In this document: positions 1-64,000 of the stretch, piece after piece | How the letters are laid out: every line of letters begins with the position of its first letter | Position numbering within the stretch: the first letter of the stretch is position 1 | Sequence record: PP496443.1 | DNA: 64,000 bases | Strand: one strand, 5' to 3' | Made by a program: the position numbers and the translations under genes | Notes under the pieces: model-generated | Seen by the model: only the letters and a program-made list of their open reading frames with translations | What the model was told of the DNA's origin: nothing | Databases searched by the model: none

Positions 1-11
1 CCGGAGGCTAC

Positions 12-755
12 ATGTCATCCCCGTATGGAAAGACAAGTGGCGGGTCAGACCAACCCGCCACCGCAGGATTCACCGACGAACAGGTAATGGACAGTTTGTT
101 CAACTCGTTCCGGCCTGTTCCGGTCAAATACACAGTGGAAGTAATCTCGCCGATATGGCTGCGCACCGAACCGGCTCACCCCTGTCTAGTTCCATGCGTG
201 CCCGTGATCCCGGCGCAGCCACTGGTGGGGGAGTACGAGGAAGCCCCCACAAGCTCGCAGGCGGACGATGAGGAGGATGACCCCGATGATGACCGGTTCA
301 AGCGGCTAGCGCTCGCCTATCCGGGGCTGACGCGCTCGGAACTGGAAGCCATTGAAGGTGAAATCGTTGACGTTCTGGATATCGATGAGGACTTCAGAGA
401 TGAGTTCCTGCGTGACACCCAAGATATGGCGACCAGTATCCGGGAATTCCTCTTCAAGCAAATCGCACCGATGGCTGTAGGTTCCAGTATTGCGTTCGAC
501 GAATTCAATCAGGAACTGTCTGCTGTCCTCGGGGACAAGAACGCCACTTCCAATTTCTCCACCGTCAAGCAGATGCTGGAGGACGCCATGACCATGAAGA
601 CTTTCGAGTTCCTGACCGAGCAGCTCAGCCTGTCGCCGGAAAGCTCGCGCCACGTTCTGTCGGTCTTCATGGCGAAGCGCATCTCCCCCGGAGGTAAGGG
701 CCGAAACACGGAGTCCTTGCTCAAGGATCTGCTTAACGCTACCAAAGGCGCATAA
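12..755 (+). CDS. Hypothetical acidic protein; positional candidate for terminase small subunit
   Basis: GGAGG SD before ATG; ends 1 nt before terL; no recognisable motif, so the function call is positional only. Confidence 0.45.
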   Translation: MSSPYGKTSGGSDQPATAGFTDEQVMDSLFNSFRPVPVKYTVEVISPIWLRTEPAHPCLVPCVPVIPAQPLVGEYEEAPTSSQADDEEDDPDDDRFKRLALAYPGLTRSELEAIEGEIVDVLDIDEDFRDEFLRDTQDMATSIREFLFKQIAPMAVGSSIAFDEFNQELSAVLGDKNATSNFSTVKQMLEDAMTMKTFEFLTEQLSLSPESSRHVLSVFMAKRISPGGKGRNTESLLKDLLNATKGA

Positions 756-756
756 C

Positions 757-3138
757 ATGGCAGCCAAACCACCTGACAAGATCTCACGACGTAAGCTACA
801 GGAACTTCTGGATCGGAAAGAGGATCAACTCAAGTCTGATCGCCGATCCAAGAAGATCATCACCAAGCTCACGTCGTTCGAGAAGGCGAAAGCCGAAGCC
901 AGAGACATCACCAAGCCCTATCACAAGGAAGTGACTCTGGACGACATCATGGACCTTCGCGGAATGCTGGGCGGCAATCGCGCCATGGCCCCGTTGGAAG
1001 GTCAGTTCCTGATGACACCGGAGGAAGAACAGATCTCGGAACTGGGACTGTCGGAAACGCTGGATGAGATTTTCTCCAGTGGTATCGGCTTGCCTCCTGA
1101 CCTGAAGATCGATGACCGGGATCTGAAAGCGCTGCCCAACGTATTCGAGTGGACTACTTCGAAGATGGGCGCTAAGATGAAGCCGTACGCCCGGCAATAT
1201 GAGGTGATGATCAAGTCCTGCTCTGAGTGGTGCCCACCGTGCACTAAGAAGCGCTGGCCGAAACACAAGATGGGTTTCGCGAAATCGTTTCACTACTCGC
1301 CCGCTCTCCCCGTGGATTTTGACGTAGCCAACATTGACGACTACGTTCAGCACTTGGAGAACGGGCGTTGTCCGTGTTGCAAGAAAAGAAAATCGGAGTT
1401 GGTGCGCAGCGGGCAGTTGCCTCTGGTTACCGAACTGGACATGTGTCTGGGTCAACGGGCGGGTAAGTCTGCAACGATCTATTCGCTGATCCCCTACCTC
1501 ATTCACCGCTGGCTCAAGGTTCCTTCCCCGGTACAGGCGCTGGGACTGCTGGACAACACCCTGCTTTCTGGGGTAGTGGTTGCCCTGACCTACGCTAAAG
1601 CCACGTCCCTTCTCTGGCAGCCGATCCACAACGCTATCTCGAACACCGGCTGGTTCAAAGAGTACAACGCGCTGTTGAACCATTACCAAGAGTTCTACGG
1701 CGAGGAATTCTTCAAGCTGAAAGACTCGTTCGTGCAGTACGGCCATCGGAACATGATCTTCAGTCCCTCCGGCCCGAACAAGCGTACACTCCGGGGTGAG
1801 ACCCGTATCTGGACCGGCACTGACGAAATCGGTTTCTTCTACCATGGCGATGACGGCGATGACAAGGAACGTGCATCGGCCAACGAGGTATATGTATCGC
1901 TGGGTAACTCCCTGTTCACGGTTAAGAAGGCAGCGGAAACTGCCTTACTGTCCGGCATGGATGGTATCCCTATGACTCTGATGGCGAACATCTCCTCGCC
2001 ATCGAGCTACAAAGATAAGATCATGTCGCTGATCCGTGAGTTCGAGAACGAGCCTACCGTCGTGACCATGCACTTGCCTACCTGGGAGTTCAACCCCAAG
2101 ACCAGCAAGGGTGACTTCAAGAAGGAATACGCGGCGGATCCCGTCAAGGCAGACCGTGACTTCGGGGCTAACCCGCCGATGTCCGAGAACCCCTACCTTC
2201 CTGACCTCGAACCCATGAAGCGTCAGGTGCTCAAGTCCCAGCGCAACATGGTAGAGTACGAGTACAAGCTGATCAAGGCTACTAACGGTGCACCGCAGCG
2301 CTATGCCAAGATCAAGCGACTCCGTGAGTTCATGGACAAGGTGCCGAAGCACGTGATGACCATCGACGCCGGGCACAGCAACAACTCCTTCGCCTTGACC
2401 GTTGGTTATCCTGAGATGTTCCGAGGGAAGCTTCGTCTGGTGTGCACGGGTGTGGTGGAAGTGGCACCGACACATGGCCAGAACACGATCAACTTCACCA
2501 AGATCGCCAAGGAAATGATCTACCCGCTGATCGAGCACTTCAACGTTGGTCTTGTGGTGACTGACCGCTGGAACTCTTTGAAGCTGCTGCATGACATCGA
2601 AGACGAGTACGGTATCTTCACGTTGCAGTACAGTCTGCGACCAGACGACTTCAACTTTATCTACGACTACTACATGGATGAAGACTTCGCGTACGCCCGT
2701 ATTCCCGTGCCTGAGATTCCCATTGATCAGATAATGGACGTCGATATCGATGAGTATCCGAAGTGCTTCGGTCCCGGCAACAAGACCACGGGCAGGCCAA
2801 TGCCTGTAGCGCACATGATCCATCAGTCGCAAACAGTTCAGGTGAATAGCCGGGGCAGTGTGGACAAAGGATTGGGTCTGACCGATGACATCTTCCGTGC
2901 GTTCAACTTGCTCACCTATGTCTGCGTGGATGAGGAGTACGTGGAAGAGTACATGCTGCTAACGGGTTCGGTCGCGGGTGAGAAGCGTGCCATTGGCGCA
3001 ATGGCAAGAGGTGGCATAACTCCGGGTAGTCGGGGCAGTGGTGGCAAGGCCATGAGTACCTCCGTCGGTGCGGTCGCGGGGGCGAGCACAGCCTCCGGCA
3101 GCGGCGGGAACGGTGTATTCAGCCGTACGTCCCGCTAA
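757..3138 (+). CDS. terL: Terminase large subunit
   Basis: Walker A LGQRAGKS, Walker B IWTGTDEIG, coupling motif NISSPS, RNase H-like nuclease motifs IDAGHSNNSFA and TDDIFRA; lies upstream of a portal-like gene. Confidence 0.9.
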   Translation: MAAKPPDKISRRKLQELLDRKEDQLKSDRRSKKIITKLTSFEKAKAEARDITKPYHKEVTLDDIMDLRGMLGGNRAMAPLEGQFLMTPEEEQISELGLSETLDEIFSSGIGLPPDLKIDDRDLKALPNVFEWTTSKMGAKMKPYARQYEVMIKSCSEWCPPCTKKRWPKHKMGFAKSFHYSPALPVDFDVANIDDYVQHLENGRCPCCKKRKSELVRSGQLPLVTELDMCLGQRAGKSATIYSLIPYLIHRWLKVPSPVQALGLLDNTLLSGVVVALTYAKATSLLWQPIHNAISNTGWFKEYNALLNHYQEFYGEEFFKLKDSFVQYGHRNMIFSPSGPNKRTLRGETRIWTGTDEIGFFYHGDDGDDKERASANEVYVSLGNSLFTVKKAAETALLSGMDGIPMTLMANISSPSSYKDKIMSLIREFENEPTVVTMHLPTWEFNPKTSKGDFKKEYAADPVKADRDFGANPPMSENPYLPDLEPMKRQVLKSQRNMVEYEYKLIKATNGAPQRYAKIKRLREFMDKVPKHVMTIDAGHSNNSFALTVGYPEMFRGKLRLVCTGVVEVAPTHGQNTINFTKIAKEMIYPLIEHFNVGLVVTDRWNSLKLLHDIEDEYGIFTLQYSLRPDDFNFIYDYYMDEDFAYARIPVPEIPIDQIMDVDIDEYPKCFGPGNKTTGRPMPVAHMIHQSQTVQVNSRGSVDKGLGLTDDIFRAFNLLTYVCVDEEYVEEYMLLTGSVAGEKRAIGAMARGGITPGSRGSGGKAMSTSVGAVAGASTASGSGGNGVFSRTSR

Positions 3139-3191
3139 TTCAGACCCTAATTAAAGCCATTAAACGGATAACCCGAGTCGGGAGACCTGAA

Positions 3192-3419
3192 ATGCTGAAC
3201 GTATTCGATTTGATCAAGAGTAAGATGCCTAACGTCCACATCGAAGAAGCCCGCGTGGCGGAGGAACGTGAGATGGCTACGGCAGGGCTGAGCAACGATG
3301 ACCCTCTGGTGTGCCCCGTGTGCAAAGAGCGGACCCAACCGATCATGGGGGGCAATAACGTACCCATGCTCATCTGCGAGAAAGACCGCGTAGCCATGCC
3401 TGTCCCTGAAGGGGTCTAA
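3192..3419 (+). CDS. Small zinc-ribbon protein (CPVC...CEKD) with an N-terminal leader ending EMATA
   Basis: GGAG SD; CxxC pair; lies between terL and portal. Confidence 0.7.
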   Translation: MLNVFDLIKSKMPNVHIEEARVAEEREMATAGLSNDDPLVCPVCKERTQPIMGGNNVPMLICEKDRVAMPVPEGV

Positions 3420-3420
3420 C

Positions 3421-5235
3421 ATGATCCGAATGAACAACCGCATGCGGTTATCAGACAAGAATGGTCGCATGACGACCATCGCGTCACCGCAGAGCATGAG
3501 TGGCAGCATGGGTGCAGGGGGTCACCCCATGACTCGCGCCATGGGTGGCAACGCGTCCACCCGAGACAGCTTGCTTGACGGCATCCTGAAGCTCGACCCG
3601 GATGTCATGCGTCAGATCTACATGGACATGTACCTGTTTGATCCGACCATCGGCGGCGCCACCGACTTGCTGGCCCAGAGCCCGTGGTCGGATTACGATC
3701 TGGTAGACGCTGAGCCGGATCAACTGGACGTCTTCTACCGGTCGATGGAATTGCTGAACTACCGAGAGCTGATGCCGGAGTTCACCATCGACTACCTGAC
3801 GTTGGGCGCCGCTGTAGGTACGCCGTTGTACAGCGTATCGGAAAAGGCATTCACCGACATCATCCCGCACTCCATAGCCAGTATTCAGGTTCAAGAAGTT
3901 CCGCTGTATTCCCAAGACCCGGTGCTAACGCTGCTGGTACCGGAAGAGATGCGCACGTTCGCGACCAGTCAAGACCCTTATGTGGTTAAGATGCGGCAGC
4001 GCATGACACCGAAGATGGTGGAAGCATTCCGAGCGCAGGAGGTTGCACTTGATCCGGTGACCACGCTGTACGTACCCCGCACTTCGTTCTCGACAGTGCA
4101 GCAAGGCGTATCGCTGTACACCCGCTTGATCCCGATCTACTTGCTCGAACGTCTGCTGTACCGTGGCACGTTGACTGAGGCTACTCGCCGCCAGCGCTCG
4201 ACGTTGCACATTCAAGCCGGTGACGATCTGTGGAACCCGGACGACAATGAGCTGAACAGTCTGGTGCAGCTGTTCCTGCAAGCCGAGCAAGATCCAGTGT
4301 CGGCCATCGTCGCTACCCAGATGAACGTGCAGACTCAGGAGATTCGAGCTGCCGGTGACTTCTGGAAGTGGACGGATAACCTGGAGCAGTTCAACGACAT
4401 CAAGCTGCGAGGCATGGGGATCAACGAATCCTACATGTCAGGTGATGTGACCTACGACAACCTGAGTACCAGTGTTACCATGTTCCAAGAGCAGCAGGAC
4501 TCGCTCCGGGAAATGATGGTGCGTAAGACGCTGTACACCAAGGTGTTCCCGGTACTGTCGATCACCCACGACTTCCGCCGCAAGGAAGAGTCGAGTCATG
4601 CTCGCCGCGAGATGGCTACGGCCAAGGCTGCACAGAAGCGTACCCTGAACGATTCGTTCGCGTTCCAGGTGAACGACAAATCGTCGCTGGTCATCCCCAA
4701 AGTGGTGTGGCACAAGAAGCTACGTTCCATGTACACCGAAGGTTCGTTCGACATCCTCGAGAAGCTGTCGGAAGCTGGTCTGCCGGTTACACTCCGGGCA
4801 TGGGCCGCTGCCGGGGGTTACGACCTGGATAGCGCCATGCAGGCAATGGCCGACGACGCCAAGCTGCGGAAGCAGGTGTCAGACTTCAAAGCCGAGAACG
4901 GTATCGACGCCGGTACGGAAAACGACTTCAACCTCGATGGTGATACCGAGCTGTCGATGGTCAGGTCCGCATCCGCATTGCTGGATAAGGCAATGGGTGG
5001 CCGGGGTATGAAGCCACTGGGTCTGCTGGGCCGTGAGTTCAGCGAGGCGGATTCCGAAGTGGTACGCCATGATCACTCTGGCAAACGCAAGTGGGTTCCT
5101 GACCAGCACCGTGCCAAGCGGGAGGAGAACGATAAGGCGATGAAGGCGTTGAAGCAGGCCTCTGATCCGGACTTCCGTGCCAAGACGATTGCCGCCGTTA
5201 ACCGTAGACAAGGCGCGAGAAAGACTCGCGGCTGA
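3421..5235 (+). CDS. Portal protein (probable)
   Basis: 604 aa after terL; helical pattern typical of large-phage portals (YLFDPTIGGATDLLA, YTRLIPIYLLE, FNDIKLRGMGINESYMSG). Confidence 0.7.
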   Translation: MIRMNNRMRLSDKNGRMTTIASPQSMSGSMGAGGHPMTRAMGGNASTRDSLLDGILKLDPDVMRQIYMDMYLFDPTIGGATDLLAQSPWSDYDLVDAEPDQLDVFYRSMELLNYRELMPEFTIDYLTLGAAVGTPLYSVSEKAFTDIIPHSIASIQVQEVPLYSQDPVLTLLVPEEMRTFATSQDPYVVKMRQRMTPKMVEAFRAQEVALDPVTTLYVPRTSFSTVQQGVSLYTRLIPIYLLERLLYRGTLTEATRRQRSTLHIQAGDDLWNPDDNELNSLVQLFLQAEQDPVSAIVATQMNVQTQEIRAAGDFWKWTDNLEQFNDIKLRGMGINESYMSGDVTYDNLSTSVTMFQEQQDSLREMMVRKTLYTKVFPVLSITHDFRRKEESSHARREMATAKAAQKRTLNDSFAFQVNDKSSLVIPKVVWHKKLRSMYTEGSFDILEKLSEAGLPVTLRAWAAAGGYDLDSAMQAMADDAKLRKQVSDFKAENGIDAGTENDFNLDGDTELSMVRSASALLDKAMGGRGMKPLGLLGREFSEADSEVVRHDHSGKRKWVPDQHRAKREENDKAMKALKQASDPDFRAKTIAAVNRRQGARKTRG

Positions 5236-5260
5236 CATTTATTTTCCATGGAGAGCAAGA

Positions 5261-6979
5261 ATGAAAAACAATCCACAAGTCACGCGCCTTTCCGCCTTGG
5301 CTGCTGCTGGTATCAACGTCAAGTCAGGTTCGCCGGTCGATGTCGTGCATCAGCACACTCGCACTCTGGGCAACAACATCGAGAAGCTGAGCCAGCCACG
5401 TCAGTGGGCCATTGCTCACCTGATGAACGAAGCGGCTGACCTGCTGGTTGTCGAAACCGGTACGCTGCAAGACGACTACATCGACTACTTCAAAGGTGCA
5501 CTGGAGAAGTTCAGCGTATCCTCCCCGGCCGAACTGTCCCAAGAGAAGGCTTCCGAGTTCTTCAACTGGATCAGCGCCAACTGGAAGAAGGGCGAAGGCC
5601 CTAAAGCCGAAGCCAGCGTCGAGACTGCCAAGACCGGTGCAGGTGCTCCGTACGACGCCGTTCTGGACACCTTTTCAGGGGACGGTTCGTACATGGTCAT
5701 TGACGTAAATGGTTCTACCGTAGCAGAAGGTTTTCCTACCCGTGAAGCCGCTGGTAGGAAGGCTGACGAACTGGACAAGAAGGCCGGATTCGATATCCAT
5801 GACTACGTGGCGAAGAATGCCCCGGATGAAACCTATGGTCGAGGCAAGCGCCCACCCTTGCCTGTTCGTACAGGGCGTGCTCAACCAAGGCACCTTTCTT
5901 CAGCGGAAACTGAAACCGCCAGCCAGTTCTCCTTCGTCAAAGTCACCCAGAACGGTAACACGTATCGTCTGGAAGCTTCGGACACCGGCAACTTCAAGTC
6001 CGTCATGATCTGGAAGGGTGGCGTGTGGACGAAGCCAGGTCCGGACGAAGCGTTCAAGGATAAAGAGCCACACCGCATGCTGGGTGCCCTGCGCACGCCC
6101 AACGGTGCAGAACTGGCTACCCTCAACCTGCCGGAAACTCCGGTGGCAAGCATGGAAGAGATGGCCGAGCTGTTCGGCGCCATGGGTATCGAAGAGAGCG
6201 AGATCCGTCGCTTCTACGGCGGTGGTCCAGAGTGGAATGATCGCAGCGTCTACGATGGCAACATCCCGAGCGTATCCCCAGCCAATCTGGGTGTGAACCC
6301 AACTTACGCCTACACCGACATGCACCCGCTGCGTGCCTACGAGGCGGAAGACACCATCCGTATCAATGGTCTGGACGCCACGTTGCAATCCATCGACAAC
6401 GGGCAGGCTGTGTTCACAGTTGACGGCGTAGATACCACCACGGTGCCGCTGGACAACATCGTGGTCGCTGAAGGTGAAGCCTCGGTAGTAGCCACTGCCA
6501 TGGTATCTCATCGCGTACTGGTCACTGCCGGTCACGAAGACCTGACTCAGTACAAGTCGCTGCGTCACGACTTCGAGACTGTTACCGCGAACCACCAAGA
6601 GCTGTCACAAGTCAAGGTAGGCCCGGCGCTGCAAACCCTCGCCAAGGCGGGTAACCGTCGCGCTCTGGTACTGGCTCACGCCGGTGTGCAGCGTATCAAC
6701 GAAGGTCATGCACTGCTCAAAGCCTCCATCGGCTACGGCAAGGAAGCGGCGACCGCCAGTGTCATCACAGAGCTGGCCGATCTGAACAACCTGTGTGGCA
6801 AGGATCAAGTGTCGGCACAAGACGTGATCGACTCCGCGCCCGTGGTCACTCATCTGAAGCAGGGTGAGTTCAAGGCCGACATGCCGGACGTGGTTGACTC
6901 TTCGGACTTCGAGCTGAACGACCCGCAAGCCGAACAGGCGTCCACGCGCAAGAGCCGCTTCCCAAGCCGCAAGCGCTAA
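5261..6979 (+). CDS. Putative head-associated or scaffold-like protein
   Basis: Start moved to ATG 5261 (GGAG SD 7 nt upstream); lies between portal and protease; several xTA motifs (VETAK, TETAS, VATAM, AATAS). Confidence 0.55.
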   Translation: MKNNPQVTRLSALAAAGINVKSGSPVDVVHQHTRTLGNNIEKLSQPRQWAIAHLMNEAADLLVVETGTLQDDYIDYFKGALEKFSVSSPAELSQEKASEFFNWISANWKKGEGPKAEASVETAKTGAGAPYDAVLDTFSGDGSYMVIDVNGSTVAEGFPTREAAGRKADELDKKAGFDIHDYVAKNAPDETYGRGKRPPLPVRTGRAQPRHLSSAETETASQFSFVKVTQNGNTYRLEASDTGNFKSVMIWKGGVWTKPGPDEAFKDKEPHRMLGALRTPNGAELATLNLPETPVASMEEMAELFGAMGIEESEIRRFYGGGPEWNDRSVYDGNIPSVSPANLGVNPTYAYTDMHPLRAYEAEDTIRINGLDATLQSIDNGQAVFTVDGVDTTTVPLDNIVVAEGEASVVATAMVSHRVLVTAGHEDLTQYKSLRHDFETVTANHQELSQVKVGPALQTLAKAGNRRALVLAHAGVQRINEGHALLKASIGYGKEAATASVITELADLNNLCGKDQVSAQDVIDSAPVVTHLKQGEFKADMPDVVDSSDFELNDPQAEQASTRKSRFPSRKR

Positions 6980-6991
6980 TCATCTGGACAG

Positions 6992-7009
6992 GGGGATCGC
7001 AAGGTCCCC
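6992..7009 (+). other. GCAA-tetraloop hairpin, copy 1 (GGGGATC-GCAA-GGTCCCC)
   Basis: Intergenic 7-bp stem with no U-tract; near-identical copies at 13036 and 48098. Confidence 0.7.
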
Positions 7010-7026
7010 TCATCAGGAACTTGACT

Positions 7027-9063
7027 ATGACTATCAAGAGTGCTACGTTTGCGGAAGCTGAATCGCAAGCTCAAGGCCTAGCCAACTCCATGGGATGGCC
7101 AGGTGAGGTAATGGACAACGGTGACGGCACTGTCACTCTGTCGCCACCCGACGCATGGGATGAGGAAGAGAACCCCGGCAAGGTGGCAGCGTCCAAGCTG
7201 ACCGGTAACAAGGACTGTCACGTCTTCGCCAGTATGGCGGTACCCAGTGAAGGCGAGTGGATGGCTGTCGTCATTCAAGGTACCCCAGCGCTGGTACTCA
7301 TCGACCAAGGATCTGGTGAAGGCTGGTTGACCCTTCAGGCCCCCGCGGACTTCGATGTTCCGGAGAGCGTGCTGATTCCTTTCCAACAACGCTTGACCCA
7401 AACGGAAACTGCTTCAATGGACCTTGAACAAGACGTAGAACTGGCAGCAGGGAAGAAAAAATCGGAAGTGGACCAACTTATCGAACTGCGACAGGAATAC
7501 GATAAGCTTCAATTCTCAAAGTCGAAATTGAGCGTACACGGTAAGAACCCTACCAGCTCTCGTATCATCTCAGCGAAGAAAGGGTTGATAGAACGGGAGA
7601 AGGAATTCAAGGACAAGTTGAAGAAATTGGTCCCGTCGGGTCGTATTCCTACCATGGAGAGTTTGCAGAATCGTAAGATGCGGGAATCGGGAATTAAACC
7701 TCCGACCAAAGCTGAGAAGGATTCGGCCAGTGAGCGTCGGATGTTGAAGAGTGAAAAAGACAGGCAGACGAGAGTAGCTACTACAGTAAAGAAACACGGA
7801 GTAACTGAATCGGAAGCCAATACCTTGCACCGGGGCAAATACCCTAAGTCCTATTATAAGGATGAACGGGACCTGGATGAGATCAGTCATAAGTTGAAAA
7901 ATCCTAGGCTTACGGATGAGCAAGAAGCTAAGTTGGAGAAAGAGTTGAAAGACTTGCGCACGAAGTTCAAGGAAAAGAAGAAGAAATACGATGCCGTCCT
8001 CAAGGAAGGGCGGGAGGAATCTTCGGTTCAGCCGGATACCCGTACGCAGGTTCTGGCTAACGTCTCCAGCGACCCGGCCACTCCTGCGTATCAGGAAGCA
8101 TCTATCACGGGAGTTACACCAGAAGGCCACATCTCAGTAGCATTCGCTGACGGCGATATCGGTGTGTACCAAGGTAAGTTCGACCCTGCTGGTCTGATGC
8201 CAATCGCGGAAGCGGCAGGCGTTGAAGTTGCCAGCTTCAGACACCACACCATGGTTCTGGCCAACGTTGGCACTGCGGCAGCACCTGAATACGCCGAAGC
8301 AGAGGTGATTGGTTCCACCGAGGAAGGCCATCTGGAAGTCGCGTTCGCCGATGGTGACGTGGGCATCTACCGTTCCTTGTTCCACCCTACCGGTATCTTG
8401 CCGCTGGGTGTGACTGCCGAGACGGCCAGTGTGCTCATCGAGGTGGCCGCACGTACGGCAATGACCCCGGAGCAGAAGCTCAAGCGTGCACAGGACCTGC
8501 TCAAGCTGCGTACGCTGCACGACAAGTACGAGACCAACACCGACGCCCTGAAAGGCAAGAAAGGTCCGGAGAACAAAGCCAAGCGGGACAAGAACAACGA
8601 GGACAAGGCCAAGCTCCGTGCCAAGCTGGACAAGATGGGTGTCACATCCCTGCCGAGCAAAGCTCACCTGCAGCGTACCATCAAGCAGCACAGCGATCTG
8701 CCGACCCGTATGCGTGCATCGGACAAGAAGCCTGCTGCTAAGGTACCAACGAATAAGGCAGCACGGGACGCGGCCAAGAAGAAGTATGCGCCTGCTAAAG
8801 AGGACAAAGGATTAGACATGCGGATTAAGGCTCCGGGGTATGCTGAAAGGAATTTCGGCCCTGCTGCCATGAAACGAAAAGAGGAAAGAAAGTCTTTGCC
8901 CAAAGCTACTCAGGACAAGATCAAGAAGTTGGAAGCAAAGATAGAAGAGACGCTTACGGACATCCATAAGGGTTCCATCAGTAAAAAGGACGTTCAGACT
9001 GCCCGCGACCAAGTTAAGGCTTGGAAAGAGCAAGTCAAAGAACTTTCTACCCCGGCTAAGTAA
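7027..9063 (+). CDS. Modular head-type protein: two Lys-rich modules flanking two tandem Tudor/SH3-like repeats
   Basis: AGGA SD; repeats VLANV...VAFADGD.G.Y at about 8050 and 8254; basic modules LIELRQEYDKLQ..KDKLKKL..RIPTMESLQ and LLKLRTLHDKYE..RAKLDKM..SLPSKAHLQ. Confidence 0.65.
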   Translation: MTIKSATFAEAESQAQGLANSMGWPGEVMDNGDGTVTLSPPDAWDEEENPGKVAASKLTGNKDCHVFASMAVPSEGEWMAVVIQGTPALVLIDQGSGEGWLTLQAPADFDVPESVLIPFQQRLTQTETASMDLEQDVELAAGKKKSEVDQLIELRQEYDKLQFSKSKLSVHGKNPTSSRIISAKKGLIEREKEFKDKLKKLVPSGRIPTMESLQNRKMRESGIKPPTKAEKDSASERRMLKSEKDRQTRVATTVKKHGVTESEANTLHRGKYPKSYYKDERDLDEISHKLKNPRLTDEQEAKLEKELKDLRTKFKEKKKKYDAVLKEGREESSVQPDTRTQVLANVSSDPATPAYQEASITGVTPEGHISVAFADGDIGVYQGKFDPAGLMPIAEAAGVEVASFRHHTMVLANVGTAAAPEYAEAEVIGSTEEGHLEVAFADGDVGIYRSLFHPTGILPLGVTAETASVLIEVAARTAMTPEQKLKRAQDLLKLRTLHDKYETNTDALKGKKGPENKAKRDKNNEDKAKLRAKLDKMGVTSLPSKAHLQRTIKQHSDLPTRMRASDKKPAAKVPTNKAARDAAKKKYAPAKEDKGLDMRIKAPGYAERNFGPAAMKRKEERKSLPKATQDKIKKLEAKIEETLTDIHKGSISKKDVQTARDQVKAWKEQVKELSTPAK

Positions 9064-9085
9064 CCACACCTGACTGGAGCATGAC

Positions 9086-9844
9086 ATGAACGTGTTTGAA
9101 ATGATTGCCCAGCAGAACGCCGCGATGAAACCCATCGACGTGCACAAGCTGGTTAAAGGCAAGGATGTAGATCCAAAGCTCAAGGAGATGACCACGGCCA
9201 AAGTCGGTATGCCCGGCTTGGCCCAGGCCATTACGTTCGCGGAGTGGTTGCCGTTCGCGGCCAAGACGTATCACTGCTCGCCGGATCCGAAGGATTACAT
9301 TCTGGTCCCGAACATCGTGATGCCGTCGGAGATCCCCAACCGGAATGGCGTGGGCTTCCCCTTGCAGCAACTGGTACGCTTCAATCCTGAGACTGGTTGC
9401 CAAGGCTTCCGTACGGCAGTCGGCAAGGGTACGTACGCGGACCACCAGAACAACACCGTCGCCCCGCTGGCGAAAGGCGTGATCGTGGATTCGTTCATGC
9501 GCCCGCTGGAAGGCTTCAAGGGCGGCGTGTGGAAGTTGCTGTTCCTCTTGGCGTACGACCGGTCCAAAGACCAAGCGCTCACCAACGCCATCTTGGCGGG
9601 CACTCGTACCAACTACAGCATGGGCGCGTACCTGACCAAGTACACGTGTTCCATCTGTGGCCGGGACCGGGGCCAGTGTGTGCACTTGAGCGCGCAGAAA
9701 GGTTCGGTGAACTTCCGCAAGGTAGGGAACCAGCTGGCGTACTCGCAGGCATACGAACCAATTTTCTTCGAGACGTCCTCGGTAGAAGATCCGGCTTTCG
9801 TATCGTCGATCACCGGCGCTGATCACCTGCTTATCACTCGGTAA
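9086..9844 (+). CDS. Prohead maturation protease (probable)
   Basis: GGAG SD; motifs NRNGVGF, ADHQN, NYSMGA, CSICG..CVH and FFETSSVEDPAF match the large-phage prohead protease pattern; located in the head module. Confidence 0.7.
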   Translation: MNVFEMIAQQNAAMKPIDVHKLVKGKDVDPKLKEMTTAKVGMPGLAQAITFAEWLPFAAKTYHCSPDPKDYILVPNIVMPSEIPNRNGVGFPLQQLVRFNPETGCQGFRTAVGKGTYADHQNNTVAPLAKGVIVDSFMRPLEGFKGGVWKLLFLLAYDRSKDQALTNAILAGTRTNYSMGAYLTKYTCSICGRDRGQCVHLSAQKGSVNFRKVGNQLAYSQAYEPIFFETSSVEDPAFVSSITGADHLLITR

Positions 9845-9876
9845 GCAGGAACTCCGTAAGAAGTAGAGGTAACATC

Positions 9877-10035
9877 ATGGGTATCAGTACCATTGTTCTT
9901 ATCGTGTTGATCATCCTGCTAGTCTGCGGCTTGCCCGTGTTCCCGTACTCCACAGGTTGGGGCTACGGTCCATCTGGGCTGATCACGGTGATCGTCGTGA
10001 TCCTGCTGATCCTCGTCTTGACCGGACGACTGTGA
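9877..10035 (+). CDS. DUF3309-family small membrane protein (52 aa, absent from ORF track)
   Basis: GAGGT SD; translation MGISTIVLIVLIILLVCGLPVFPYSTGWGYGPSGLITVIVVILLILVLTGRL carries the LP.xPYS.GWGYGPSG signature. Confidence 0.8.
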   Translation: MGISTIVLIVLIILLVCGLPVFPYSTGWGYGPSGLITVIVVILLILVLTGRL

Positions 10036-10039
10036 CAAC

Positions 10040-10076
10040 CGCCCGCTCTGGCAATCGCTGGGGCGGGCTTTTTCGT
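10040..10076 (+). terminator. Intrinsic terminator closing the head module
   Basis: GCCCGC...GCGGGC stem followed by TTTTTCGTTT. Confidence 0.7.
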
Positions 10077-10108
10077 TTCCGCCGACGGGAAACAGGCCTA
10101 ATTAAAAA

Positions 10109-10154
10109 TAGTTGCACGGGCTGTTTTGGGTGTGCTATAATAGCACCATGGCAC
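10109..10154 (+). promoter_or_regulatory. Sigma70-type promoter P1 with palindrome over -10
   Basis: AT-rich upstream tract; TTGCAC-18-TATAAT with TGn extension; GTGCTAT-A-ATAGCAC perfect inverted repeat. Confidence 0.8.
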
Positions 10155-10168
10155 TATTCAAGCGCCGC

Positions 10169-10185
10169 CCACTGTCCCAATGAGG
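10169..10185 (+). promoter_or_regulatory. Conserved leader/SD motif CCACTGTCCCAATGAGG
   Basis: Near-identical copies at 12168, 30356, 30800, 47594 and 52491, each 6-9 nt before a start codon. Confidence 0.7.
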
Positions 10186-10194
10186 AAAGCAACC

Positions 10195-11922
10195 ATGACC
10201 AGATTGACCCTAGCAACCGTTAACGCCGAGATCGCAAAGTCCGGTGGCAAAGAAACTCTGGTCAAGGGTAAAGGCTACTTCTACTGGGTCGGTGGCCGTG
10301 CCGATGCCGATCCTCAAATCTGGACTTCCATTTACGTTGCTGCGCTGAATCAGATGTCGATGGCCCAGTGGCTGGAAGACTGGAAGCGCAATGACGACCA
10401 ATACAACAAACCTACTCCCGACAAGGAAACCCGCAAAATGGCTATCAGACACGTTCAGACCCTCGCAGCTCCTGCTCGTCCAAAACCGCCTACCGGTGCA
10501 AAAGCAGGTGGCGGCAAGTCAATCGAAGAGAGAATCGAATGGAATGAAGGTAGGATCAAGGAGGCTACTGCGGAACTGAAAGCCACCAAAGATCCGAAAG
10601 CTATTGACAAGATCAAAAAGCAGATTGATATCTACAAGGGTAACATCGCCGGTTTCAAGAAAAGGATGAACCCGGAAAAGAAACCAGCACCGGCCAAAGG
10701 TCCTAGCGGTGCTGCTGCCAAGAAGCGTACCACTGCTGCCCCTGCACAGGAGACTGCTTCCCCGGCTACCGACTTCGCCAAGTCGTTGAAGAAGGGCGTT
10801 CGTGTACTGGTCAATCTCGGCAACGCCAAAGAGCCGTCCTACTTCCTCGGCGCCATCACCAAGAACAACGCCAGCAAAGGTTCGGTCAATGTGCTGTTCG
10901 ACGACGGCGACGTTGCAGAAGTCCGTGCGATCAAATCCAAGGTCGGTATCGTGGGCATCGCCATCGATAAGGTACGCAAGTCGGAAGTTCCTGCTGACCA
11001 GATCGACAAGTGGCTGGCCGGTGCAGCTACAACGACTAAGACCCCTGCCAGCCCGAAAGCGGCGGGAGAGTGGACTGTCAAGTCTATTGTGGCGTGGCTG
11101 GAAAGTGCAGGCTATACCAAACCAGAACCAACTCGGCTTCCTACCCGGTTCGAAAGGAAGCTCCCGTCTGGTGCTGTGATTCAAGCAGATGTAAATATGA
11201 AAAAGACCGTGGCCCTAACCGCCATGGGTAAAGAAGGGTATGTACATTACACAGTTGACTCCTTCGCCAAGCTCAAGAACGCAGACTCTTCGCTTGCCAA
11301 GTCGGCTGTTGTCGGCACCAAGGTAGGGAACGCATTGATCCCGCCGAAAAAGTCGGGTTCACCTAAACCGTTCAGCCCAGCGGAAGCCCGGAAGGTCATC
11401 GGTGCTATCCCCGGCTGGAAGGCATCCAACGTGAAGAACAAAGCGTCAGCCACGTTCACCAAAGATTACCCGAACGGTGTCACCGCCACTGCTTATGTCT
11501 TCCCACAATACGTGTCGTTCGAATACCCGCAAGGTGAGAATGATCACATCAGCGACTTGTCCAAGATCGCAGCTTACATCAAGCAGATCGACGATGATCA
11601 AGCAGTAACACCCGACCAAGGAAAAGCACTGGATGCTCTGGCCAAAGCGTTGAAGGGTTGGCCGAACAAGGTCCTCCCACGGGATGCTGACGAAGACAAC
11701 TTCCTGCTGCGTGGGTTTGAAGATGTTCCAGAAGGTGTAGAGGATATAGAAGCATATGCAATCTCGGTGTTCAAGAAACTGAAAAGTGTTGACAACTTCA
11801 AGAAGAGCAAGATGTACCACGGCGACAACACATACTCCTTCTCGGCTGGCGGCACCGTGGGCTACGTGTACTTCGATGAAGATGGCGTCGGCATGGTCCG
11901 GGCAACACCGTTCGAAGAGTAA
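10195..11922 (+). CDS. Lys-rich multidomain early protein with a Tudor/SH3-like module
   Basis: Start moved to ATG 10195 after GAGG; VLVNLG..SYFLGAI..VNVLFDDGD resembles the repeats in the 7027 gene. Confidence 0.65.
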   Translation: MTRLTLATVNAEIAKSGGKETLVKGKGYFYWVGGRADADPQIWTSIYVAALNQMSMAQWLEDWKRNDDQYNKPTPDKETRKMAIRHVQTLAAPARPKPPTGAKAGGGKSIEERIEWNEGRIKEATAELKATKDPKAIDKIKKQIDIYKGNIAGFKKRMNPEKKPAPAKGPSGAAAKKRTTAAPAQETASPATDFAKSLKKGVRVLVNLGNAKEPSYFLGAITKNNASKGSVNVLFDDGDVAEVRAIKSKVGIVGIAIDKVRKSEVPADQIDKWLAGAATTTKTPASPKAAGEWTVKSIVAWLESAGYTKPEPTRLPTRFERKLPSGAVIQADVNMKKTVALTAMGKEGYVHYTVDSFAKLKNADSSLAKSAVVGTKVGNALIPPKKSGSPKPFSPAEARKVIGAIPGWKASNVKNKASATFTKDYPNGVTATAYVFPQYVSFEYPQGENDHISDLSKIAAYIKQIDDDQAVTPDQGKALDALAKALKGWPNKVLPRDADEDNFLLRGFEDVPEGVEDIEAYAISVFKKLKSVDNFKKSKMYHGDNTYSFSAGGTVGYVYFDEDGVGMVRATPFEE

Positions 11923-11933
11923 GCGGTAAATGA

Positions 11934-12064
11934 TCCATGTATCGGAGGTACCGGGGCTAGATTCATAGCTGGTTCCGGGAGTCACCCTAAGAGGTGTAGG
12001 GTCAAAGGGTTTCACCCTCTTAGGTTTCGTCCGCGCTTTCCTTATCGATTGCGCGGACTTTTTT
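11934..12064 (+). ncRNA. Candidate small structured RNA
   Basis: Follows a CGGTAAATGA motif; hairpins GGCTA/TAGCT, CCTAAGAGG/CCTCTTAGG (9 bp) and GTCCGCGC/GCGCGGAC plus T-tract; only a 7-codon ORF inside. Confidence 0.35.
12029..12064 (+). terminator. Intrinsic terminator
   Basis: GTCCGCGC/GCGCGGAC 8-bp stem plus TTTTTT. Confidence 0.75.
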
Positions 12065-12090
12065 ATCTTCAAAATATATTCGAAAATAAG

Positions 12091-12120
12091 TTGTACACAA
12101 TGATGCCCACGTGCTATACT
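12091..12120 (+). promoter_or_regulatory. Sigma70-type promoter P4
   Basis: AT-rich UP-like tract; TTGTAC-18-TATACT with TGn extension. Confidence 0.7.
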
Positions 12121-12191
12121 GGAATCACGGGGGCGTGATGCCCCACCAATACTGGCCCGAACGGCCGCCACTGTCCCGAGAGGAATACACC

Positions 12192-12509
12192 ATGCCAGCC
12201 ATGAAGCCAAAGACTACCCCAAGCGAACGCGACATCCAGATTGCGATCAGCCAACTGGAAAATTTGAAGCTGGTAGCGATGGGTGAGATGGATCCGGTAT
12301 ATCGCGATGATCTGCAGTCGTGGCTGGCCGACTGGTATCCAGACTTTTCGTGGAACCCTAACCAGTCAAGCGTTCAGATTCAAGCGATGGTTAACCTTCC
12401 AGAGTTCGCTGACGTCGAATTAAATCTTAACCGTCGGTATGATGTGGACTTCTACAAAGAGTTGGCTGACGGCGTAGCAGAGTCCTGTGACTATCCACTC
12501 TCGCGTTGA
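12192..12509 (+). CDS. Hypothetical early protein
   Basis: Start moved to ATG 12192 after the CCACTGTCCCGAGAGG leader. Confidence 0.65.
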   Translation: MPAMKPKTTPSERDIQIAISQLENLKLVAMGEMDPVYRDDLQSWLADWYPDFSWNPNQSSVQIQAMVNLPEFADVELNLNRRYDVDFYKELADGVAESCDYPLSR

Positions 12510-12552
12510 CTCCCCGTTGTCCAATCAACCCTATCCCAAAGAGGAATGCACC

Positions 12553-13026
12553 ATGACTTTCAAGTTCGCTCCAGAGTTCGACGTTGCCAGCCGCACTTAC
12601 CGTATCGAGTCTGACTTCGCTACCAAGGTGTTGACGTTCATTGAAACACTGTGGGGCCTGCCGGGCGCTGGTGGTACACCGATCATGGAACGCACCATCC
12701 AGATGTCCATGCAGAAGACCGAAAGCCACGAGATTCGTGTTACCAACTACTTCCAAGACAGCACGCCGCTAAAGACTGTCGTGGCCGTCCGTGCTTTCAT
12801 GGACATGCGAGATGCGCCTAGCGCCGTGACCAATCACGTGTTCGTAGACGGGTTTGTCCCGAGCGAATCGTGGGGCTCAGACATCATGATGACCTTCAAC
12901 TCGATAATCATGGACGCCAACAAGTGGATGCGGGTAGCCGCTGAGATTGGTGTGGATCAGAGCATCCACTTGAATGAACTCCAGATGGACATGCAGGACA
13001 AGATGAACAAGGCCACTGGGCTCTGA
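12553..13026 (+). CDS. Hypothetical protein
   Basis: Start moved to ATG 12553 after GAGGA. Confidence 0.65.
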   Translation: MTFKFAPEFDVASRTYRIESDFATKVLTFIETLWGLPGAGGTPIMERTIQMSMQKTESHEIRVTNYFQDSTPLKTVVAVRAFMDMRDAPSAVTNHVFVDGFVPSESWGSDIMMTFNSIIMDANKWMRVAAEIGVDQSIHLNELQMDMQDKMNKATGL

Positions 13027-13035
13027 TCCACAACC

Positions 13036-13051
13036 GGGACCGCAAGGTCCC
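13036..13051 (+). other. GCAA-tetraloop hairpin, copy 2
   Basis: GGGACC-GCAA-GGTCCC, intergenic. Confidence 0.7.
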
Positions 13052-13085
13052 ACCCCAACCTAATATCCCAAAGAGGAACGCAACA

Positions 13086-13574
13086 ATGAACAAGCACAAT
13101 CTCGCAACTGGCTCCCTGATCCTTCTCGTCACCGGCTTTCTGATGGCAGGTGTTGTAACTCAAGCAAGCGCCGCAATGATCGCTCCCCCGGTCCTCCAGA
13201 CGAATGGTAATGGTCCGGCACCGTCCGCCAACTTCCTCCGCAACGAAGAGATGTTCTGCAAGAAGCTGGGCCGAGTGTCGTATACCGCCGCTCAGATGCG
13301 TGAAGCTGAAGCCACACAGGAAGAGACCACGGCTGCGGTAAGCATGATGACCGCCACGCTGCGTCCAGACACCCGTGAGATGATGATGTACTCCGTTGTC
13401 AACGCGGTGTACGAAGATGCTGCAAAGCTCACGCCAGAAGAGATATCGTTGAATTTGTTCTCTAATTGTATGGGACGCGTTGATCCCGCAACCACGTACA
13501 CTCAGAACGGACGCCCACCGGCACAGCAAGCGCCGACAGAGGTTTCCACTACGCCCAGACCCATCACCCATTAA
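13086..13574 (+). CDS. Secreted/periplasmic hypothetical protein
   Basis: GAGGA SD; hydrophobic N-terminus ending ASA; two Cys. Confidence 0.65.
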   Translation: MNKHNLATGSLILLVTGFLMAGVVTQASAAMIAPPVLQTNGNGPAPSANFLRNEEMFCKKLGRVSYTAAQMREAEATQEETTAAVSMMTATLRPDTREMMMYSVVNAVYEDAAKLTPEEISLNLFSNCMGRVDPATTYTQNGRPPAQQAPTEVSTTPRPITH

Positions 13575-13603
13575 CTCACGCTGACCGCGTAAGGTAGACT
13601 ACC

Positions 13604-13912
13604 GTGAAAGACAAAATCGCCCTCGTAATTTTTGCTGTGTATCTTATGTTCGTGCCCATCGCACAGGCAGCAGACACCAACGTTATCGGCACCGAATACG
13701 AAACGTGGGAGAAAGGCGTAGCCGCTTGCCTACGTACCCAGGTGGTTGGTGGGTACGGATGTGACAACGGCGATGGCGTCAAGCTGTTCTCCCAGTACGT
13801 GCAAGCGATCTTGGATAGTAACGGTAGGGAATCCTACAAGAGTCGAGTGGTCGCACTCGACTACCGAGGTGATGGCGCGATCATCATTCATTACGTGTTC
13901 ACCCGCAAGTAA
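13604..13912 (+). CDS. Secreted two-Cys protein, paralogue of 17782-18138
   Basis: AAGGT SD, GTG start; signal peptide ending AQA; G.EYE..GV..C...G.GC and VVALDYRGDG..IHYVF shared with the 17782 gene. Confidence 0.65.
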   Translation: MKDKIALVIFAVYLMFVPIAQAADTNVIGTEYETWEKGVAACLRTQVVGGYGCDNGDGVKLFSQYVQAILDSNGRESYKSRVVALDYRGDGAIIIHYVFTRK

Positions 13913-13916
13913 CGTC

Positions 13917-13952
13917 AAGCCCGCCCGGATAGCCCCGAGGTGGGCTTTTTCG
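13917..13952 (+). terminator. Intrinsic terminator
   Basis: AAGCCCGCC/GGTGGGCTT stem plus T-tract; near copy at 28226. Confidence 0.75.
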
Positions 13953-13994
13953 TTTCCGGCGCACCATCGATGCTGGGATATCGGCATCGCACCG

Positions 13995-14013
13995 CCTGCG
14001 TGATCCTACGCGG
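13995..14013. repeat. 19-nt repeat CCTGCGTGATCCTACGCGG, copy 1
   Basis: Exact second copy at 54629-54647; folds as a GCGT/ACGC hairpin. Confidence 0.85.
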
Positions 14014-14180
14014 TCGGGTACACTGCCAGTCGGGCACTGATCAACGTGGCTAAGGGCTAATTTAATCGGTAAATGATTGACAGTCCCACCAAGAACCATC
14101 CTACCTAAATGCATCTTGCAGGTAAGCACCGCCATTAATTCAAGGGGTCTGCGGCCCCACCGTTTCGGAGCACAAACAGA

Positions 14181-15359
14181 ATGACGAAGAAGATTGGTAC
14201 AGCACTGGCCGCACTGGTGTGCATGTTGACACTACAAGGTCAGGCCCATGCCGACTACGACACCAAGGCTTGCAACGTGTCGTTCACGGAAGAGCAGGAA
14301 CGAATACTGGGGACTGCCCATCAGGTAGGTTCCCCGGTCAACTTCGGAGTGACTCTCCAAGCCATTGCATGGAAAGAGTCCTTTGTCGGGGACAAGGTAG
14401 TTCGCGCTAACCCAACCGACGGGCGTTACGGTTCTTACGGCATCACCCACGTGCAGCTCTCGACGGGCGCATGGATGCTGGACCAGAAGCCCACCAAACC
14501 ATTCCGAACAGGTCTCCGCAACGATCTAGTAACAGACGACAGCTATGCGCTTCAGTTCGCCGCTGCCTACCTGGTGCACACGGAAACCATCGCCAAGAAG
14601 ATCACCCGTGATGGTAACCGCCAGTGGCGTGTCACAGTAGCGTCTTATAACGGTTCAGGTGCTCAAGCGCGCCGCTACGTTGAAGACGTTGCTGACAAAG
14701 TATCCTACCTTAAATCCTGTGGGTTGACCAAGACCATGAAAAGAATCAGTGCCCCGTTGGTTGCTTCAGACAGCACCGCCAAGAAATCTGCCAAGCAAAA
14801 GCTGAAGGATAGGCTGGCGGAAAAGCGGGTGGCTACGGCAGTCGCCGAGACCAAATCCAAGCGGCCCAACACCAAGTCTCGCAAAGTGGCGGATGAGCCA
14901 GTCAAGGTTACGCGTGCCCGTGACGTACTGGCCGACGCCGGTGCACTCCCGCGCAAGTCTCCGAAGTCAGTCCTTCGCAATGCGGACCCGCTGACCAAAG
15001 AGTACATCCAGAAGAAGACGATGGACATCTACACCCGTGCACTCAAGCATGCCAAAGGTGATCCTACCGTAATCGCTTGGGCCAAGGGGCTGGCGGTCAA
15101 GCATATCAAAGACCCACTGGATCAACAGTTCATGTTCTCCGTGCACACATTGGCGGCGTGCTGCGTTGCCAATGGGCAGAAGAAGTTCCAAACCGATCTG
15201 GACTTCCTCAACTTGATGCTGGCAACCTATCTGAACCCGAGTGTGGCACTGGTGTTCAAGAACGGCAAGTTCGACTCCGCGCTGATCAGTAAGCAAGAGG
15301 CATCCGAGCGCATGCACAACGAAGACGGCATCAGCGTCATCTATAGCGTTATCGTATAA
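14181..15359 (+). CDS. Lytic transglycosylase (SLT-like) with signal peptide and C-terminal extension
   Basis: Signal peptide ending AHA; AIAWKES (catalytic Glu), SYGITHV and ASYNG motifs. Confidence 0.8.
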   Translation: MTKKIGTALAALVCMLTLQGQAHADYDTKACNVSFTEEQERILGTAHQVGSPVNFGVTLQAIAWKESFVGDKVVRANPTDGRYGSYGITHVQLSTGAWMLDQKPTKPFRTGLRNDLVTDDSYALQFAAAYLVHTETIAKKITRDGNRQWRVTVASYNGSGAQARRYVEDVADKVSYLKSCGLTKTMKRISAPLVASDSTAKKSAKQKLKDRLAEKRVATAVAETKSKRPNTKSRKVADEPVKVTRARDVLADAGALPRKSPKSVLRNADPLTKEYIQKKTMDIYTRALKHAKGDPTVIAWAKGLAVKHIKDPLDQQFMFSVHTLAACCVANGQKKFQTDLDFLNLMLATYLNPSVALVFKNGKFDSALISKQEASERMHNEDGISVIYSVIV

Positions 15360-15369
15360 GGAGAGCATC

Positions 15370-15540
15370 ATGGCAAGTTCCAATAAGAAAGACAAGTACC
15401 AAGACATTGACGTGGAACTTGCCATTCTCACCACGGTCAAGACGGTAACGACGGGGAAGCAGCTGACGGACAAAGTGCGAGAGGCGTTCCCCGACCTTTC
15501 TGCCGAACAACTCAAGCGCTGCCTGAACAGATTCTGCTGA
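15370..15540 (+). CDS. Small hypothetical protein (56 aa, not in ORF track)
   Basis: AAGGAG SD; fills the gap between genes. Confidence 0.55.
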   Translation: MASSNKKDKYQDIDVELAILTTVKTVTTGKQLTDKVREAFPDLSAEQLKRCLNRFC

Positions 15541-15567
15541 GCCTACCCTAATCCGAGATACCCTACC

Positions 15568-16548
15568 ATGAAATACATCATCTTCGACGTGACGGTGAGC
15601 AAAGGGGTGAAGAAGAAGGTTCCTGTTATCTTCGATGAGTTCCTTGTGCACGCGGATGTCGCCCGTAAGCTTCAAGACGTATCCAAGCCGCTGAAGCTGC
15701 GCCCGGCCACGGCAGGCTTTATCGACTTCGATGTCAAGCAGACGTACGGGAAGTCTACGTCATTGGGTATCGGTATCGGCATTGATGATTGCGAGATCAT
15801 CGAGCGTATGTATCTCACCAAGGGATATCAGAGCCCGGAAATGGATGATTTGATATCCAGTCTGGTCAGCAAAGCGGAAGCGGTCGCCAGTAAGATGGTA
15901 GGTAAGGTAGCCAACGACAACGGCCCGTTGATTTGCCCGGTGTGCACGCGCCCAGACAATCGTCCGCATGAAGGTTGGCACACTATCTACAACTGCCACT
16001 TCGACTGCATCGAAGGTTATGAAGCACTGGCGGAAGGCCAACCGCTCGCGCCACCAGCCAGTGTACCCAATCTCATGGCTGCCGCACGGCAAGCTCTTGA
16101 CCAGTCCCGTGCGGCGAAGCAAGAGCCTACGCTGGCCCATGCGTTCACCCATACCTGCCAACTACCCAGCGTGGTGCCGAACGTCCAGATGGACACACGC
16201 ACCGCCAAGCCGCTGCTATTCACATGCCAGCGAGCCGTCCAGGCGCTCATTGCAGCGCGTCCGGCCAGCCCCCTATTCAAACGGGCGCACTGGCACTCCA
16301 AACAAGCCCTGATGGCTTCACAGCGCTTCACACAAGCATACCTGTTCCATGCGTACCAGCTCGCGGCGATGTCGGCGTGGGAGGATAACGCGGAGAAGAT
16401 CGAGTGCATGACCTTGATCAACTTGGTGCAGACCATGGACCCGCACAATGAATTACGTGACAAGGTTTTCACGGTAAATACTCAACATGGAACAGTGACT
16501 ACTCACTCTCTATCCCAAGCTAAATCCTTTGCTAGCAGGCAGGTTTAA
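15568..16548 (+). CDS. Hypothetical multidomain protein with a CxxC segment
   Basis: Long ORF in operon; phage-typical N-terminus MKYIIF..PVIF..H. Confidence 0.6.
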   Translation: MKYIIFDVTVSKGVKKKVPVIFDEFLVHADVARKLQDVSKPLKLRPATAGFIDFDVKQTYGKSTSLGIGIGIDDCEIIERMYLTKGYQSPEMDDLISSLVSKAEAVASKMVGKVANDNGPLICPVCTRPDNRPHEGWHTIYNCHFDCIEGYEALAEGQPLAPPASVPNLMAAARQALDQSRAAKQEPTLAHAFTHTCQLPSVVPNVQMDTRTAKPLLFTCQRAVQALIAARPASPLFKRAHWHSKQALMASQRFTQAYLFHAYQLAAMSAWEDNAEKIECMTLINLVQTMDPHNELRDKVFTVNTQHGTVTTHSLSQAKSFASRQV

Positions 16549-16549
16549 A

Positions 16550-17752
16550 ATGACCACCAAGACAATGCTGTTGAACAACGTCACCGCCATCGATGTAGGC
16601 TTCCTGACCGCCCAAGGCGTGTTCGGGGCCAGCGTACGCCCTTCGTTCCTTATCACCGGCGAGGTGTCCGAGGACGAACAGGTGGTTGTGGATTTCTCCA
16701 CGATCAAGAAGTCCATCAAGGAACTGATCGACCACAAAGAGCTGGGCATCGATCACAAGACCATCGTCATCGGTCCAGCGTTTCCAAAACCTGAAGATGA
16801 CGATAACTTCACCGTCACTATGGGCGGTCCTGTGGGCGGTTCCGTTCGCATGACTGCCCCGGAAGACGCTTTCGTGCTCTTGTCCGAACGTTGCCCCAAC
16901 GCACTCAGCGAAGACTGGAACACCAAAGGTAAGCTGCTGTCCGATTGCGTTGTAGTAGATCGTCACGGCGGGCTGGTATCCCCAGAGCGCTTCGTCATTC
17001 CGTTGGTGCAAGAACTGCTGAGCCGCGAACTGCCAAAGCTCTTCCCCACGTTGACCGACATCAAGGTGTTCTACAGCAAAGACGTCACAGCGCCGTTGCA
17101 ACCTAGCCACATCCGTGTGGGCGCCATGTTCAGGGGTGCAGACCATGATCCGATGATGGACACGCTGGTGGAAGACAACATCCGCCTCACCTATTCCCAC
17201 GGCTTGCCCCGTTCCACCAGCTGGGGTTGCCAGAACATCCTGCACGGTCACGTCAGCGTCGTGACACTGGCTATGCCTCATTCCCGAGCGGACCACACCC
17301 AGGCTATCCTGCTGGAAATTCGCCACGATCTGGCGGGCAAGTACCTGGTGGCCGAACGCGACGTACTCCCGGCGGATGATGAACCGTCTGTACTGGACGA
17401 CGAAGATGCCGTATTGGAAGGCACCGACGAAGATCAGGACGCTAACTCCGACGATCTGATGGACGCACATACCATGTCTGAAGACGATGCGCCGGACGAA
17501 GTTGACGACGTAGCTATCCAAGGTACGAACATCGGGTTCGAGTCCATGTCTCGCGGCTCGTTCAGCCTGTTCCTGCCACACGGCAGCACCCAGATCAAAG
17601 TGATGCCGACGGACACCACCGTTGAAAACATCGCCCAGTACATCTGGGACACTCACGTCCAGCCCGCCATCGAAGCCTACGAACTGACCGACGTATCCAT
17701 GTACGTCTCGGAAGGCTTGGACAAAGGCGCATTCATCCGTCAGCAGGTATGA
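16550..17752 (+). CDS. queD: Tandem-domain 6-pyruvoyl-tetrahydropterin synthase / QueD-like protein
   Basis: VVDFSTIKK..IDHK in domain 1; YSHGL..GCQNILHGH (His, Cys, HGH), TTVENIAQYI and VSEGLDKGA in domain 2; acidic insertion of about 45 aa. Confidence 0.75.
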   Translation: MTTKTMLLNNVTAIDVGFLTAQGVFGASVRPSFLITGEVSEDEQVVVDFSTIKKSIKELIDHKELGIDHKTIVIGPAFPKPEDDDNFTVTMGGPVGGSVRMTAPEDAFVLLSERCPNALSEDWNTKGKLLSDCVVVDRHGGLVSPERFVIPLVQELLSRELPKLFPTLTDIKVFYSKDVTAPLQPSHIRVGAMFRGADHDPMMDTLVEDNIRLTYSHGLPRSTSWGCQNILHGHVSVVTLAMPHSRADHTQAILLEIRHDLAGKYLVAERDVLPADDEPSVLDDEDAVLEGTDEDQDANSDDLMDAHTMSEDDAPDEVDDVAIQGTNIGFESMSRGSFSLFLPHGSTQIKVMPTDTTVENIAQYIWDTHVQPAIEAYELTDVSMYVSEGLDKGAFIRQQV

Positions 17753-17781
17753 GCATGCTTGCACAACTCCGAGGTAACACC

Positions 17782-18138
17782 ATGATCAAGTTGGCGCTGG
17801 CCCTGCTGATGACAATGGGGGCCATGTACGGCCTTCCGATGGCACAAGCTTCCGAACCGTTACAAGGTAAGTACGAAGGTTATCAGTTCGGTGTTACTCG
17901 GTGCGACGCCCGCAACATGTCTGATCTCGGTCAGGGTTGCATCATGCGTGAGAGCATGTTTGAAGCGCGTGCCTTCAACTGGTCCGACTGGATCGTTCGG
18001 CTGACCCAGAACAGAACGGCTATCGTCACCGACATCCGGTATCAAGACGGTAAGTCTGGCGCTGATCCTTTCATCAACGTCTATTACATCTACGACCCGC
18101 ACGCTCGGTACGATGAGTTGGCACCCAAGAAGGAGTAG
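17782..18138 (+). CDS. Secreted two-Cys protein, paralogue of 13604-13912
   Basis: GAGGT SD before ATG 17782; signal peptide ending AQA. Confidence 0.65.
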   Translation: MIKLALALLMTMGAMYGLPMAQASEPLQGKYEGYQFGVTRCDARNMSDLGQGCIMRESMFEARAFNWSDWIVRLTQNRTAIVTDIRYQDGKSGADPFINVYYIYDPHARYDELAPKKE

Positions 18139-18142
18139 TACC

Positions 18143-18715
18143 ATGATCATCTTTCCGCCGGGACTGGACGTAACCCAACGAGACAGCGCCGAGTGCGCCT
18201 ATAATCGTCTGATGTTGCAGTTGGACTTAATGGAAGACGACAACGATCATACGCTTGAAATGGAGCAGATGCTGGCTGAACACCGTCAGCAATTGGAACT
18301 GTGGATCTGCATGTTCATGGAGAAGATTGCGCTGGGGTTGCACTCCAGCCCGGTGTGGCAAGAGGCCGCAGTGCTGAACATGCAACAGATCCAATCCATC
18401 CTCGACATTATGGTCGTCTTGGTTGGTAGCCTTGATCCAAAGGAAAGGATGGAAGGTGAGTTCCCGGAACGGCGGATAAGATCAGTAGCGTTGGCTCAAT
18501 CCTTCGAGAAACAACGCCGGTACAAGAACTACTTCGTTAGCACGGTAGAAAGTTTCTTTTGCTCATTGTTCCTAGCCGTATACCGATACAACTGGCCTTA
18601 CGTGGGCAAGCTATCTCCCGAAGACGTTCGACTGGAACATCTGCTGGAAGAAGGGAAACGCTACGTACGTGCGTTGGAGATCAATCAAAGTCAGATGAAT
18701 AATGCTCGGGTCTGA
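18143..18715 (+). CDS. Hypothetical protein
   Basis: AAGGAG SD before ATG 18143. Confidence 0.6.
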   Translation: MIIFPPGLDVTQRDSAECAYNRLMLQLDLMEDDNDHTLEMEQMLAEHRQQLELWICMFMEKIALGLHSSPVWQEAAVLNMQQIQSILDIMVVLVGSLDPKERMEGEFPERRIRSVALAQSFEKQRRYKNYFVSTVESFFCSLFLAVYRYNWPYVGKLSPEDVRLEHLLEEGKRYVRALEINQSQMNNARV

Positions 18716-18816
18716 CTGTACTTTTCTACCTTTTCCTCCCGACTTACTACCCCTTGGGCAAGCTAATTCCAAGCATGTCCAACGAAATATATAACCTGCT
18801 TTAGGAGTGCTACCAG

Positions 18817-21696
18817 ATGTATGTAATCCGCCGAGACGGAAGTCGTTCCTTGTTCCAGAGCGAGAAAATCCGGGCTGCTATCGAGCGAGCCTTCTTCGCG
18901 GTCCATGGTCGTGATGCTGATATTCCCACACAGACTGGCCGTGTCACTCAGGCAGTAGAGTCTGGCTTATCCAGTCAAGAATCTGTCCACATCGAAGTCA
19001 TTCAGGAAGGCGTACTCGCTGCGCTGATCGCGGAAGGCCACCCCCGCGTCGAGCATGCCTACCGCGTGTATCGAGACGCCCGCACTGCCCAGCGTGAGCT
19101 GCCCCAGGCTTACACTGACGAGAACGGTACTGCTATCAGCATCCCGGCTCTCACCGACATCCTCGCCCGCGTATCCTTCCGCCTGCCCTACGACGTGACG
19201 GTTCACTTGGACCTGGTGGCCGTGGCGCGCTCGGCGTTCCTGCAGATGTTCAACGGGATCAAGGCAGCTGACGTGCACAACGCACTGATCTTGGCAACCC
19301 GTGCGTTCATCGAGCGTGCCCCGGAGTACAGCAATCTGGCAGCGCAACTGCTGCTGGCCCAGACGGCGCGTGAAGTGTGGGACCTTGACGCCACCACGTA
19401 CCCCACCGCCGATACCTACGCCAAGTGCTACAAGCAGGATACCGTAAGGCTTCTGATTGTCGGCGTGAAAGACGGCATCTACGATCCCAAGCTGACCACT
19501 GGTGGCAGATTAGGATTTGACTTGGACCTCCTCCGGTCAGCAATCAAACCGGAACGTGACCTGCAGTTCGACTACTTGGGTTTGCAGACCCTGTACGACC
19601 GTTACTTCATCCGCCGCGCGGGCGAAGGCGTTCGTATCGAAATGCCACAGACGTTCTTCATGCGGGTGGCCATGGGTCTGGCGATCCTTGAAAGCGATCC
19701 AACGTCAGCGGCGCTTGAGTTCTACGATGTGCTATCCACGTTCGACTACATGGCCTCAACCCCCACCCTGTTCAACGCAGGCACCACGCACAGTCAGATG
19801 TCGAGTTGCTACTTGACTACGGTGCCGGACGACCTGCTGGGCATCTACGGCGCCATCCAAGACAACGCCATGCTGTCCAAGTACGCAGGTGGTCTGGGCA
19901 ACGACTGGACGCCGGTGCGTGCGCTGGGTAGCCTGATCAAGGGCACCAACGGCAGGTCGCAAGGCGTGGTCCCGTTCCTCAAGGTGGTTAACGACACCGC
20001 CGTCGCTGTGAACCAAGGCGGAAAGCGCAAGGGTGCCGTGTGTGCATACCTTGAAACGTGGCACATGGACATCGAAGAGTTCACCGAGCTGCGCAAGAAC
20101 ACAGGTGATGATCGTCGTCGTACCCACGACATGAACACCGCCAACTGGGTTCCTGACCTGTTCATGGATCGCCAGGTGAAGGACATGGATTGGACCTTGT
20201 TCACTCCGTCGGAATGCCCTGACCTCCATGAGCTGTACGGCGAGGCTTTCAAAGCCCGTTACGAGTTCTACGAGGCGGAAGCTGCCGCTGGCCGTATCCA
20301 GACCTTCAAGACCGTGCGCGCCAAGGACCTGTACCGCAAGATCCTGTCCATGATCTTCGAAACCGGCCATCCATGGATCACGTTCAAAGATCCGTGCAAC
20401 ATCCGCAGCCCTCAGAGCCACGTAGGCGTCGTGCATAGCTCCAACCTGTGCACCGAGATCACCCTGAACACGAAGTCCTCCATACCTGAACTCAAGGACG
20501 GTGAGACGGCCGTGTGCAACTTGGGTTCGATCAACCTGCCGCGCCACTTGAAATATGTGGGCGCGGGTGAAGTTGGCGCGGGACTGGACATCGACCACGA
20601 GAAGCTGAAACGCACCGTTACTCTGGCCGTGCGTATGCTGGACAACGTGATCGACATCAACTTCTACCCGACCAAGGAAGCGAAGAACAGCAACATGCGC
20701 CACCGTCCGATCGGTCTGGGTGTCATGGGCTTCCAAGACGTGTTGTACGCCAACAGCGTCGGATATGACAGCCCCCACGCCGAGTTCTGGGCGGGGTACT
20801 TCCAGCGTTCCATTGCTCTGTACGCCATCAACGCATCGGCTGACCTGGCCCAACTGCGCGGCGCGTACGAATCGTTCCAAGGTTCGGACTGGTCGATTGG
20901 TGTTCTTCCAGTGCACACGTTCCAAACCCAGATCGATATCCGTCGGCGTCAGGGCTTCAAGTTTGATGCTGCACAGAAAGCCCAAGATCTGGCTGACACC
21001 ATCGGCAAGACCAAGATCAACGGCAAGACGCTGGCCGATCTGGAAAGCTACTTGGCGAACAAGGTCACTCACGGCATGCGTAACAGCAACGTGATGGCGA
21101 TTGCGCCGACGGCTACCATCTCGAACATCGTCGGCGTGACTCAGAGCATTGAGCCTACGTACGAGCAGGTATTCGTCAAGGACAACCTGAGTGGCAAGTT
21201 CACCGTGATCAACCGCTTCTTGGTTGAGCAGCTGCGTAACTGCGGTCTGTGGGACTCGGACATGCTTGACCAGCTCAAGATGAACAACGGGTCCATTCAG
21301 GGCATCCCTGAAATCCCGGAAGGCATCAAGGACGTGTATCGCACTGCGTTCGAGTATGAGCCTGAGGTGCTGATCAACTGTGCCATCCAGCGTCAGATCC
21401 CAATCGATCAGGCACAGTCGCTCAATCTGTACATGGCGAACCCGTCGGGTAAGAAGCTGGCGAACACGTACGACTACGGCTTCGAGATTGGGTTGAAGAC
21501 CACGTATTACCTCCGCGCCAAGGCTGCGTCGTCCATCGAGAAGTCCACCAGTCGTACCGGCGGCGAGTTGAACAGCGTCAAGAACGCTGCGAAGGTAGAA
21601 GCCCCCGTTGCTGCTCCAATGCCGGAAGCTGAAGGTGCTGCATGCTTCCTGCGTCCAGGTGATCCGGGCTTTGCAGAGTGCGAAAGCTGCCAGTAG
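18817..21696 (+). CDS. nrdA: Ribonucleotide reductase class Ia alpha subunit with ATP-cone
   Basis: N-terminal VIRRDG cone; TPTLFNAG, SSCYL, SSNLCTEI, VCNLGS, APTATIS, LKTTYYLR and C-terminal CESCQ. Confidence 0.97.
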   Translation: MYVIRRDGSRSLFQSEKIRAAIERAFFAVHGRDADIPTQTGRVTQAVESGLSSQESVHIEVIQEGVLAALIAEGHPRVEHAYRVYRDARTAQRELPQAYTDENGTAISIPALTDILARVSFRLPYDVTVHLDLVAVARSAFLQMFNGIKAADVHNALILATRAFIERAPEYSNLAAQLLLAQTAREVWDLDATTYPTADTYAKCYKQDTVRLLIVGVKDGIYDPKLTTGGRLGFDLDLLRSAIKPERDLQFDYLGLQTLYDRYFIRRAGEGVRIEMPQTFFMRVAMGLAILESDPTSAALEFYDVLSTFDYMASTPTLFNAGTTHSQMSSCYLTTVPDDLLGIYGAIQDNAMLSKYAGGLGNDWTPVRALGSLIKGTNGRSQGVVPFLKVVNDTAVAVNQGGKRKGAVCAYLETWHMDIEEFTELRKNTGDDRRRTHDMNTANWVPDLFMDRQVKDMDWTLFTPSECPDLHELYGEAFKARYEFYEAEAAAGRIQTFKTVRAKDLYRKILSMIFETGHPWITFKDPCNIRSPQSHVGVVHSSNLCTEITLNTKSSIPELKDGETAVCNLGSINLPRHLKYVGAGEVGAGLDIDHEKLKRTVTLAVRMLDNVIDINFYPTKEAKNSNMRHRPIGLGVMGFQDVLYANSVGYDSPHAEFWAGYFQRSIALYAINASADLAQLRGAYESFQGSDWSIGVLPVHTFQTQIDIRRRQGFKFDAAQKAQDLADTIGKTKINGKTLADLESYLANKVTHGMRNSNVMAIAPTATISNIVGVTQSIEPTYEQVFVKDNLSGKFTVINRFLVEQLRNCGLWDSDMLDQLKMNNGSIQGIPEIPEGIKDVYRTAFEYEPEVLINCAIQRQIPIDQAQSLNLYMANPSGKKLANTYDYGFEIGLKTTYYLRAKAASSIEKSTSRTGGELNSVKNAAKVEAPVAAPMPEAEGAACFLRPGDPGFAECESCQ

Positions 21697-21721
21697 TCTG
21701 ATCCAGCTGTAATGTAAATGA

Positions 21722-21754
21722 TAGGGCGGGCAGGCAACTGTTTCCGCCCTATTT
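21722..21754 (+). other. Hairpin between nrdA and the nrdB-like gene
   Basis: TAGGGCGG/CCGCCCTA stem, short T run, directly after TGTAAATGA. Confidence 0.5.
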
Positions 21755-21780
21755 AATCTGTTGCACATGGGGCTTACCTT

Positions 21781-22566
21781 ATGAGTGCTGTACCTAATCG
21801 TGTGTCCCTAGTGGACAAGCGCATCTTCAACGGAAAGGCTGATGTCAACGCCTTGCTACCGCTTCGGTATCCGTGGGCCTATGACGCCTACGTGAACGCG
21901 AACAAGAACCACTGGCTTCCCGGCGACATCCACCTCGATCTGGATCGAGTCAACCATGAACATCAGTCGTACTGGCCTGCTGTCAGCCGGTTCCTGATCA
22001 GCGTAGCCCAGCGCGCCGAGATCGATCGACAGCACATGCTCTTCGTGTATCGGGCCACCACGGCGCCCGAGGTTCGTCAGCGCTTCCTCCGTATGGGTCA
22101 GGAAGACACCATTGCCATCATGCTGGCGCAAGACATGGGGCTGGCAATGGAAGACTTCATCCCGTCTCCAGAGGTGGTGTTGTACAAGACGGAGAAAGCC
22201 TATCTGGCCGGACTCATGGAACTGATCGAGCGCAAGCTCTTGTCCGTGGCCGAAGGCAAGTACATCCTCGAAGAAGTACCGGGGGTGCACCAGAATATCC
22301 GCAAAGCAGTTGAGAACATCCACCGGGACGTGGACTCTCAGTTGGACTTCCTGTTCACCCTGCTACGCACCTTCCTTGGCGAATGCGAGGTCAGCTCCTA
22401 CCGGGGTTGCAACACGCAAGCGTTCTGGCAGAGCAGCAACCAGTACCACGCCCACCTGAACTCGATTGTTCTGAACATTCTGACGGGGGCGCCGGTTACC
22501 CCCACGCCGTATCAGACGCAGGTGGTCGCAGACAACCAAACCAAAGACACACTGACCTGGGACTGA
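21781..22566 (+). CDS. Degenerate NrdB paralogue lacking metal and radical residues
   Basis: N-terminus DKRIFNGKADVNALLPLRYPWAY..NHWLP is NrdB-like; RMGQEDTIAIML replaces RQAxEEAxHTxxY; no second ExxH. Confidence 0.7.
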   Translation: MSAVPNRVSLVDKRIFNGKADVNALLPLRYPWAYDAYVNANKNHWLPGDIHLDLDRVNHEHQSYWPAVSRFLISVAQRAEIDRQHMLFVYRATTAPEVRQRFLRMGQEDTIAIMLAQDMGLAMEDFIPSPEVVLYKTEKAYLAGLMELIERKLLSVAEGKYILEEVPGVHQNIRKAVENIHRDVDSQLDFLFTLLRTFLGECEVSSYRGCNTQAFWQSSNQYHAHLNSIVLNILTGAPVTPTPYQTQVVADNQTKDTLTWD

Positions 22567-22568
22567 CT

Positions 22569-23543
22569 ATGACCGTTCTTACTCACGTAAACCCGCACGA
22601 ACATGAGTGGGCGTTGGAAAAGACCTTGGCATCAAACGCTAACCATTGGTTGCCCCAAGAGATCGGGCTGTCCACGGATATCCTGCAATGGAAGACCGGG
22701 CAGTTGAGCGACGACGAGATGCGCATGGTCAAGCGTAACCTCGGGTTCTTCTCCACCGCTGACTCGCTGGCCGCGAACAACATCATTCTAGGCACCATAC
22801 GTCACATCAAGAACAGGAACTGTCGCCACTACCTGTTCCGACAAGCGTATGAAGAGGCATTCCACACGGAGTCCTACGCGTATGTGATCGAGAGCCTTGG
22901 CTTGGATCAAGGTGAGATCTTCAACGCCTACAACGAGATAGAGTCGATCCGGGCTAAGGATGAATTCCTTCTGCCGTACATCGAGGTGCTGACTGATCCG
23001 GCGTTCCAAGCGGACACCATCGAGAACGTCCAGATCCTGCTCAAGTCGCTGTTCGCATTCGCGTGCATTATGGAAGGTCTGTTCTTCTACGTCGGCTTCG
23101 TTCAGATGCTATCGCTGGGCCGTCGCAACAAGCTGCCCGGTTCCTCGCAAGAGTTCCAGTACATCCTGCGTGACGAGAGCGGCCACTGCAACTTCGGTAT
23201 CGACCTGATCAACACGATCAAGCGCGAGTACCCAGGTGTGTGGACTACGGAACTCCAGAAGGAGTGCACCGACATGCTGCGCACTGGCGTTGACCTTGAG
23301 CAAGCCTACGCGGTAGACACTCTGCCCAACGGCGTGCTTGGTCTGAACGCTGGCAACACCCGCCAGTACCTGGAGTTCATCGCTGACCGCCGCTGCATTC
23401 AGGTGGGACTGCCGGTGCAGTACAACCAGAACGAGAACCCGTTTCCGTGGATGTCGGAAATGGTTGACTTGAACAATGAAGAGAACTTCTTCGAGAAGAA
23501 GGTCACGGCGTACCAGCAAGCCGCCGGACTGGAGTGGGATTAA
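22569..23543 (+). CDS. nrdB: Ribonucleotide reductase class I beta subunit
   Basis: NHWLPQE, FFSTADS, EEAFHTESY (radical Tyr), MEGLFFY, RDESGH and NFFEKKVTAYQ; start moved to ATG 22569. Confidence 0.93.
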   Translation: MTVLTHVNPHEHEWALEKTLASNANHWLPQEIGLSTDILQWKTGQLSDDEMRMVKRNLGFFSTADSLAANNIILGTIRHIKNRNCRHYLFRQAYEEAFHTESYAYVIESLGLDQGEIFNAYNEIESIRAKDEFLLPYIEVLTDPAFQADTIENVQILLKSLFAFACIMEGLFFYVGFVQMLSLGRRNKLPGSSQEFQYILRDESGHCNFGIDLINTIKREYPGVWTTELQKECTDMLRTGVDLEQAYAVDTLPNGVLGLNAGNTRQYLEFIADRRCIQVGLPVQYNQNENPFPWMSEMVDLNNEENFFEKKVTAYQQAAGLEWD

Positions 23544-23544
23544 C

Positions 23545-23646
23545 ATGATCTATACATGTCCGAAGTGCAACAGGCTCCATTCAGATGGAACAAGTAACTT
23601 TGAGCTGGTCGTTCTGTGCCGCTATTGCAACCCGCTGAAGGGGTAA
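23545..23646 (+). CDS. 33-aa zinc-finger micro-protein (CPKC...CRYC)
   Basis: GGAG upstream; starts 1 nt after the nrdB stop; two CxxC; not in ORF track. Confidence 0.55.
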   Translation: MIYTCPKCNRLHSDGTSNFELVVLCRYCNPLKG

Positions 23647-23659
23647 TACGGTCCGGTAA

Positions 23660-23691
23660 ATAGGGGAGTGAGCAATCGCTTCCCTATTTTT
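23660..23691 (+). terminator. Intrinsic terminator with GCAA loop
   Basis: ATAGGGGAGTGA-GCAA-TCGCTTCCCTAT plus TTTT; overlaps CGGTAAATAG. Confidence 0.75.
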
Positions 23692-23707
23692 ATGTCTGGA
23701 GTCTTCT

Positions 23708-24142
23708 ATGAAGCGGCCAGTGTGGGTCACTTTGACCGGTAAGACCAAGCAACACAACGTCCCCTACCAGATCGATCAGCGCTACGTGCGTGAATGGGTG
23801 CACTGGGGGCTGAAGATGCAGCCAACGCAGTTTCCACCTCCATCGGACACGCTGGTAGGTTCCCACTCCGCGTCGTGGAAGTTCTGGGACATCCGCAGGT
23901 TCTACTTGTGGAGCGTCAAGTGCACTTGCATCTACACTGGTGAAGTGCACCACCTTGGCGGCGGTTCGTGGCTGACCAAGTCTCAAGCGAAAGTCCTGCA
24001 AGACGACGGGATCGAGCTGGGCGTCTTGTTGAATACCATTCCAGAGTGGGTGGTGGACATGGGACTGCTCAAGCCTTGGTGCTTCGTACAGGACCTGTTC
24101 GCGTTCCGTAATCCCTTCCCTCAACGGGAGAAGAACAAATGA
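23708..24142 (+). CDS. Trp-rich hypothetical protein
   Basis: GGAG SD; operonic. Confidence 0.65.
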   Translation: MKRPVWVTLTGKTKQHNVPYQIDQRYVREWVHWGLKMQPTQFPPPSDTLVGSHSASWKFWDIRRFYLWSVKCTCIYTGEVHHLGGGSWLTKSQAKVLQDDGIELGVLLNTIPEWVVDMGLLKPWCFVQDLFAFRNPFPQREKNK

Positions 24143-24468
24143 ATGCCAAACCCACCCCAAAGATGCGGCGCAAGGTATACGCCGAGCTGGCGGTCCCCAA
24201 GGAAGAGCCGGGGCAGAATAAAGCCAAGATCCGTTTCGCCGTCGGGGATAGCGTTACTCAAGGTTACGTGGAGCGGCATACGGATAAGATGTATGCCAAC
24301 TTCGAAGCTCTGGTTCAGGCGGTCAAGCTTGATATCAAGACCACCCCCGAAGTTTCTGATCTGCGGAGTGAAATCGACGACATCATGGAAGAAGCCCACG
24401 CCAAGGTTATTGACGTGCTGGTCCGTGAAGGCATCATCGAGCGTCCGACCCTACCCCACTACGATTAG
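24139..24468 (+). CDS. Hypothetical protein
   Basis: ATGA overlap with previous gene. Confidence 0.65.
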   Translation: MNAKPTPKMRRKVYAELAVPKEEPGQNKAKIRFAVGDSVTQGYVERHTDKMYANFEALVQAVKLDIKTTPEVSDLRSEIDDIMEEAHAKVIDVLVREGIIERPTLPHYD

Positions 24469-24475
24469 GTGATTT

Positions 24476-24775
24476 ATGTCGGACTGCTTTGTGGTACATG
24501 CCGAAGCGATGTACGCAGCCCCTGTACCCATCAAGGTGTTCCGGCGCAAGTACAAAGCCAAACTCTTCATCAAAGAACTACGCGCGTATCATGCGCAGCG
24601 TCCCGTCTTACCCTCCACGTTCAACGAGTTAGGTGTGGGGTATCCCGAAAGCATCTACGCCGCGCACATGGATGCGTACCACATGGATCACATGGACTGG
24701 TCTAGTTCCCATCCGGCGGGTATGGCCGGAGAAGGTGCTGACGACTTCACATTCACCCAATTACCTTTGGAATAG
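24476..24775 (+). CDS. Hypothetical protein
   Basis: AGGT SD; operonic. Confidence 0.6.
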   Translation: MSDCFVVHAEAMYAAPVPIKVFRRKYKAKLFIKELRAYHAQRPVLPSTFNELGVGYPESIYAAHMDAYHMDHMDWSSSHPAGMAGEGADDFTFTQLPLE

Positions 24776-24778
24776 AAA

Positions 24779-25930
24779 ATGAACGATGATCTGAAAATCA
24801 CAGAGGTTAACTCTGTGAAGGAATACGATGAGCACGTGGAAGAGCTGCTGCTGACCTTGTTGGGGCTGGGTTCTTCCACTACCCGCAACGACCAAGGCAC
24901 CCGCAAGATCGGCGCCACGTCGATCAGCTTCAACCTGCTGTCGATGTACCCTTCGATCCCGATGACCACGCTACGCCCGATCTCGTGGGCCAGTATCCTC
25001 GGCGAGCTGTTGGGCTTCATCCGTGGCGAGACCAACGTGCAAGCGTTCAAAGACCTCGGCACCAACGTATGGAACGCTAACGCCAAGGAACCCGCATGGA
25101 AGAACGATCTGCTGGCGCCGAACGAAGGCGACCTCGGGCCGATCTACGGCAAGCAGTGGCGCAAGTGGGAAGATATCAAGTTGGCGGATTATGGACGTGA
25201 CCTGTCTCCACTGGGTTACACGCAGGTAGGGTGGATGAATGACGGTAATTGGGACGCCGTAGGTTCTCCTCCTCCCGGTGTCTGGCGCCGCGAAGTAGAC
25301 CAGTTGATGGAAGCCTTGAACCGCATCAAGGCCAACCCCAACGACCGTCGCGCTGTCATCTCGGCGTGGAATCCCGGTGACATGGATTTCATGGCTCTGC
25401 CTCCTTGTCACGTGATGATGCAGCTGACCACGGTGCCTTATGCCCAGCACAAGTACGGCACCTACACAGATGGTGCCAGCGACTTCGAGATCGACTTCAA
25501 CGAGAACTACTCGGAGCAGGTGGTATCGGATACCGTCGAGCCTAATCTCAGTGGAGAGACGGTGCCCCGGTACGCACTCAATCTGGTTGTGACCCAGCGC
25601 AGCCAAGACACCCTGCTCGGTCGGGCGTACAACATCCCGGCGTACGCCACTCTGCTTCGCCTGTTCGCCCATCTGCTGGAAATGGCACCGGGCAACCTGG
25701 AGTTCAACGTCGGCGACCAGCATTTGTACAGCAACCATGAAAAGGCGGCTGACGAGATTACTGACCGCGAAAGTCTGGACAAGGATGAAGAAGGCGAAAA
25801 GCTATTCCAACTCTCTATCGTTGGCGTGGACAAGTTCAAAGATCTGGACACCCTCACCGCCGACAATTTCATTCTGACTAATCAGGTTACGCATGATAAG
25901 TTGGAATCCGACACCAAGATGACTGTGTAA
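24779..25930 (+). CDS. thyA: Thymidylate synthase (ThyA family)
   Basis: ELLGFIRG, LGPIYGKQWR, SAWNPG, LPPCH (catalytic Cys), QRSQD, YN and GDQHLYSNH; two insertions. Confidence 0.93.
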   Translation: MNDDLKITEVNSVKEYDEHVEELLLTLLGLGSSTTRNDQGTRKIGATSISFNLLSMYPSIPMTTLRPISWASILGELLGFIRGETNVQAFKDLGTNVWNANAKEPAWKNDLLAPNEGDLGPIYGKQWRKWEDIKLADYGRDLSPLGYTQVGWMNDGNWDAVGSPPPGVWRREVDQLMEALNRIKANPNDRRAVISAWNPGDMDFMALPPCHVMMQLTTVPYAQHKYGTYTDGASDFEIDFNENYSEQVVSDTVEPNLSGETVPRYALNLVVTQRSQDTLLGRAYNIPAYATLLRLFAHLLEMAPGNLEFNVGDQHLYSNHEKAADEITDRESLDKDEEGEKLFQLSIVGVDKFKDLDTLTADNFILTNQVTHDKLESDTKMTV

Positions 25931-25941
25931 GGGGAATCGCC

Positions 25942-26664
25942 ATGAGCACCAATTCACCAATCAACGCCCGTATCCTCAACCTGAAACCCCGTTCCGTTCA
26001 AGTCTATGACTTGATCTTGGACGACACGGACGACCGCACACTGCCCGAACAGATGCGCAGTGTGCTTCAAGGTATTTTCGATAACCACCCTGCAACCGAA
26101 TACGGTGAGAAGAGTACGGTTATCGACACCGAACACCTGACCAAAGCAACCATCGTCGCTGTCATCTACGACCCGAGCATTCGAGTCGCCTACCTGGTCG
26201 GGCAGGAACGTCGGGATGAAATGATCTCCGGCGCTTTCCCCGGCAAGCCGATGAACCCCGACTTCTACCTGAGTACTGACGCTCAAGAGTGGACGTCGGC
26301 CTTCTTCAACATCAACGGCAATTGCCTGAAAGACCTGACCGAAGACACGCTGTTCGGCTGGTTCGCCAATGCCATCGAGCGCGGCAAGTCAGACGGAGTC
26401 AGCGATACCTACAACACGCTGGGCATCGTTCAGCCCGGCCTGCAAGGTATCAAGAAGGGCATCCCGCTGATGTCCCTGATCGAGGCCGGCATCATTCCGC
26501 ACACTGCGTACTGGTCTGATCCGCAGGCGCCTGAATACGTCAAGTGGCTGGAGAAACAAGGTCGTATGGCTGGTCACATTGCAACGGCTATGTCGGTTGC
26601 AGACCTGCTCGCCGAGAAGCGCGATTACGAATCCAATGATCCGAAACAGGATGAGGAGGTATAA
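25942..26664 (+). CDS. Hypothetical protein
   Basis: AAGGGG SD; operonic. Confidence 0.65.
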   Translation: MSTNSPINARILNLKPRSVQVYDLILDDTDDRTLPEQMRSVLQGIFDNHPATEYGEKSTVIDTEHLTKATIVAVIYDPSIRVAYLVGQERRDEMISGAFPGKPMNPDFYLSTDAQEWTSAFFNINGNCLKDLTEDTLFGWFANAIERGKSDGVSDTYNTLGIVQPGLQGIKKGIPLMSLIEAGIIPHTAYWSDPQAPEYVKWLEKQGRMAGHIATAMSVADLLAEKRDYESNDPKQDEEV

Positions 26665-26666
26665 GC

Positions 26667-27743
26667 ATGCAACAGTCATCTGGTCGTCAAGAGATGTTCC
26701 TGTCCCGCCCGGAAGAAGTCCGGGTTCATTACATCGCCCACGGTGAGTCGGTAGACGACGCCATGGTAGAAGTCCGCAAGGCGTATCCCGGCATTCGTTC
26801 TCCGGACTACTGGGTAACTCCCGGTGAAGACGCCACCGTCATCCTGATCTACATGCGCAGCGGTCAGGTTATCGTGGTGGACAACGAACACCTGCCGCGC
26901 TTCGTCATTCAGGTTCCGCTGCGCGCAGACGGGTGCTTCGCCGTATCCCCGGATCATATCAATGGTATCGTCGAAGACCACGGAATCATGTTCGGTGCCT
27001 TCGAGAACAACACCGTCGCCAGCCTCAAGGTGAAGGGTACGGCGTTCCGAGTCCAAGGTGAATCTGGGTGCATTGACCCGGCTGCATTCCGACATGACCT
27101 AGGTGAAACTTATGCCATCGAGAATGCCAAGGACAAGATGTATGCGCTGGAAGGTTATGCACTGGCGCGTATGCTTGGTCTGGCTGGGTTGACCACGGTT
27201 GATACCACTGCCGAGTATCAGACGGGCTTTACCCTCGACGGCAAGCAACAGATCATGTTCCCGGACTATGCTCACCGCGAGCCAGACGGAGGCGTGGGCA
27301 CGGATGAAGTGGAGGAAGGTGTAGAGGATAGCACCACCCGTGTAGACGAACTACTCGAAGGTTTGGTCAGTGGCGAACCCTACAAGGAGCATGACTACTA
27401 CATTCTGGCACTTGATCTTCTCACTCGCGCTGCCGAGAAGTGCTGGAATGAAACCGTGGAGAACGGTGGTGACCGCATGACCAGCGCCATTGTGTTTCCC
27501 GGCGTGCACGATACGCTGCGGATGCGCGACATGGGGACTTACCTGCTGGACATCAATGCCAAGGTGCAAGGGGTAACGGAAAACAAGGCCATGTTCTTCC
27601 AGTGCACGATGCCCGGCGTCCATGGAGTTAACCTTGTCCTGATGAACAAGGAGATCGGTGCGACGATGTACCCAGGCGATGACGGTTACTTCCAGTTGCC
27701 TCGGAACTTCCCGATGACCAACTACTTCGTCGATCTGACGTAA
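26667..27743 (+). CDS. Protein containing a phage Gp49/Gp66-like domain
   Basis: VQGESGCIDPAAFRHDLGETYAIENAKDKMYALEGY resembles the GxSxCxxPxNF..GxxIA..NA..KIWxLEGY pattern. Confidence 0.6.
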   Translation: MQQSSGRQEMFLSRPEEVRVHYIAHGESVDDAMVEVRKAYPGIRSPDYWVTPGEDATVILIYMRSGQVIVVDNEHLPRFVIQVPLRADGCFAVSPDHINGIVEDHGIMFGAFENNTVASLKVKGTAFRVQGESGCIDPAAFRHDLGETYAIENAKDKMYALEGYALARMLGLAGLTTVDTTAEYQTGFTLDGKQQIMFPDYAHREPDGGVGTDEVEEGVEDSTTRVDELLEGLVSGEPYKEHDYYILALDLLTRAAEKCWNETVENGGDRMTSAIVFPGVHDTLRMRDMGTYLLDINAKVQGVTENKAMFFQCTMPGVHGVNLVLMNKEIGATMYPGDDGYFQLPRNFPMTNYFVDLT

Positions 27744-27802
27744 TAGGCCTGTTTTAGCTACTTCCAAGTATCGAACGAATAGTTTTGCACTTGGAGGTAG
27801 TT

Positions 27803-28213
27803 ATGAAAAGCCGGGTAGGGATTCCGGTCGGGGAAACCTTGGTTTTCGAAGATAGGACCAATGCTAACAATCTTGGTCAGCTCTATAAGATCACCGTTAA
27901 GAACGTGGTGTTCCATCACATTCAAGGTGAACTCGCCCGGACCGTAGAATTGTGTATGGAGATCGTGGATGGGAAAGGTGTTGTCGCTCGGCAACAGACT
28001 TTCTTCACCCAGCAGAACAGTCCTTTCCCGTTTGGTAAGCTCTCGCTAACCGTGGGGATGGTCAGCAAGTCAAGAGTCAGCAAGTCCATGGTAATCCTGG
28101 CCTGCATTCACCCGCACTGGATGAAAGTGTACCCGGAGAACCAAAGCTTCCCGCTCACCACGCGGGACGTGATCAATCATGAGCCTGAGTTGAAAGCCCA
28201 AGCATGTGTATAA
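27803..28213 (+). CDS. Hypothetical protein
   Basis: GGAGG SD before ATG 27803. Confidence 0.6.
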   Translation: MKSRVGIPVGETLVFEDRTNANNLGQLYKITVKNVVFHHIQGELARTVELCMEIVDGKGVVARQQTFFTQQNSPFPFGKLSLTVGMVSKSRVSKSMVILACIHPHWMKVYPENQSFPLTTRDVINHEPELKAQACV

Positions 28214-28225
28214 GCAGCGACCCAC

Positions 28226-28262
28226 GCCCGCCCCGGTAGCCCCGAGGTGGGCTTTCCCGTTT
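28226..28262 (+). terminator. Probable terminator, near copy of 13917
   Basis: GCCCGCC..TAGCCCCGAGGTGGGCTTT shared with the 13917 element; interrupted T-tract. Confidence 0.55.
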
Positions 28263-28294
28263 TAGGGTCTTGAAAAATATTTTATACTGCCCAC

Positions 28295-28323
28295 TTGACA
28301 CTATGAAATATACCTGACATAAT
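28295..28323 (+). promoter_or_regulatory. Sigma70-type promoter P3
   Basis: AT-rich UP-like tract; TTGACA-17-CATAAT with TGn extension; followed by GGTGCCATG. Confidence 0.8.
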
Positions 28324-28412
28324 GGTGCCATGCTGGGGCTTCATGGGCTGGTAAACAATGATGCCAGCAACCCCACCATCACCACTACCGATGTCCTTTA
28401 GGAGATGCACCG

Positions 28413-30299
28413 ATGTCCAATACTTCCAAGGTTACCGCGCTGTCCACCTTCAAGATTTCCAAACTGACCCAATCGATTTTGGATATCCTGAAGAAAGATG
28501 GCTCGATGTCGCTCAGCGAATACGGCGAGCTGCCGTTGCAGGTGGGTTTGGCAACCGAGGTATTGCTTCACGCTGATTGCCCCGCCAATACAGTGTTCAG
28601 CATCAAGGGCCGTTCCGTCGGTCGCTACGTTGAACTGACTCATCTCGATGTGGCCGACAAGATCAAGCCGGACCCACTCGCCAGCATCGGTGCCACCAGC
28701 GCCGCTCAGGTACCCGCAGCATTCGACGGCGAAATCAAACTGATGTATCTCGCCATCCCTACTACCACCGAAATGGATGCAGACGGCCTGCTCGAATACG
28801 TCGAAGAGATGATCGACACCATTCGCGAATCGCTCGTTTCCGAAGGCTACTCCCCCGAGGAACGTGAGACGCTGATCGGCGTGCACAAAGACTTCGTCGA
28901 GCATACCAGTGAAGTGCACGTGTTCATCGATCTGGACATCCTCGAAGACGCGAAGTACAGCGTCACTCTCGATGAGTACTTCGAAGCTGATGCCTACGAG
29001 AAGTTCGACAGCGACGAGTACGACGAGAAGTATCGCTTGCCTGAACTGTTGCGCGGCCTGCCAGATGACGTCATGCTGCAACTGGCGGCGAAGCTCGACA
29101 TCAAGAAGGGCACCACCAAGAAGTCGAAGCTGACCACGGCCAGCATCACCGAGGCCATCCTCAAGCTCGACACCGAAGTCGTCAAAGCGGCCATCTCCGA
29201 GCTGATCGATCCGGCTGCTGTCGAAACCACGGAAGGCGCCGACGCCGACTTGGCCGAGACCCTCAGCGGCTTGACGGCCAAGCAACTGCGTGAGGTGGCA
29301 GATCACATGGAGCTGGAAGTCGGCAAGAAGGACAAGTCCGAAGCCATCACCGCGCTGATCCTCGCCGAAGAAGAAGGCGACGTGATCGATGCGCTGGACG
29401 CACTGGGCTTGCTGGAAGATGAAACCCCGGAAGGCGGCGGTGTTTCCGAGGAAGAATCGTTGGAGGACATCCTGAAAGGTCTGGACGACGCCGACGTTCG
29501 TGCCACGGCCAAAGCGTTGAAGCTGACCGTGCCGAAGAAGACAACGCTGGAAGGTGTTATCGCCCTGTTGCTGGAAGAGGATGCGAACGACGTAGCGGAA
29601 GCGCTGGTTGATCTGGGCTTCGTCGAAGCGGAGGAAGAAGAGGAAGTCGAAACCCCACCGGCTGACGACGAGGAAGAGGAGCAGGAAGAGGAAGAAGAAC
29701 TCGACACCGTGGAGCTGGAGAACGCACTGGCCGAGCTAGACGTTGACCAGATGACCGTCGTTATCGAAACGCTGGAGCTGGAGCTGCCGAAGAAGCCGAC
29801 GCTGGCAACCCTGACCAAGGTGATCATGGACTCCGTGACCGACGACGAAACGCTGGAAGCGGCAACCGACGCCGTGGCAGAGGAAGCTGGCGAGGGTGAG
29901 GAAGGTGAGTCGCTGGAAACGCTGTACAGCGTGCTGGTCGATCTGAAGGCAACCCGTGGCAATGCGGCAACCCGCAAGGAAGCGCTGGCCGAGATGTCAG
30001 AAACCGACTTGACCGAAGCCAAGCGCAAAGACGTGGTCGCCCTGTTCGCCATCGCCGAGATGACCGAGCTGGACGAAGACGCTCAGGAGCTGATCGCTCG
30101 ACTGGCCGGTGAAGACACCGAGCTGAACGAGACCGTGCTGGGCTACTTCACCAAGGTGTTCGCCAAGCTGATCGCTGACGATGCCCCGGAAGAAGAGGCA
30201 ACCCCGGAGCCAACCAAAGCACCAGCGAAGGGCAAAGCCAACGCAGCCAAACCAGCGGGCAAAGGTCCAACCACCCGCAAGCCAGCCAGCAAGAAGTAA
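28413..30299 (+). CDS. Very acidic protein with four helical repeats (Rho-N/HEH-like) and a basic tail
   Basis: AGGAG SD; repeats LRGLPDDVMLQLAAKL, LSGLTAKQLREVADHM, LKGLDDADVRATAKAL and LAELDVDQMTVVIETL. Confidence 0.7.
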   Translation: MSNTSKVTALSTFKISKLTQSILDILKKDGSMSLSEYGELPLQVGLATEVLLHADCPANTVFSIKGRSVGRYVELTHLDVADKIKPDPLASIGATSAAQVPAAFDGEIKLMYLAIPTTTEMDADGLLEYVEEMIDTIRESLVSEGYSPEERETLIGVHKDFVEHTSEVHVFIDLDILEDAKYSVTLDEYFEADAYEKFDSDEYDEKYRLPELLRGLPDDVMLQLAAKLDIKKGTTKKSKLTTASITEAILKLDTEVVKAAISELIDPAAVETTEGADADLAETLSGLTAKQLREVADHMELEVGKKDKSEAITALILAEEEGDVIDALDALGLLEDETPEGGGVSEEESLEDILKGLDDADVRATAKALKLTVPKKTTLEGVIALLLEEDANDVAEALVDLGFVEAEEEEEVETPPADDEEEEQEEEEELDTVELENALAELDVDQMTVVIETLELELPKKPTLATLTKVIMDSVTDDETLEAATDAVAEEAGEGEEGESLETLYSVLVDLKATRGNAATRKEALAEMSETDLTEAKRKDVVALFAIAEMTELDEDAQELIARLAGEDTELNETVLGYFTKVFAKLIADDAPEEEATPEPTKAPAKGKANAAKPAGKGPTTRKPASKK

Positions 30300-30319
30300 C
30301 TGACTGACCCGCAGCAACG

Positions 30320-30346
30320 TGCCCCGGTTTCGACTGGGGCATTTTT
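30320..30346 (+). terminator. Intrinsic terminator
   Basis: TGCCCCGG-TTTCGA-CTGGGGCA plus TTTTT. Confidence 0.8.
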
Positions 30347-30379
30347 CTCTCAAGCCCAACTGTCCCATTGAGGTGATCC

Positions 30380-30793
30380 ATGTTCAAGCATTATGTGTCT
30401 GGCCCGAGCAGTAACGAAACCGCCGATCTTCCCCCGCACTTGGCTCACTGGCATAAGCGCTCGACTAAGGTGCTGCGCATGCTGTGGACGATCAAGTCAA
30501 CCCCCGAGCAGATGAAGGAGCGTCGGGTAGCTCATGGATCTATCGAGCTGACGGAACTGAAATCTCAGGAGGGTGAAGAGGTAGGCATCCACGGGTACAC
30601 GTACCCGATGCCGGACTGCTACCTGATCCACATCTCCAACTGGGCGGTATATCGCGGCAAGCACCCGAGCAATGAGATCAAGGATTGGCTGAACCCGGAG
30701 CATGCCTATGAGGTGTACGAGTTCACCACGATCAATGAAGCATTTGCCTTCCTCGCCCTTTTCACCGCCGACAAGATCTGCGTCCAACGCTGA
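30380..30793 (+). CDS. Hypothetical protein
   Basis: Preceded by the CTGTCCCATTGAGG leader motif. Confidence 0.65.
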   Translation: MFKHYVSGPSSNETADLPPHLAHWHKRSTKVLRMLWTIKSTPEQMKERRVAHGSIELTELKSQEGEEVGIHGYTYPMPDCYLIHISNWAVYRGKHPSNEIKDWLNPEHAYEVYEFTTINEAFAFLALFTADKICVQR

Positions 30794-30822
30794 TCCACTC
30801 CCTGTCCCAATGAGGTGTCACC

Positions 30823-31059
30823 ATGCCAATGTCATTCCCAGATATGCAGTCCCTGATCAACCGTGCCGAACAACGAGGCTTCCGTCGCCCGCTCAAAGCG
30901 GAAACCGAAGAGGAGTTCCGTAACGCGCTGGCAGACCACATGCTTCACATCGACCGTGTGGAATCCGCCGAGATCCGTTCGGGCAAAGGCTGGGACCAGC
31001 AAGACCCCCGCGCCATGCTGTCGGCCATGGGAATCGATCTCAAGGATTTTGAGTTTTGA
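30823..31059 (+). CDS. Small hypothetical protein
   Basis: Preceded by the CTGTCCCAATGAGG leader motif. Confidence 0.65.
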   Translation: MPMSFPDMQSLINRAEQRGFRRPLKAETEEEFRNALADHMLHIDRVESAEIRSGKGWDQQDPRAMLSAMGIDLKDFEF

Positions 31060-31349
31060 TCCGGGTGCTGCTGGTGCTGGCACTGGCAAGCGTACTGGCG
31101 GGCTGTGCGGGCAACCAATACGAGCCGTCGCAGGCGGCCATTTACGGGGATTGCCGGACCCAAACCATACCAACGGTGGGCCACGGGCGTTACGAAGCGC
31201 CTGCGACGGCTCAGGAGCCCGTGGGCGGCGTGTACTATGACCCGGAACTGGTCGCCATGCGCCCCGGCTTCGGCACTTCCGAGACCATGCGGCGTGTCCT
31301 GCCACTGATCCGCATCTTGATCGGTCCGACTTCCGACATCTATTTTTGA
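31056..31349 (+). CDS. Lipoprotein
   Basis: TTG start overlapping previous stop; lipobox VLAGC after a hydrophobic signal. Confidence 0.65.
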   Translation: MIRVLLVLALASVLAGCAGNQYEPSQAAIYGDCRTQTIPTVGHGRYEAPATAQEPVGGVYYDPELVAMRPGFGTSETMRRVLPLIRILIGPTSDIYF

Positions 31350-31357
31350 GGTGACAC

Positions 31358-32581
31358 ATGAACAACAATTCTGAATCTTTCGCTTTCGCGGAAGGCGGTG
31401 CAAACGAACTGGCTCGACTGATCAACCAAGAGATCACGGAATGCCAGTCCATGGGCGCTGATGAAGGTTCGTTCGCCATTCACACGGTGGGACGCTATCA
31501 GGTACAGATTCGTGTCACCCGCGAATACGACAACAAGCTCGACACTCTGATGTCGGGGGTGGCAGTCCCCGCGTCGGACGAAGCCGAAGAATCGGATGAC
31601 GACTTCGACGAAGATGATGACGATGCGGACAATGAGGAAGAGCTGGCCGCATTCATCAAGGACGACGAAGATCGGGAGGAACGTGAGGAAGAGGAAGCGT
31701 TCGACCGGGAAGTGCATGACGAGATCATGGCCGGTCAGGACAGTCGGAACGTGGAAGAGCTGCGCACACCGCTGCTGGAACTGTCCATGCTAGGTCTGGT
31801 GACGTTGCGTAACCATCTGGAAAAGTCTTTAGGGAAACAATCCACTGCCGGGCTCTTCTTCACCCTCATGGGCAAGGAAGACCGTGTGGATGCAGTTCTT
31901 GACTCCTACACGTCCGAGCAGATCACCGCAGCACTCGAAGCCGTTGGGCTGACTACGTCTCACCCTGACCGTGACGTAGAAGAACTGTTCGGGGAGACGG
32001 ACGATCTGGCGGCGGGAATCCAGAGCGAGGAAGACCTGGAGCGTCTGGAGGAATCCCAGTATAGAGAGTTCCCTTCGCCCGAGGGTTACAACAAGGAGCA
32101 GACCGAGATTGCTGACATGCTGGTCAATAAGTCGGGTGCTGCCTTGAACTTTATCCACCGTGGCTTGAAAACGATGAGTCTGGATGAGTCGCCGTTTGAC
32201 CCCATGACCAAGGTGAAGAGGATTCGTGCCATCCTTGCATATCCAGTAGGTCATATCCGGGCTGTGATTAGATCTAGCAATCTGGATACGCGGACCGACT
32301 TCGAACGTCACGACCCGGACCACGCTCTGGTCACCAGTGCCACCCGCACCAAAGAGCGGTGTGTCCAGTTGGCTAAGCTATCCCGTGAAGACCTGCTTCG
32401 ACTGATCGAATTGATCGAGCAAGGTGAAGGTAAGGCAGGTATTGTAACGACGGCGGGCACGCATATCTCCACGCTCATCGATCATCTGGTGGACTACTAC
32501 ACCCACGCTCAGGTGCAGTCTGCGGCTAAGGAACTGGGCCTCAAACTGGCGTCGGCCACCGTAAAGGGTTCAGAGCTGTGA
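31358..32581 (+). CDS. Acidic protein with three helical repeats resembling those of the 28413 gene
   Basis: GAGGT SD; repeats ending YTSEQITAALEAVGL, YPVGHIRAVIRSSNL and YTHAQVQSAAKELGL. Confidence 0.65.
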   Translation: MNNNSESFAFAEGGANELARLINQEITECQSMGADEGSFAIHTVGRYQVQIRVTREYDNKLDTLMSGVAVPASDEAEESDDDFDEDDDDADNEEELAAFIKDDEDREEREEEEAFDREVHDEIMAGQDSRNVEELRTPLLELSMLGLVTLRNHLEKSLGKQSTAGLFFTLMGKEDRVDAVLDSYTSEQITAALEAVGLTTSHPDRDVEELFGETDDLAAGIQSEEDLERLEESQYREFPSPEGYNKEQTEIADMLVNKSGAALNFIHRGLKTMSLDESPFDPMTKVKRIRAILAYPVGHIRAVIRSSNLDTRTDFERHDPDHALVTSATRTKERCVQLAKLSREDLLRLIELIEQGEGKAGIVTTAGTHISTLIDHLVDYYTHAQVQSAAKELGLKLASATVKGSEL

Positions 32582-33126
32582 ACAGTAGAGGGAAGCAACT
32601 CATTCGGGCGATCACTCTGATCGAGATACGTAGAAGCCGAGAGTACCAGTTGATCAAGAAAGCCTACGGTACTCAAGTGGCACATCGTAGTCAGGTACCG
32701 TTGACCAATCATATCGACGAGGGTTTGCAGGTGTTATACGATCTGCATGCGGACCCACATACCATGAAAGCATTCTGCTTGCATCCGTTGCTGCAAGACT
32801 ACGACATGCTGGAGCTGCACTGGCGCAAGCTGACAGGTGACCGACTGGTTAGCCGAGAAGCTCTAGTGTTGGCAATGGAGTATCGGCGTGCGGCTAACAC
32901 GTATCTGTGCAGGCCAGAGACCGATGGGTATTCGTTGGAGGACGCTCAAAAGGCTATCGGGTTGTTGCTCCCCGAAGTGAGACAGATGCTGATAGCGGAC
33001 AAGCGACAGAATCAAAAGGACTTCCTCATTCATCACGCGGAGACCCACCCACGTCGGAATCAGCTTGACGTCTACTTCAAACGATGGTTACTTATCTTGG
33101 AGGGACCACCCAGTGGAAAGCCCTGA
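32578..33126 (+). CDS. HD-fold-like protein (SpoT/Mesh1-like pattern, HD replaced by HP)
   Basis: RSQVPLTNH ~ RKSGEPYIxH; AFCLHPLLQD ~ AALLHDxxED; MLIADKRQN ~ VKLADRLHN. Confidence 0.45.
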   Translation: MNSRGKQLIRAITLIEIRRSREYQLIKKAYGTQVAHRSQVPLTNHIDEGLQVLYDLHADPHTMKAFCLHPLLQDYDMLELHWRKLTGDRLVSREALVLAMEYRRAANTYLCRPETDGYSLEDAQKAIGLLLPEVRQMLIADKRQNQKDFLIHHAETHPRRNQLDVYFKRWLLILEGPPSGKP

Positions 33127-33316
33127 CCTTATCTTCCCCGACGGAATGCCCACCACGCCGCAAGGTTGGGACTGCTACATTCTGATGCTTCGGATGTTGA
33201 TGACCCGACAGGAGGTGGCAATGGAAAAGGAAATGAAGGCACTGCGCCGCCATCGGGCATTAACATATGCCGAAGAACCGATGTTCCCCGTATACGACCC
33301 TGCCGATCACTATTGA
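33113..33316 (+). CDS. Small hypothetical protein
   Basis: GGAGG SD before GTG 33113. Confidence 0.55.
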   Translation: MESPDLIFPDGMPTTPQGWDCYILMLRMLMTRQEVAMEKEMKALRRHRALTYAEEPMFPVYDPADHY

Positions 33317-33325
33317 TCGAACCTG

Positions 33326-33358
33326 AACCCGCCGGTCCCAAGCCGTGCGGGTTTTTTC
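33326..33358 (+). terminator. Intrinsic terminator
   Basis: AACCCGC-CGG..CCG-T-GCGGGTT plus T-tract. Confidence 0.75.
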
Positions 33359-33410
33359 GTCTCCAGCGTCCGGTAAATGAGACGTATAAATCCACACTGG
33401 AGTCAATACA

Positions 33411-33605
33411 ATGAGACGTCCTTGGCGATTCATCGGTGCCTTATTTTTCACCTTCTGCTTTCTCCTCTTTGCCATGGGCATGGGGTCTGCCATCACAACA
33501 GCGGGTTCTGAATACCCCAAACTGATAGGGATTACCTTTTCCCTTTTAACGACAACCCTGATTGCCATCTTGTGGCAGTACGTCCGTGACGGGGAGGACT
33601 TATGA
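33411..33605 (+). CDS. Small two-TM membrane protein
   Basis: GGAG SD; two hydrophobic spans. Confidence 0.6.
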   Translation: MRRPWRFIGALFFTFCFLLFAMGMGSAITTAGSEYPKLIGITFSLLTTTLIAILWQYVRDGEDL

Positions 33606-33793
33606 AGCGCTTTCTAGTCATCATGATCTTTACGATAGGCTACCCTCTGTTCCTCGAAGCATTGGTGGAAGCAGACGGGACTGTCGTGCACGTACCCTTT
33701 CTCTTGAAGCTGGTACTGCAAGTTGTTGTGTTCTTCCACGCGGCTAGTTCTTATGACATGCTGTTTCCAGAGGGTAGAGTCCGTGGCCGTTAA
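33602..33793 (+). CDS. Small two-TM membrane protein
   Basis: GGAGG SD; ATGA overlap; two hydrophobic spans. Confidence 0.6.
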   Translation: MKRFLVIMIFTIGYPLFLEALVEADGTVVHVPFLLKLVLQVVVFFHAASSYDMLFPEGRVRGR

Positions 33794-34853
33794 AGAGACC
33801 AGTGTCGTACATATCGGTGACCTTCACCTGAACAAGCTGGACCGGGTGTTCGGCGACAAGGCACTGGACTACCAGTTCGCCGAGATCAGGAAGCCGCTCG
33901 ACTACGCCGTGGAGAAGGGCATCAAGCATGTCATCTTCCTCGGCGACATCGCCGACAAGCCCCGCATGACAGAGGAAGCCTTGATCCGGCTGGTGCTCCT
34001 GCTCCGAGACTACACCGACAAGGATCGCGTCCTCCATCTGATCAAGGGCAACCATGATGTTGAGAACAAGGAACGTCACTCGCTACGCGGGCTGGAAGAC
34101 CTGTGCAAAGCGGGCATGCTCCCCAATGTTCACATCTACACCGACCCCGCGCTGGTATGGATCGATGGATGCCCGATCAACTTCGCCCCGTTCCCGTCCA
34201 CAAGCGCGCAGGCGGACGCTTTGAACATCGGCCACTTCGATACCCCCGGCACCATCCGGGATAACGGCCACGTGGCGCCTGGGGACTTGCCGCCCGCACG
34301 GGATCAATGGGTGATTGGTCACCTGCACACGCCGCAGGAAGGGAACCGCAGGCATTACGCGGGTACCTTGTACCAACTCAGCCGGGCCGAGCAGCGGATC
34401 AAGAGCTTCACCGTCAGCCGTCTGAAGTACGACACCAAAGCCAAGGTGGGTAGCCGACTGACCGTACGCCACCAGCGCGTACCTGTTACTCCCGAATTCC
34501 AGTTCGTCAACGTTGAGGTTGTTCGCCTACGTGACCTTGATCAAGTGACGGACAACCCTTTGCATCTGCACACGGTGTGGGTAAAATCCAAGGTGGAACT
34601 TCCGGCCACGTGGTTGCAGCAACACCCCAACGTTATTGACCTGATCCCGTACAGCAACAAGAAGCAGCTCAAGGAACTCCAGAGTACGGGCATCGAGAAA
34701 GTAGACCTTGAGCTGGACAAGATGTTCGATCAATACGTCACCGATAAGTTCTCCCTGACTCCACAAGAGTTGAAATTCGCTCAGTACACGGTGAACAGGT
34801 ACCATGGTCAGATTACAAAGAGTACCCTATCTGATATTTCATCAGAAGGTTAA
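33783..34853 (+). CDS. sbcD: SbcD/Mre11-like metallophosphoesterase nuclease
   Basis: GDLH, GDIAD, GNHD, IGH and GHLH motifs; GTG start chosen. Confidence 0.88.
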   Translation: MAVKETSVVHIGDLHLNKLDRVFGDKALDYQFAEIRKPLDYAVEKGIKHVIFLGDIADKPRMTEEALIRLVLLLRDYTDKDRVLHLIKGNHDVENKERHSLRGLEDLCKAGMLPNVHIYTDPALVWIDGCPINFAPFPSTSAQADALNIGHFDTPGTIRDNGHVAPGDLPPARDQWVIGHLHTPQEGNRRHYAGTLYQLSRAEQRIKSFTVSRLKYDTKAKVGSRLTVRHQRVPVTPEFQFVNVEVVRLRDLDQVTDNPLHLHTVWVKSKVELPATWLQQHPNVIDLIPYSNKKQLKELQSTGIEKVDLELDKMFDQYVTDKFSLTPQELKFAQYTVNRYHGQITKSTLSDISSEG

Positions 34854-34981
34854 GGCTTGCAAGGTACAGCGTCCGGTGCCAATGGGCCGGGAATACGTCA
34901 ACAAGAAAGGTGAGGTTGTTGGACTGGCTGAATACCATCGCCATGACAGACCCATCTACTACATACCAATTGAGGTTAGCG

Positions 34982-35563
34982 ATGAACAGAACAGTAGTCA
35001 AGCTCGGGATTCGGGCGCTCAAGCTGCGAGAGATGTATACGTCGAGTGACTGGCACGTCTCGTTCGACTTGAAACTCGCCAAAGATTTCCTTGATAAGCA
35101 GGCTACGGAAACCTACATCAAGCTGGCGCAGTCCGTAGAAGGTTGCTACTTCCTCGACGTAGCGGAAGACGGGAACCCTATCAAGCAGGTTGATCCGGTG
35201 TACGTAGAGCTTAGTCTGGCGATTAAGTCTACAGCAATCATTTCGTTCGCCAAGGCACTGATGGCTACGGAAGGTAATCTGTTCAGTGGGATACTGGCCG
35301 AGCTTCAGAACATGGGGTTGATTGCGTTCGGGATGGTACAGATTCCTGATCCGAGGTTCCTCATCACCCGGCCCACGCTGGACGAAGGTGACGTGCCGGA
35401 AGGTAAGGTGTACTTGCTTCAAGGTCACGGAACGAAGCTGTTCAAGAAGCTTAGTATCGCCACCACGATCCCTGTAGACCCACAAGGTAATCCGATAGGT
35501 CTAGCAGAACCCGTTCATGTAAAATGGCCTGCTCAACTACTTGAGGTTCACTTCGATGACTGA
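34982..35563 (+). CDS. Hypothetical protein
   Basis: GAGG SD before ATG 34982. Confidence 0.55.
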   Translation: MNRTVVKLGIRALKLREMYTSSDWHVSFDLKLAKDFLDKQATETYIKLAQSVEGCYFLDVAEDGNPIKQVDPVYVELSLAIKSTAIISFAKALMATEGNLFSGILAELQNMGLIAFGMVQIPDPRFLITRPTLDEGDVPEGKVYLLQGHGTKLFKKLSIATTIPVDPQGNPIGLAEPVHVKWPAQLLEVHFDD

Positions 35564-36536
35564 GACATGGGACCAGCGCCGCCGCCGAATCATGGCGGAG
35601 ATCAATGCGGAGGAATCTGCCAAAGAGCAGGACCGCCAGAAGGTGACCGTCAAGCATACGAAGTGGATGCCGCGAGCAGGTATGCTTCGGGGTAGTCTGG
35701 CCAATCATACATTGTCGCCGCAACCGTTCAATCCCCAGGCCAACGTGCACAAGCTGATCCACGTCTTGACTCATGCCAAGGAAGAGATCAAGCGCTCGGA
35801 TCGACTGGTAACCCTGTTCCTACCCGGCGACAACACGACCCGAATGCTGGAGCGGGATGCCGCACTTACCTGCCTGCGTAGCAATGAGGAAGGTTTCCCT
35901 TTCGTACGAGGTCTGGTGCACAGTACGCCCGAGTTCGAGATTGACTTCTTATCCCTTCGGCTTGACGAAGCTAGTCAGCAAGCGGCTTACGATAAAGGCG
36001 TGATCACTCCCGTATATCATCTCAGCCTAAAGGACAAGGCTAGTGTGTCGGGGTATTCGATCTACTCCGATGAGGATGTGATCACGCCTTCAGTCGAGAT
36101 GATCTACTGCATGGCCCGCTGCATGTCGGCAATGTTCCGCAGGATTGTGGAACCGGTCTTGACCGTGGATACGCGGGTTCTGATGTTGGCTGTCACGGCG
36201 TTCACGGATGAGTTCAACAGGCTGATAGCCCATCGGTACATGCAAGGCTGGTCAGCACGCTATGAACTAAGAGGGTATGAGATTGTCATTCGACTGGTGC
36301 ACGAAAAGGCATTCAAGTCGTACACGCTCAATCTGGCGTTCGAACGGTCCGGTGTCCTTCTTCATCTGGTCACGCTTAACGACATCCTGACGGTCAATAC
36401 CTACCGACTGTTGCTGGCGCTGCTCTATCCCGAGGTAGAGATGCCAGCGATCCTGCGCCGGAACCAGACCACGGCGGGCGTCATGCCCTACTACTCCAAC
36501 ATCTTGCCCAGCGTCGGCTTTGAACTGGATCTGTAA
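35556..36536 (+). CDS. Hypothetical protein
   Basis: GAGG SD before ATG 35556; long ORF. Confidence 0.6.
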   Translation: MTETWDQRRRRIMAEINAEESAKEQDRQKVTVKHTKWMPRAGMLRGSLANHTLSPQPFNPQANVHKLIHVLTHAKEEIKRSDRLVTLFLPGDNTTRMLERDAALTCLRSNEEGFPFVRGLVHSTPEFEIDFLSLRLDEASQQAAYDKGVITPVYHLSLKDKASVSGYSIYSDEDVITPSVEMIYCMARCMSAMFRRIVEPVLTVDTRVLMLAVTAFTDEFNRLIAHRYMQGWSARYELRGYEIVIRLVHEKAFKSYTLNLAFERSGVLLHLVTLNDILTVNTYRLLLALLYPEVEMPAILRRNQTTAGVMPYYSNILPSVGFELDL

Positions 36537-36582
36537 ATAACCAGCAGCAAGCTTACACACCTACCGAATAAGGATCAGACAG

Positions 36583-37782
36583 ATGGCTCGCAGTAGCGAA
36601 GTAACCGCACCCAAGAAAGCAACGATCAAGGAGCGCCAGCTCGATCTCAAGTACCGCCCATGGCAGTGGTCTGACGTCGTTGGTCATGCACCCGTTCTCA
36701 ACGAACTCAAGGCGATCGTCAAGAACGCTTCCAAGAGCCTACCAGCAGTGCTGGGCTTCTTCGGGGAGTCAGGGCGGGGCAAGACCACGCTAGCCCGCAT
36801 GATGGCTACCTACCTGAACTGCGCTACAGACGACGCTTGTGGTGAGTGCGAGTCGTGCACCTTGATGCTCGACAACCGGCATCCTGACTACAAAGAAATA
36901 AACATGGCTGAGATCGGTGCTGACGAAGTGGGCGCCATCATAAATAACGCCAACTTCAAGCCTCGTTTCAAGACTCGCATCATCTTCCTCGACGAAATCC
37001 ACAAGATCAAATCGCAGCAGGCGATGGACAAGCTGCTCAAGCCAATGGAAGAACCTCCGGTCAACACCATGTGGGTCATCGCGACTAACCTGCCGGAGAA
37101 GATTCCAAACAACAAAGCAGTAGTCGGGCGTACACTGGCGTTCTGGTTAAACGCACCGACACCAGAGGAAATCTCCAAGCGCTTGCAGACCATTGCCAAG
37201 CTGGAGAAAATGGCGTGGGTCACCAGTGAGATGACCAACACGCTGGCGCAGAACTGCAACGCCCAGGTACGTAACTCGGTCAAGTCACTGGAACGTCTGA
37301 TCAACGCCGGTACGGAGTTCTTCTCCAATGACCGCAAAGCCAAGCGCACCGGGAAGATCGACAAGAAGTCGCTGGATGTCATGCTCAGCAGCATCACGTC
37401 TGCGGGCGTCGGTGAGGATTCAGAGGTCAATCAACTGGCTTCCGATCTGTTGCTGGCGTTGTACACCAGTGATCCGGGCAAGGCAATGGTCGCCATTATG
37501 TCCTGCAAGGATCAGGTAAAGCTGGTCAACTCCATGATGTACCTGAACCAGTATGTGCTGGCCGTGCAGTTCACGCAGCGCTGCCCCGGCATCTGGCATT
37601 CGGACACCAACAAGGCGTTCGCGGCACTGGTCAAGAAAGTCTGCAAGGCAATCCCGGCCAACGAGCTGGGCATGCTGCATAAGGCAATTATTGACCTGCG
37701 CATGGCAGTGGTCAGCGGCAACGTAGACGCCACCCAGCATATGATCGCCGGTTGCATGAACCTGATGCTTCCCCCGGAGTAA
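36583..37782 (+). CDS. dnaX: Clamp loader AAA+ ATPase, DnaX (gamma/tau)-like
   Basis: KYRP..SDVVGH, GESGRGKTT, zinc motif C..DDACGECESC, LDEIH and LLKPMEEP. Confidence 0.88.
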   Translation: MARSSEVTAPKKATIKERQLDLKYRPWQWSDVVGHAPVLNELKAIVKNASKSLPAVLGFFGESGRGKTTLARMMATYLNCATDDACGECESCTLMLDNRHPDYKEINMAEIGADEVGAIINNANFKPRFKTRIIFLDEIHKIKSQQAMDKLLKPMEEPPVNTMWVIATNLPEKIPNNKAVVGRTLAFWLNAPTPEEISKRLQTIAKLEKMAWVTSEMTNTLAQNCNAQVRNSVKSLERLINAGTEFFSNDRKAKRTGKIDKKSLDVMLSSITSAGVGEDSEVNQLASDLLLALYTSDPGKAMVAIMSCKDQVKLVNSMMYLNQYVLAVQFTQRCPGIWHSDTNKAFAALVKKVCKAIPANELGMLHKAIIDLRMAVVSGNVDATQHMIAGCMNLMLPPE

Positions 37783-37786
37783 GACC

Positions 37787-37870
37787 ATGGATTGGTTATA
37801 CCTAATAGGTATGCTTGCGGTAATTCTTGCCGGTTGCTACCTTCACGCCAACTGGTATCCGGGTGACTGA
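37787..37870 (+). CDS. 27-aa membrane micro-peptide with lipobox-like ILAGC
   Basis: MDWLYLIGMLAVILAGCYLHANWYPGD; GGAG upstream; fills the gap exactly; not in ORF track. Confidence 0.45.
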   Translation: MDWLYLIGMLAVILAGCYLHANWYPGD

Positions 37871-37871
37871 C

Positions 37872-38372
37872 ATGATCGCCGCACTGCACGTGAGCAAAGA
37901 CGGGACGAATGAGATCCCAAAGGATGATGATGACTTCGGTTTGGTAAATCTTCGGCATAATCACCCGAAGACAGGCCGAAGTGTTGCGTTCACTATCTCA
38001 CGGGATGTGAACTACTTCTGGGTTAACATCCTGCCGTCAAGGCATAACGATCCGGGGTTGATCCCCCGGTTGACCGATTATCTGCGTTGCCGATTGAACG
38101 GAATGCAGACGTACCGCTGGCTATCAGGGTTCAAGATTCACACCTTCGATAGCTACCGCGTCAAGCGGCATGGACCTCTGCGTGCTGATATCGAGTACAC
38201 TTGTTCGGGAACGGGATTGACAGTAGCCAAGCCTTTCTTTGCCAGCACCGGGCGGCTGTTGAACTCTGTGGCAGCTCATGCAATCGCCCGAGGTTACACC
38301 GTGATCGAATTCAGCCGGGACTATGAACTAGACCGGCACTTCGTTCACCTCAACTTGATCGGGGAACTGTAA
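37872..38372 (+). CDS. Hypothetical protein
   Basis: Start moved to ATG 37872. Confidence 0.55.
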   Translation: MIAALHVSKDGTNEIPKDDDDFGLVNLRHNHPKTGRSVAFTISRDVNYFWVNILPSRHNDPGLIPRLTDYLRCRLNGMQTYRWLSGFKIHTFDSYRVKRHGPLRADIEYTCSGTGLTVAKPFFASTGRLLNSVAAHAIARGYTVIEFSRDYELDRHFVHLNLIGEL

Positions 38373-38824
38373 TGGCAGATGAATTGAAACGTGAGATGGT
38401 GCCAGCGTACAAGTTCGATACGCTGGTGGCTCACTCTCAGGCGCAGGAAGAGATGATCGCCAAGCTGACGGCGCGCAACAACCACCTGGAGCTGTACGCC
38501 CGCAATGACGTATGGCATTGGCAGAAGGACGGCGGCAACTTCCTCAAGAGTTTGACGTGCCCCGTGGTGATCGACCCAGCTGAACTGCGAGCCTTCCTGC
38601 TTGAGAACAATCACGCTGCTCGCTTGAAGAATGTAGTGGACCAGTTAGAAGCGTTTCTGGCAGAGGAGAAAATTAAAAGGGAGTACCTTCAGGAACGGTT
38701 GACCCGGATGGCAAATCTGGCCAATACGTTGGTGGAGTCAGGGGCTACGTGTGACCACCCGGACTTCCCAGAGTTGCTGGATGCCATCGAACTAACCCTC
38801 ACTGGAAAGGTAACGCCGGTATGA
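38372..38824 (+). CDS. Hypothetical coiled-coil protein
   Basis: TAATG coupling with previous gene. Confidence 0.6.
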   Translation: MADELKREMVPAYKFDTLVAHSQAQEEMIAKLTARNNHLELYARNDVWHWQKDGGNFLKSLTCPVVIDPAELRAFLLENNHAARLKNVVDQLEAFLAEEKIKREYLQERLTRMANLANTLVESGATCDHPDFPELLDAIELTLTGKVTPV

Positions 38825-39024
38825 GCAATCAAAAGATCTTCGAGGCTGCACAGGAATCTGCAGCTCAGCACCAACGTAACCGTCCGGCGCCAGAATCAAA
38901 GCTGGATCGTGTTCGGCAGGCCATGCACTGGTGGAACGGTCAGACGCCGGATGTGCGTCAGGTGATGCGAGCGCACTCCAATCTGATCACGTCCACTGAT
39001 GTGACCAACTTCTACTGGGGTTAA
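38821..39024 (+). CDS. Small protein ending FYWG, paralogue 1
   Basis: ATGA overlap; WW motif; C-terminal FYWG shared with next gene. Confidence 0.65.
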   Translation: MSNQKIFEAAQESAAQHQRNRPAPESKLDRVRQAMHWWNGQTPDVRQVMRAHSNLITSTDVTNFYWG

Positions 39025-39027
39025 GAT

Positions 39028-39240
39028 ATGGCTACCCTTGCAGAATTGAAAGAGTCAGTTGCCCTACACAAGGCTAAGTGTAAGGATGAACCCCGTAAGA
39101 ATCCGTTGGCTAAGGATGTCCAAGCTAAGATGTGGTGGGGCAGTCTGGATACTCAGACACGCATGGGCATCTGGCTTAACGATGATATCCATATTAAAGG
39201 GACCGATTTCTCCACTATCCAGACATTCTACTGGGGCTAG
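39028..39240 (+). CDS. Small protein ending FYWG, paralogue 2
   Basis: WW motif; C-terminal FYWG. Confidence 0.65.
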   Translation: MATLAELKESVALHKAKCKDEPRKNPLAKDVQAKMWWGSLDTQTRMGIWLNDDIHIKGTDFSTIQTFYWG

Positions 39241-39242
39241 TC

Positions 39243-39635
39243 ATGAACCGGCCTTACTACGTCACCAAGCTTGAAGATGGTGAACCCAAGGAGGTTCACG
39301 TAGTGCCCATGCCGTTGGCTCCCGGCGACCTGGGATTCCGTAAGCAGGTCCACTTCTTCGATGAGTTCAAGCTAGCCAATGCGCCGGGACGTCGTCCAGG
39401 TAGTACGCAATGGTGGCGCCGTCAGATGGAGGATGACTTCCTCTCGTCGGACCGGGACCGTCGGCGTAGTCAGGAGATCTGCAAAGCGGAAGTTACCGAA
39501 CTCCCCACGGTCACCCATGCTGGTCTGTATGAGTTCTTCCTGCATATTAAGTGGGACTACGGATCGCGAGAGTTCAAAGGTGACCGACCTCAATCAACAG
39601 CGACCCTATCGGACTCTTGGGGTCGCAACTACTAA
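39243..39635 (+). CDS. Hypothetical protein
   Basis: Operonic spacing. Confidence 0.6.
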   Translation: MNRPYYVTKLEDGEPKEVHVVPMPLAPGDLGFRKQVHFFDEFKLANAPGRRPGSTQWWRRQMEDDFLSSDRDRRRSQEICKAEVTELPTVTHAGLYEFFLHIKWDYGSREFKGDRPQSTATLSDSWGRNY

Positions 39636-39645
39636 AGGAAGACGT

Positions 39646-40107
39646 ATGACCATCAAGATTGGGGAATTCGAGGTACGATCCAACCAATGGGTGTGCCATC
39701 CAGAGACGTGTAACCACGACAGCCACCCGGCATATATGATCACCTACCGGGGTAAGTCATATCGGAACGCTGACTCGGAAGAAGAGGCCCGGAAGCTCAT
39801 AGAGTCTGACATCGCGAGTGGTGCTGAGAAGGTGTTGGACAGCTTATTCCATAAGGGTGTTCACATCTACCCGCAGGAAGACCTCAAAGGGTTCGTGTGG
39901 GAGTCAGTAGCCCCACCGGAGTCTACTCACCTGAAACCGACTCCACTATCCTTTTACGAGCAGGAGGTGGTTAGTCTGCTGGCGGAGTCGTGGAACAAGT
40001 TCATCTTGCTCCCGGAGGAACATCCCAACGACCGGGAGACTTTCTGCAACCGGATCAATGAACTCCAGAACATGGTCATGTGCCGCCCCGTGCGCCGCAA
40101 CCGATGA
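39646..40107 (+). CDS. Hypothetical protein
   Basis: AAGGA SD before ATG 39646. Confidence 0.6.
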   Translation: MTIKIGEFEVRSNQWVCHPETCNHDSHPAYMITYRGKSYRNADSEEEARKLIESDIASGAEKVLDSLFHKGVHIYPQEDLKGFVWESVAPPESTHLKPTPLSFYEQEVVSLLAESWNKFILLPEEHPNDRETFCNRINELQNMVMCRPVRRNR

Positions 40108-40120
40108 GTAAGGAAGACGT

Positions 40121-40681
40121 ATGAAGATCAGCATCATTGCAGCAATGGGTAAGAACCGCGTCATCGGCAAGGACAACACGCTGCCGTGGCACGTACCCGC
40201 CGACCTGAAACGCTTCAAAGAACTGACCATGGGCAAGCCGGTGGTCATGGGGCGCAACACCTGGGACTCCCTGCCGGACAAGGTACGCCCACTTCCCGGA
40301 CGTCTCAACATCATCCTGTCCAACACCCTCCCAGCGGGAACAGACATCCACGGCACGGTGGTGTGTCCCGACTTTTCAGGTGTACTCCGACACCTACAGG
40401 TACTAAAGGACAAGTATCACTCAATGCAAGTTGACCCTGAGATCCTATATGCGTGGAACCTGTCCGAAGTGTTCATCATCGGTGGTGCTCAGGTATACAG
40501 CCATCTACTGGAATACGATCTGGTGGACAAGATGTACTTGACGTTCGTAGAACAGGACGTGCCGGACGGCGACGCCTTCTTCCCCGAGTTCAACCGGATG
40601 GACTGGCTCGTCACGGAATCCGATGTGGACTATTCTGACCGCACCCTGTTCAAGGTGTTCGAACGCCGGGGCGAGCGATGA
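40121..40681 (+). CDS. folA: Dihydrofolate reductase
   Basis: IAAMGKNRVIGKDNTLPWHVPADLKRFKELTMGKPVVMGRNTW, PLPGRLNIILS, FIIGGAQVY and GDAFFP. Confidence 0.96.
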   Translation: MKISIIAAMGKNRVIGKDNTLPWHVPADLKRFKELTMGKPVVMGRNTWDSLPDKVRPLPGRLNIILSNTLPAGTDIHGTVVCPDFSGVLRHLQVLKDKYHSMQVDPEILYAWNLSEVFIIGGAQVYSHLLEYDLVDKMYLTFVEQDVPDGDAFFPEFNRMDWLVTESDVDYSDRTLFKVFERRGER

Positions 40682-40992
40682 AAAAGGAGATCCTTGACCG
40701 TATTCTGGCACAGACTTCCATGTTCCAGCATTCCCAAGAGATGGATAGGTTGAACGCCACCATCGAGCACAACGATCTGAAGTTCCTGTTCAACTTCAAG
40801 ACCAAGGAACTTCAGGTTGTCAACGCCGACGAACTGGCTACCATCTTCGCCAGCCGTAAGCATTCATGGGTAGTCTTGCACAATTTCCCGGAATACCTGC
40901 GGCTGCTTCGAGACAATAGCAAGTTCGAAACCCTCTGGCCCGTGATCAAGGCTATCCTTGACCGCTACCCACCACCGCCACATAAGAGCTAA
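40678..40992 (+). CDS. Hypothetical protein
   Basis: ATGA overlap. Confidence 0.6.
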   Translation: MKKEILDRILAQTSMFQHSQEMDRLNATIEHNDLKFLFNFKTKELQVVNADELATIFASRKHSWVVLHNFPEYLRLLRDNSKFETLWPVIKAILDRYPPPPHKS

Positions 40993-40996
40993 TCTC

Positions 40997-41596
40997 ATGA
41001 TCAACGACTGGATCATCACTCATTCTGGCAAGCGCTTCGAACTGGCCGACCCCAGGCCGGAGATGGTGTGCATCGAAGACATTGCCATCGCGCTAGCCCG
41101 ACAGACTCGCTTCAATGGGCACTGCGACCGGTTCTATTCCGTGGCTATGCACTCGTACATCATCTCCAACCATCTTCCCAAGCACTTGCGACTGGAAGGT
41201 TTGTTGCATGACGCGGCGGAGGCCTATATCGGTGACATCAGCAGCCCGCTCAAGAAGATCATCAAGGCACATTGGCCGGGGTTCAAGGCATTCGAAACCC
41301 GTATCGAGGAAGTCATCTTCGATGCGTTGGGCGTGCCGTTGACCAATGATCCGATGATAAAGGAATACGATCTACGCATGCTGGCCGTGGAACATCGTGA
41401 CCTGATGCCTAAGACGGAACATGAATGGTCTATGTTGGTGGGTGTTAAACCCTTGTCCGATGTATTCCCTGAAAGGGAATCACTCGACGCGCAGCTAACG
41501 TCTCGATCTATGTACCATCCGGAGGTTATGGCTCCGACTTTTATCAAGACGTTTAACTATCTGAAAGCCAAGGGTTGGCACTTACCTAAAATCTAG
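40997..41596 (+). CDS. HD-domain 5'-deoxynucleotidase (YfbR/YfdR-like)
   Basis: IEDIAIALARQTRFNGH, YSVAMHS and GLLHDAAEAYIGDISSPLK. Confidence 0.85.
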   Translation: MINDWIITHSGKRFELADPRPEMVCIEDIAIALARQTRFNGHCDRFYSVAMHSYIISNHLPKHLRLEGLLHDAAEAYIGDISSPLKKIIKAHWPGFKAFETRIEEVIFDALGVPLTNDPMIKEYDLRMLAVEHRDLMPKTEHEWSMLVGVKPLSDVFPERESLDAQLTSRSMYHPEVMAPTFIKTFNYLKAKGWHLPKI

Positions 41597-41606
41597 GGGA
41601 GCTTCT

Positions 41607-41816
41607 ATGTGGCGCAAGATCCTAGTCGTGATAGGCCTGCTGCTGGTTATGAGCGGGCTTGTCTACGCCAACACCATCTTCGGTGGGGCATCCAGCATCG
41701 GGACCGTGATAGTCTCCCTACTGTTCACCATTGCCGCCGTCTCAGCCATCCTCGTTACGGAAAAGGTATGGATGGATATTGACAAGAGTAAGGATAAGCG
41801 TAATGGGAAAAGCTAA
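41607..41816 (+). CDS. Small two-TM membrane protein
   Basis: GGGGAG SD; two hydrophobic spans; basic tail. Confidence 0.6.
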   Translation: MWRKILVVIGLLLVMSGLVYANTIFGGASSIGTVIVSLLFTIAAVSAILVTEKVWMDIDKSKDKRNGKS

Positions 41817-41997
41817 GTGGATTATCTGTTCGATTGGGGTGCTAGTCGTTTGTCTCATCCTGTACCTTGTCCACGTAAAGGTTGATCTTGACACGAATAG
41901 AGGTCAAGTGGCTAGCTTGTTCTTCCTGATAGCCATAGCCATGACCCTTATCTCCACGTTGAAGTCACTGGAACTGGTTGACGAAATGCGCCGGTAA
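41803..41997 (+). CDS. Small two-TM membrane protein
   Basis: AAGGA SD before ATG 41803. Confidence 0.6.
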   Translation: MGKAKWIICSIGVLVVCLILYLVHVKVDLDTNRGQVASLFFLIAIAMTLISTLKSLELVDEMRR

Positions 41998-42031
41998 ATA
42001 AGCCGTATATGATTCATCTTAGGATAGTGCC

Positions 42032-44497
42032 GTGAACACTCTTCATTCGCTCGAACTCAACAACGTCATCTACATCGAGGAAGCCACGCTCGATCTGGAT
42101 TACGAAGGCATCACTTGGATCACCGGTAAGAACCTGAACGCCAAGCTCAAAGGCCGGAACAACGGTGCGGGCAAATCTCTGCTCGTATCCCCACTGGCCC
42201 AGCTGATGGCTAACAGCCTGCCGACGCAGGAAAAGGGTCAGCGGTCCTCCAAGAACGCCTTTTACCAAAACGGCACCTCGACCGTCCTGACTCAGACCGT
42301 CAAAGGAATCACCTATCGTTCCACGAAGTCCATGGCCAAGAACAAGGTGTCGTGGACCGTGGCGCAGAAGAACAGTGCCGGTAAGTTCGTAGATATGGAA
42401 TTCGCAACCCCAAGCAAGGCGGAAGCTTTCGCGTTGGGGCTTTGTGCGTTGTCCAATGAAGAAGTATTCAGCACTGTATACCTGGATAGTCGTAAGCCCT
42501 TCGTGATGGTCACCGGCACACCGACCGAGCGCTTTAACTACATCTCCAACTTGTTCCGGTTGGAAGACTATGATCGGGTTCGCCAGATGGCACTGGACGA
42601 CTTGGCCGCAGTCAACAAGCAAGAAGTGGAACTGACCACCCTGCGGGAGACGTATGAGGGCACCGTCGTCAACCCTACTGACCTGCGCAAGTGGAAGAAG
42701 CTGCATACCCGCAAGCTGGCGGAAGCGACGGCAGCGCGTGCAGAAGCCGACACCCTGCGCTCCCACGTTGACGCGATAAAGGTGTACCTCAAGTACAAGG
42801 ACGACATCGAACTGCTCGACGTTGACCTGAAAGCGTTGAAGCGCCAGTGGGCCAGTCACACGAAGCAGAAGCGTGCGTACGAAGACTACCAGTCCGTCAT
42901 GGCCGAGGGCAAGACCGCCAAGCGCTCGCTAGAAAAGCTGGAGCGTAAGGAAGGTGAGTTCCTCATTCGTCTGAAGGAACTGTGCAACCGGGTGTCAGTA
43001 CCCTTCTCGTTGAAGGATGACCCGCAGGAGGTCATGAACGCACTGGTCAAGGTGTTGGATACCGCCCACAACCTGATGTGCGATCAGGAAGAGTTGGTCG
43101 GGACGCTGGATGACGAACGGCTGAGGATGGAAGCAGGCTACCTCAAAGTGCAGGACGCCGACAAGGCTCTGCGCATTGCCAAGCGCAAGCTGAAAGGTAA
43201 GCCTACACAGAAAGAGGTGTATGGCGAGCAACGGGTGACAGAGCATCGTATCGTGGAGCTGCGCAAGCATCTCGATGCCCACAACGATGGCAAGTGCACC
43301 ACCTGCGGACACTCGTACCCGGCCCGTAAAGCCAAGAAGGACCTGCGGGTGCTGGAGGATCGACTGGCCGAACTGGATCTGTTGGCACGTCAGCACGACA
43401 AGTACGAAAAGGCGAGCAAGGAACGCGACAAGCTGTACGAAGGTACTGCCAAGCAGTTAGACTCTGAACTGGACAAGTTGGTTGAGAGTCTGGTAGTGGC
43501 TCAGAGTGTGCTGAACAAGATGAAGGATGAGCTGGCCGCTTCCGGCTGGGAATCCTTTGCAGTCGCCGCAGATACAGTCAACGCCGACTGGCAGGATGAC
43601 TGGGAAGACATTGCCAAGGACAAGTCCGCGCTGACCAAGCAGGCACGTGCTGCGCGTAAAGCGACCAAAGTGGAGAAGCCTTCCACGGACCGCAAGCTGA
43701 AAGACACAATGATCCGTGCCGATAAGGTGCAGGATCACGCTGAACTCATTCGCTCTGGTGCGTCAATCGCCCAAGAGTACGAAGTGTCCGGCAAACCAAT
43801 CTCCAGTATCCTGCGTAGTCTTGAGCGCGGCGTCAAACTGGCTGAGAACAAAGTCGCCAGTGCCAGCGTCAACGCGGGTAAATACGAAACGAAAGTGATG
43901 GAAGGTCAGCGCACCATCCGTCAGCTCGCCAAGGTCAAGCACCGCATCCGTGAACTCCGTGAGAACGTGAAGTTCAAGCGTAGTTATGAAGCAGTGGCAG
44001 ATGCCTATGGCAAGAATGGGGTGAAGATGTCCCACGTGGATATCCTCTGCCAACGTATCAGTTCCAATCTGAACAAGTACTCCCATCTGTTGTTCCCGGA
44101 GAAATTCGAGTTCCAGATCGTGGTTGCTCCTAACACCTTCGACGTATTGGTCAAGCGCCCTACAGGTGAGGGACCAGCCAAGGTGTCGGACGCACTGCAC
44201 TTATCCGGGTCGGAAGGTCGTTCGTTCCAGCTGCTATGGCTTATCTCCGTGTTGCCGTTCCTGCCCGCCGAGCGTAGGTACAACGTAGCCATCCTCGACG
44301 AGATGGAAGCGACCATGGATGAACCGAGCCGAGAGCTGATGATCCGTGACTTCCTGCCGGTGTTGAACAAGATAATTCCGCACATCGTCTTCATTAGCCC
44401 CAACTCTGACAACACACCGGGTCACAACTATCGTCATCTGGAAGTGGTCAAGAAGGGTAAAACTTCCACCGTACACCTTATTAACGAGGTAGCCTGA
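42032..44497 (+). CDS. sbcC: SbcC/Rad50-like SMC ATPase
   Basis: Walker A NNGAGKS, coiled coils, zinc hook CTTC, signature LSGSEG and Walker B ILDE. Confidence 0.9.
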   Translation: MNTLHSLELNNVIYIEEATLDLDYEGITWITGKNLNAKLKGRNNGAGKSLLVSPLAQLMANSLPTQEKGQRSSKNAFYQNGTSTVLTQTVKGITYRSTKSMAKNKVSWTVAQKNSAGKFVDMEFATPSKAEAFALGLCALSNEEVFSTVYLDSRKPFVMVTGTPTERFNYISNLFRLEDYDRVRQMALDDLAAVNKQEVELTTLRETYEGTVVNPTDLRKWKKLHTRKLAEATAARAEADTLRSHVDAIKVYLKYKDDIELLDVDLKALKRQWASHTKQKRAYEDYQSVMAEGKTAKRSLEKLERKEGEFLIRLKELCNRVSVPFSLKDDPQEVMNALVKVLDTAHNLMCDQEELVGTLDDERLRMEAGYLKVQDADKALRIAKRKLKGKPTQKEVYGEQRVTEHRIVELRKHLDAHNDGKCTTCGHSYPARKAKKDLRVLEDRLAELDLLARQHDKYEKASKERDKLYEGTAKQLDSELDKLVESLVVAQSVLNKMKDELAASGWESFAVAADTVNADWQDDWEDIAKDKSALTKQARAARKATKVEKPSTDRKLKDTMIRADKVQDHAELIRSGASIAQEYEVSGKPISSILRSLERGVKLAENKVASASVNAGKYETKVMEGQRTIRQLAKVKHRIRELRENVKFKRSYEAVADAYGKNGVKMSHVDILCQRISSNLNKYSHLLFPEKFEFQIVVAPNTFDVLVKRPTGEGPAKVSDALHLSGSEGRSFQLLWLISVLPFLPAERRYNVAILDEMEATMDEPSRELMIRDFLPVLNKIIPHIVFISPNSDNTPGHNYRHLEVVKKGKTSTVHLINEVA

Positions 44498-44498
44498 T

Positions 44499-44795
44499 AT
44501 GGCCCACCCCAAAGCAACAAAACCTGATCCACGGTTAGTGGATGATCTGGCGGCACACATGATTGCGTTCTCACGGGAGCAAAAGAACCCGGTGCGATTG
44601 GTCGGCAACCTTCACGGACGTAACTTCGTGTGGACACCGGGTGGCACCCTGTTCTGGCTACAGACCCCCGGAGCTACTATGCCGCGAGGGGAGTCCAAGC
44701 TGATCGTGGATGGGGATACACTAGACGGCGGTATGCGTATGAAGGTCTGTAAGGACGGGCACGCCACCGTGAATCAGGAGCCTCCTCATGGCTAG
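44499..44795 (+). CDS. Hypothetical protein
   Basis: GAGGT SD. Confidence 0.55.
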   Translation: MAHPKATKPDPRLVDDLAAHMIAFSREQKNPVRLVGNLHGRNFVWTPGGTLFWLQTPGATMPRGESKLIVDGDTLDGGMRMKVCKDGHATVNQEPPHG

Positions 44796-44964
44796 ACATC
44801 GCGGTCGTGCACAACCTGAACCCCGGCGTCCGGCGTCCCCCAAGATGAGTGAACTGCTCACCTTGAGCTATGCACGTCCGGGCAACATCACCCTCATCTG
44901 TCGCTTCCGTGAGATCTTCGGCATGAACTACAAGGAGGTCAAAGATGACCAACGCAAACGTTGA
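44788..44964 (+). CDS. Small basic hypothetical protein (58 aa, not in ORF track)
   Basis: AGGAG SD; overlaps both neighbours by a few codons. Confidence 0.4.
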   Translation: MARHRGRAQPEPRRPASPKMSELLTLSYARPGNITLICRFREIFGMNYKEVKDDQRKR

Positions 44965-45388
44965 AGCTCCAGACGGGTGCGGTGTCCTCCTTTTGGATGT
45001 CACCAGTCCAGACTTCGTCAAGTTTATGAGCTGCGGCCTGCGCTTCCTGCGTGAAGCCCGCCAGATCACATTCCCCACCCAAAAGCTGTGGGACCAGTTC
45101 TGCTTAGGGGAAGGCCGTCCCTTCACTCCGTGGGTGTCGTGGTTGCCGGAACCAATGGCCGAGATTCAGAAACTGGTCACGGGTAAGGTGGTAGCCACTG
45201 GCATCTTCGATACCCGGTCCTTCATCGAGGTACGTAAAGTCCCCGGCCTGAAGGATACCTGGATGCGCGTCATGTACGCTGAGAGCAAAGCCCGGACGTT
45301 CAACAGCCGGATCGAGGCACTGCGTGAATGCGGCACCAAACGGGACGACTGGTGGGATGAGGTTGTTGTCGGCTGGAAGGAGGCGTAA
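44945..45388 (+). CDS. Hypothetical protein
   Basis: AGGAGG SD. Confidence 0.65.
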   Translation: MTNANVEAPDGCGVLLLDVTSPDFVKFMSCGLRFLREARQITFPTQKLWDQFCLGEGRPFTPWVSWLPEPMAEIQKLVTGKVVATGIFDTRSFIEVRKVPGLKDTWMRVMYAESKARTFNSRIEALRECGTKRDDWWDEVVVGWKEA

Positions 45389-45390
45389 CC

Positions 45391-45921
45391 ATGGCTAAGG
45401 GAAAGACTGTCAAGTTCTACTTGGCCACCTCGTACGAGCTGCATGCTTCCGCCGAGTTGTACGTGAATTGGATCGAGAACAACTCGGATACCCAGCTCAA
45501 GAACACAGCGCGCTGGATCTGGGATGAAAACGACACCGACCACGTGGCGCAGAAAGCCAAGATGGACTTCGAGGACATCGACAAGGCAGATGCCCTGATC
45601 GCCTTCTGGCCGTTCGGCAAAGGAACCAGCGCCGAGATTGCCTACGCGTACGCCAAGGGTTTGCAGATCATCATGTACATCCCGGAGGACTTCTACGACG
45701 AAGGGAAGATTGCGTGCATGCCGGTCGGCCTTGGTATCCCGCTGGAATACGCCGAATGGCATACAGGTGACGGTGGGCCGGATGAAAGCTCAGAGCCATG
45801 GGCGTCCGCTCGGTACCACCCCTGCCACTACAGCAAGAAACTTCTACCCACCGAGCCAGTGATCGTCCACAACCTTAAAGGGCTGTCGTTCGCTCTAACG
45901 CTCCTTACCAAGAGACAGTAG
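45391..45921 (+). CDS. Nucleoside 2-deoxyribosyltransferase-family protein
   Basis: FYLA start, DFEDIDKADALIA and GTSAEIAYAYAKG (catalytic Glu pattern). Confidence 0.75.
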   Translation: MAKGKTVKFYLATSYELHASAELYVNWIENNSDTQLKNTARWIWDENDTDHVAQKAKMDFEDIDKADALIAFWPFGKGTSAEIAYAYAKGLQIIMYIPEDFYDEGKIACMPVGLGIPLEYAEWHTGDGGPDESSEPWASARYHPCHYSKKLLPTEPVIVHNLKGLSFALTLLTKRQ

Positions 45922-45923
45922 CC

Positions 45924-46394
45924 ATGACCACCCGAGTCCGGCCACAAGGTACAGACATTCCGTTGTCCATTCGCTTCGGCGTGCGGGCAACCCTCTTGAT
46001 GAACAACGTTGCGGCCGCTCTGGTTAAGTACCGCAACAATGTCGTAGCTCTAGCCTTCGCCGGACTACTCGCGACGTGTACTTACCTTTATCTTGATAAC
46101 AGCTGCATGCGCCGCTGGGAAGGTGTACCGGTACAGACCCGCTGGGCATGGGGTGAGTGCCAAGTAAAGGTAGATGAGCTGTGGCGTGAAGAAGGGTTCG
46201 CCGTCAACTACCTGAAAAGCAAGTTTGCACGGGACGGATTCTTCATCCTGTCCAGTAGTGCCATCTACTCCGAGGAATTTCAAGAGCTGGATGTGCACAG
46301 CCGGGGAAAACACCTGGCACCCGATGTAACCCCGGAACACTCACCTACCGATAAACCCGCAAAGGAACAACCCCATGCTTCTTCAAAACATTGA
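45924..46394 (+). CDS. Hypothetical membrane-anchored protein
   Basis: Hydrophobic span VVALAFAGLLATCTYLYL. Confidence 0.55.
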   Translation: MTTRVRPQGTDIPLSIRFGVRATLLMNNVAAALVKYRNNVVALAFAGLLATCTYLYLDNSCMRRWEGVPVQTRWAWGECQVKVDELWREEGFAVNYLKSKFARDGFFILSSSAIYSEEFQELDVHSRGKHLAPDVTPEHSPTDKPAKEQPHASSKH

Positions 46395-47463
46395 TAGCAT
46401 TCACGAACAGATGGGCGAGACTGCTGAATCTCGCGTTCAACACCTGATCACAATGCTGACCATGCAGAATGCCAACAACGACATCCAGCACAATCCGCTC
46501 TGGGCGCACTTCGATAACTCGGTTCGTGCTGACTATCGCATGGCTCTGATAGAACTGGGTGAAGTGTGGGATCACCTGCCATCCGGTCAATGGTGGAAGA
46601 AAGGCGACCAGACCGAAGCATTCCTCGACCTGGAACAACGGGATCAAGCGGCGCTGGAGATCGTGGATGCGATGCACTTCGCTCTGAGCCACACCCTCCG
46701 CAACTACATCGACGATCCAGACCATACTGTGATGTCCGAGATCATTCCCGACATCGCCTCGTTGATCGCGAGCGTCAGCATGCAGTCGTCGGTCGTATAC
46801 GAAGACTTCCTGCGCGGTGACTTCACCGTTGAGCAGATCATGGGTGAGTTCAACTCTCTGATCGACACGGCCATCATCAACTCCAACTTCGAGGTGTTCC
46901 CGCTGGACTCGGCTACCGTGCCGTCCAACCTGCTGAGTACTGGCCCGCACCAGAGCTTCACCAACTTCTGGTCGAGCGTGTTCCTCGCACTGCATCTGCT
47001 GGACTACAGCTTCGAGCAGGTCGTCGCGCTGTACGTCACCAAGAACCGGCTCAACACCTTCCGCGTTAAAAACGGTTACACCAAGAAGGCCGGTGAAGAC
47101 CGTTATATCAAGTTGGCGTATGATGGCGGTTCTGATACCGTCCCAGTCGAAGACAACCATCACGTCCCGGCCATGGCCCGTTCGGCAGCAGAGGCTACTG
47201 CACTGCGCGGCAGCGACTTGACGATGGAGATCGACAACGCCATCATTGCGATGTACCGTAACCGTCTGGCGCAGGTGTGGGGCGTGATCGATGCTATCTC
47301 TAGTCGCTCAATTGCTGCGACTCAGGATGCCTTCCCCGCTCATTGGCTGTTGCCAGTCGGTGGCTGGAGCCTGGTTAGCACCAACGAAGGCTTGGCGTAT
47401 CACAACACTGATACGGAAGAGACTGTGTTGTACCAAGGCGTGCATCCGCACTTCGCCAAATAA
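46375..47463 (+). CDS. dut: Dimeric (all-alpha) dUTPase/dCTPase-family protein with C-terminal extension
   Basis: ELGEVWDH..WWKK, EIVDAMHF and LYVTKNRLNTFRVKNGY. Confidence 0.8.
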   Translation: MLLQNIDSIHEQMGETAESRVQHLITMLTMQNANNDIQHNPLWAHFDNSVRADYRMALIELGEVWDHLPSGQWWKKGDQTEAFLDLEQRDQAALEIVDAMHFALSHTLRNYIDDPDHTVMSEIIPDIASLIASVSMQSSVVYEDFLRGDFTVEQIMGEFNSLIDTAIINSNFEVFPLDSATVPSNLLSTGPHQSFTNFWSSVFLALHLLDYSFEQVVALYVTKNRLNTFRVKNGYTKKAGEDRYIKLAYDGGSDTVPVEDNHHVPAMARSAAEATALRGSDLTMEIDNAIIAMYRNRLAQVWGVIDAISSRSIAATQDAFPAHWLLPVGGWSLVSTNEGLAYHNTDTEETVLYQGVHPHFAK

Positions 47464-47489
47464 GCTCTGATCCACCGAAGCGGCAAAGG

Positions 47490-47536
47490 AACCCCGTGTA
47501 AAACTATCTGTCAAATGGTAGTTGCACGGGGTTTTT
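47490..47536 (+). terminator. Large-loop inverted repeat with T-tract overlapping promoter P2
   Basis: AACCCCGTG (47490) pairs with CACGGGGTT (47525), followed by TTTT. Confidence 0.5.
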
Positions 47537-47563
47537 TCGTGTGCTATAATGGCACCATGGCAC
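47519..47563 (+). promoter_or_regulatory. Sigma70-type promoter P2, near copy of P1
   Basis: TAGTTGCACGGG...GTGTGCTATAATGGCACCATGGCAC; TTGCAC-17-TATAAT. Confidence 0.8.
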
Positions 47564-47618
47564 CAGCCATGCCCGGAAACATTGAACTTCCGGCCACTGT
47601 CCCAAGAGGAACTGCTCC

Positions 47619-48089
47619 ATGATCAATCAAGAACTGCAAGTAACCGGCACCACTCCAGCAGTGGACGGCTATCAGGTTGAAGTGAACGATACCAAGCACG
47701 GTTTCCACTTCCGTCTGCGCCACGTCCCTACTGGCCGGGTAACGCACTGGGCAGGTTACCAGAGCATCGTCATGCTGGACGATATCGCCGCGACCACCGG
47801 CTACTATGGCGGTGCCGGTGAAGATCTGGTCCCCCGTTCCGCTGCAGACATCCTGCGTCAGTTCGCTGTGCAAGACGTCACCATCAAGTTCGGCGATGAG
47901 TTCACGGAAGCAGGTGACGAGCTGGCAAACAGTGCACTGGACTCTGACGGTGTGGATCAGGAGTTCACGGAAAAGATGGCGAGCGTACTGTCCGGGTCCG
48001 GCGCGGTGCTGGAGAACATGTCTGACGATGACTTCGCCGCTGGCATGAAGGCTTTCGACGCGGCTACTCCGCTGACGAAGAAGAACTGA
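47619..48089 (+). CDS. Hypothetical early protein
   Basis: Preceded by P2 and the CCACTGTCCCAAGAGG leader. Confidence 0.7.
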   Translation: MINQELQVTGTTPAVDGYQVEVNDTKHGFHFRLRHVPTGRVTHWAGYQSIVMLDDIAATTGYYGGAGEDLVPRSAADILRQFAVQDVTIKFGDEFTEAGDELANSALDSDGVDQEFTEKMASVLSGSGAVLENMSDDDFAAGMKAFDAATPLTKKN

Positions 48090-48097
48090 TACCCACT

Positions 48098-48115
48098 GGG
48101 GACCGCAAGGTCCCC
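48098..48115 (+). other. GCAA-tetraloop hairpin, copy 3
   Basis: GGGGACC-GCAA-GGTCCCC, intergenic. Confidence 0.7.
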
Positions 48116-48142
48116 TACCCCTACCCCGAAGAGGATTGCATC

Positions 48143-49339
48143 ATGGCCCGAGTCAACACTGCCCGCTACGCTTCCCAACTACAGAATCTGGAAGGCGTCA
48201 CCATCCAGATCATTCCATTGGGTGAAGCAGGGGATAAAGCCCCCGTCAGTCCGATGATGGACGCTTACTTCTGGACCCGCAAGCTTCCAGACAACGCCAC
48301 GCTGCGCCAGTTGATCAACCGCATTCGTACTTCGTCTGGTCACGTCAAACAAGGCGACGAAGCACAGGGCGCACCAGGTCATGTGTTGTTGGTCGGTAAG
48401 CACAACTGCCAGCTTCAGGTGTTCACGGCCAAAGGGTCGCCGTTAACCAAGAAGGAAATGTCGGTCGCCACTATCACCATGGGGCAGCTTCGCAAGCAGA
48501 CTGTCCCGGCCAAGCCTACCCAGTCCCAGAAGCTGGACAAGTATCAAGGCAAGGTCGTTCGTAAGGATCACGTTGCGTCGGCCAAAGGATCGATGGAACA
48601 GATAAAGAAAGACGATCCAGAGCTGTATGCAGCAGCGACCGGCAAGACGTTCGATCCGGCCAAAGCCCAGACTGCCGCGAAAGCTTCGACGATGGACGCC
48701 ATCACCGGCATGCTCGCCCAGTTCTCTAACAAGCCCCGCAAGGGTGAGAAGAAAGCGGACACGCTGCCTATCGACCCTAAAGAAGCCGTGCAGTTCCTTC
48801 TACAGCACTGGCACAACACCGGTGGCCCGAAAGAGGTTAGCACCACGGTGTCGAAGGAAGGTGCCCAGTTTGTCGATGACATGTACAACAGCTCGTATCC
48901 CGAGATGATGCAGGATGTAGGCCACCCGCCTACTGAATACCTTCTCAAGTTCTGGGAAGTGAACCGCTACCGCTTCGGCATCGGCCACCCGGTTAAGATT
49001 CCACCCGCTGATCTGCCGGTCAAGTCCACGATGATGGGTAAGGTGTTGTGGCTTGGTGGTAAGCAGAAGAGCGTGATCAAGAAAGTCGTATCGCGTCAGC
49101 TACCGGGTCGTCCAGAGGGTGAGCGTACCGAGTTCGCCATTACGGTGTCGGGTGAAGAGGTGCAAACCCGTCATCTGATCAAGCACAAGGGCGACTCGTA
49201 CCAGATCAATGACTTGGCAATCATCTCGGATGGCATCCTCCGTCCTGAGACGTCAACGGTCACTCCGAAGCCCGGCCCTACCAAACCGAAGAAGCCCGCG
49301 CTGGAAATCAAAGCCAAGAAGAAAGGTAAGACGAAATGA
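48143..49339 (+). CDS. Lys-rich multidomain hypothetical protein
   Basis: GAGGA SD; long ORF. Confidence 0.7.
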   Translation: MARVNTARYASQLQNLEGVTIQIIPLGEAGDKAPVSPMMDAYFWTRKLPDNATLRQLINRIRTSSGHVKQGDEAQGAPGHVLLVGKHNCQLQVFTAKGSPLTKKEMSVATITMGQLRKQTVPAKPTQSQKLDKYQGKVVRKDHVASAKGSMEQIKKDDPELYAAATGKTFDPAKAQTAAKASTMDAITGMLAQFSNKPRKGEKKADTLPIDPKEAVQFLLQHWHNTGGPKEVSTTVSKEGAQFVDDMYNSSYPEMMQDVGHPPTEYLLKFWEVNRYRFGIGHPVKIPPADLPVKSTMMGKVLWLGGKQKSVIKKVVSRQLPGRPEGERTEFAITVSGEEVQTRHLIKHKGDSYQINDLAIISDGILRPETSTVTPKPGPTKPKKPALEIKAKKKGKTK

Positions 49340-49581
49340 GTCGGTTCAAAATGATGTACGGTAACGTCAAGGTGTGGGGCATGTTCATTCTGGCTATCCT
49401 CCTTGCCGTGATCGCCGCCGTCATATGGCTGATTGGTGCCGGTATGGTGCTCGTAGGACGCGCAGGCCGGGTTTTGCAGCGCATCGGTGCCGGGAGTTGG
49501 GGCGCGAGCGCTAATGCCAGTGAGCACAGCCTCAGCATATACAACCGCATCCGGCCTAAGAAGCCTAACGACCCGTCTTGA
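49336..49581 (+). CDS. Small membrane protein
   Basis: ATGA overlap; long hydrophobic span. Confidence 0.55.
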   Translation: MSRFKMMYGNVKVWGMFILAILLAVIAAVIWLIGAGMVLVGRAGRVLQRIGAGSWGASANASEHSLSIYNRIRPKKPNDPS

Positions 49582-49592
49582 CCCCATCCACT

Positions 49593-49618
49593 AAGACACC
49601 GGTAAATGAGCCGGTGTC
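49593..49618 (+). promoter_or_regulatory. GGTAAATGA motif presented in the loop of a GACACCGG/CCGGTGTC hairpin
   Basis: 8-bp inverted repeat enclosing TAAATGAG. Confidence 0.55.
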
Positions 49619-49639
49619 CTACCGCTTACCGAGGTAACC

Positions 49640-49963
49640 ATGAGTACGCCAGACACTGACCAAACCACTGCGGATGTCGAGGCAGTTGTTGTTCGACTTG
49701 AACGTGGGAATGATAAAGACGGAAACCCCGTTCATTACTTCCTGACGTACCGAGGCAAGGATGTTCCGATGGGTGAACGTGAGGTTCGTACCACGGCCAA
49801 CATCAAGCACGCCTTCCGCTTCAACACGGAAGATGAGGCAGTCGCTGCCACGCAGTCGGAAGGCTTCCAGCAGTTGGTAGCCAAGATCAACCGGTCCGGC
49901 CCCGGTGTCACCAACGTGACAACGCCGAAGATGAGCATTCGTTACGCTCTGCTTCCTGAATAA
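49640..49963 (+). CDS. Hypothetical protein
   Basis: GAGGT SD. Confidence 0.65.
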   Translation: MSTPDTDQTTADVEAVVVRLERGNDKDGNPVHYFLTYRGKDVPMGEREVRTTANIKHAFRFNTEDEAVAATQSEGFQQLVAKINRSGPGVTNVTTPKMSIRYALLPE

Positions 49964-50013
49964 CCAAACCCAATCTCAATAGCAACATCTAAAGTCCCGA
50001 TAGGAGTTACACC

Positions 50014-51669
50014 ATGACCGTTCCAGCACGATTCGCAGCAGCAGAAGCAAAACTTTACGTCGGCAACAAGGCTGACAACATCCGCATCCAGCTGAAAGGC
50101 AACTTTGCCTTGATTCAAGGCTGGAAGGACGACAAGGAAGATACCGAAGTTGCCCGCGAGGAATTCAAGACCGCCAAGGATTTGACTGACCTGATCCAGT
50201 CGGCCCGCAACGAAGTCAATGCCCCCGACGGCCAGATTCGTGTGGTCAGTGACGACGCCAGCATCATCGTCATCAATCTGGACACGGAAGCGGAAGAGAT
50301 CAAGGGATTCGGAAAGTCTGGCGCCAAGCTGTTGGACGCTCTGATCACGCTGGCTAAAGCGGAAGAAATCGAAGGTGAAGCGGCTCGCGGTCAACTTGCA
50401 GATAAATTGGCCGAAGCGTTGGCTAAACCTGAATCGGAGAAAGACGAAGCCGCCGTGGAAACCGTAGCAGGCAAGTTGACTACGGCCCCCGCCACTGGCA
50501 CTGACCTTGTCGGAACTCCGCTCAACTCCCCGGTACAAGGCGCGGGTATCGATCTGAAGCAGGAAGCTGACGCACAGGGCGACGAACTCGGTTTGGTCGA
50601 AACCATGGAAGAGCAATTCCAGCACCCCGGTCTGGTGCATCGCTTCGGCTTCCCGGCTGGCATCACTCTGGGTGGCGCCGTGGATGTGACCCTGCCAGAT
50701 GGTAGCGTTACCGAGCACTACACTTTCTCTGACATGGACGGTGACCCCGCCGACGACAGCGCTGAAGGTACCGTGTTCGTCGAAGTGCGTACCTACGCCA
50801 CGGATGCAGACGAGGAAGCGGAAGACGATCGCATCTCGCTGGAACTGCCGACCCTCACTGCGATCAATCGTCTGCTCAACCTGATCGAGACGTACGGCGA
50901 CGAACTGAAATTCAACATGGTGTCTTTGCTGACGCTGGACGTGCCCGCACTGGAACTGGAGTATCGCTACGCCCCGGACAAAGGCAAGCTGACCAGCAAG
51001 ATCCGTGTCGAGTTCGCCGAAGCCTTCATCGCAGACCTTCGCGCCATCGCTGTACCAACGTACACCCCGTTCGATCTGCGCATGCACGGCGAGTTCAGCT
51101 ACGAAGACTTCGCCCACGTCACCAGCAACTACGCAGCCTCGTTGAGCGCTCGCTGCCGCAACTCTTCCCCGGCGTCTGTCCTGACTGGCAAGATCGAACT
51201 TATCGGCTGGGCCAGCCTCACGGATGATGCAGGGGAGTCTTCTACACTGATGTTCGACGGTGCATCCGCCAGCAACTCCCAAGGTGATGAAGTGACCATG
51301 CAGGTAGCAGTGGCCCAACTGCTCGCCGCCGACAAGATCACGTTCTTCCCCGACACCCGCTTGATGAAGATCGCCAAAGCGTCCACCGCCAAGGACAAGT
51401 CTTTCGGCCCGGAAGCACTGACAGGTATGGCGGTCAAGCTTAACGGCAAGGATGAAGGAATCATCTACACCACCAAAGGCTTGGGCACCCTGCTCAACAA
51501 CTTCCATCAGACCCAAGTGGCCGCAGTCACCGAGGAAGTTAAGAAGGTGAACGAGCTGGTTGATACCGAACTCAGCATCGTCTTGAGCGAGCTGATGGTT
51601 GATCTGCCGCAGGACGTCCCTGAGAAGAAGATCAAGTCGGTCCAAACCAAGCCTCGCATCATTAAGTAA
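50014..51669 (+). CDS. Large acidic hypothetical protein
   Basis: AGGAG SD; strong codon bias; no recognisable motif. Confidence 0.7.
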   Translation: MTVPARFAAAEAKLYVGNKADNIRIQLKGNFALIQGWKDDKEDTEVAREEFKTAKDLTDLIQSARNEVNAPDGQIRVVSDDASIIVINLDTEAEEIKGFGKSGAKLLDALITLAKAEEIEGEAARGQLADKLAEALAKPESEKDEAAVETVAGKLTTAPATGTDLVGTPLNSPVQGAGIDLKQEADAQGDELGLVETMEEQFQHPGLVHRFGFPAGITLGGAVDVTLPDGSVTEHYTFSDMDGDPADDSAEGTVFVEVRTYATDADEEAEDDRISLELPTLTAINRLLNLIETYGDELKFNMVSLLTLDVPALELEYRYAPDKGKLTSKIRVEFAEAFIADLRAIAVPTYTPFDLRMHGEFSYEDFAHVTSNYAASLSARCRNSSPASVLTGKIELIGWASLTDDAGESSTLMFDGASASNSQGDEVTMQVAVAQLLAADKITFFPDTRLMKIAKASTAKDKSFGPEALTGMAVKLNGKDEGIIYTTKGLGTLLNNFHQTQVAAVTEEVKKVNELVDTELSIVLSELMVDLPQDVPEKKIKSVQTKPRIIK

Positions 51670-51727
51670 TTCAAGCAAGGACAATCAGGCCATGGATGGC
51701 ACTCACGGACAACGCAGGGTTAGTAAA

Positions 51728-52480
51728 ATGAAGGTTTCTACGAAACGACGTATTCTCTACTGGGCACCATCGGTACTGGTTCTGCTGGCGTCAATGTCAC
51801 TGGTCGGTCTCGCTGCCCACGCCAACACCGCGCGAGCTGATGAGATGGCGCCACCTATGAACTCTGAAGTTCACCGGGCAGCAATGTCGGTACAAGCGGC
51901 GCAGGGGTTCAATGGTAATGCCAGCCCACTGACGCTGGATCGCCAGGCCTATCCGTCGGACGTCAAAGCCAAGATGGACGAAGTGATGCGTCAGTGTCCA
52001 GTGGACGGCTCGCTGAAACAGGTGCGACTGTTCCGCTATTCGGAAGGTGAAGTCCCCTCCCCGAGTATGTTCGACGCCATCTGTAGTTTGCTGGTTCTGC
52101 CACCCGACGTATACCACAAGACTGATCCGATGCAGTGGCGCAAGTTCACGCAGAAGGTTACCCCGGTCAGCGCCGAGATCCTGATCGAAGTGGATTCGAG
52201 CAAGCCTCAGGATGAGAAGGCGCGCTTCCTGTTTCAGCAGGTGCTGAACAATCCCGACTGGTTCCAACTGGTCGAAGTGAAAACCATGAAGGTGAAGGGC
52301 ACTGCGCTGGAGCGTACAGTGATCTTCCAGATCCAGCAATCGGTAGGTGTGTATTACGACATGCTGGCGGCGTACGTTAGCCAACAAGGTAAGCCTGTCG
52401 TCGAACCCGTCCCGACTATCCAGAGTGGGAGCCGCAGCACGGACAACCGACCCATCACCATGTTGACCGAACAGAAGTAA
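51728..52480 (+). CDS. Secreted or membrane-anchored hypothetical protein
   Basis: Basic-hydrophobic N-terminus; alternative start at 51692. Confidence 0.6.
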   Translation: MKVSTKRRILYWAPSVLVLLASMSLVGLAAHANTARADEMAPPMNSEVHRAAMSVQAAQGFNGNASPLTLDRQAYPSDVKAKMDEVMRQCPVDGSLKQVRLFRYSEGEVPSPSMFDAICSLLVLPPDVYHKTDPMQWRKFTQKVTPVSAEILIEVDSSKPQDEKARFLFQQVLNNPDWFQLVEVKTMKVKGTALERTVIFQIQQSVGVYYDMLAAYVSQQGKPVVEPVPTIQSGSRSTDNRPITMLTEQK

Positions 52481-52515
52481 CATGAAACACCCACTGTCCC
52501 AATGAGGTATCTACC

Positions 52516-52878
52516 GTGAATAAGTTTACCGATTTCAAAAAGGAAGGCCAGACAGTACGTATGCTCCCCGACTGGCCTGCTAAGCCTGCGTTCGTTCGTC
52601 TAAAGGAAAGACCGGATACAGATGATCTAATCCCTGTTGACTTCTCCTGTACACTGATGTCACTGCCTAAGTCTTTCACCCTCCCGATTGTGACTGAAGA
52701 TGGTAGCCACCACGTACTACGAACGGGCATCAAGGCCTACGCTCGCATCGCTGCTTTCATTCAGATGAGTGGCCCCTTCAAGGGTAAGGATGTGGGCTTC
52801 CGTGCGCAGGCTGATCAAGCCCGTGCTTTCAAGCTGGCCGACCTGGTACAGCGCAACATGATCAAGTACGGGAAATAA
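52516..52878 (+). CDS. Hypothetical protein
   Basis: Preceded by the CCACTGTCCCAATGAGG leader; GTG start. Confidence 0.65.
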   Translation: MNKFTDFKKEGQTVRMLPDWPAKPAFVRLKERPDTDDLIPVDFSCTLMSLPKSFTLPIVTEDGSHHVLRTGIKAYARIAAFIQMSGPFKGKDVGFRAQADQARAFKLADLVQRNMIKYGK

Positions 52879-52881
52879 GAC

Positions 52882-53913
52882 ATGCGCAATCAAGACATGG
52901 ACAAAGTGGAACTGCACGTAGCAGTGACCGATGAGATTCAAGGTGCTTTCACCGACGGCACAAAAGATTACCGGGGTTGCACACGCGAACGTATCGAAGA
53001 TACCCGTGCCCTGATCAAACGGTCTTACGTGTCGCTGCGTGAGGTTGGTTACTGGCTGGTCAAAGCGTTCGGTGTGGAGACTGCCCATGACAAGAAGGAG
53101 CGTGTCTACCGCTTCACCGAGGAAGCTCTGGAGCTGGGGCAAGCCACGGGACTGACAAAGGAAGAAGCACTGGCGCTGGTGGACTACGTATTCGAACGTG
53201 AAGTGGGTGAGATCAAGCAGGAGGTAGGTGGCGTGATGACCACTCTTGCGGCACTGTGCTTCGCCCACGAGATCGATCACCACGAATGCGGGCGCATCGA
53301 GCTGGACCGCGTGCAAGATCCTGCCGTGCTGGAGAAGATCAGGATCAAGCAAGCCAACAAGAAGATTCGCAGTCCGCTGCCGGGCATCGTGAAAGAGGAG
53401 TGTCAAGCGGAACCGGCACTCAAGGGTTTCGACCCTGTGTGTTCCTGCAAGGAATGTGAGGTTATTCGATACGGCCATCGACACCCTAAGCCGCAGAAAC
53501 AAGCGGTGTCCTACGTGGAAGACGTGATCGACAAGTTGAAATCCGATCAGGTGGCGGGGCATACCGGGGTTACTGTGGTGGTCGTCCGCACCCTGATGGC
53601 GATTAACCGGATCAGGGAAGCCATGGAAGATAAGGGCACCGTGTGCGTCGTAAGAAAGATGGGGGACTTTGAAGGAGCAATGGGCAGTGTTGAAGGGTTA
53701 AGGGAAGGAGAGCAACTGTACATTGTAGGCACCAAGGGTATACTGTGTGCCGGATGGTCGCTGATCACCCCCTTCGAGGTTCGCGTGTACAGCACCTGCC
53801 CGCTAGGGGATGACCACTACGTCCAGCTGATGGCGCGCTGGTTCAAAGACGGAGTGCGGACACTTCCGGTCTACCACTATGTTCCGGGCCGCACAGACAA
53901 TCCCGGACTGTAG
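52882..53913 (+). CDS. Protein with a MazG-like NTP-pyrophosphatase domain
   Basis: RFTEEALEL..and..IKQEVGGVMTTLAAL follow the EExxE / ExGD-like helical pattern (Asp replaced by Gly). Confidence 0.5.
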   Translation: MRNQDMDKVELHVAVTDEIQGAFTDGTKDYRGCTRERIEDTRALIKRSYVSLREVGYWLVKAFGVETAHDKKERVYRFTEEALELGQATGLTKEEALALVDYVFEREVGEIKQEVGGVMTTLAALCFAHEIDHHECGRIELDRVQDPAVLEKIRIKQANKKIRSPLPGIVKEECQAEPALKGFDPVCSCKECEVIRYGHRHPKPQKQAVSYVEDVIDKLKSDQVAGHTGVTVVVVRTLMAINRIREAMEDKGTVCVVRKMGDFEGAMGSVEGLREGEQLYIVGTKGILCAGWSLITPFEVRVYSTCPLGDDHYVQLMARWFKDGVRTLPVYHYVPGRTDNPGL

Positions 53914-53968
53914 TTCTTAATTACAGCGGTCCACTACGGGCTTTATACAATCCGATGGAGATAAGATC

Positions 53969-54487
53969 ATGGCTTCGAAAAAGCGTGGCAACACCCCCGT
54001 TGCAGAATCCACTGGCGCGGGTACGCCGGTCACCGAAAACGAAAAGACTTCACCCAACCTGATTCAGACCCAGATTCCTTCGGCTGAGTCCAGTGCGGAG
54101 AAGATCGCTGAGTCCGATGTTGCGCCGACCGGTGAACCCGTTCAAGAGCGACACGAAGGCCAGCACGAAGATTCGATCAGCTCGGAACAAGTTGGTGATC
54201 TGGCTTCCATCATGGGCAACGGAGACACCGCCAAGCAAGACGCCCCAGTGGAACAAGATCAGTCCGAGGACACCCAATCGGAACCGCGTCAAGAAGCTAC
54301 CGAAGCCGGTATCGCACTGGCCGACAAGATCTCGGAACTGGAAACCAACGGTGACACCGCTGAAGAGCTGCGCCACAAAGTCAGCGGCGAAGGTGGCATC
54401 ATGGATCAGTTGAACAAGCTGGCTGAAGGTAGCGAGCGTGAAGAGCTGACCCAGCGTGCACAAGCAATTCTGGTTAACCGCGTCTAA
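53969..54487 (+). CDS. Acidic low-complexity hypothetical protein
   Basis: GGAG SD. Confidence 0.65.
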   Translation: MASKKRGNTPVAESTGAGTPVTENEKTSPNLIQTQIPSAESSAEKIAESDVAPTGEPVQERHEGQHEDSISSEQVGDLASIMGNGDTAKQDAPVEQDQSEDTQSEPRQEATEAGIALADKISELETNGDTAEELRHKVSGEGGIMDQLNKLAEGSEREELTQRAQAILVNRV

Positions 54488-54500
54488 ATCTTCGGCGCGC

Positions 54501-54542
54501 AAAAAACCCCACTCGCGTACATCACGGGTGGGGTTTTGTTTT
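54501..54542. terminator. Bidirectional intrinsic terminator
   Basis: AAAAAACCCCACTCG/CGGGTGGGGTTTTGTTTT between convergent genes. Confidence 0.8.
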
Positions 54543-54628
54543 ATCTGCAGTACGGCTTCGCAGGCTAGCGTGTGGGCGCGTTGGCTATCCCAGCCCGGTC
54601 GATATGGCCCCAAGCCGGGGTAAACCCA

Positions 54629-54647
54629 CCTGCGTGATCCTACGCGG
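54629..54647. repeat. 19-nt repeat CCTGCGTGATCCTACGCGG, copy 2
   Basis: Exact match to 13995-14013; overlaps the endolysin stop codon. Confidence 0.85.
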
Positions 54648-55314
54648 CCAGTGCGGAAGCGGCGATATCCCACAAACGCTTCCGGTCGTCCGCGCCGATC
54701 TGACCGCCGTTGATGGCCTGGGTCACATCGAAGAAGCGCCCGGCATCAGCCAGCTTGTTGCAGTTGTTCTCATCCCAGTAGTCGGCAGCTGCCATGAAGC
54801 CTGCTTCGGGCAACGCCAGCAGATCCGGGTTGTTGATAAGGGGGATACCCAGCTTGTTCTGCAACTTGAGGTACTCCGCTTTGCCGGTACGCATGATCGG
54901 GCAACGACCTCGGTACTTCCACCCGTCACCACTCGCCTCGTCGCCGTTACCCATACGGTTCGCATAACAGTTGTTGGCGATGGCCTGGGGTTTGCGCGCC
55001 AGCTTGATCGCCAGTGCGTTAGGTGCAACGCGTACTTGCCCTTTGTCGTTGGTGATCTTGACGCGCTTGCCATTAGCGTCTACCAACCCGTAGCGAGTCG
55101 GCCAGGTGTTTGCCAATCCGTCGGCGCTGTAGTTCAAGCCTTCCTCGAACTTGGCAAGGTCACCCGACTCATGGTCGATCTGGCCGAGGAACATCGCCAT
55201 GCGTTGCTTGTTAAGGCTGATCAGGTACTTGTCCATGGCAGCTTGCAGTGGCTTAAGATAAGCCATGGGCGCCGACGGGAAGATTTTCTTGAATTGCAAT
55301 TCAGTAAGCAGCAT
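54640..55314 (-). CDS. Glycoside hydrolase family 19 endolysin
   Basis: MAMFLGQIDHESG, EEGLNYS, GWKYRGR and TQAINGG; start moved to ATG 55314 (GGAG 9 nt upstream). Confidence 0.85.
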   Translation of the reverse strand: MLLTELQFKKIFPSAPMAYLKPLQAAMDKYLISLNKQRMAMFLGQIDHESGDLAKFEEGLNYSADGLANTWPTRYGLVDANGKRVKITNDKGQVRVAPNALAIKLARKPQAIANNCYANRMGNGDEASGDGWKYRGRCPIMRTGKAEYLKLQNKLGIPLINNPDLLALPEAGFMAAADYWDENNCNKLADAGRFFDVTQAINGGQIGADDRKRLWDIAASALAA

Positions 55315-55642
55315 GGGGTACATCTCCATTGTTCAGGGTAGACAACATTGCCTGCCAGTCTCCGGTGTTGGGCATTCCATCTTCATGGAACCGGAGGGGC
55401 ACGACGGGGTGAATGGATAAGGCGTGGTCACGCATCCGCAGCAGAATGGTATCGATGGCCGTGTCAACGGACTCACCTCGGTATTCCATTCGTTGCAGTA
55501 TCTCTTCCCGGAACATACGGAACTGCTCCGGTGGGAAGTTGTACTCAAGACATCGGGCGTGGATGTCAGCCTTATTCCTCTGGTAGTACGTGACCATTGC
55601 GGTAACCCTCGGACATCTGGGGGTGTTGCGTGTTTTGCTCAT
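55301..55642 (-). CDS. Hypothetical protein co-oriented with the endolysin
   Basis: GGAGAGGGAG SD; overlaps the endolysin start. Confidence 0.65.
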   Translation of the reverse strand: MSKTRNTPRCPRVTAMVTYYQRNKADIHARCLEYNFPPEQFRMFREEILQRMEYRGESVDTAIDTILLRMRDHALSIHPVVPLRFHEDGMPNTGDWQAMLSTLNNGDVPHAAY

Positions 55643-55774
55643 TGCTCCCTCTCCATGAGGTGTGCTAAGTGGATGACGGACAGATTAATAATTATTTTGA
55701 TGTCAGCTGGAATTACGCAAATGGCAGGCTGTAAATAGCTGTAAAATCCAACCACCAATAGCAAGGACCTTAGC

Positions 55775-56395
55775 ATGGGCTCTATTCTCTATACCCACCG
55801 TCAGATCGTCAATACTCCCAACCTCCGTAAGGAAGCCCGTGAAAGCAAGAGCTTCAAGGAGTACAGCAAGACCGTCGCGAAGAAAGCCAAGCGCTTGCCG
55901 ATTCCGGTTCTGTATGTAGACGGCACCCCGACCACCGAACAATTCAGCCGCCTGCTGAATGACCGCTTGATCTTTCTGGTGTGCTTGTTCCCACCGACCG
56001 CCAGCATCGAGAAGCTGACCGAGCTGTCCAAGGTGTTCAGCAGCCAGCCGTGGTATCTGAACATCAACAAGATCAAGGTGTACCAGTTGGATGGCTGCAT
56101 GGTGACCCGTACCAACCAGACCACCAAAGAAACCACCGAAGAGTTCGACTTCCGTACTGCGCAGATGTACGCCGTGCAAGAGATCGACAAACTGCTCAAC
56201 ACGCAGGAAGGCCAGATTCTGGCGGCAGCGCAATGCCGTATCGTACCGGAAGGTCAGCCAGACACGTGGAAGACCGGGGCTAAGGGTTTTACTACTAGCC
56301 TTCAAGGTGTGCCCGCTGATCAGCAAACCAGCCTGGGCATCGGGGGGAAGTCGGCGGCTGAGATCATGGCCGGGCAGAAGGAGGAAGGGGAATGA
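55775..56395 (+). CDS. Hypothetical protein
   Basis: AAGGA SD; follows a TGTAAATAG motif. Confidence 0.7.
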   Translation: MGSILYTHRQIVNTPNLRKEARESKSFKEYSKTVAKKAKRLPIPVLYVDGTPTTEQFSRLLNDRLIFLVCLFPPTASIEKLTELSKVFSSQPWYLNINKIKVYQLDGCMVTRTNQTTKETTEEFDFRTAQMYAVQEIDKLLNTQEGQILAAAQCRIVPEGQPDTWKTGAKGFTTSLQGVPADQQTSLGIGGKSAAEIMAGQKEEGE

Positions 56396-56787
56396 GCCTG
56401 AGTTACCGTCCCGGCATTACCCAAGCGCTCAACCTGCTGGATACATACCCGGCGGACCGTGACCCGCTGGAGGTACTGACCGAGTACCGCGAGATGCTGG
56501 TCAAGGAGCTGGACGACAACCTGCCGACCCTGAAAGAGGTACAGGAATGGATGACGTTAGCCTTGTATAAGAGCAAGGGTGTATTCCATCCAGAGCAATT
56601 TCGCATCCGTGCGCTCGAAGAGCTGAATATGGTTTTGGAATACGATCTTGAAAAGGTTACCACTGATTTCAAGATCGCCTTGGTAAATAAACGGCGTAGG
56701 GTATGGTTGACCTTGAGTCCTATGGCTGTTCCTCCGCCTGACATCAAGTTCCAGCTTTATATCTCAGCTATCAATGTAGAGGAATGA
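56392..56787 (+). CDS. Hypothetical protein
   Basis: ATGA overlap. Confidence 0.65.
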   Translation: MSLSYRPGITQALNLLDTYPADRDPLEVLTEYREMLVKELDDNLPTLKEVQEWMTLALYKSKGVFHPEQFRIRALEELNMVLEYDLEKVTTDFKIALVNKRRRVWLTLSPMAVPPPDIKFQLYISAINVEE

Positions 56788-57731
56788 CCATGGCCTTAGC
56801 AGCCAAGAAAAAGATCCGCCTGAAACGGCGGGATCGGGACAAGGCGGAGCAGCCACCGGTCGAGTCCACCAAGGCATCGGTGCGCAACATCGTCGGCATC
56901 TGCAACCACAACCCGTATCAGGTAGGTCAACTGTTGCCTAGCGAGCCTGCGGTTATGGGAATGGACGGGAAGATCACGGGTGCACGTCGCGCCCAATACC
57001 TGTTCGTGCCCTATGTCGCCACTCTGCTCCAGTTCCGGGACGTGGTGCTGGCGTTCAAAGGCACCGTCATCGTCTTCGATGATCCGGTCAAGCTGGACCA
57101 CGTGCTGCAGATTGGTAACGTGCTGGACATCGTGACCAAGAATCACAGCTACCAGTACACCTTCGGGCCGCTGACCTCTGCCAAGCTGGTAGCCGCAGAC
57201 GAGCCCCGTCGCCCAATTATGATCGATCAGGAACGGGTCAACTTTCTGCCGAACATGATCAACGCCGTGCAAGGCAGTATTGCGCAAGTGATCATGGAAG
57301 CCACTCAGAGCTTGATCCCGACCGTCAAGTCGGATGTACTCAAGACCATCTTCTCGTGGATCAGCGAGTCCGATTTGACCCCGGATCTGCTGTTGCAGGA
57401 ACTGGAAAGGTTGAACGTGGAGGATCCTGAGGTTATGATGGCGCCGTTGCTGGCGTTCCTTGGCACCGAGCAGGGTCAGAAGACATGCAAAGCTTTCGCA
57501 ATGGTGGCAGATTACAAGGCCAAAGGGAAAAGCGTTCCGTATCCGAAGATTGAAAAGGCGACCGGTGTTCCGTCATTCGATCTGCAGTTTGCCATTCGCT
57601 ACATTCGCCGGACAACCTCTGTGCGTCGGCCAGGTATGACGTTGAGTCAGATCCATGCGGCGCGTAAACTCAAATCCAACAATGATATTCTGGGCGGGAT
57701 CGATGATCCCGAGGACGAAGAAGATGTTTGA
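56784..57731 (+). CDS. Hypothetical protein
   Basis: ATGA overlap; long ORF. Confidence 0.65.
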   Translation: MTMALAAKKKIRLKRRDRDKAEQPPVESTKASVRNIVGICNHNPYQVGQLLPSEPAVMGMDGKITGARRAQYLFVPYVATLLQFRDVVLAFKGTVIVFDDPVKLDHVLQIGNVLDIVTKNHSYQYTFGPLTSAKLVAADEPRRPIMIDQERVNFLPNMINAVQGSIAQVIMEATQSLIPTVKSDVLKTIFSWISESDLTPDLLLQELERLNVEDPEVMMAPLLAFLGTEQGQKTCKAFAMVADYKAKGKSVPYPKIEKATGVPSFDLQFAIRYIRRTTSVRRPGMTLSQIHAARKLKSNNDILGGIDDPEDEEDV

Positions 57732-58638
57732 AACAATCATGCGAGGGGGCTTTGCCTCCTTCATCTACATCGCGATCATCGTGTTCGTTATCGTCTGGGT
57801 GGTCAACTCGATCTATCGGCAAAAGAAGATTGCCCAGATCCGGCAGCACGAACGGCAAGTCAAGCAGACGGAGCAGGACCGCAAGGACGTAATCTCCGAC
57901 GCCGAAGACGCCCGTCCCATCGAATACGTGACGGAAGACACGGGCATGTCGGTGCCCAACTTCTTCCTGTCCAAGTTCATCGAAGAGCTGGCGCTGGTCA
58001 CCAGTGCGTCGGTACGCAGGCTCAGTCCGGTGGCCGGTGCGGAAAGTCTGGAGGACTTGCGAGTTGAGTTCTCCCGGCTGCAAGCGTTGCTCCACCTTCA
58101 GTTCGAGCAAGTCGTTGGTCCCGTTCTTGAAGAAGAGATGCGGTCCACGTACGAACGGGTTGAAGCAGCGTTGGCCGACGCCAAGGCGAAAGGCATGGTG
58201 CGGGGTGAACGTGAATTCGGTAGTCTTCCGCATACGCAACCACCGCGCGAATATCGCACCTACACCAATGAACGCCTGGGTATTCGTGTGCATAGCACCA
58301 TGTCGGACATCGAGGTTGCGGAAGCAGTAAAGTGGGCGGAAGGATTGGTCATCTCGCCTGCTTCGGAAGCTGCCCGAGCGGACATGTTCAGAGAGCTATT
58401 GCAAAAGGGCCAAGTTAACGAGGTAAAGGTAGAGCTGATCAACGGTCCGGAGCCCCAGATGTACCGCCATCGGTTCGAAGGCTTGAACGTAACCACTACG
58501 CTGCCCCGTGAAGAGGTGGCCGCTGTGGTAAAACCCTATCTGGGGATGGCGGTCACCGAGTCGGTACTGGAAGAGATTAAGTTCATCCTCCAGCAGAAGA
58601 CCAGTGACGCAGTAATCGTCGATACAGACGCTACGTAA
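57724..58638 (+). CDS. Membrane-anchored hypothetical protein
   Basis: GAGGA SD before ATG 57724; N-terminal TM helix. Confidence 0.65.
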   Translation: MFETIMRGGFASFIYIAIIVFVIVWVVNSIYRQKKIAQIRQHERQVKQTEQDRKDVISDAEDARPIEYVTEDTGMSVPNFFLSKFIEELALVTSASVRRLSPVAGAESLEDLRVEFSRLQALLHLQFEQVVGPVLEEEMRSTYERVEAALADAKAKGMVRGEREFGSLPHTQPPREYRTYTNERLGIRVHSTMSDIEVAEAVKWAEGLVISPASEAARADMFRELLQKGQVNEVKVELINGPEPQMYRHRFEGLNVTTTLPREEVAAVVKPYLGMAVTESVLEEIKFILQQKTSDAVIVDTDAT

Positions 58639-58643
58639 TACTC

Positions 58644-58672
58644 AGGGTGTTCCTTTCTGGAACACCCTTTTT
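58644..58672 (+). terminator. Intrinsic terminator
   Basis: AGGGTGTTCC/GGAACACCCT 10-bp stem plus TTTT. Confidence 0.8.
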
Positions 58673-58687
58673 CATTTGGAGATCGTA

Positions 58688-58924
58688 ATGGCTAAAGCAA
58701 CCTGCTACGGAATCTGCCCACAATGCGGCAGCGATGTCACCAAGGTGAACTTCCGCGATGACACCATGACCTGTTTAGGTGGGCACCAGTGCACCTTCGA
58801 GCGTATGATCAGTCTGGTGGGTGTGGTGGACGAACCACCTACGGCGGAACTGATTGACATGGCACAGAACGCCCACGTGTTGCGACCACCCTCTTGCTAC
58901 GCACGACTGCTTACTCGGGATTGA
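58688..58924 (+). CDS. Small zinc-ribbon protein
   Basis: GGAG SD; CPQCG..CLGGH. Confidence 0.6.
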   Translation: MAKATCYGICPQCGSDVTKVNFRDDTMTCLGGHQCTFERMISLVGVVDEPPTAELIDMAQNAHVLRPPSCYARLLTRD

Positions 58925-58986
58925 CAACTCTGGTAAATGATGTCATACTAGTGGCAACGCCACGTACTGCGCGGGAGCAGTGAGCC

Positions 58987-59385
58987 ATGAGCAAGCAACG
59001 CACCACCAAGAAGCAACGAGAGGAACAGCAAGCCCGGCAACGGGAGGAAGCCCGGTTGAAGAAGGAGCGGGATCACGCATTCCGTCCTCTCTTCGGGACC
59101 GGTGGCTCCGGGCGCAGAACTCCGAATCGGGTGCCGACGCTGGAGACTCCAGTATACGCCAAAGACAGCAAGCACGTACCTTCGTTGATCACGGCCAAAC
59201 CGTTCAACAAGCAGGTGCCGGTCCAGTACGATGAAGAGATGTCGGTACGGGAAGCTGCGGCGCAAGTCGAGATCGCACACAAGCGTAAGCGGGTCGCGGT
59301 CGTCTGCCACAAGTCCGGCTATCAGTACGTCGGTGAAGTGGAAGATCCGAAAACTTTCGGTAAGAAATCTCAAGCACTGGAGTAA
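58987..59385 (+). CDS. Basic hypothetical phage protein
   Basis: GGGAG SD; RVAVVCHKSGYQYV C-terminal motif. Confidence 0.65.
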   Translation: MSKQRTTKKQREEQQARQREEARLKKERDHAFRPLFGTGGSGRRTPNRVPTLETPVYAKDSKHVPSLITAKPFNKQVPVQYDEEMSVREAAAQVEIAHKRKRVAVVCHKSGYQYVGEVEDPKTFGKKSQALE

Positions 59386-59386
59386 G

Positions 59387-59548
59387 ATGATGGACAGTGA
59401 AGACAGGCCACCGTGCCCTAACAGAGAGTGTCAGCACAAGACTTACGAGTCACACACCTGCCCGTACAAGGAAAGTGTGAATGACGATACAGAGTCCCTG
59501 TGCCATTGCTGTGAGAACTGCAAACAACAATGTGCGGAGGACATTTGA
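59387..59548 (+). CDS. Small Cys-rich protein
   Basis: GGAG SD; CPNREC..HTCPY..CHCCENCKQQC. Confidence 0.6.
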   Translation: MMDSEDRPPCPNRECQHKTYESHTCPYKESVNDDTESLCHCCENCKQQCAEDI

Positions 59549-59964
59549 TGATAGAAGTTCTTATGTGGGTCGTGGGAATAGTCGCATCTGTTTGCGCGTT
59601 CCCTTTCGTGTTCATCTGGACCCACGACCTGCTTGTCAAGCCCGCGACAAACAATAGAACCATCGACGGAGGGCATAGCTGTCCGTACGCGAACATGACG
59701 GATGAAGAGTTGTACGACTTCGAAGCAGATTCCTTTCATGGTATCAAGCCAGAGAATCGTACATGGCCGACACTGGCAGCCTTCCTGATGTATCAAGACC
59801 GTAAGTCTGCATCGAAGGAGCTAGCAGTGGCGACGGAACCGCTGGAAGGTGAGTTGCTTTATCCCGAGATGGAAGTCAGGGAGAACACTGCGGTTATTGC
59901 TAATGATGCCTGGCTAGCTACCAAAGGAATATACCGGGGTCGAGATCCCAAGTGGCCCCACTAA
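59548..59964 (+). CDS. Membrane-anchored hypothetical protein
   Basis: GGAGG SD; TGATG coupling; N-terminal TM helix. Confidence 0.6.
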   Translation: MIEVLMWVVGIVASVCAFPFVFIWTHDLLVKPATNNRTIDGGHSCPYANMTDEELYDFEADSFHGIKPENRTWPTLAAFLMYQDRKSASKELAVATEPLEGELLYPEMEVRENTAVIANDAWLATKGIYRGRDPKWPH

Positions 59965-59996
59965 TCCTCTACACGCTGTCCTGATAGGAGATCCAC

Positions 59997-60473
59997 GTGA
60001 ACAAGATTGATGATGAAATGCGACTGGCTCACGAACTGGCCGAGGTAATAGCGTCAGTTCCTTCCAGCTGCGAAAGAGTGGTTGTCTTGGTCCCTGACCA
60101 CTATGAAGCTCTGGGTAAGTCCAGCGTGCTGCTGGACACTGTAGACCGGCTACGGAATGCAGGTATCGTGGTGGACGTTATGAGCCCCGGAGATGTCCGT
60201 AAGCTGGAGGGGGTGGAGTCCCACCCCTTGGATGGTGTTCATCTTCCAATGGATTTCTCCGCCCTAGAGGAACGGGCAGCTCGGTCTATGTTCTTCGACT
60301 CCTATCAGGATCTGTCGGGTACGGATACCGGTTCAGACAGGAATCAGTTCAGACATACGCCGACCGCCCGCATCACCCCGCATCCGTTGAGAGCTCTGGA
60401 CTACATCCAGAAGGGCAGCGGCAAACTTTCCAAGGGCATGAAACTCATGCTGAAAAAGCAAAGGGGTTGGTAA
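59997..60473 (+). CDS. Hypothetical protein
   Basis: AGGAG SD; GTG start. Confidence 0.6.
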   Translation: MNKIDDEMRLAHELAEVIASVPSSCERVVVLVPDHYEALGKSSVLLDTVDRLRNAGIVVDVMSPGDVRKLEGVESHPLDGVHLPMDFSALEERAARSMFFDSYQDLSGTDTGSDRNQFRHTPTARITPHPLRALDYIQKGSGKLSKGMKLMLKKQRGW

Positions 60474-60474
60474 C

Positions 60475-61104
60475 ATGATCATCAATACTGCGAAGAAGAT
60501 ACTGGAGCAGGAAGTGCAGCCTGCTTTGTGTAAGCTCACCCTGTCAGACCGTACCGACATCGGCTGCTTCCTCCTGAATGATCTGGGAAGGATCAACGCC
60601 AATCACGACATGATCATTGGTGGCCTGTTCAACCAAGAACTGTGTCTGGCTTTCTACATGTTGCTGAATTCAGATGTGGCGACTTCGCTGGAACAGGCTG
60701 TCAGTGCTGACGTGATCAAAGAAATCAATACCATGAAGGCGTATATCTATCACCAGAAGGGTTTGATCGGCGGGCGACTTCCCGAACCAACCTTGCTGTT
60801 ACGGGCACTGACCAACCCTCTGGTATCCCATGCCGTGCGTGATCCATTCTTCAGTGGGCAGCGACATGATCAGACGTGTAGTGATACCCGGTTGCGCTTC
60901 AATGCTCAACACGCCAAAGCACCGGAAGGGTCAGTAAAAGAACTGGCTGCGAAGTACGGGGTGTCGATCAGTGAGGTGCGCCGGTTGAAAGCTGCGGGCC
61001 AACTACATACCCTCGGCCAGTCAGCCGAACCCCAACCAGACGCGGCTGCCGACGAACAAAAGGTAGCCCAAACCAAAGCCCTGCTTGAGAGCTTACTGCC
61101 ATGA
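60475..61104 (+). CDS. Protein with a C-terminal helix-turn-helix
   Basis: SVKELAAKYGVSISEVRRLK. Confidence 0.6.
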   Translation: MIINTAKKILEQEVQPALCKLTLSDRTDIGCFLLNDLGRINANHDMIIGGLFNQELCLAFYMLLNSDVATSLEQAVSADVIKEINTMKAYIYHQKGLIGGRLPEPTLLLRALTNPLVSHAVRDPFFSGQRHDQTCSDTRLRFNAQHAKAPEGSVKELAAKYGVSISEVRRLKAAGQLHTLGQSAEPQPDAAADEQKVAQTKALLESLLP

Positions 61105-62117
61105 CAGATGCAACGTTGGACACGTACGGTGACCTGCTGGTCGAAAATGCTACCAAGATCGTTGCTGATTTCTTGGAGAACGTGATCACTCCGGTTACAC
61201 TGGCGTTGGAGAAAGACTACCCGGCCAAGTTCAAGGTACTCAAAACCCGACTGGCTCAAATGGCGGGCAGCGCAATGAGCCTCCCCGTAGCCGTTGTGGC
61301 AATGCGTAACCTTCCGTTCTACGTGTTGCTGAGTTCACCGCGTCAGGTCAGTCACATCATCACTCTTGCCAAAGCCATGATGCCCGAAGGATTGCCGTTG
61401 AAGGCTCTAGGGGCCAAGTACCACGAAGACGTTATTGCCGCTCTGACTAGGGTACTGGTTGAACGTGGTGTAGGTGACATGTTTCTCGGCAATCGAATAG
61501 CTGATCTGCCCAAGTCGCCGGTGACGGAAGCCGAACGGAAGGAAGATCCATTTGCCAACGTAGACCACGACTCCGATCACGTGCATGAATTGAGCGAGAT
61601 GCTGTCCCCAGCGGGCGCTCCGTGGTACATCTCCAACGACCGGATCAAAGCCGACCGCAAGGACGCAGGCGGTGCGATGGACGCTGCCATGGTGATGGTT
61701 AGCGAGCGCCACGCCAAACGCCACCTGGTCGAGCTGGTGAACGCTGCGCTGCTGTTCAAGCCGCCGGTCAAACACCCGTACCCCATCTCGGAGTATTCCG
61801 CCGAGGATTGGTGGGTGAAAGAGATTGAGGGCATTGCGTCGTCTCTGGTGCCGTTGACTGAAGATCAGTATCGCGCTATCCACATCGCCCGTAACTTCGC
61901 CCGTCTGGTGTTCGACACAATCGAGGCACCGAGCGAAGACGATGTGGTGTATCAGTATCGTTCGCGATGGAAAGCGGAAGATTCTTGGAGCGAATGGCAT
62001 ACCACGACGAAGTCTAGCTTCGACACTATCAAGGTCACGTGGGGTCACATGGCTGACCGTTACGAGTTCCGTCTTTTGCGAGTTATCCCGGAGGTGATCA
62101 ATGCCGACTCCAACTGA
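61101..62117 (+). CDS. Hypothetical multidomain protein
   Basis: ATGA overlap; long ORF. Confidence 0.65.
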   Translation: MTDATLDTYGDLLVENATKIVADFLENVITPVTLALEKDYPAKFKVLKTRLAQMAGSAMSLPVAVVAMRNLPFYVLLSSPRQVSHIITLAKAMMPEGLPLKALGAKYHEDVIAALTRVLVERGVGDMFLGNRIADLPKSPVTEAERKEDPFANVDHDSDHVHELSEMLSPAGAPWYISNDRIKADRKDAGGAMDAAMVMVSERHAKRHLVELVNAALLFKPPVKHPYPISEYSAEDWWVKEIEGIASSLVPLTEDQYRAIHIARNFARLVFDTIEAPSEDDVVYQYRSRWKAEDSWSEWHTTTKSSFDTIKVTWGHMADRYEFRLLRVIPEVINADSN

Positions 62118-62385
62118 ACAGACACTACCCACGGTCGCATCACTAGATGATATATCATCTAGTGGCACCTACCGGGTGGACTACACCATCGTTATGCAGA
62201 TGAATTTCACCCCTGATTTCATGTCCCGCGTCAAGTTCATACGGGACATCATGGACTCGGAAACCAAGAAGCTGGTCTCTCAGCATGTGGGATTCGAAGA
62301 CGGTAGCATCTTCACTCGTACCCACGGGGAAGATGGGGACTGGACGTATGGGCCGTGGGTGAAGGAGGTGTCAGATGTATCGTAG
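62101..62385 (+). CDS. Hypothetical protein
   Basis: GGAGGT SD. Confidence 0.6.
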   Translation: MPTPTEQTLPTVASLDDISSSGTYRVDYTIVMQMNFTPDFMSRVKFIRDIMDSETKKLVSQHVGFEDGSIFTRTHGEDGDWTYGPWVKEVSDVS

Positions 62386-62545
62386 CGCAGTGAAGTATAA
62401 AGACCACGGCTATCTTGCTCCGGGTAGCCGTGCGTTCGAACTCTACCACGACAAGTCTGACAAAGGCCACAAGTTGCTGGATCAGCACATGGCCGAGGTG
62501 GATGCAGCGTGGCGCAAACTGGAGGGGCGCAAGAATGGAAAATAA
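62375..62545 (+). CDS. Small hypothetical protein (56 aa, not in ORF track)
   Basis: AAGGAGGT SD; MYRSAVKYKDHGYLAPGSRAFELY... Confidence 0.6.
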   Translation: MYRSAVKYKDHGYLAPGSRAFELYHDKSDKGHKLLDQHMAEVDAAWRKLEGRKNGK

Positions 62546-62987
62546 ATGGGTACTGGTCAAGTCCAGCCTGCTCACTTCATTGATGGTCATTATGATTATC
62601 TCCGGGTACTACATGTTCACGGTCGGCCAGCACCGAAGCGAAAAGGTAATGCGTTACGCCTCAATGGTGGACACCAGCGCAGACTCCAGTCGTCACAAGT
62701 CCAACTACTCGTACAACACGTCTGGTTACTTCCGCGACGAAGAGACCAACGCGTTCTTTCGCGACGACATCTCGGACAGGCTGTATCGGCAGTTCGAAGC
62801 TGGAGGCAACAAGCCTATCCGCATGAGCTGGCCTTACAGCATAGACAAGCGTGAGCAGACCAGTTCAGGTGTCTTCTATATGATGGGTGGGGTGATGTTA
62901 GAGGCCATCGCGATCATCATACTCATCCATCTGACCATGGTGGCGTGGGCCAAGCACGTACGGGAGCGCAAACCTGATGTGGATTGA
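62535..62987 (+). CDS. Two-TM membrane protein
   Basis: GGAGG SD before ATG 62535; hydrophobic spans at both ends. Confidence 0.6.
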   Translation: MENKWVLVKSSLLTSLMVIMIISGYYMFTVGQHRSEKVMRYASMVDTSADSSRHKSNYSYNTSGYFRDEETNAFFRDDISDRLYRQFEAGGNKPIRMSWPYSIDKREQTSSGVFYMMGGVMLEAIAIIILIHLTMVAWAKHVRERKPDVD

Positions 62988-63360
62988 TTACGTCTGGGGT
63001 TACAAGCTGTTTGGTGGCCTGTACGAAACAGTGCGGGTCAAGTTCCAAAGCGAAGAGATGGACAAACTGGATAACGTCTTCCTCAGTGAAACGGATGCCC
63101 GTAAAGCAGTCGAGACGTTGAACTACAAACGCATTCAAGGTGCCGTGACCTACTTGCACGCTCTCAATAAACTCGACACCGAGTCGGTTCAAGGCGAGCA
63201 GGCTGTGTACAACGTGACCGCAGGGTACGGTGAACCCGACGCGTGTATAGACGGTTACGAAGATAGGTTGTTGCTCCGAGCCAAGACGGCATGTCTGATT
63301 CGCTTTGACCGTCGCATCACTCAGAACTCACGCAACATTCCCTTTCCGGAGATCCTATGA
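62977..63360 (+). CDS. Hypothetical protein
   Basis: GGGAG SD. Confidence 0.6.
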   Translation: MWIDYVWGYKLFGGLYETVRVKFQSEEMDKLDNVFLSETDARKAVETLNYKRIQGAVTYLHALNKLDTESVQGEQAVYNVTAGYGEPDACIDGYEDRLLLRAKTACLIRFDRRITQNSRNIPFPEIL

Positions 63361-63896
63361 ACGTTAAAGAATTCAAGCGACCGGCTGACCACATCTGGCG
63401 TGGGCACGCTATAACCAAAGAGCAGTACCGTATCGTTATAGACGTCGCCTGCAAACGTTCCCGAGAGTTAAGTAGCGGCCCCGGACTTTCTGAAGAAGAG
63501 TTCAATGCCGCAGTAGAAATTGAACTACGGGCCAAAGGCTGCCCCGTGCCCGAAGGTAAAGGCGAATGGGAGTTGGAGCTTTCTCAAGAAGTATTGGACG
63601 CCCATGCCAACTCAGACGCTACGGATCGTCGTTGGTTGTCCGATCAGCATCGGGAGAACGGTAACTACGGAAACTTCTGCATCCACTGCAAATCTGAATT
63701 CATCGGTGGTAAGAATCGGTGCGTGTGCAAGCTCTGCCATGAAGCTTTACGGGAGATGAAGCAACGCCGGGACTTCGAGTTCCATGCCAAGGAGAACTTG
63801 GGGCTGAGTACTCACCGTCTTACTACTGGCGACTATCAATCATTCGGTGCCCAGATGGCTTGGGACACTTGGCAATACGTGAGGGCTCAGCAATGA
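63357..63896 (+). CDS. Hypothetical protein with a CxxC..CxxC zinc motif
   Basis: ENGNYGNFCIHCKSEFIGGKNRCVCKLC. Confidence 0.6.
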   Translation: MNVKEFKRPADHIWRGHAITKEQYRIVIDVACKRSRELSSGPGLSEEEFNAAVEIELRAKGCPVPEGKGEWELELSQEVLDAHANSDATDRRWLSDQHRENGNYGNFCIHCKSEFIGGKNRCVCKLCHEALREMKQRRDFEFHAKENLGLSTHRLTTGDYQSFGAQMAWDTWQYVRAQQ

Positions 63897-64000
63897 CCGA
63901 CAACAAAGATCCCGTAGTTGAAGACCGTGACTATCAACAGCCGGTCAACGTCGGCACCGTAGGTCACGTTGATAACCGGAACAGAGTAGGTATCCTCGGT
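63893..64000 (+). CDS. Partial ORF running off the window, containing an EF-Tu G1-like segment
   Basis: GAGG SD; ATGA overlap; VNVGTVGHVD. Confidence 0.5.
   Translation, partial: MTDNKDPVVEDRDYQQPVNVGTVGHVDNRNRVGILG

Follow-up and report, generated by a model that had tools for sequence, protein, structure and literature searches.

Head genes of phage Lauda

The DNA analysed here (64,000 nt, hereafter the window) corresponds to bases 1-64000 of the genome of Pseudomonas phage vB_PpuM-Lauda (PP496443.1), a jumbo phage of 201 kb whose host is Pseudomonas putida. The genes considered are those of a head operon encoding terminase, a small protein, portal, gp5, gp6, protease and gp8; gp9 and the distant gene of the major head protein are included as well (Table 1). 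The small protein is annotated in the record as a hypothetical protein and has no family match at threshold in Pfam. Homologues are found at the same gene position in Vibrio GR7B, Xanthomonas PhiXhv-15 and about 15 IMG/VR loci, and in 3/3 genera checked the gene keeps its synteny with terminase and portal. Its cysteines are those of CPVC plus one more (C41, C44 and C62), and the corresponding pattern in relatives is CxxC...CxH..C. Among the larger proteins, gp5 has a weak match to a PHROG without known function as its sole family match, family searches with gp6 gave no match, and the AF2 model of the portal has a mean pLDDT of 66.8. The strings and positions that an earlier note had read from these genes, including every pentapeptide it listed in gp5, gp6 and gp9, are all correct, and GAGATGGCTACGGC is indeed the same at 3270 and 4609.

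Table 1. Genes, leader blocks and candidate cleavage sites of Lauda head proteins. Arrows mark the bond at which a cut is predicted.
Feature	Position	Strand	Remarks
Small protein, 75 aa	3192..3419	+	Terminase on one side, portal on the other; leader, predicted cut site and zinc-ribbon-like C-terminal core (CPVC...C)
Small protein leader block 1, NVFDLI, residues 3-8	3198..3215	+	One of two NVF[DE][LM]I matches
Small protein EMATA↓G, residues 27-32	3270..3287	+	Predicted protease site; probable cut Ala31/Gly32
Portal protein, 604 aa	3421..5235	+	phrog_16240, E=1.9e-132
Portal RMTTIA↓S, residues 16-22	3466..3486	+	Candidate cut site in disordered N-terminal tail; PSSM score 10.5
Portal REMATA↓K, residues 396-402	4606..4626	+	Variable low-confidence loop
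gp5, 572 aa	5261..6979	+	Modular head-operon protein; candidate processed core or cargo protein
gp5 VETA↓K, residues 120-124	5618..5632	+	Conserved N-domain ends, variable cassette begins
gp5 TETA↓S, residues 217-221	5909..5923	+	Variable cassette ends, conserved C-terminal part begins
gp6, 678 aa	7027..9063	+	Lys/Glu-rich, 68-aa tandem repeat; candidate scaffold or core protein
gp6 TETA↓S, residues 126-130	7402..7416	+	Kept in four genus members
gp6 VEVA↓S, residues 399-403	8221..8235	+	Near end of repeat copy 1
gp6 AETA↓S, residues 464-468	8416..8430	+	Near end of repeat copy 2; PSSM score 11.9
Head-maturation protease, 252 aa	9086..9844	+	phrog_18299, "head maturation protease", E=5.9e-62
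Protease leader block 1, NVFEMI, residues 2-7	9089..9106	+	Aligns with SFDLS-type motif of distant proteases
Protease leader block 2, PIDVH, residues 16-20	9131..9145	+	P16, D18 and H20 identical in 4 genera
Protease EMTTA↓K, residues 34-39	9185..9202	+	Predicted autoprocessing site; probable cut Ala38/Lys39
Protease Cys/His knuckle, CSICGRDRGQCVH	9647..9685	+	Insertion with conserved ligands
gp9, 575 aa	10195..11922	+	Modular protein 3' of the operon terminator
gp9 QTLA↓A, residues 88-92	10456..10470	+	Conserved N-domain end; weaker candidate site
gp9 QETA↓S, residues 185-189	10747..10761	+	Conserved middle domain begins
Major head protein	138331-139419	-	Outside the 64-kb window; fifth ETAS, residues 66-69 (Ala68↓Ser69), VETA-S

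The protease

Sequence searches with the protease found no match in Pfam even at E≤10 (Peptidase_U9, S78 and S21 being sought) and none in NCBIfam, the family profile had no match among PDB sequences, and a Foldseek search with the protease model was also without a match. The AF2 model (pLDDT 84, pTM 0.83) was compared with known structures by VIA-align (wide), where assemblin-fold proteases take ranks 1, 2, 3 and 5: T4 gp21 is first (5jbl, Z 9.5, 133 residues, rmsd 2.6), followed by the proteases of VZV (1vzv, Z 7.8), HCMV (8j3s, Z 6.8) and, at rank 5, KSHV (1fl1, Z 4.6), rank 4 being an unrelated Mce1 chain. As modelled, the fold thus matches the T4 gp21 and herpesvirus assemblin type, with H120 and S178 as the putative catalytic pair. 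Both residues are invariant in 45/45 diverse homologues, and in a weak hhalign alignment to T4 gp21 (E=0.12) S178 pairs with gp21 S140, while H120 falls three residues away from the His of gp21 LNHP. In the knuckle insertion, C188 is invariant, and C191, C198 and H200 are kept in at least 90% of the 45 sequences.

Distribution of the alanine motif

ETA[SK] occurs six times in the head proteins (3,153 aa) and not at all in the remaining 60,440 aa (binomial p=1.5e-8, the definitions of ETA[SK] and EM[AT]TA having been narrowed after the data had been seen), and EM[AT]TA is present three times in head proteins and in no non-head protein of Lauda. Six-frame translation of the 200 kb yields the same picture, with three matches to EM[AT]TA (small protein, portal and protease) and five to ETAS (gp5, gp6 twice, gp9 and the major head protein). 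Of the 30 best Lauda matches to a PSSM trained on 42 sites chosen by eye, all of them from other phages, 14 fall in nine head proteins, whose share of the proteome is 6.2% (p=7e-10); QTLA↓A of gp9 is not among the best matches. The TA dipeptide as such is not enriched, with 0.76 occurrences per 100 aa in head proteins versus 0.54 elsewhere (p=0.07), and its count in the whole genome is that expected (338 observed, 338 expected); therefore VATAM, AATAS, ARTAM and VELAA are indistinguishable from background. The earlier note had proposed xTA as a head-protein motif, to be checked by its enrichment in virion versus non-virion proteins genome-wide. In the loose form the motif is not enriched, whereas the refined strings are exclusive to head proteins, and the motif must be narrowed to E-T-A↓S/K and E-M-[AT]-T-A↓G/K. 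The codons encoding the sites differ from site to site, also in sister phages, which indicates that the constraint acts at the protein level. These strings in head proteins are most likely the cut sites of the head-maturation protease.

Position of the sites in Lauda and its relatives

In the sister phages Peetri, Amme-1 and KoPa-5, the sites lie exactly at the edges of cassettes that are replaced, inserted or deleted in gp5, gp6 and gp9. At the first gp5 border (VETA↓K in Lauda), the sister-phage counterpart is VETA↓A or KETA↓G, followed by unrelated sequence, and the second (TETA↓S) reads VETA↓S in all three; KoPa-5 gp5 contains two additional cassettes with VETA↓ at the end of each. A deletion of about 210 residues in KoPa-5 gp6 begins two residues past TETA↓S, and VEVA↓S and AETA↓S of Lauda gp6 occupy equivalent positions in repeat copies 1 and 2. 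The gp9 sites are both kept in four genus members, QTLA↓A directly 5' and QETA↓S directly 3' of a variable segment, and an extra gene in Amme-1 starts (MIKFVEISA↓PSSDFAK) at a domain homologous to that which follows QETA↓S.

The capsid protein ETAS is located in a variable linker. Residue 8 of the phage G capsid protein (PDB 6wkk, gene of 282 codons), from which the alignment runs, corresponds to Lauda residue 75, so that the HK97 core starts at about residue 68. The linkers of relatives read TMSA↓S, AMAS↓S, KTFA↓S and SMQA↓S. In the portal, residues 1-56, which include RMTTIA↓S, have pLDDT <50, and at the equivalent place relatives carry strings resembling G[RK]x[KT]VV[AS]↓S. REMATAK lies inside the portal body in a modelled helix (pLDDT about 51; residues 403-411 <50) and is absent from most relatives, the loop containing xETA in five of them (RETA↓Q, TETA↓N, NETA↓N, SETA↓Q) and in none of the others; cleavage at this site is uncertain. 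The protease site is situated between leader and core, in a linker (residues 33-45) that is disordered in the AF2 model (pLDDT <50).

Homologous positions are also detectable across the two leader-bearing families, where the counts are drawn from sequences with phylogenetic kinship: [TILVM]-A is found just before the zinc ribbon in 22/23 leaders of small-protein homologues (6.1±2.1 in shuffles), and [TILV]A[SGNTK] in 35/52 N-regions of the protease family (18.3±3.3 in shuffles), a stricter expression for the protease linker being marginal (16/52 versus 10.7±2.8).

The shared leader

NVF[DE][LM]I has two matches in the six-frame translation of the 200 kb, and these are the N-termini of the small protein and the protease. 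As a pairwise similarity the match is within reach of chance. The N-terminal hexapeptides rank 2nd of 28,203 protein pairs, tied with unrelated pairs; by local alignment of the first 42 residues the pair is 649th of 28,203; BLASTP of the small protein against the protease finds no similarity; and the two leaders show no covariation within the same phage (15 loci, permutation p=0.47). About 3 of the 28,203 pairs reach the hexapeptide score, from which we estimate roughly 1e-4 per pre-specified pair, and the match is meaningful only because EM[AT]TA independently singled out both proteins. In Lauda, synonymous differences separate the two leaders, which excludes a recent copy.

Ahead of the Ala site, N-terminal motifs are conserved in each of the two families. 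In counts subject to the same phylogenetic kinship, [NDS]-[PVL]-[FL], of which NVFDLI is the local form, is found in 19/23 small-protein leaders (3.0±1.6 in shuffles), F[DESG][LIVMT][SGI] in 25/52 protease-family sequences (2.7±1.5) and a PIDVH-type motif in 33/52 (0.4). The small protein has PNVH at residues 13-16, and gp5 has SPVDVVH at 5330-5350, which resembles the PIDVH block of the protease and is the only leader block that gp5 shares. In two related metagenomic loci, several unrelated genes in a row, among them NUDIX and metallophosphatase genes, have in common only a short leader of the MR[KF]V[VI]IA↓ type.

Residues 1-31 of the small protein and 1-38 of the protease thus have one trait of the T4 capsid targeting sequence (CTS), namely an N-terminal peptide ending at a prohead-protease site (a predicted one in Lauda). 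A role of the leader as a CTS-like capsid-targeting signal is plausible, and a reasonable hypothesis because of the N-terminal motifs of both families and the runs of Ala-ending leaders in metagenomic phages. The NVF(D/E)(L/M)I leader of the earlier note is therefore retained as a feature shared by both proteins and a local form of the family motifs, whereas as a signal for loading cargo it is weakly supported, given two carriers, a similarity within the range of the best chance matches and the lack of covariation.

A model of head maturation in Lauda

We consider it probable that a single prohead serine protease of the gp21/assemblin fold processes the head proteins at T-A sites, likely after Ala; the leader may dock the protease and the small protein to the prohead core. 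Its substrates would be the products of the head operon, gp9 and the distant major capsid protein. The constant part of the recognition site would be Thr (or Val/Ile) followed by Ala, taking the form E-T-A↓S/K or E-M-(A/T)-T-A↓G/K in the genus, and the cut would most likely fall after Ala, as with herpesvirus assemblins, for which the consensus is reportedly (V/L/I)-x-A↓S (Welch et al. 1991, cited in PMC5512222). Processing would remove propeptides of 38 residues from the protease itself and 31 from the small zinc-ribbon protein, about 21 residues from the portal and a delta-like domain of about 68 residues from the capsid protein. It would cut gp5, gp6 and gp9 into modules, these proteins appearing to be built of exchangeable cassettes joined by cut sites. 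The leader, with NVF[DE][LM]I, P-x-[DN]-V-H and the cut site in this order, would work as a short linear motif before cleavage, and its most likely role would be the docking of both carriers onto one common partner within the prohead core during assembly, in the manner of the T4 CTS.

T4 gp21 cuts after Glu at L/I-x-E and phiKZ gp175 at S/A-x-E (PMC9026906), in agreement with the background given in the earlier note, which had proposed an Ala-ending site as distinct from these. That distinction is supported by the exclusivity of the motif to head proteins, its position at cassette borders, the differing codons, the distant T/I/V-Ala sites and the PSSM. It is nevertheless conceivable, if unlikely, that the strings are prohead-protease sites cut after Glu (E↓TAS, E↓MATAG), with T-A-S as primed-side residues: the nearest solved structure is T4 gp21, whose relatives cut after Glu (PMC9026906), Glu is present in every strong Lauda site, and SVE↓TAK, AQE↓TAS and LKE↓MTTAK fit S/A-x-E or L-x-E. 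However, P3 relative to Glu varies (ETE, QTE, QVE, ERE, RRE), as does the spacing between Glu and T-A (ETA versus EM[AT]TA), and distant homologous sites keep Ala, not Glu (DVTLA↓S, SIRIA↓G, KVVA↓S, KSVTA↓R), to which the capsid linkers of relatives can be added.

With respect to the leader, the PIDVH segment of the protease (residues 13-30) has a pLDDT of about 70, so that the model places it against the protease core, and T4 gp21 aligns structurally with the protease from residue 13 onwards; PIDVH may belong to the protease fold instead of a detachable signal. The leader could be a regulatory propeptide that docks on the core and holds the protease inactive until assembly. That of the small protein would occupy the same groove in trans, acting as chaperone, inhibitor or decoy substrate and setting the time of activation. 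The conserved synteny of the small gene fits such a function, as does the resemblance of [ND]P[FL] in the small protein to P[ILF][DE]xH in the protease in several phages (TINPFSDL/TINPLDMH, LRSPLD/LSTPLD, KNPL/CNPL), but this resemblance extends over 3-5 residues and the leaders do not covary, and we regard the function as improbable.

Least probable in our judgement, and doubtful, is that the ETA strings are conserved module linkers or junctions with a recombination or structural role and no cleavage, the shared N-terminus being coincidence: although the sites match recombination and indel borders in sister phages, leader similarity alone is within the chance range and generic TA is unenriched, the differing codons argue against a recombination signal at the DNA level, places without a cassette border (capsid linker, protease linker and small protein) contain the motif as well, homologous positions are conserved across genera with 35-50% protein identity, and the motif is confined to proteins that the prohead protease would be expected to encounter.

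Comparison with known systems

Phages T4, phiKZ and SPN3US are well-known examples of head maturation by proteolysis and of propeptides with a targeting role. T4 resembles Lauda in the fold class of its protease, in N-terminal propeptides ending in a protease site (gp21 and the CTS of the internal proteins IPI-III; predicted in Lauda), in having small core-protein genes beside portal and protease in the head operon, and in its variable cargo genes. The two differ in that T4 cuts after Glu, whereas the constant residue in Lauda, judged from sequence alone, is Ala; the T4 CTS consists of 10 residues common to three IPs, whereas the Lauda leader is 31-38 residues long and found on the protease and one small protein; and sequence similarity between the proteases is insignificant (hhalign E=0.12; no Pfam match). 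CTS-like targeting of the enzyme by gp21 propeptides has been raised as an open possibility, and the entry of the protease into the prohead core is still listed among open questions (PMC9026906). phiKZ (gp175) and SPN3US (gp245) are, like Lauda, jumbo myoviruses, and many of their head proteins carry propeptides and short cleavage motifs (PMC9026906, PMC5694885, PMC10052503), as predicted for Lauda. Their enzymes cut after Glu at S/A-x-E as determined by mass spectrometry, whereas the Lauda sites are read from sequence, and Lauda belongs to a different clade, with phiRSL1, Lu11, PaBG, BcepSauron, Erwinia Y3 and Dickeya JA11 as relatives.

Herpesvirus assemblin shares P1 Ala and P1' Ser with the prediction for five xETA↓S sites in Lauda, to which VEVA↓S can be added. 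However, P3 is hydrophobic in herpesviruses and Glu in Lauda, and the Lauda protease, unlike assemblin, is not fused to a scaffold protein and has the Cys/His knuckle insertion. As in HK97, where the delta domain has 103 residues, the Lauda capsid protein has an N-terminal domain before the HK97 core that ends at a predicted site; at about 68 residues it is shorter, and its removal is predicted. In the staphylococcal phage 80alpha, the capsid and scaffold proteins share an N-terminal leader that mimics ribosomal protein L27 and is removed by the host protease Prp. In both phages, a similar short leader that ends at a common cleavage site (predicted in Lauda) thus stands at the start of two head proteins with no other kinship, but the protease of 80alpha is host-encoded, whereas that of Lauda is phage-encoded and itself carries the leader.

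Implications

To our knowledge, all characterised myovirus proteases of the gp21/assemblin fold cut after Glu. Tentatively, we suggest the possibility that a widespread clade of jumbo-phage prohead proteases of this fold, with members in phiRSL1, Lu11, PaBG, Erwinia Y3, Dickeya JA11 and Lauda as well as in many uncultured phages, has a herpesvirus-like Ala↓Ser specificity in place of the Glu specificity of T4 and phiKZ. In this clade, one shared type of cleavable N-terminal leader would bring protease and cargo into the prohead, and the cargo would take the form of polyproteins or gene arrays of freely exchangeable cassettes between cut sites. The predicted specificity would tie the phage enzyme to the site of herpesvirus assemblin, and cassettes bounded by cut sites would explain the rapid turnover of head proteins among sister phages. 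As the same kind of leader is found on the protease and on a small, putatively packaged protein, the idea of self-targeting is directly testable. The refined motif can be used for predicting mature virion proteins across the phiRSL1/Lu11/PaBG-related group, and it may also serve as a tag for packaging and release in a phage whose host is used in biotechnology. If the model is true, the short leader together with an xTA↓S junction would amount to a portable tag, with which foreign proteins could be packed and released in Pseudomonas putida phages.

Head gene region of vB_PpuM-Lauda

The window is bases 1-64000 of the genome of Pseudomonas phage vB_PpuM-Lauda (PP496443.1, 201,030 bp; host P. putida), and a 7.2 kb stretch around the motifs matches that record at 100% identity. 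Lauda has eight sister phages at 91-98% DNA identity. More distant relatives of its head maturation protease occur in Vibrio phages GR7B and GR11A (50% identity), in Xanthomonas PhiXhv phages (43%), and at about 36% in Dickeya JA11, Erwinia Y3 and many others, and by its capsid protein the Lauda group also includes phiRSL1, Lu11, PaBG and BcepSauron. The main features of the head gene region are listed in the table below; the major head protein is encoded far from the head operon and outside the window. The small protein, portal, gp5, gp6, protease and gp9 all lack a match in Pfam and NCBIfam. At 793 aa the terminase large subunit is long, and PHROG 17415 covers only residues 236-771 of it; its N-terminal extension has Cys pairs (CPPC, CPCC), and its C-terminus is a Gly/Ser-rich tail. 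Although the gp5 frame extends back to a GTG at 5177, overlapping the end of the portal gene, the annotated ATG start is supported because the N-terminus that it gives (MKNNPQV) is conserved in the sister phages (MKHNPQV) and in GR7B (MKNNPNL). Our literature search found no paper on vB_PpuM-Lauda or GR7B and no proteomic data for the Lauda clade; the CEPEST collection paper carries no proteomics, and the Dickeya JA and PaBG papers no processing data.

Features of the Lauda head gene region and the distant major head protein gene
Feature	Position	Strand	Basis or remark
Hypothetical protein	12-755		Annotation
Terminase large subunit	757-3138		Annotation
75-aa hypothetical protein (small protein)	3192-3419		Annotation
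Portal	3421-5235		Annotation
gp5, hypothetical	5261-6979		Annotation
gp6, hypothetical	7027-9063		Annotation
Head maturation protease	9086-9844		Annotation
52-aa DUF3309 membrane-type peptide	9877-10035		Pfam E=1.9e-17; last gene of head operon
Intrinsic-terminator-like hairpin	10041-10078		12-bp stem, T-run; only strong one in the region
gp9	10195-11922		Downstream of the hairpin
Major head protein	138331-139419	minus	Annotation

An ETA-type motif in head proteins

The earlier note had proposed that head proteins share an Ala-ending recognition site, written xTA, and all of its strings and coordinates were correct on recheck. In that form, however, the motif is not enriched: TA dipeptides occur at 0.76 per 100 aa in head proteins vs 0.54 in the rest (p=0.07) and are at chance level genome-wide (338 observed vs 338 expected), so that VATAM, AATAS, ARTAM and VELAA carry no weight. 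What stands is a refined form, ETA[SK], found six times in seven head proteins (3,153 aa) vs zero times in the remaining 60,440 aa of the 238-protein set (p=1.5e-8). Six-frame translation of the first 200,000 of the 201,030 bases gives five matches to ETAS (one in gp5, two in gp6, one in gp9 and one in the major head protein at residues 66-69, an extra site absent from the earlier note), a single match to ETAK (gp5) and three to EM[AT]TA (small protein, portal and protease). Judged from sequence, the ETA-type motif probably marks sites of the prohead protease; below, an arrow in a string indicates the bond that would be cut.

Comparison of gp5, gp6 and gp9 with those of the sister phages Peetri, Amme-1 and KoPa-5 shows that the three proteins are mosaics in genomes that are otherwise 91-98% identical, with conserved domains alternating with replaced, inserted and deleted segments, and that xETA strings stand exactly at the mosaic borders. 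The conserved N-domain of gp5 ends with VETA↓K in Lauda, VETA↓A in Peetri and KETA↓G in Amme-1 and KoPa-5, the conserved C-part always starts directly after (T/V)ETA↓S, and KoPa-5 gp5 has two additional cassettes (+158 aa), each with VETA↓ at its end. KoPa-5 gp6 lacks about 210 residues, a deletion beginning two residues past TETA↓S. In Lauda gp6 a 68-aa unit is duplicated in tandem (residues 342-409 and 410-477, window 8050-8457), and the copies bear the predicted sites VEVA↓S and AETA↓S, respectively, in matching positions near their ends. The variable segment of gp9 is bounded by QTLA↓A and QETA↓S. Amme-1 has an additional 403-aa gene (10084-11295 of its sequence, L089), a paralogue of the gp9 middle domain; it starts (MIKFVEISA↓PSSDFAK) with the domain that comes after QETA↓S in gp9. 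Codons vary among sites (GAG/GAA, ACT/ACC/ACG, GCC/GCT and five Ser codons), which places the constraint on the protein and rules out a signal in the DNA at the ETAS sites.

The capsid protein and a proteome-wide scan

In the capsid protein, VETA↓S lies in a variable linker joining a conserved N-terminal domain to the core, and relatives read TMSA↓S, ALSS↓S, AMAS↓S, KTFA↓S or SMQA↓S in this linker. The sole solved relative is gp27 of Bacillus phage G (PDB 6wkk; L093:13290-14138, 282 codons; E=1.7e-11), which is without the N-terminal domain of about 68 residues; its residue 8 aligns to Lauda residue 75, so that the HK97 core of the Lauda protein would start near residue 68, where VETA↓S is found. 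No details of cleavage are given in the phage G paper.

The Lauda proteome was searched with a PSSM trained on 42 such candidate sites of other phages, with no Lauda site among them. The nine head proteins, with 6.2% of the residues, hold six of the top ten matches (p~1e-5) and 14 of the top 30 (p=7e-10), including matches in the capsid protein, gp5, gp6, gp9, and an acidic "ATPase" and a "virion structural protein" adjoining the capsid gene. As the training sites were picked by eye when the Lauda motif was already known, this result is supportive and not independent proof.

Three further stretches of interest lie outside the window (140252-141781, 139483-140190 and 128098-129252, all on the minus strand; genome piece L003). 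The gene annotated as an ATPase, upstream of the capsid gene, encodes an extremely acidic product with Cys clusters at its start. This product has three predicted sites with high scores (AEAITA↓S, KTAETA↓N and QVTTA↓S) and resembles a scaffold more than an ATPase. The top match of the whole proteome, RVKVTA↓NI, is at residue 66 of a hypothetical protein adjoining the head-tail connector gene.

Candidate sites in distant relatives

Homologues of the small protein are encoded between terminase and portal in GR7B, PhiXhv-15 and some 15 uncultured phages, and 19 further database proteins were found. In almost every homologue the CPxC core is preceded, at a short and constant distance, by an Ala that follows a β-branched or hydrophobic residue, as in KQTTTA↓AL, KKSVTA↓RL, KNVATA↓RI, RIKETA↓KH, RTKETA↓NA and KEKTTA↓NL (22/23 small proteins vs 6.1±2.1 when shuffled). 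For the protease, 80 IMG/VR loci were retrieved with its profile. A strict regular expression for autocleavage is marginal (16/52 vs 10.7±2.8); the looser, pre-stated P2-P1-P1' pattern [TILV]A[SGNTK] is significant, being present in the N-terminal regions of 35 of 52 distinct proteases vs 18.3±3.3 when shuffled.

The portal N-terminus has G[RK]x[KT]VV[AS]↓S-like strings in relatives where Lauda reads RMTTIA↓S, and in the Lauda model (pLDDT 67) this string lies in a disordered N-terminal tail of 56 residues. The model also has a helix at 388-404, with the internal string REMATA↓K (396-402) at its end and a low-confidence loop (403-411) just after. Since only five relatives have xETA in this loop, we regard REMATA↓K as an uncertain cut site.

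The protease and the bond that would be cut

The protease matches PHROG 18299 only, with no match in Pfam, NCBIfam or PDB sequences, and a family-profile search of PDB sequences returned zinc-finger matches only, judged spurious. AlphaFold2, run with an alignment of 45 homologues, gave a confident model (pLDDT 84). Foldseek found no match to this model in the PDB (best E=1.1), and a fold match was seen with exhaustive VIA-align (wide) only, where T4 gp21 (5jbl) is best (Z 9.5), followed by the proteases of VZV (Z 7.8) and HCMV (Z 6.8), an unrelated Mce1 chain and then KSHV protease (Z 4.6). H120 and S178 are invariant among the 45 homologues, and a weak profile alignment equates S178 with gp21 Ser140 and PNRNG with VNRNK. 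Inserted in this gp21/assemblin-like fold, the family has a conserved Cys/His knuckle (Cys-x2-Cys...Cys-x-His; C188, C191, C198 and H200, window 9647-9685); we know of no such knuckle in T4 gp21 or the herpesvirus enzymes. Residues 1-12 and 33-45 of the model are disordered, pLDDT is ~70 over the PIDVH segment (13-30) and the core starts at about residue 50, so that the predicted site EMTTA↓K (34-39) falls in the second disordered stretch, between leader and core.

T4 gp21 and phiKZ gp175 cut after Glu (PMC9026906). The Lauda enzyme might do the same, as every strong Lauda site contains a Glu; however, the Lauda sites vary both at the position two before Glu, which the T4 and phiKZ enzymes read, and in the spacing from Glu to T-A (ETA vs EM[AT]TA), and homologous sites of other genera keep the Ala and not the Glu. 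If cleavage occurs, this pattern of conservation somewhat favours a cut after Ala. The herpesvirus assemblin site is (V/L/I)-x-A↓S, which a Lauda site would resemble if its P1 is Ala and its P1' is Ser.

The shared N-terminal leader

The small protein and the protease have in common, in this order and with different spacing, M(L)NVF[DE][LM]I, P-x-[DN]-V-H and EM[AT]TA; of the leader, gp5 has only SPVDVVH in common. The two near-identical starts of the earlier note are correct as strings, and are the sole matches to NVF[DE][LM]I in six frames of 200 kb, but the similarity alone is not compelling: BLASTP finds none between the leaders, local alignment of the first 42 residues of all Lauda proteins places the pair at only rank 649 of 28,203, and an N-anchored hexapeptide score places it at rank 2 of 28,203, but tied with unrelated pairs. 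The match gains weight because both proteins are independently marked by the rare EM[AT]TA, and more because each block is a local version of a motif of its own family. [NDS]-[PVL]-[FL] is found near the N-terminus in 19 of 23 small proteins vs 3.0±1.6 when shuffled (in forms such as INPL, INPF, DPFDIF, DLFNRF and INVFDKI), and among the 52 proteases 25 have xF[DE]h (2.7±1.5 shuffled) and 33 have P[ILF][DE]h[HYN] (0.4 shuffled). The small-protein motif resembles the protease block in several phages, as with TINPFSDL and TINPLDMH in PhiXhv-15, and LRSPLD and LSTPLD in GR7B.

The two leaders differ at synonymous sites, which rules out that one is a recent DNA copy of the other. Covariation of the leaders was rejected as evidence, the same-locus mean (21.3) being equal to the cross-locus mean (21.3; permutation p=0.47, 15 loci).

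In the uncultured IMG/VR relative L024 (3942-6178), portal and protease are separated by a run that includes six small genes in a row, none related to another, that start with MRKIIVRF, MRRTTIK, MRKVIIA↓G, MRKVVIA↓S, MRFVAIA↓K and MRFVIIA↓G, the last being a NUDIX hydrolase. A second uncultured relative, L018 (1075-7447), has similar starts, MRIIKIKLA↓T and MRRSIILHPITA↓V among them, and one such start is on a metallophosphatase (calcineurin-like phosphoesterase). SprT-like proteins are encoded near these leader-sharing genes. In T4, the internal-protein genes have only the capsid-targeting sequence in common (PMC9026906), and these runs of genes sharing only a short leader are similar in layout. 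The arrays thus lend indirect support to the targeting role that the earlier note proposed for loading cargo. The main alternative is that the leader is a regulatory propeptide or a decoy; by analogy with T4, we tentatively suggest, at rather less than even confidence, that the Lauda leader may be a capsid-targeting sequence.

Follow-up and report, generated by a model that had tools for sequence, protein, structure and literature searches.

The active small subunit of yeast ribonucleotide reductase (RNR) is a ββ' heterodimer, in which Rnr4 (Y4), an R2 paralogue that lacks the iron ligands and the diiron site, is needed for the folding of Rnr2 (PMC3267527, PMC3824934). Apicomplexans likewise have two small subunits, one a canonical R2 and the other non-canonical, and the iron-coordinating residues of the latter (R2_e2, the second small subunit of Plasmodium) are largely conserved across clades (PMC3824934). 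A literature search for an inactive R2 in phages or bacteria found no precedent. In class Ic enzymes only the radical tyrosine (by Phe) and ligand 1 (by Glu) are replaced, and the Mn/Fe site works. Class Ie R2 proteins lack several metal ligands, keep the tyrosine (as a DOPA radical) and both histidines, require NrdI and are the sole small subunit of their operon. Class I RNRs show half-site reactivity. To our knowledge, it is an open question why they need a symmetric β2, and another what purpose the conserved N-terminal arm of the small subunit serves, and the only natural ββ' enzyme so far open to study is that of yeast, tangled as it is in eukaryotic regulation.

The phage protein that we describe here, β', resembles Rnr4 in that it is a paralogue of R2, lacks a functional metal site, lies beside an active R2 and is under selection; Rnr4 is inactive alone and works with Rnr2, the active R2. 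The first-pass annotation of this DNA had known of no described equivalent, which Rnr4 in fact provides (PMC3267527, PMC3824934). Unlike Rnr4, β' is of independent origin and, in a tree that left Rnr4 out, clusters with phage and metagenome sequences only; it shows heavy ligand loss (four to five of six, plus the tyrosine) in a core shortened to 261 aa, and it keeps the N-terminal arm that its active partner has lost. The yeast heterodimer is established, and that of the phage pair is predicted. With R2_e2 it shares its place as a non-canonical second R2 next to a canonical one (PMC3824934), R2_e2 being, unlike β', eukaryotic. The closest sequences and structures are class Ic R2 (Chlamydia trachomatis R2c 1syy; 6y2n) and the cellular NrdBs of family NF005550, with which β' has in common the arm, N-H-W, Y-R-x-x-T-x-P-E-C-R-Q and an L-x-W tail. 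Unlike class Ic, which has Phe in place of the tyrosine and a complete E, E, H, E, E, H set, β' has no metal site. Like class Ie it lacks part of the canonical ligand set; unlike class Ie it has neither the Tyr nor the His residues, no NrdI is encoded in the genome, and a normal nrdB follows.

The window analysed, a stretch of 64,000 nt, comes from Pseudomonas phage vB_PpuM-Lauda (PP496443.1), a jumbo phage of Pseudomonas putida with a 201 kb genome that contains a single NrdA-type gene. Lauda grows on the laboratory strain P. putida KT2440/PaW85. The RNR genes lie in the following order:

18817..21696, plus strand: nrdA, class I RNR large subunit (959 aa), identified by Pfam ATP-cone, Ribonuc_red_lgN and Ribonuc_red_lgC (595 bits)
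21781..22566, plus strand: β' (Lauda_00021), a 261-aa ligand-less R2/NrdB paralogue, identified by homology, fold and ligand table
22569..23543, plus strand: nrdB, active-type small subunit (324 aa), identified by Pfam (266.8 bits), NCBIfam NF005550 (504 bits) and ligand table

In NrdA a single ATP-cone stands at the N-terminus and a pair of Cys residues at the C-terminus. In the record β' is annotated as a hypothetical protein, and a look-up of sequencing runs that might show expression listed none for this locus. The true start of nrdB is the ATG at 22569, 2 nt past the β' TGA. Active NrdB covers positions 4-281 of the 281 in Pfam PF00268 and carries the complete D/E/H/E/E/H ligand set and the radical tyrosine; it has no N-terminal arm, and its match to NF005550 begins at profile position 64. 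N-H-W-L-P occurs in both proteins. Because the active copy is complete in profile, ligands and tyrosine, the two adjacent genes represent a duplication, as first read from the shared motif, and not a split gene, which is ruled out by an active β that spans the whole Pfam model. A β'-β fusion through frameshifting or readthrough is ruled out as well, since the frame relation between the two genes varies between loci.

β' is homologous to R2/NrdB along its whole length. This full-length homology is visible only by profile methods: hhalign against the family of the neighbouring NrdB gives 94.5% over β' residues 15-261, whereas PF00268 (Ribonuc_red_sm) scores 21.6 bits, below its gathering threshold of 33.6, over residues 24-107 only. 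NF005550 is the top NCBIfam family for both β' and active β, although β' reaches 61.6 bits against a cut-off of 309. In a profile search, the β' family matches 6y2n (E 9e-23) and 1syy (E 6e-20) across the arm and helices B-C. An AF2 monomer model (pLDDT 79.5, pTM 0.78; residues 1-25 below 50) matches R2 structures with Z 20 over 224-236 residues by Foldseek/VIA-align. The matches listed are R2 or R2-like oxidases only, and the best among them are class Ic R2 6y2n and 1syy (Z 19.9-20.0 over 224-228 residues), with 6y2n at Z 20.0, rmsd 3.7 Å and 224 residues. PHROGs gave no meaningful match for β', no relative emerged from a pattern scan of IMG/VR with the β' family alignment, and a feature search of the ESM Atlas returned sub-threshold matches only (0.81 for 'Gp34'; an NrdB cluster at rank 10 with 0.79).

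Two stretches of β' mark the loss of the cofactor site:

22048..22134, plus strand: helix C region, codons 90-118 of β', identified by ligand table and comparison with cellular NrdBs
22324..22341, plus strand: R-D-V-D-S-Q, codons 182-187 of β', a degenerate second R-D-E-x-x-H motif, identified by ligand comparison

In helix C, the ancestral motif Y-R-A-T-T-A-P-E-V-R-Q, which β no longer has, is followed by Q-E-D-T-I-A-I-M-L, which replaces the E-x-x-H-x-x-x-Y cofactor motif. The Asp of ligand 1 has become Ala79, ligand 2 is Asp109, and ligand 3 is lost, with neither His nor Tyr anywhere in residues 101-134; the radical tyrosine is likewise gone. R-D-V-D-S-Q retains its Asp, with the Glu of ligand 5 changed to Val184 and the His of ligand 6 to Gln187. 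Altogether four to five of the six ligands are missing (the placement of ligand 4 is uncertain), whereas the cognate βs all retain D-E-H-Y-E-E-H. With metal site and radical tyrosine lost, β' is unable to generate the radical. The ligand comparison thus agrees with the earlier reading that the first copy lacks the iron-binding His, the radical Tyr and the second ExxH, and together with homology and fold it upholds the view that β' is an NrdB paralogue, catalytically dead and encoded in tandem with the true nrdB.

The two ends of β' present a different picture:

21796..21924, plus strand: ancestral N-terminal arm, codons 6-48 of β', identified by alignment and comparison with cellular NrdBs
22552..22566, plus strand: tail motif L-T-W-D, codons 258-261 of β', with the TGA, identified by alignment

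The arm, with its motifs V-D-K-R-I-F, D-V-N and P-x-R-Y-x-W-A continuing into N-H-W-L-P, is the most conserved part of the β' family and holds most of the invariant alignment columns; codons 6-48 show no amino-acid change among nine phages. Its presence in β' and absence from the active copy had been noticed at first reading, and its residues are the same as in the arm of cellular NrdBs at 20-23 of 43 positions. The losses are reciprocal: of the two copies, β' has kept the arm and Y-R-x-x-T-A-P-E-C-R-Q, and β the cofactor site. At the C-terminus, β' ends in L-T-W-D and the active copy in L-E-W-D, and the W-D codons of β' (TGGGAC) lie 5-10 nt upstream of the nrdB ATG. Across 15 family members neither L258 nor W260 varies, and the L-x-W-D/E tail follows a variable, disordered linker of low pLDDT. 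Cognate βs and cellular NrdBs have the same L-x-W type of tail, the NF005550 subclass terminating in G-G-A-L-S-W-D/E. The first-pass annotation had the C-terminal Tyr tail as lost; a Tyr matching Tyr315 of the active copy is indeed absent, but the tail itself is kept, and by its sequence the C-terminal motif of β' is a predicted α-binding motif.

β' is under purifying selection and is being maintained, not decaying. The gene is intact in all nine phages (786 nt, no frameshift or stop), and their dN/dS is about 0.10, with 16 variable residues against 47 codons that vary synonymously only; Lauda and Peetri differ by 39 synonymous and 17 nonsynonymous changes (Fisher p 1e-14). Disruption or absence in relatives had been named beforehand as the mark of a decaying gene, with dN/dS as a check, and homologues down to about 30% identity proved intact at the same locus position. 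The order nrdA, β', nrdB is complete in three related loci (L010, L015, L017), and L011, L014, L016 and the P0008 contig show the same order over the stretch that each contig reaches. Between the β' stop and the nrdB start there are 1, 2 or 4 nt, or the genes overlap. In the tree, β' (10 rows) and cognate β (6 rows) each form a clade with support 99, and their internal branching orders largely match, indicating that the two have been co-inherited since one duplication. β' has evolved about four times faster than β (path from Lauda to P0004, 3.31 versus 0.79). It is assigned to the bacterial NF005550/PRK07209 lineage, and common descent with Rnr4, a protein left out of the tree, is not supported, the nearest sequences and structures being bacterial and of class Ic.

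Between nrdA and β' lie two further elements:

21714..21719, plus strand: GTAAAT hexamer, within a recurrent intergenic (C)GGTAAAT(G/A)A-like motif, identified by sequence
21721..21752, plus strand: GC-rich hairpin with a 9-bp stem and a 14-nt loop, followed by ATTTAAT, identified by sequence and fold

The first reading had given β' its own GTAAAT motif and leader hairpin. Both elements are present, but the hexamer occurs 18 times in the window against an expected 13.4, so we dropped it as an enriched signal, and the hairpin looks terminator-like. This appearance comes from the related loci, in every one of which a GC hairpin follows nrdA, often with a T-run; those in L010, L011, L015 and L016 stand at the same place as in Lauda. 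The hairpin sequence is identical in all nine phages, and in Peetri, which has an HNH insertion, it is kept downstream of the insertion. In L014, a relative at 60% identity, the stem is changed on both sides and the loop is retained. A consensus terminator scan did not call the hairpin at 21721-21752.

Profile searches detected many further ligand-less R2 homologues in metagenomes. Among 73 fully aligned top matches, 54 keep three or fewer of the six ligands, and the tail is kept in 45 of these 54. Two ligand-less proteins (P0165 and P0020) are solitary in large phage-like contigs, with neither nrdA nor nrdB within 7 kb on each side, which suggests that dead R2 proteins may act without a cognate β. 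Long ligand-less matches (400-750 aa) were considered as tandem R2-R2 fusions and rejected, as they carry an unknown extension at the N-terminus followed by one R2 domain only. Such fusions, had they existed, would have favoured heterodimers.

By analogy with yeast Rnr2/Rnr4, an unrelated eukaryotic lineage, we give roughly even chances to β' serving the phage RNR as a partner without catalytic function, most probably in a ββ' heterodimer. The first-pass annotation had proposed such a heterodimer, an assembly chaperone or a dominant-negative inhibitor of host RNR, and all three are candidates here. From the homology, fold, ligand loss, selection, synteny and retention of tail and arm documented above, we infer that β' may bind α, heterodimerise, and affect activity or cofactor assembly. 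An old tandem duplication of phage nrdB would have given rise to β', which selection would then have kept as a structural partner of the phage class I enzyme. The 2-nt spacing and an arrangement conserved in relatives suggest that it is made together with active β. Its L-x-W-D tail would dock on the large subunit, as in the small subunits of its subclass, so that an asymmetric ββ' heterodimer on α2 would possess one cofactor site and two docking tails, with β' contributing the ancestral arm and the adjoining Y-R-x-x-T-A-P-E-C-R-Q surface that active β has lost. The retention of the arm and the presumed docking motif in one chain, with both lost from β, is also predicted by a β' homodimer with the arm acting in trans. 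This pattern also fits a self-sufficient β' that, as a homodimer or monomer, does not pair with β and instead mimics its tail as a ligand of the large subunit, which we consider unlikely, if far from fanciful. Occupying the β-tail site of phage or host NrdA, it could modulate, block or redirect RNR; competition with host β and a change in dATP-inhibited oligomers are two possible routes. Cross-binding to host α is conceivable, as the cellular NrdBs of NF005550 share this type of L-x-W-D tail, and the solitary ligand-less proteins with such tails in other big phage-like contigs, whose neighbours include no nrdB, point the same way. Yet the tight coupling to nrdB, conserved in every member of the core clade, suggests equimolar co-assembly, and competition with the phage's own β would be costly.

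The invariant tail also bears on whether β' might be a folding or cofactor-assembly chaperone that loads metal or radical into β outside the working holoenzyme. For yeast Rnr4 such a role has been suggested (PMC3824934, PMC3267527), and it would suit co-translation with β; a pure chaperone needs no α-docking tail, however, and we regard it as improbable. We hold it to be very improbable that β' acts outside RNR altogether, for instance as a nucleotide-synthesis or replication scaffold with the R2 fold as a mere frame: its fast evolution, shortened 261-aa core and loss of nearly all catalytic features would fit, but β' occupies the same place in the RNR operon of every relative, and conservation is strongest in its RNR-specific tail and arm. 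That β' generates a radical in some new metal-free way, comparable to class Ie, is scarcely to be expected. Several metal ligands are missing from class Ie R2 too, and 6gp2, the metal-free class Ie R2 NrdF of Mesoplasma florum, is among the structural matches (Z 17.6). Against this, the radical-site helix of β' (residues 101-134) offers no Tyr or His, the in-register tail Tyr is absent, a search of the Lauda genome for NrdI (PF07972) gave no match, and a complete conventional nrdB adjoins the gene. The sub-threshold Pfam score and the label 'hypothetical' might suggest a decaying pseudogene or the relic of a displaced nrdB, but this reading, to which we attach next to no credence, is refuted by selection and synteny, that is by the dN/dS of 0.10, nine undamaged reading frames, and intact homologues in place at 30% identity.

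A further step from the partner model, which we put forward only tentatively, is that the small subunit has been split into obligate complementary halves: β would provide the cofactor, β' the arm and P-E-C-R-Q surface, and both a docking tail. Lauda would then hold a viral ββ' of independent origin with one radical site per dimer, and β' would represent in culture a much larger population, so far undescribed, of R2 homologues from large phages, metal-free and radical-less, with α-binding tails. What nine genomes list as a 'hypothetical protein' is an R2/NrdB paralogue, and the annotation can be corrected. If the partner model holds, the three-gene phage operon (α, β', β) is a minimal ββ' system of bacterial type. 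It could address whether one cofactor site per dimer is sufficient, whether a dead subunit aids cofactor assembly or saves iron, and what purpose is served by an arm and P-E-C-R-Q surface that evolution has separated from the cofactor site. A further question within its reach is whether phages in general use dead R2 proteins with tails to manage the RNR of the host or their own.

The 1.9-kb beta-prime/nrdB stretch of Pseudomonas phage vB_PpuM-Lauda (genome 201,030 bp; host P. putida KT2440/PaW85) is 100% identical to PP496443.1, whose numbering is also that of the window, and eight other phages from the same collection match it at 94-96% nucleotide identity. Together they make up the 'G3' group of jumbo phages in CEPEST, a collection described in a paper that does not discuss RNR (bioRxiv 10.1101/2024.03.26.586772). 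The Lauda genome contains one gene for NrdA, the RNR large subunit (alpha), no NrdI gene, and just two R2-type genes, which encode the 261-residue beta-prime and the 324-residue NrdB (beta).

Features of the RNR locus and the recurring intergenic motif
18817-21696, + strand: RNR large subunit (record annotation)
21714-21719: GTAAAT hexamer, identical in nine phages
21721-21752: 9-bp GC hairpin, identical in nine phages
21781-22566, + strand: Lauda_00021, hypothetical protein (record annotation); beta-prime
22569-23543, + strand: RNR small subunit (record annotation); beta
24779-25930: thymidylate synthase gene, downstream of nrdB
11926, 14069, 23656, 33373, 37944, 41994, 49602, 58933, + strand: (C)GGTAAAT(G/A)A intergenic motif

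The second gene of the pair encodes a complete NrdB of the conventional kind. It covers positions 4-281 of the 281 in PF00268 (Pfam, 266.8 bits), scores 504 bits against NF005550, and carries the cofactor residues D65, E96, H99, Y103, E169, E203 and H206; its closest cellular relatives are betaproteobacterial NrdBs (60-63% identity). On the metagenomic contig L015 (JGI 3300045375), a group I intron (7928-8137; Rfam RF00028, 67.1 bits, E 6e-17) lies near the 3' end of nrdB, after N-F-F-E-T-R, and the final exon encodes a Tyr-containing tail that terminates in L-A-W-D.

Beta-prime matches PF00268 weakly and in residues 24-107 only (21.6 bits, below the 33.6 cut-off), and BLASTP against the neighboring NrdB aligns just 29 residues around N-H-W-L-P. 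A family profile built from five sequences matches class Ic R2 structures (6y2n, E 9e-23; 1syy, E 6e-20), and hhalign pairs beta-prime with the family of cognate NrdBs, those adjoining each beta-prime, at 94.5% across residues 15-261. The AF2 model (15 relatives as input; pLDDT 79.5, pTM 0.78) displays the long helices of the R2 bundle, and all matches listed by Foldseek and VIA-align are R2 or R2-like oxidase structures, the best of those listed reaching Z 20.0 over 224 residues. By profile and structure methods, the whole protein is an R2. Because this homology spans its full length and a complete NrdB follows, the pair arose by duplication, as the first-pass annotation had claimed, and a split nrdB gene is ruled out.

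Alignments with the cognate NrdBs reveal which features beta-prime has lost. The Asp of ligand 1 is replaced by Ala79, the E-x-x-H-x-x-x-Y motif by Q-E-D-T-I-A-I-M-L and the R-D-E-x-x-H motif by R-D-V-D-S-Q; residues 101-134 contain neither His nor Tyr, and the position of ligand 4 is ambiguous, differing by a few residues between MAFFT and hhalign. The loss of ligands, His and Tyr excludes a dinuclear site and a tyrosyl radical, which bears out the earlier description of a dead paralogue. Retained are the N-terminal arm, the Y-R-A-T-T-A-P-E-V-R-Q motif, and Trp45 and Asp183, which we take to be the counterparts of E. coli W48 and D237. The Tyr tail had also been reported lost. This is true of the Tyr itself, as Y315 of the active subunit, ten residues before its C-terminus, has no counterpart, but beta-prime still ends in L-T-W-D, and a terminal L-x-W-D/E is invariant in 15 of 15 family members, preceded by a linker of variable length and sequence (pLDDT <50). 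The active NrdBs of these phages terminate in L-E/T/D-W-D, and cellular NrdBs of the same subclass in G-G-A-L-S-W-D/E. In class I RNR, the small subunit binds the large one chiefly through its C-terminal residues. Because beta-prime keeps this motif, we infer that it docks on NrdA.

The beta-prime ORF (786 nt) is intact in all nine phages, with a mean dN/dS of 0.10 versus 0.035 for nrdB, indicating a maintained gene and arguing against a decaying pseudogene. Between Lauda and Peetri, 39 synonymous differences (180 sites) stand against 17 nonsynonymous ones (602 sites; Fisher p 1e-14). Among all nine, variation is synonymous-only in 47 codons and reaches the protein at 16 residues; the arm (codons 6-48), the helix C motif, the R-D-x-x-x-Q helix and the tail are free of such changes. 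We consider with high confidence that beta-prime is a selected, catalytically dead R2.

Among INPHARED cultured phages, the gene occurs in these nine only. Beyond these, a word-based search turned up three relatives at 60%, 31% and 30% identity, and just eight cluster representatives, out of 1.84 billion, reached E <1e-30 in an exhaustive profile search. Wherever DNA or gene calls existed (contigs L010, L011, L014, L015, L016, L017 and that of protein P0008), the relatives lie directly 5' of a complete nrdB, with 1-4 nt from stop to start or an 8-nt overlap, and also 3' of nrdA where the contig extends far enough; the contigs encode phage-type DNA polymerase A and topoisomerase. In a maximum-likelihood tree, ten beta-prime sequences form one clade and six cognate NrdBs another (support 99 each), with largely matching internal order (Lauda with L014/P0003; P0005 with P0007). 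Beta-prime evolves about four times faster than beta in this tree, a quick search with long branches in which its deep placement among R2 groups is unsettled. The topology fits a single ancient duplication followed by joint inheritance of both copies.

The GTAAAT motif and leader hairpin that the first-pass annotation assigned to beta-prime are both present, at 21714-21752, but the hexamer shows no enrichment across the window and the hairpin reads as a terminator-like or RNA-stabilizing element between nrdA and the beta-prime/beta pair; a simple consensus terminator scan did not call it. In Peetri (L002) alone, an HNH endonuclease gene (3306-4007) is inserted after nrdA, and despite it both elements remain attached to an intact beta-prime. 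In L014, a relative at 60% identity, both strands of the stem have changed and the loop (G-C-A-G-G-n-A-A-C-T-G-T-T) is conserved; in every other related locus, a GC hairpin occupies the equivalent place, often followed by a T-run. The extended form (C)GGTAAAT(G/A)A recurs 5' of several genes in the window, often with a short GC hairpin within a few bases 3', and at 23658-23689 the motif overlaps the scan's sole terminator-like site. The motif may act as a promoter or a terminator module of the phage.

Comparison with cellular NrdBs shows how ancestral features were divided between the copies. Betaproteobacterial NrdBs and one from Acinetobacter carry the arm R-V-x-V-x-D-K-R-I-I-N-G-x-x-D-V-N-Q-L-V-P-F-K-Y-K-W-A-W, then N-H-W, and have Y-R-H-I-T-A-P-E-C-R-Q before the first cofactor motif. 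As previously noted, beta-prime keeps the arm (20-23 of 43 residues identical to cellular arms) and the active copy does not: in all six active phage NrdBs, the arm is deleted or unrecognizable and the motif altered, for example to I-R-H-I-K-N-R-N-C-R-H. Through this reciprocal loss, the cofactor resides in beta, the arm and adjoining surface in beta-prime, and tails in both. That arm and P-E-C-R-Q region are kept together and lost together suggests a single functional unit. Cellular NrdBs of the NF005550 subclass (L029-L108, L018; betaproteobacteria, Acinetobacter) start with M-L-x-W/F-D/E-D-D/E, a near copy of their own alpha-binding tail, joined to the arm by a low-complexity linker. This start, absent from both phage copies, may be a second or self-competing docking motif. 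L018 (CAKLQH020000007.1, 'Acinetobacter phage MD-2021a') carries rstAB, LysR and TetR regulators and a 427-residue cellular-type nrdB adjoining nrdA, and looks like a bacterial chromosomal contig, not a phage.

Many other R2 homologues (P0018-P0147; L023:7001-8356; L025:7001-8071) lack most metal ligands, retaining the Asp at the E. coli D237 position and the L-x-W tail, often with Gln at ligand 6; some are 400-750 residues long, with one R2 domain after a long unknown N-terminal extension. Among 73 full-length top profile matches with six alignable ligand columns, 54 retain three ligands or fewer, and 45 of these 54, all unannotated metagenome proteins, end in a hydrophobic-x-W/F tail. The query was degenerate, which biases these counts, and they rest on hmmalign to a small model, so they serve as a lead and not as a census. 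P0165, a cluster of 96 members, and P0020, in which the Tyr is present and the His missing, are solitary, near DHFR, ThyA and Tmk genes on 270-300 kb contigs. On a 250-kb contig (L020:855-3334), a 339-residue ligand-poor R2 (P0013) lies directly 5' of a complete 480-residue NrdB; a dead-plus-live R2 pair therefore also occurs beyond the Lauda clade.

We favor a reading in which beta-prime is a partner subunit of the phage RNR without catalytic function. By analogy with yeast, it would most likely form a beta-beta' heterodimer that sits on alpha2 and has a single radical site and a pair of docking tails. Like beta-prime, yeast Rnr4 lacks iron ligands and accompanies an active R2; Rnr2 needs it to fold correctly, and in its active form the yeast small subunit is the beta-beta' pair (PMC3267527, PMC3824934). 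The conserved 1-4 nt junction between the two genes fits equimolar co-assembly. The main rival holds that beta-prime is a free-standing, tail-bearing ligand of phage or host NrdA that tunes or blocks RNR. The arm and the P-E-C-R-Q-type motif remain in one chain, as this would predict. In large contigs, other ligand-less homologues occur as lone R2 genes: their neighbors include DHFR, thymidylate synthase and thymidylate kinase genes, and the genes up to 7 kb away in each direction contain neither nrdA nor nrdB. We have moderate confidence that beta-prime acts on NrdA through its tail; that it would pair with beta and not with itself we regard as roughly an even call. Beta-prime is unlikely to be a metal-free radical subunit like that of class Ie, given the missing Tyr at the site, the lack of NrdI in the genome and the normal nrdB alongside.

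The first-pass annotation knew of no described equivalent. Searching PMC and bioRxiv, we found no phage or bacterial small subunit described as inactive or ligand-less; the described equivalents, such as Rnr4, are eukaryotic only. The phage protein is thus a new, independently evolved form of the beta-prime pseudo-subunit, a type already known from eukaryotes.
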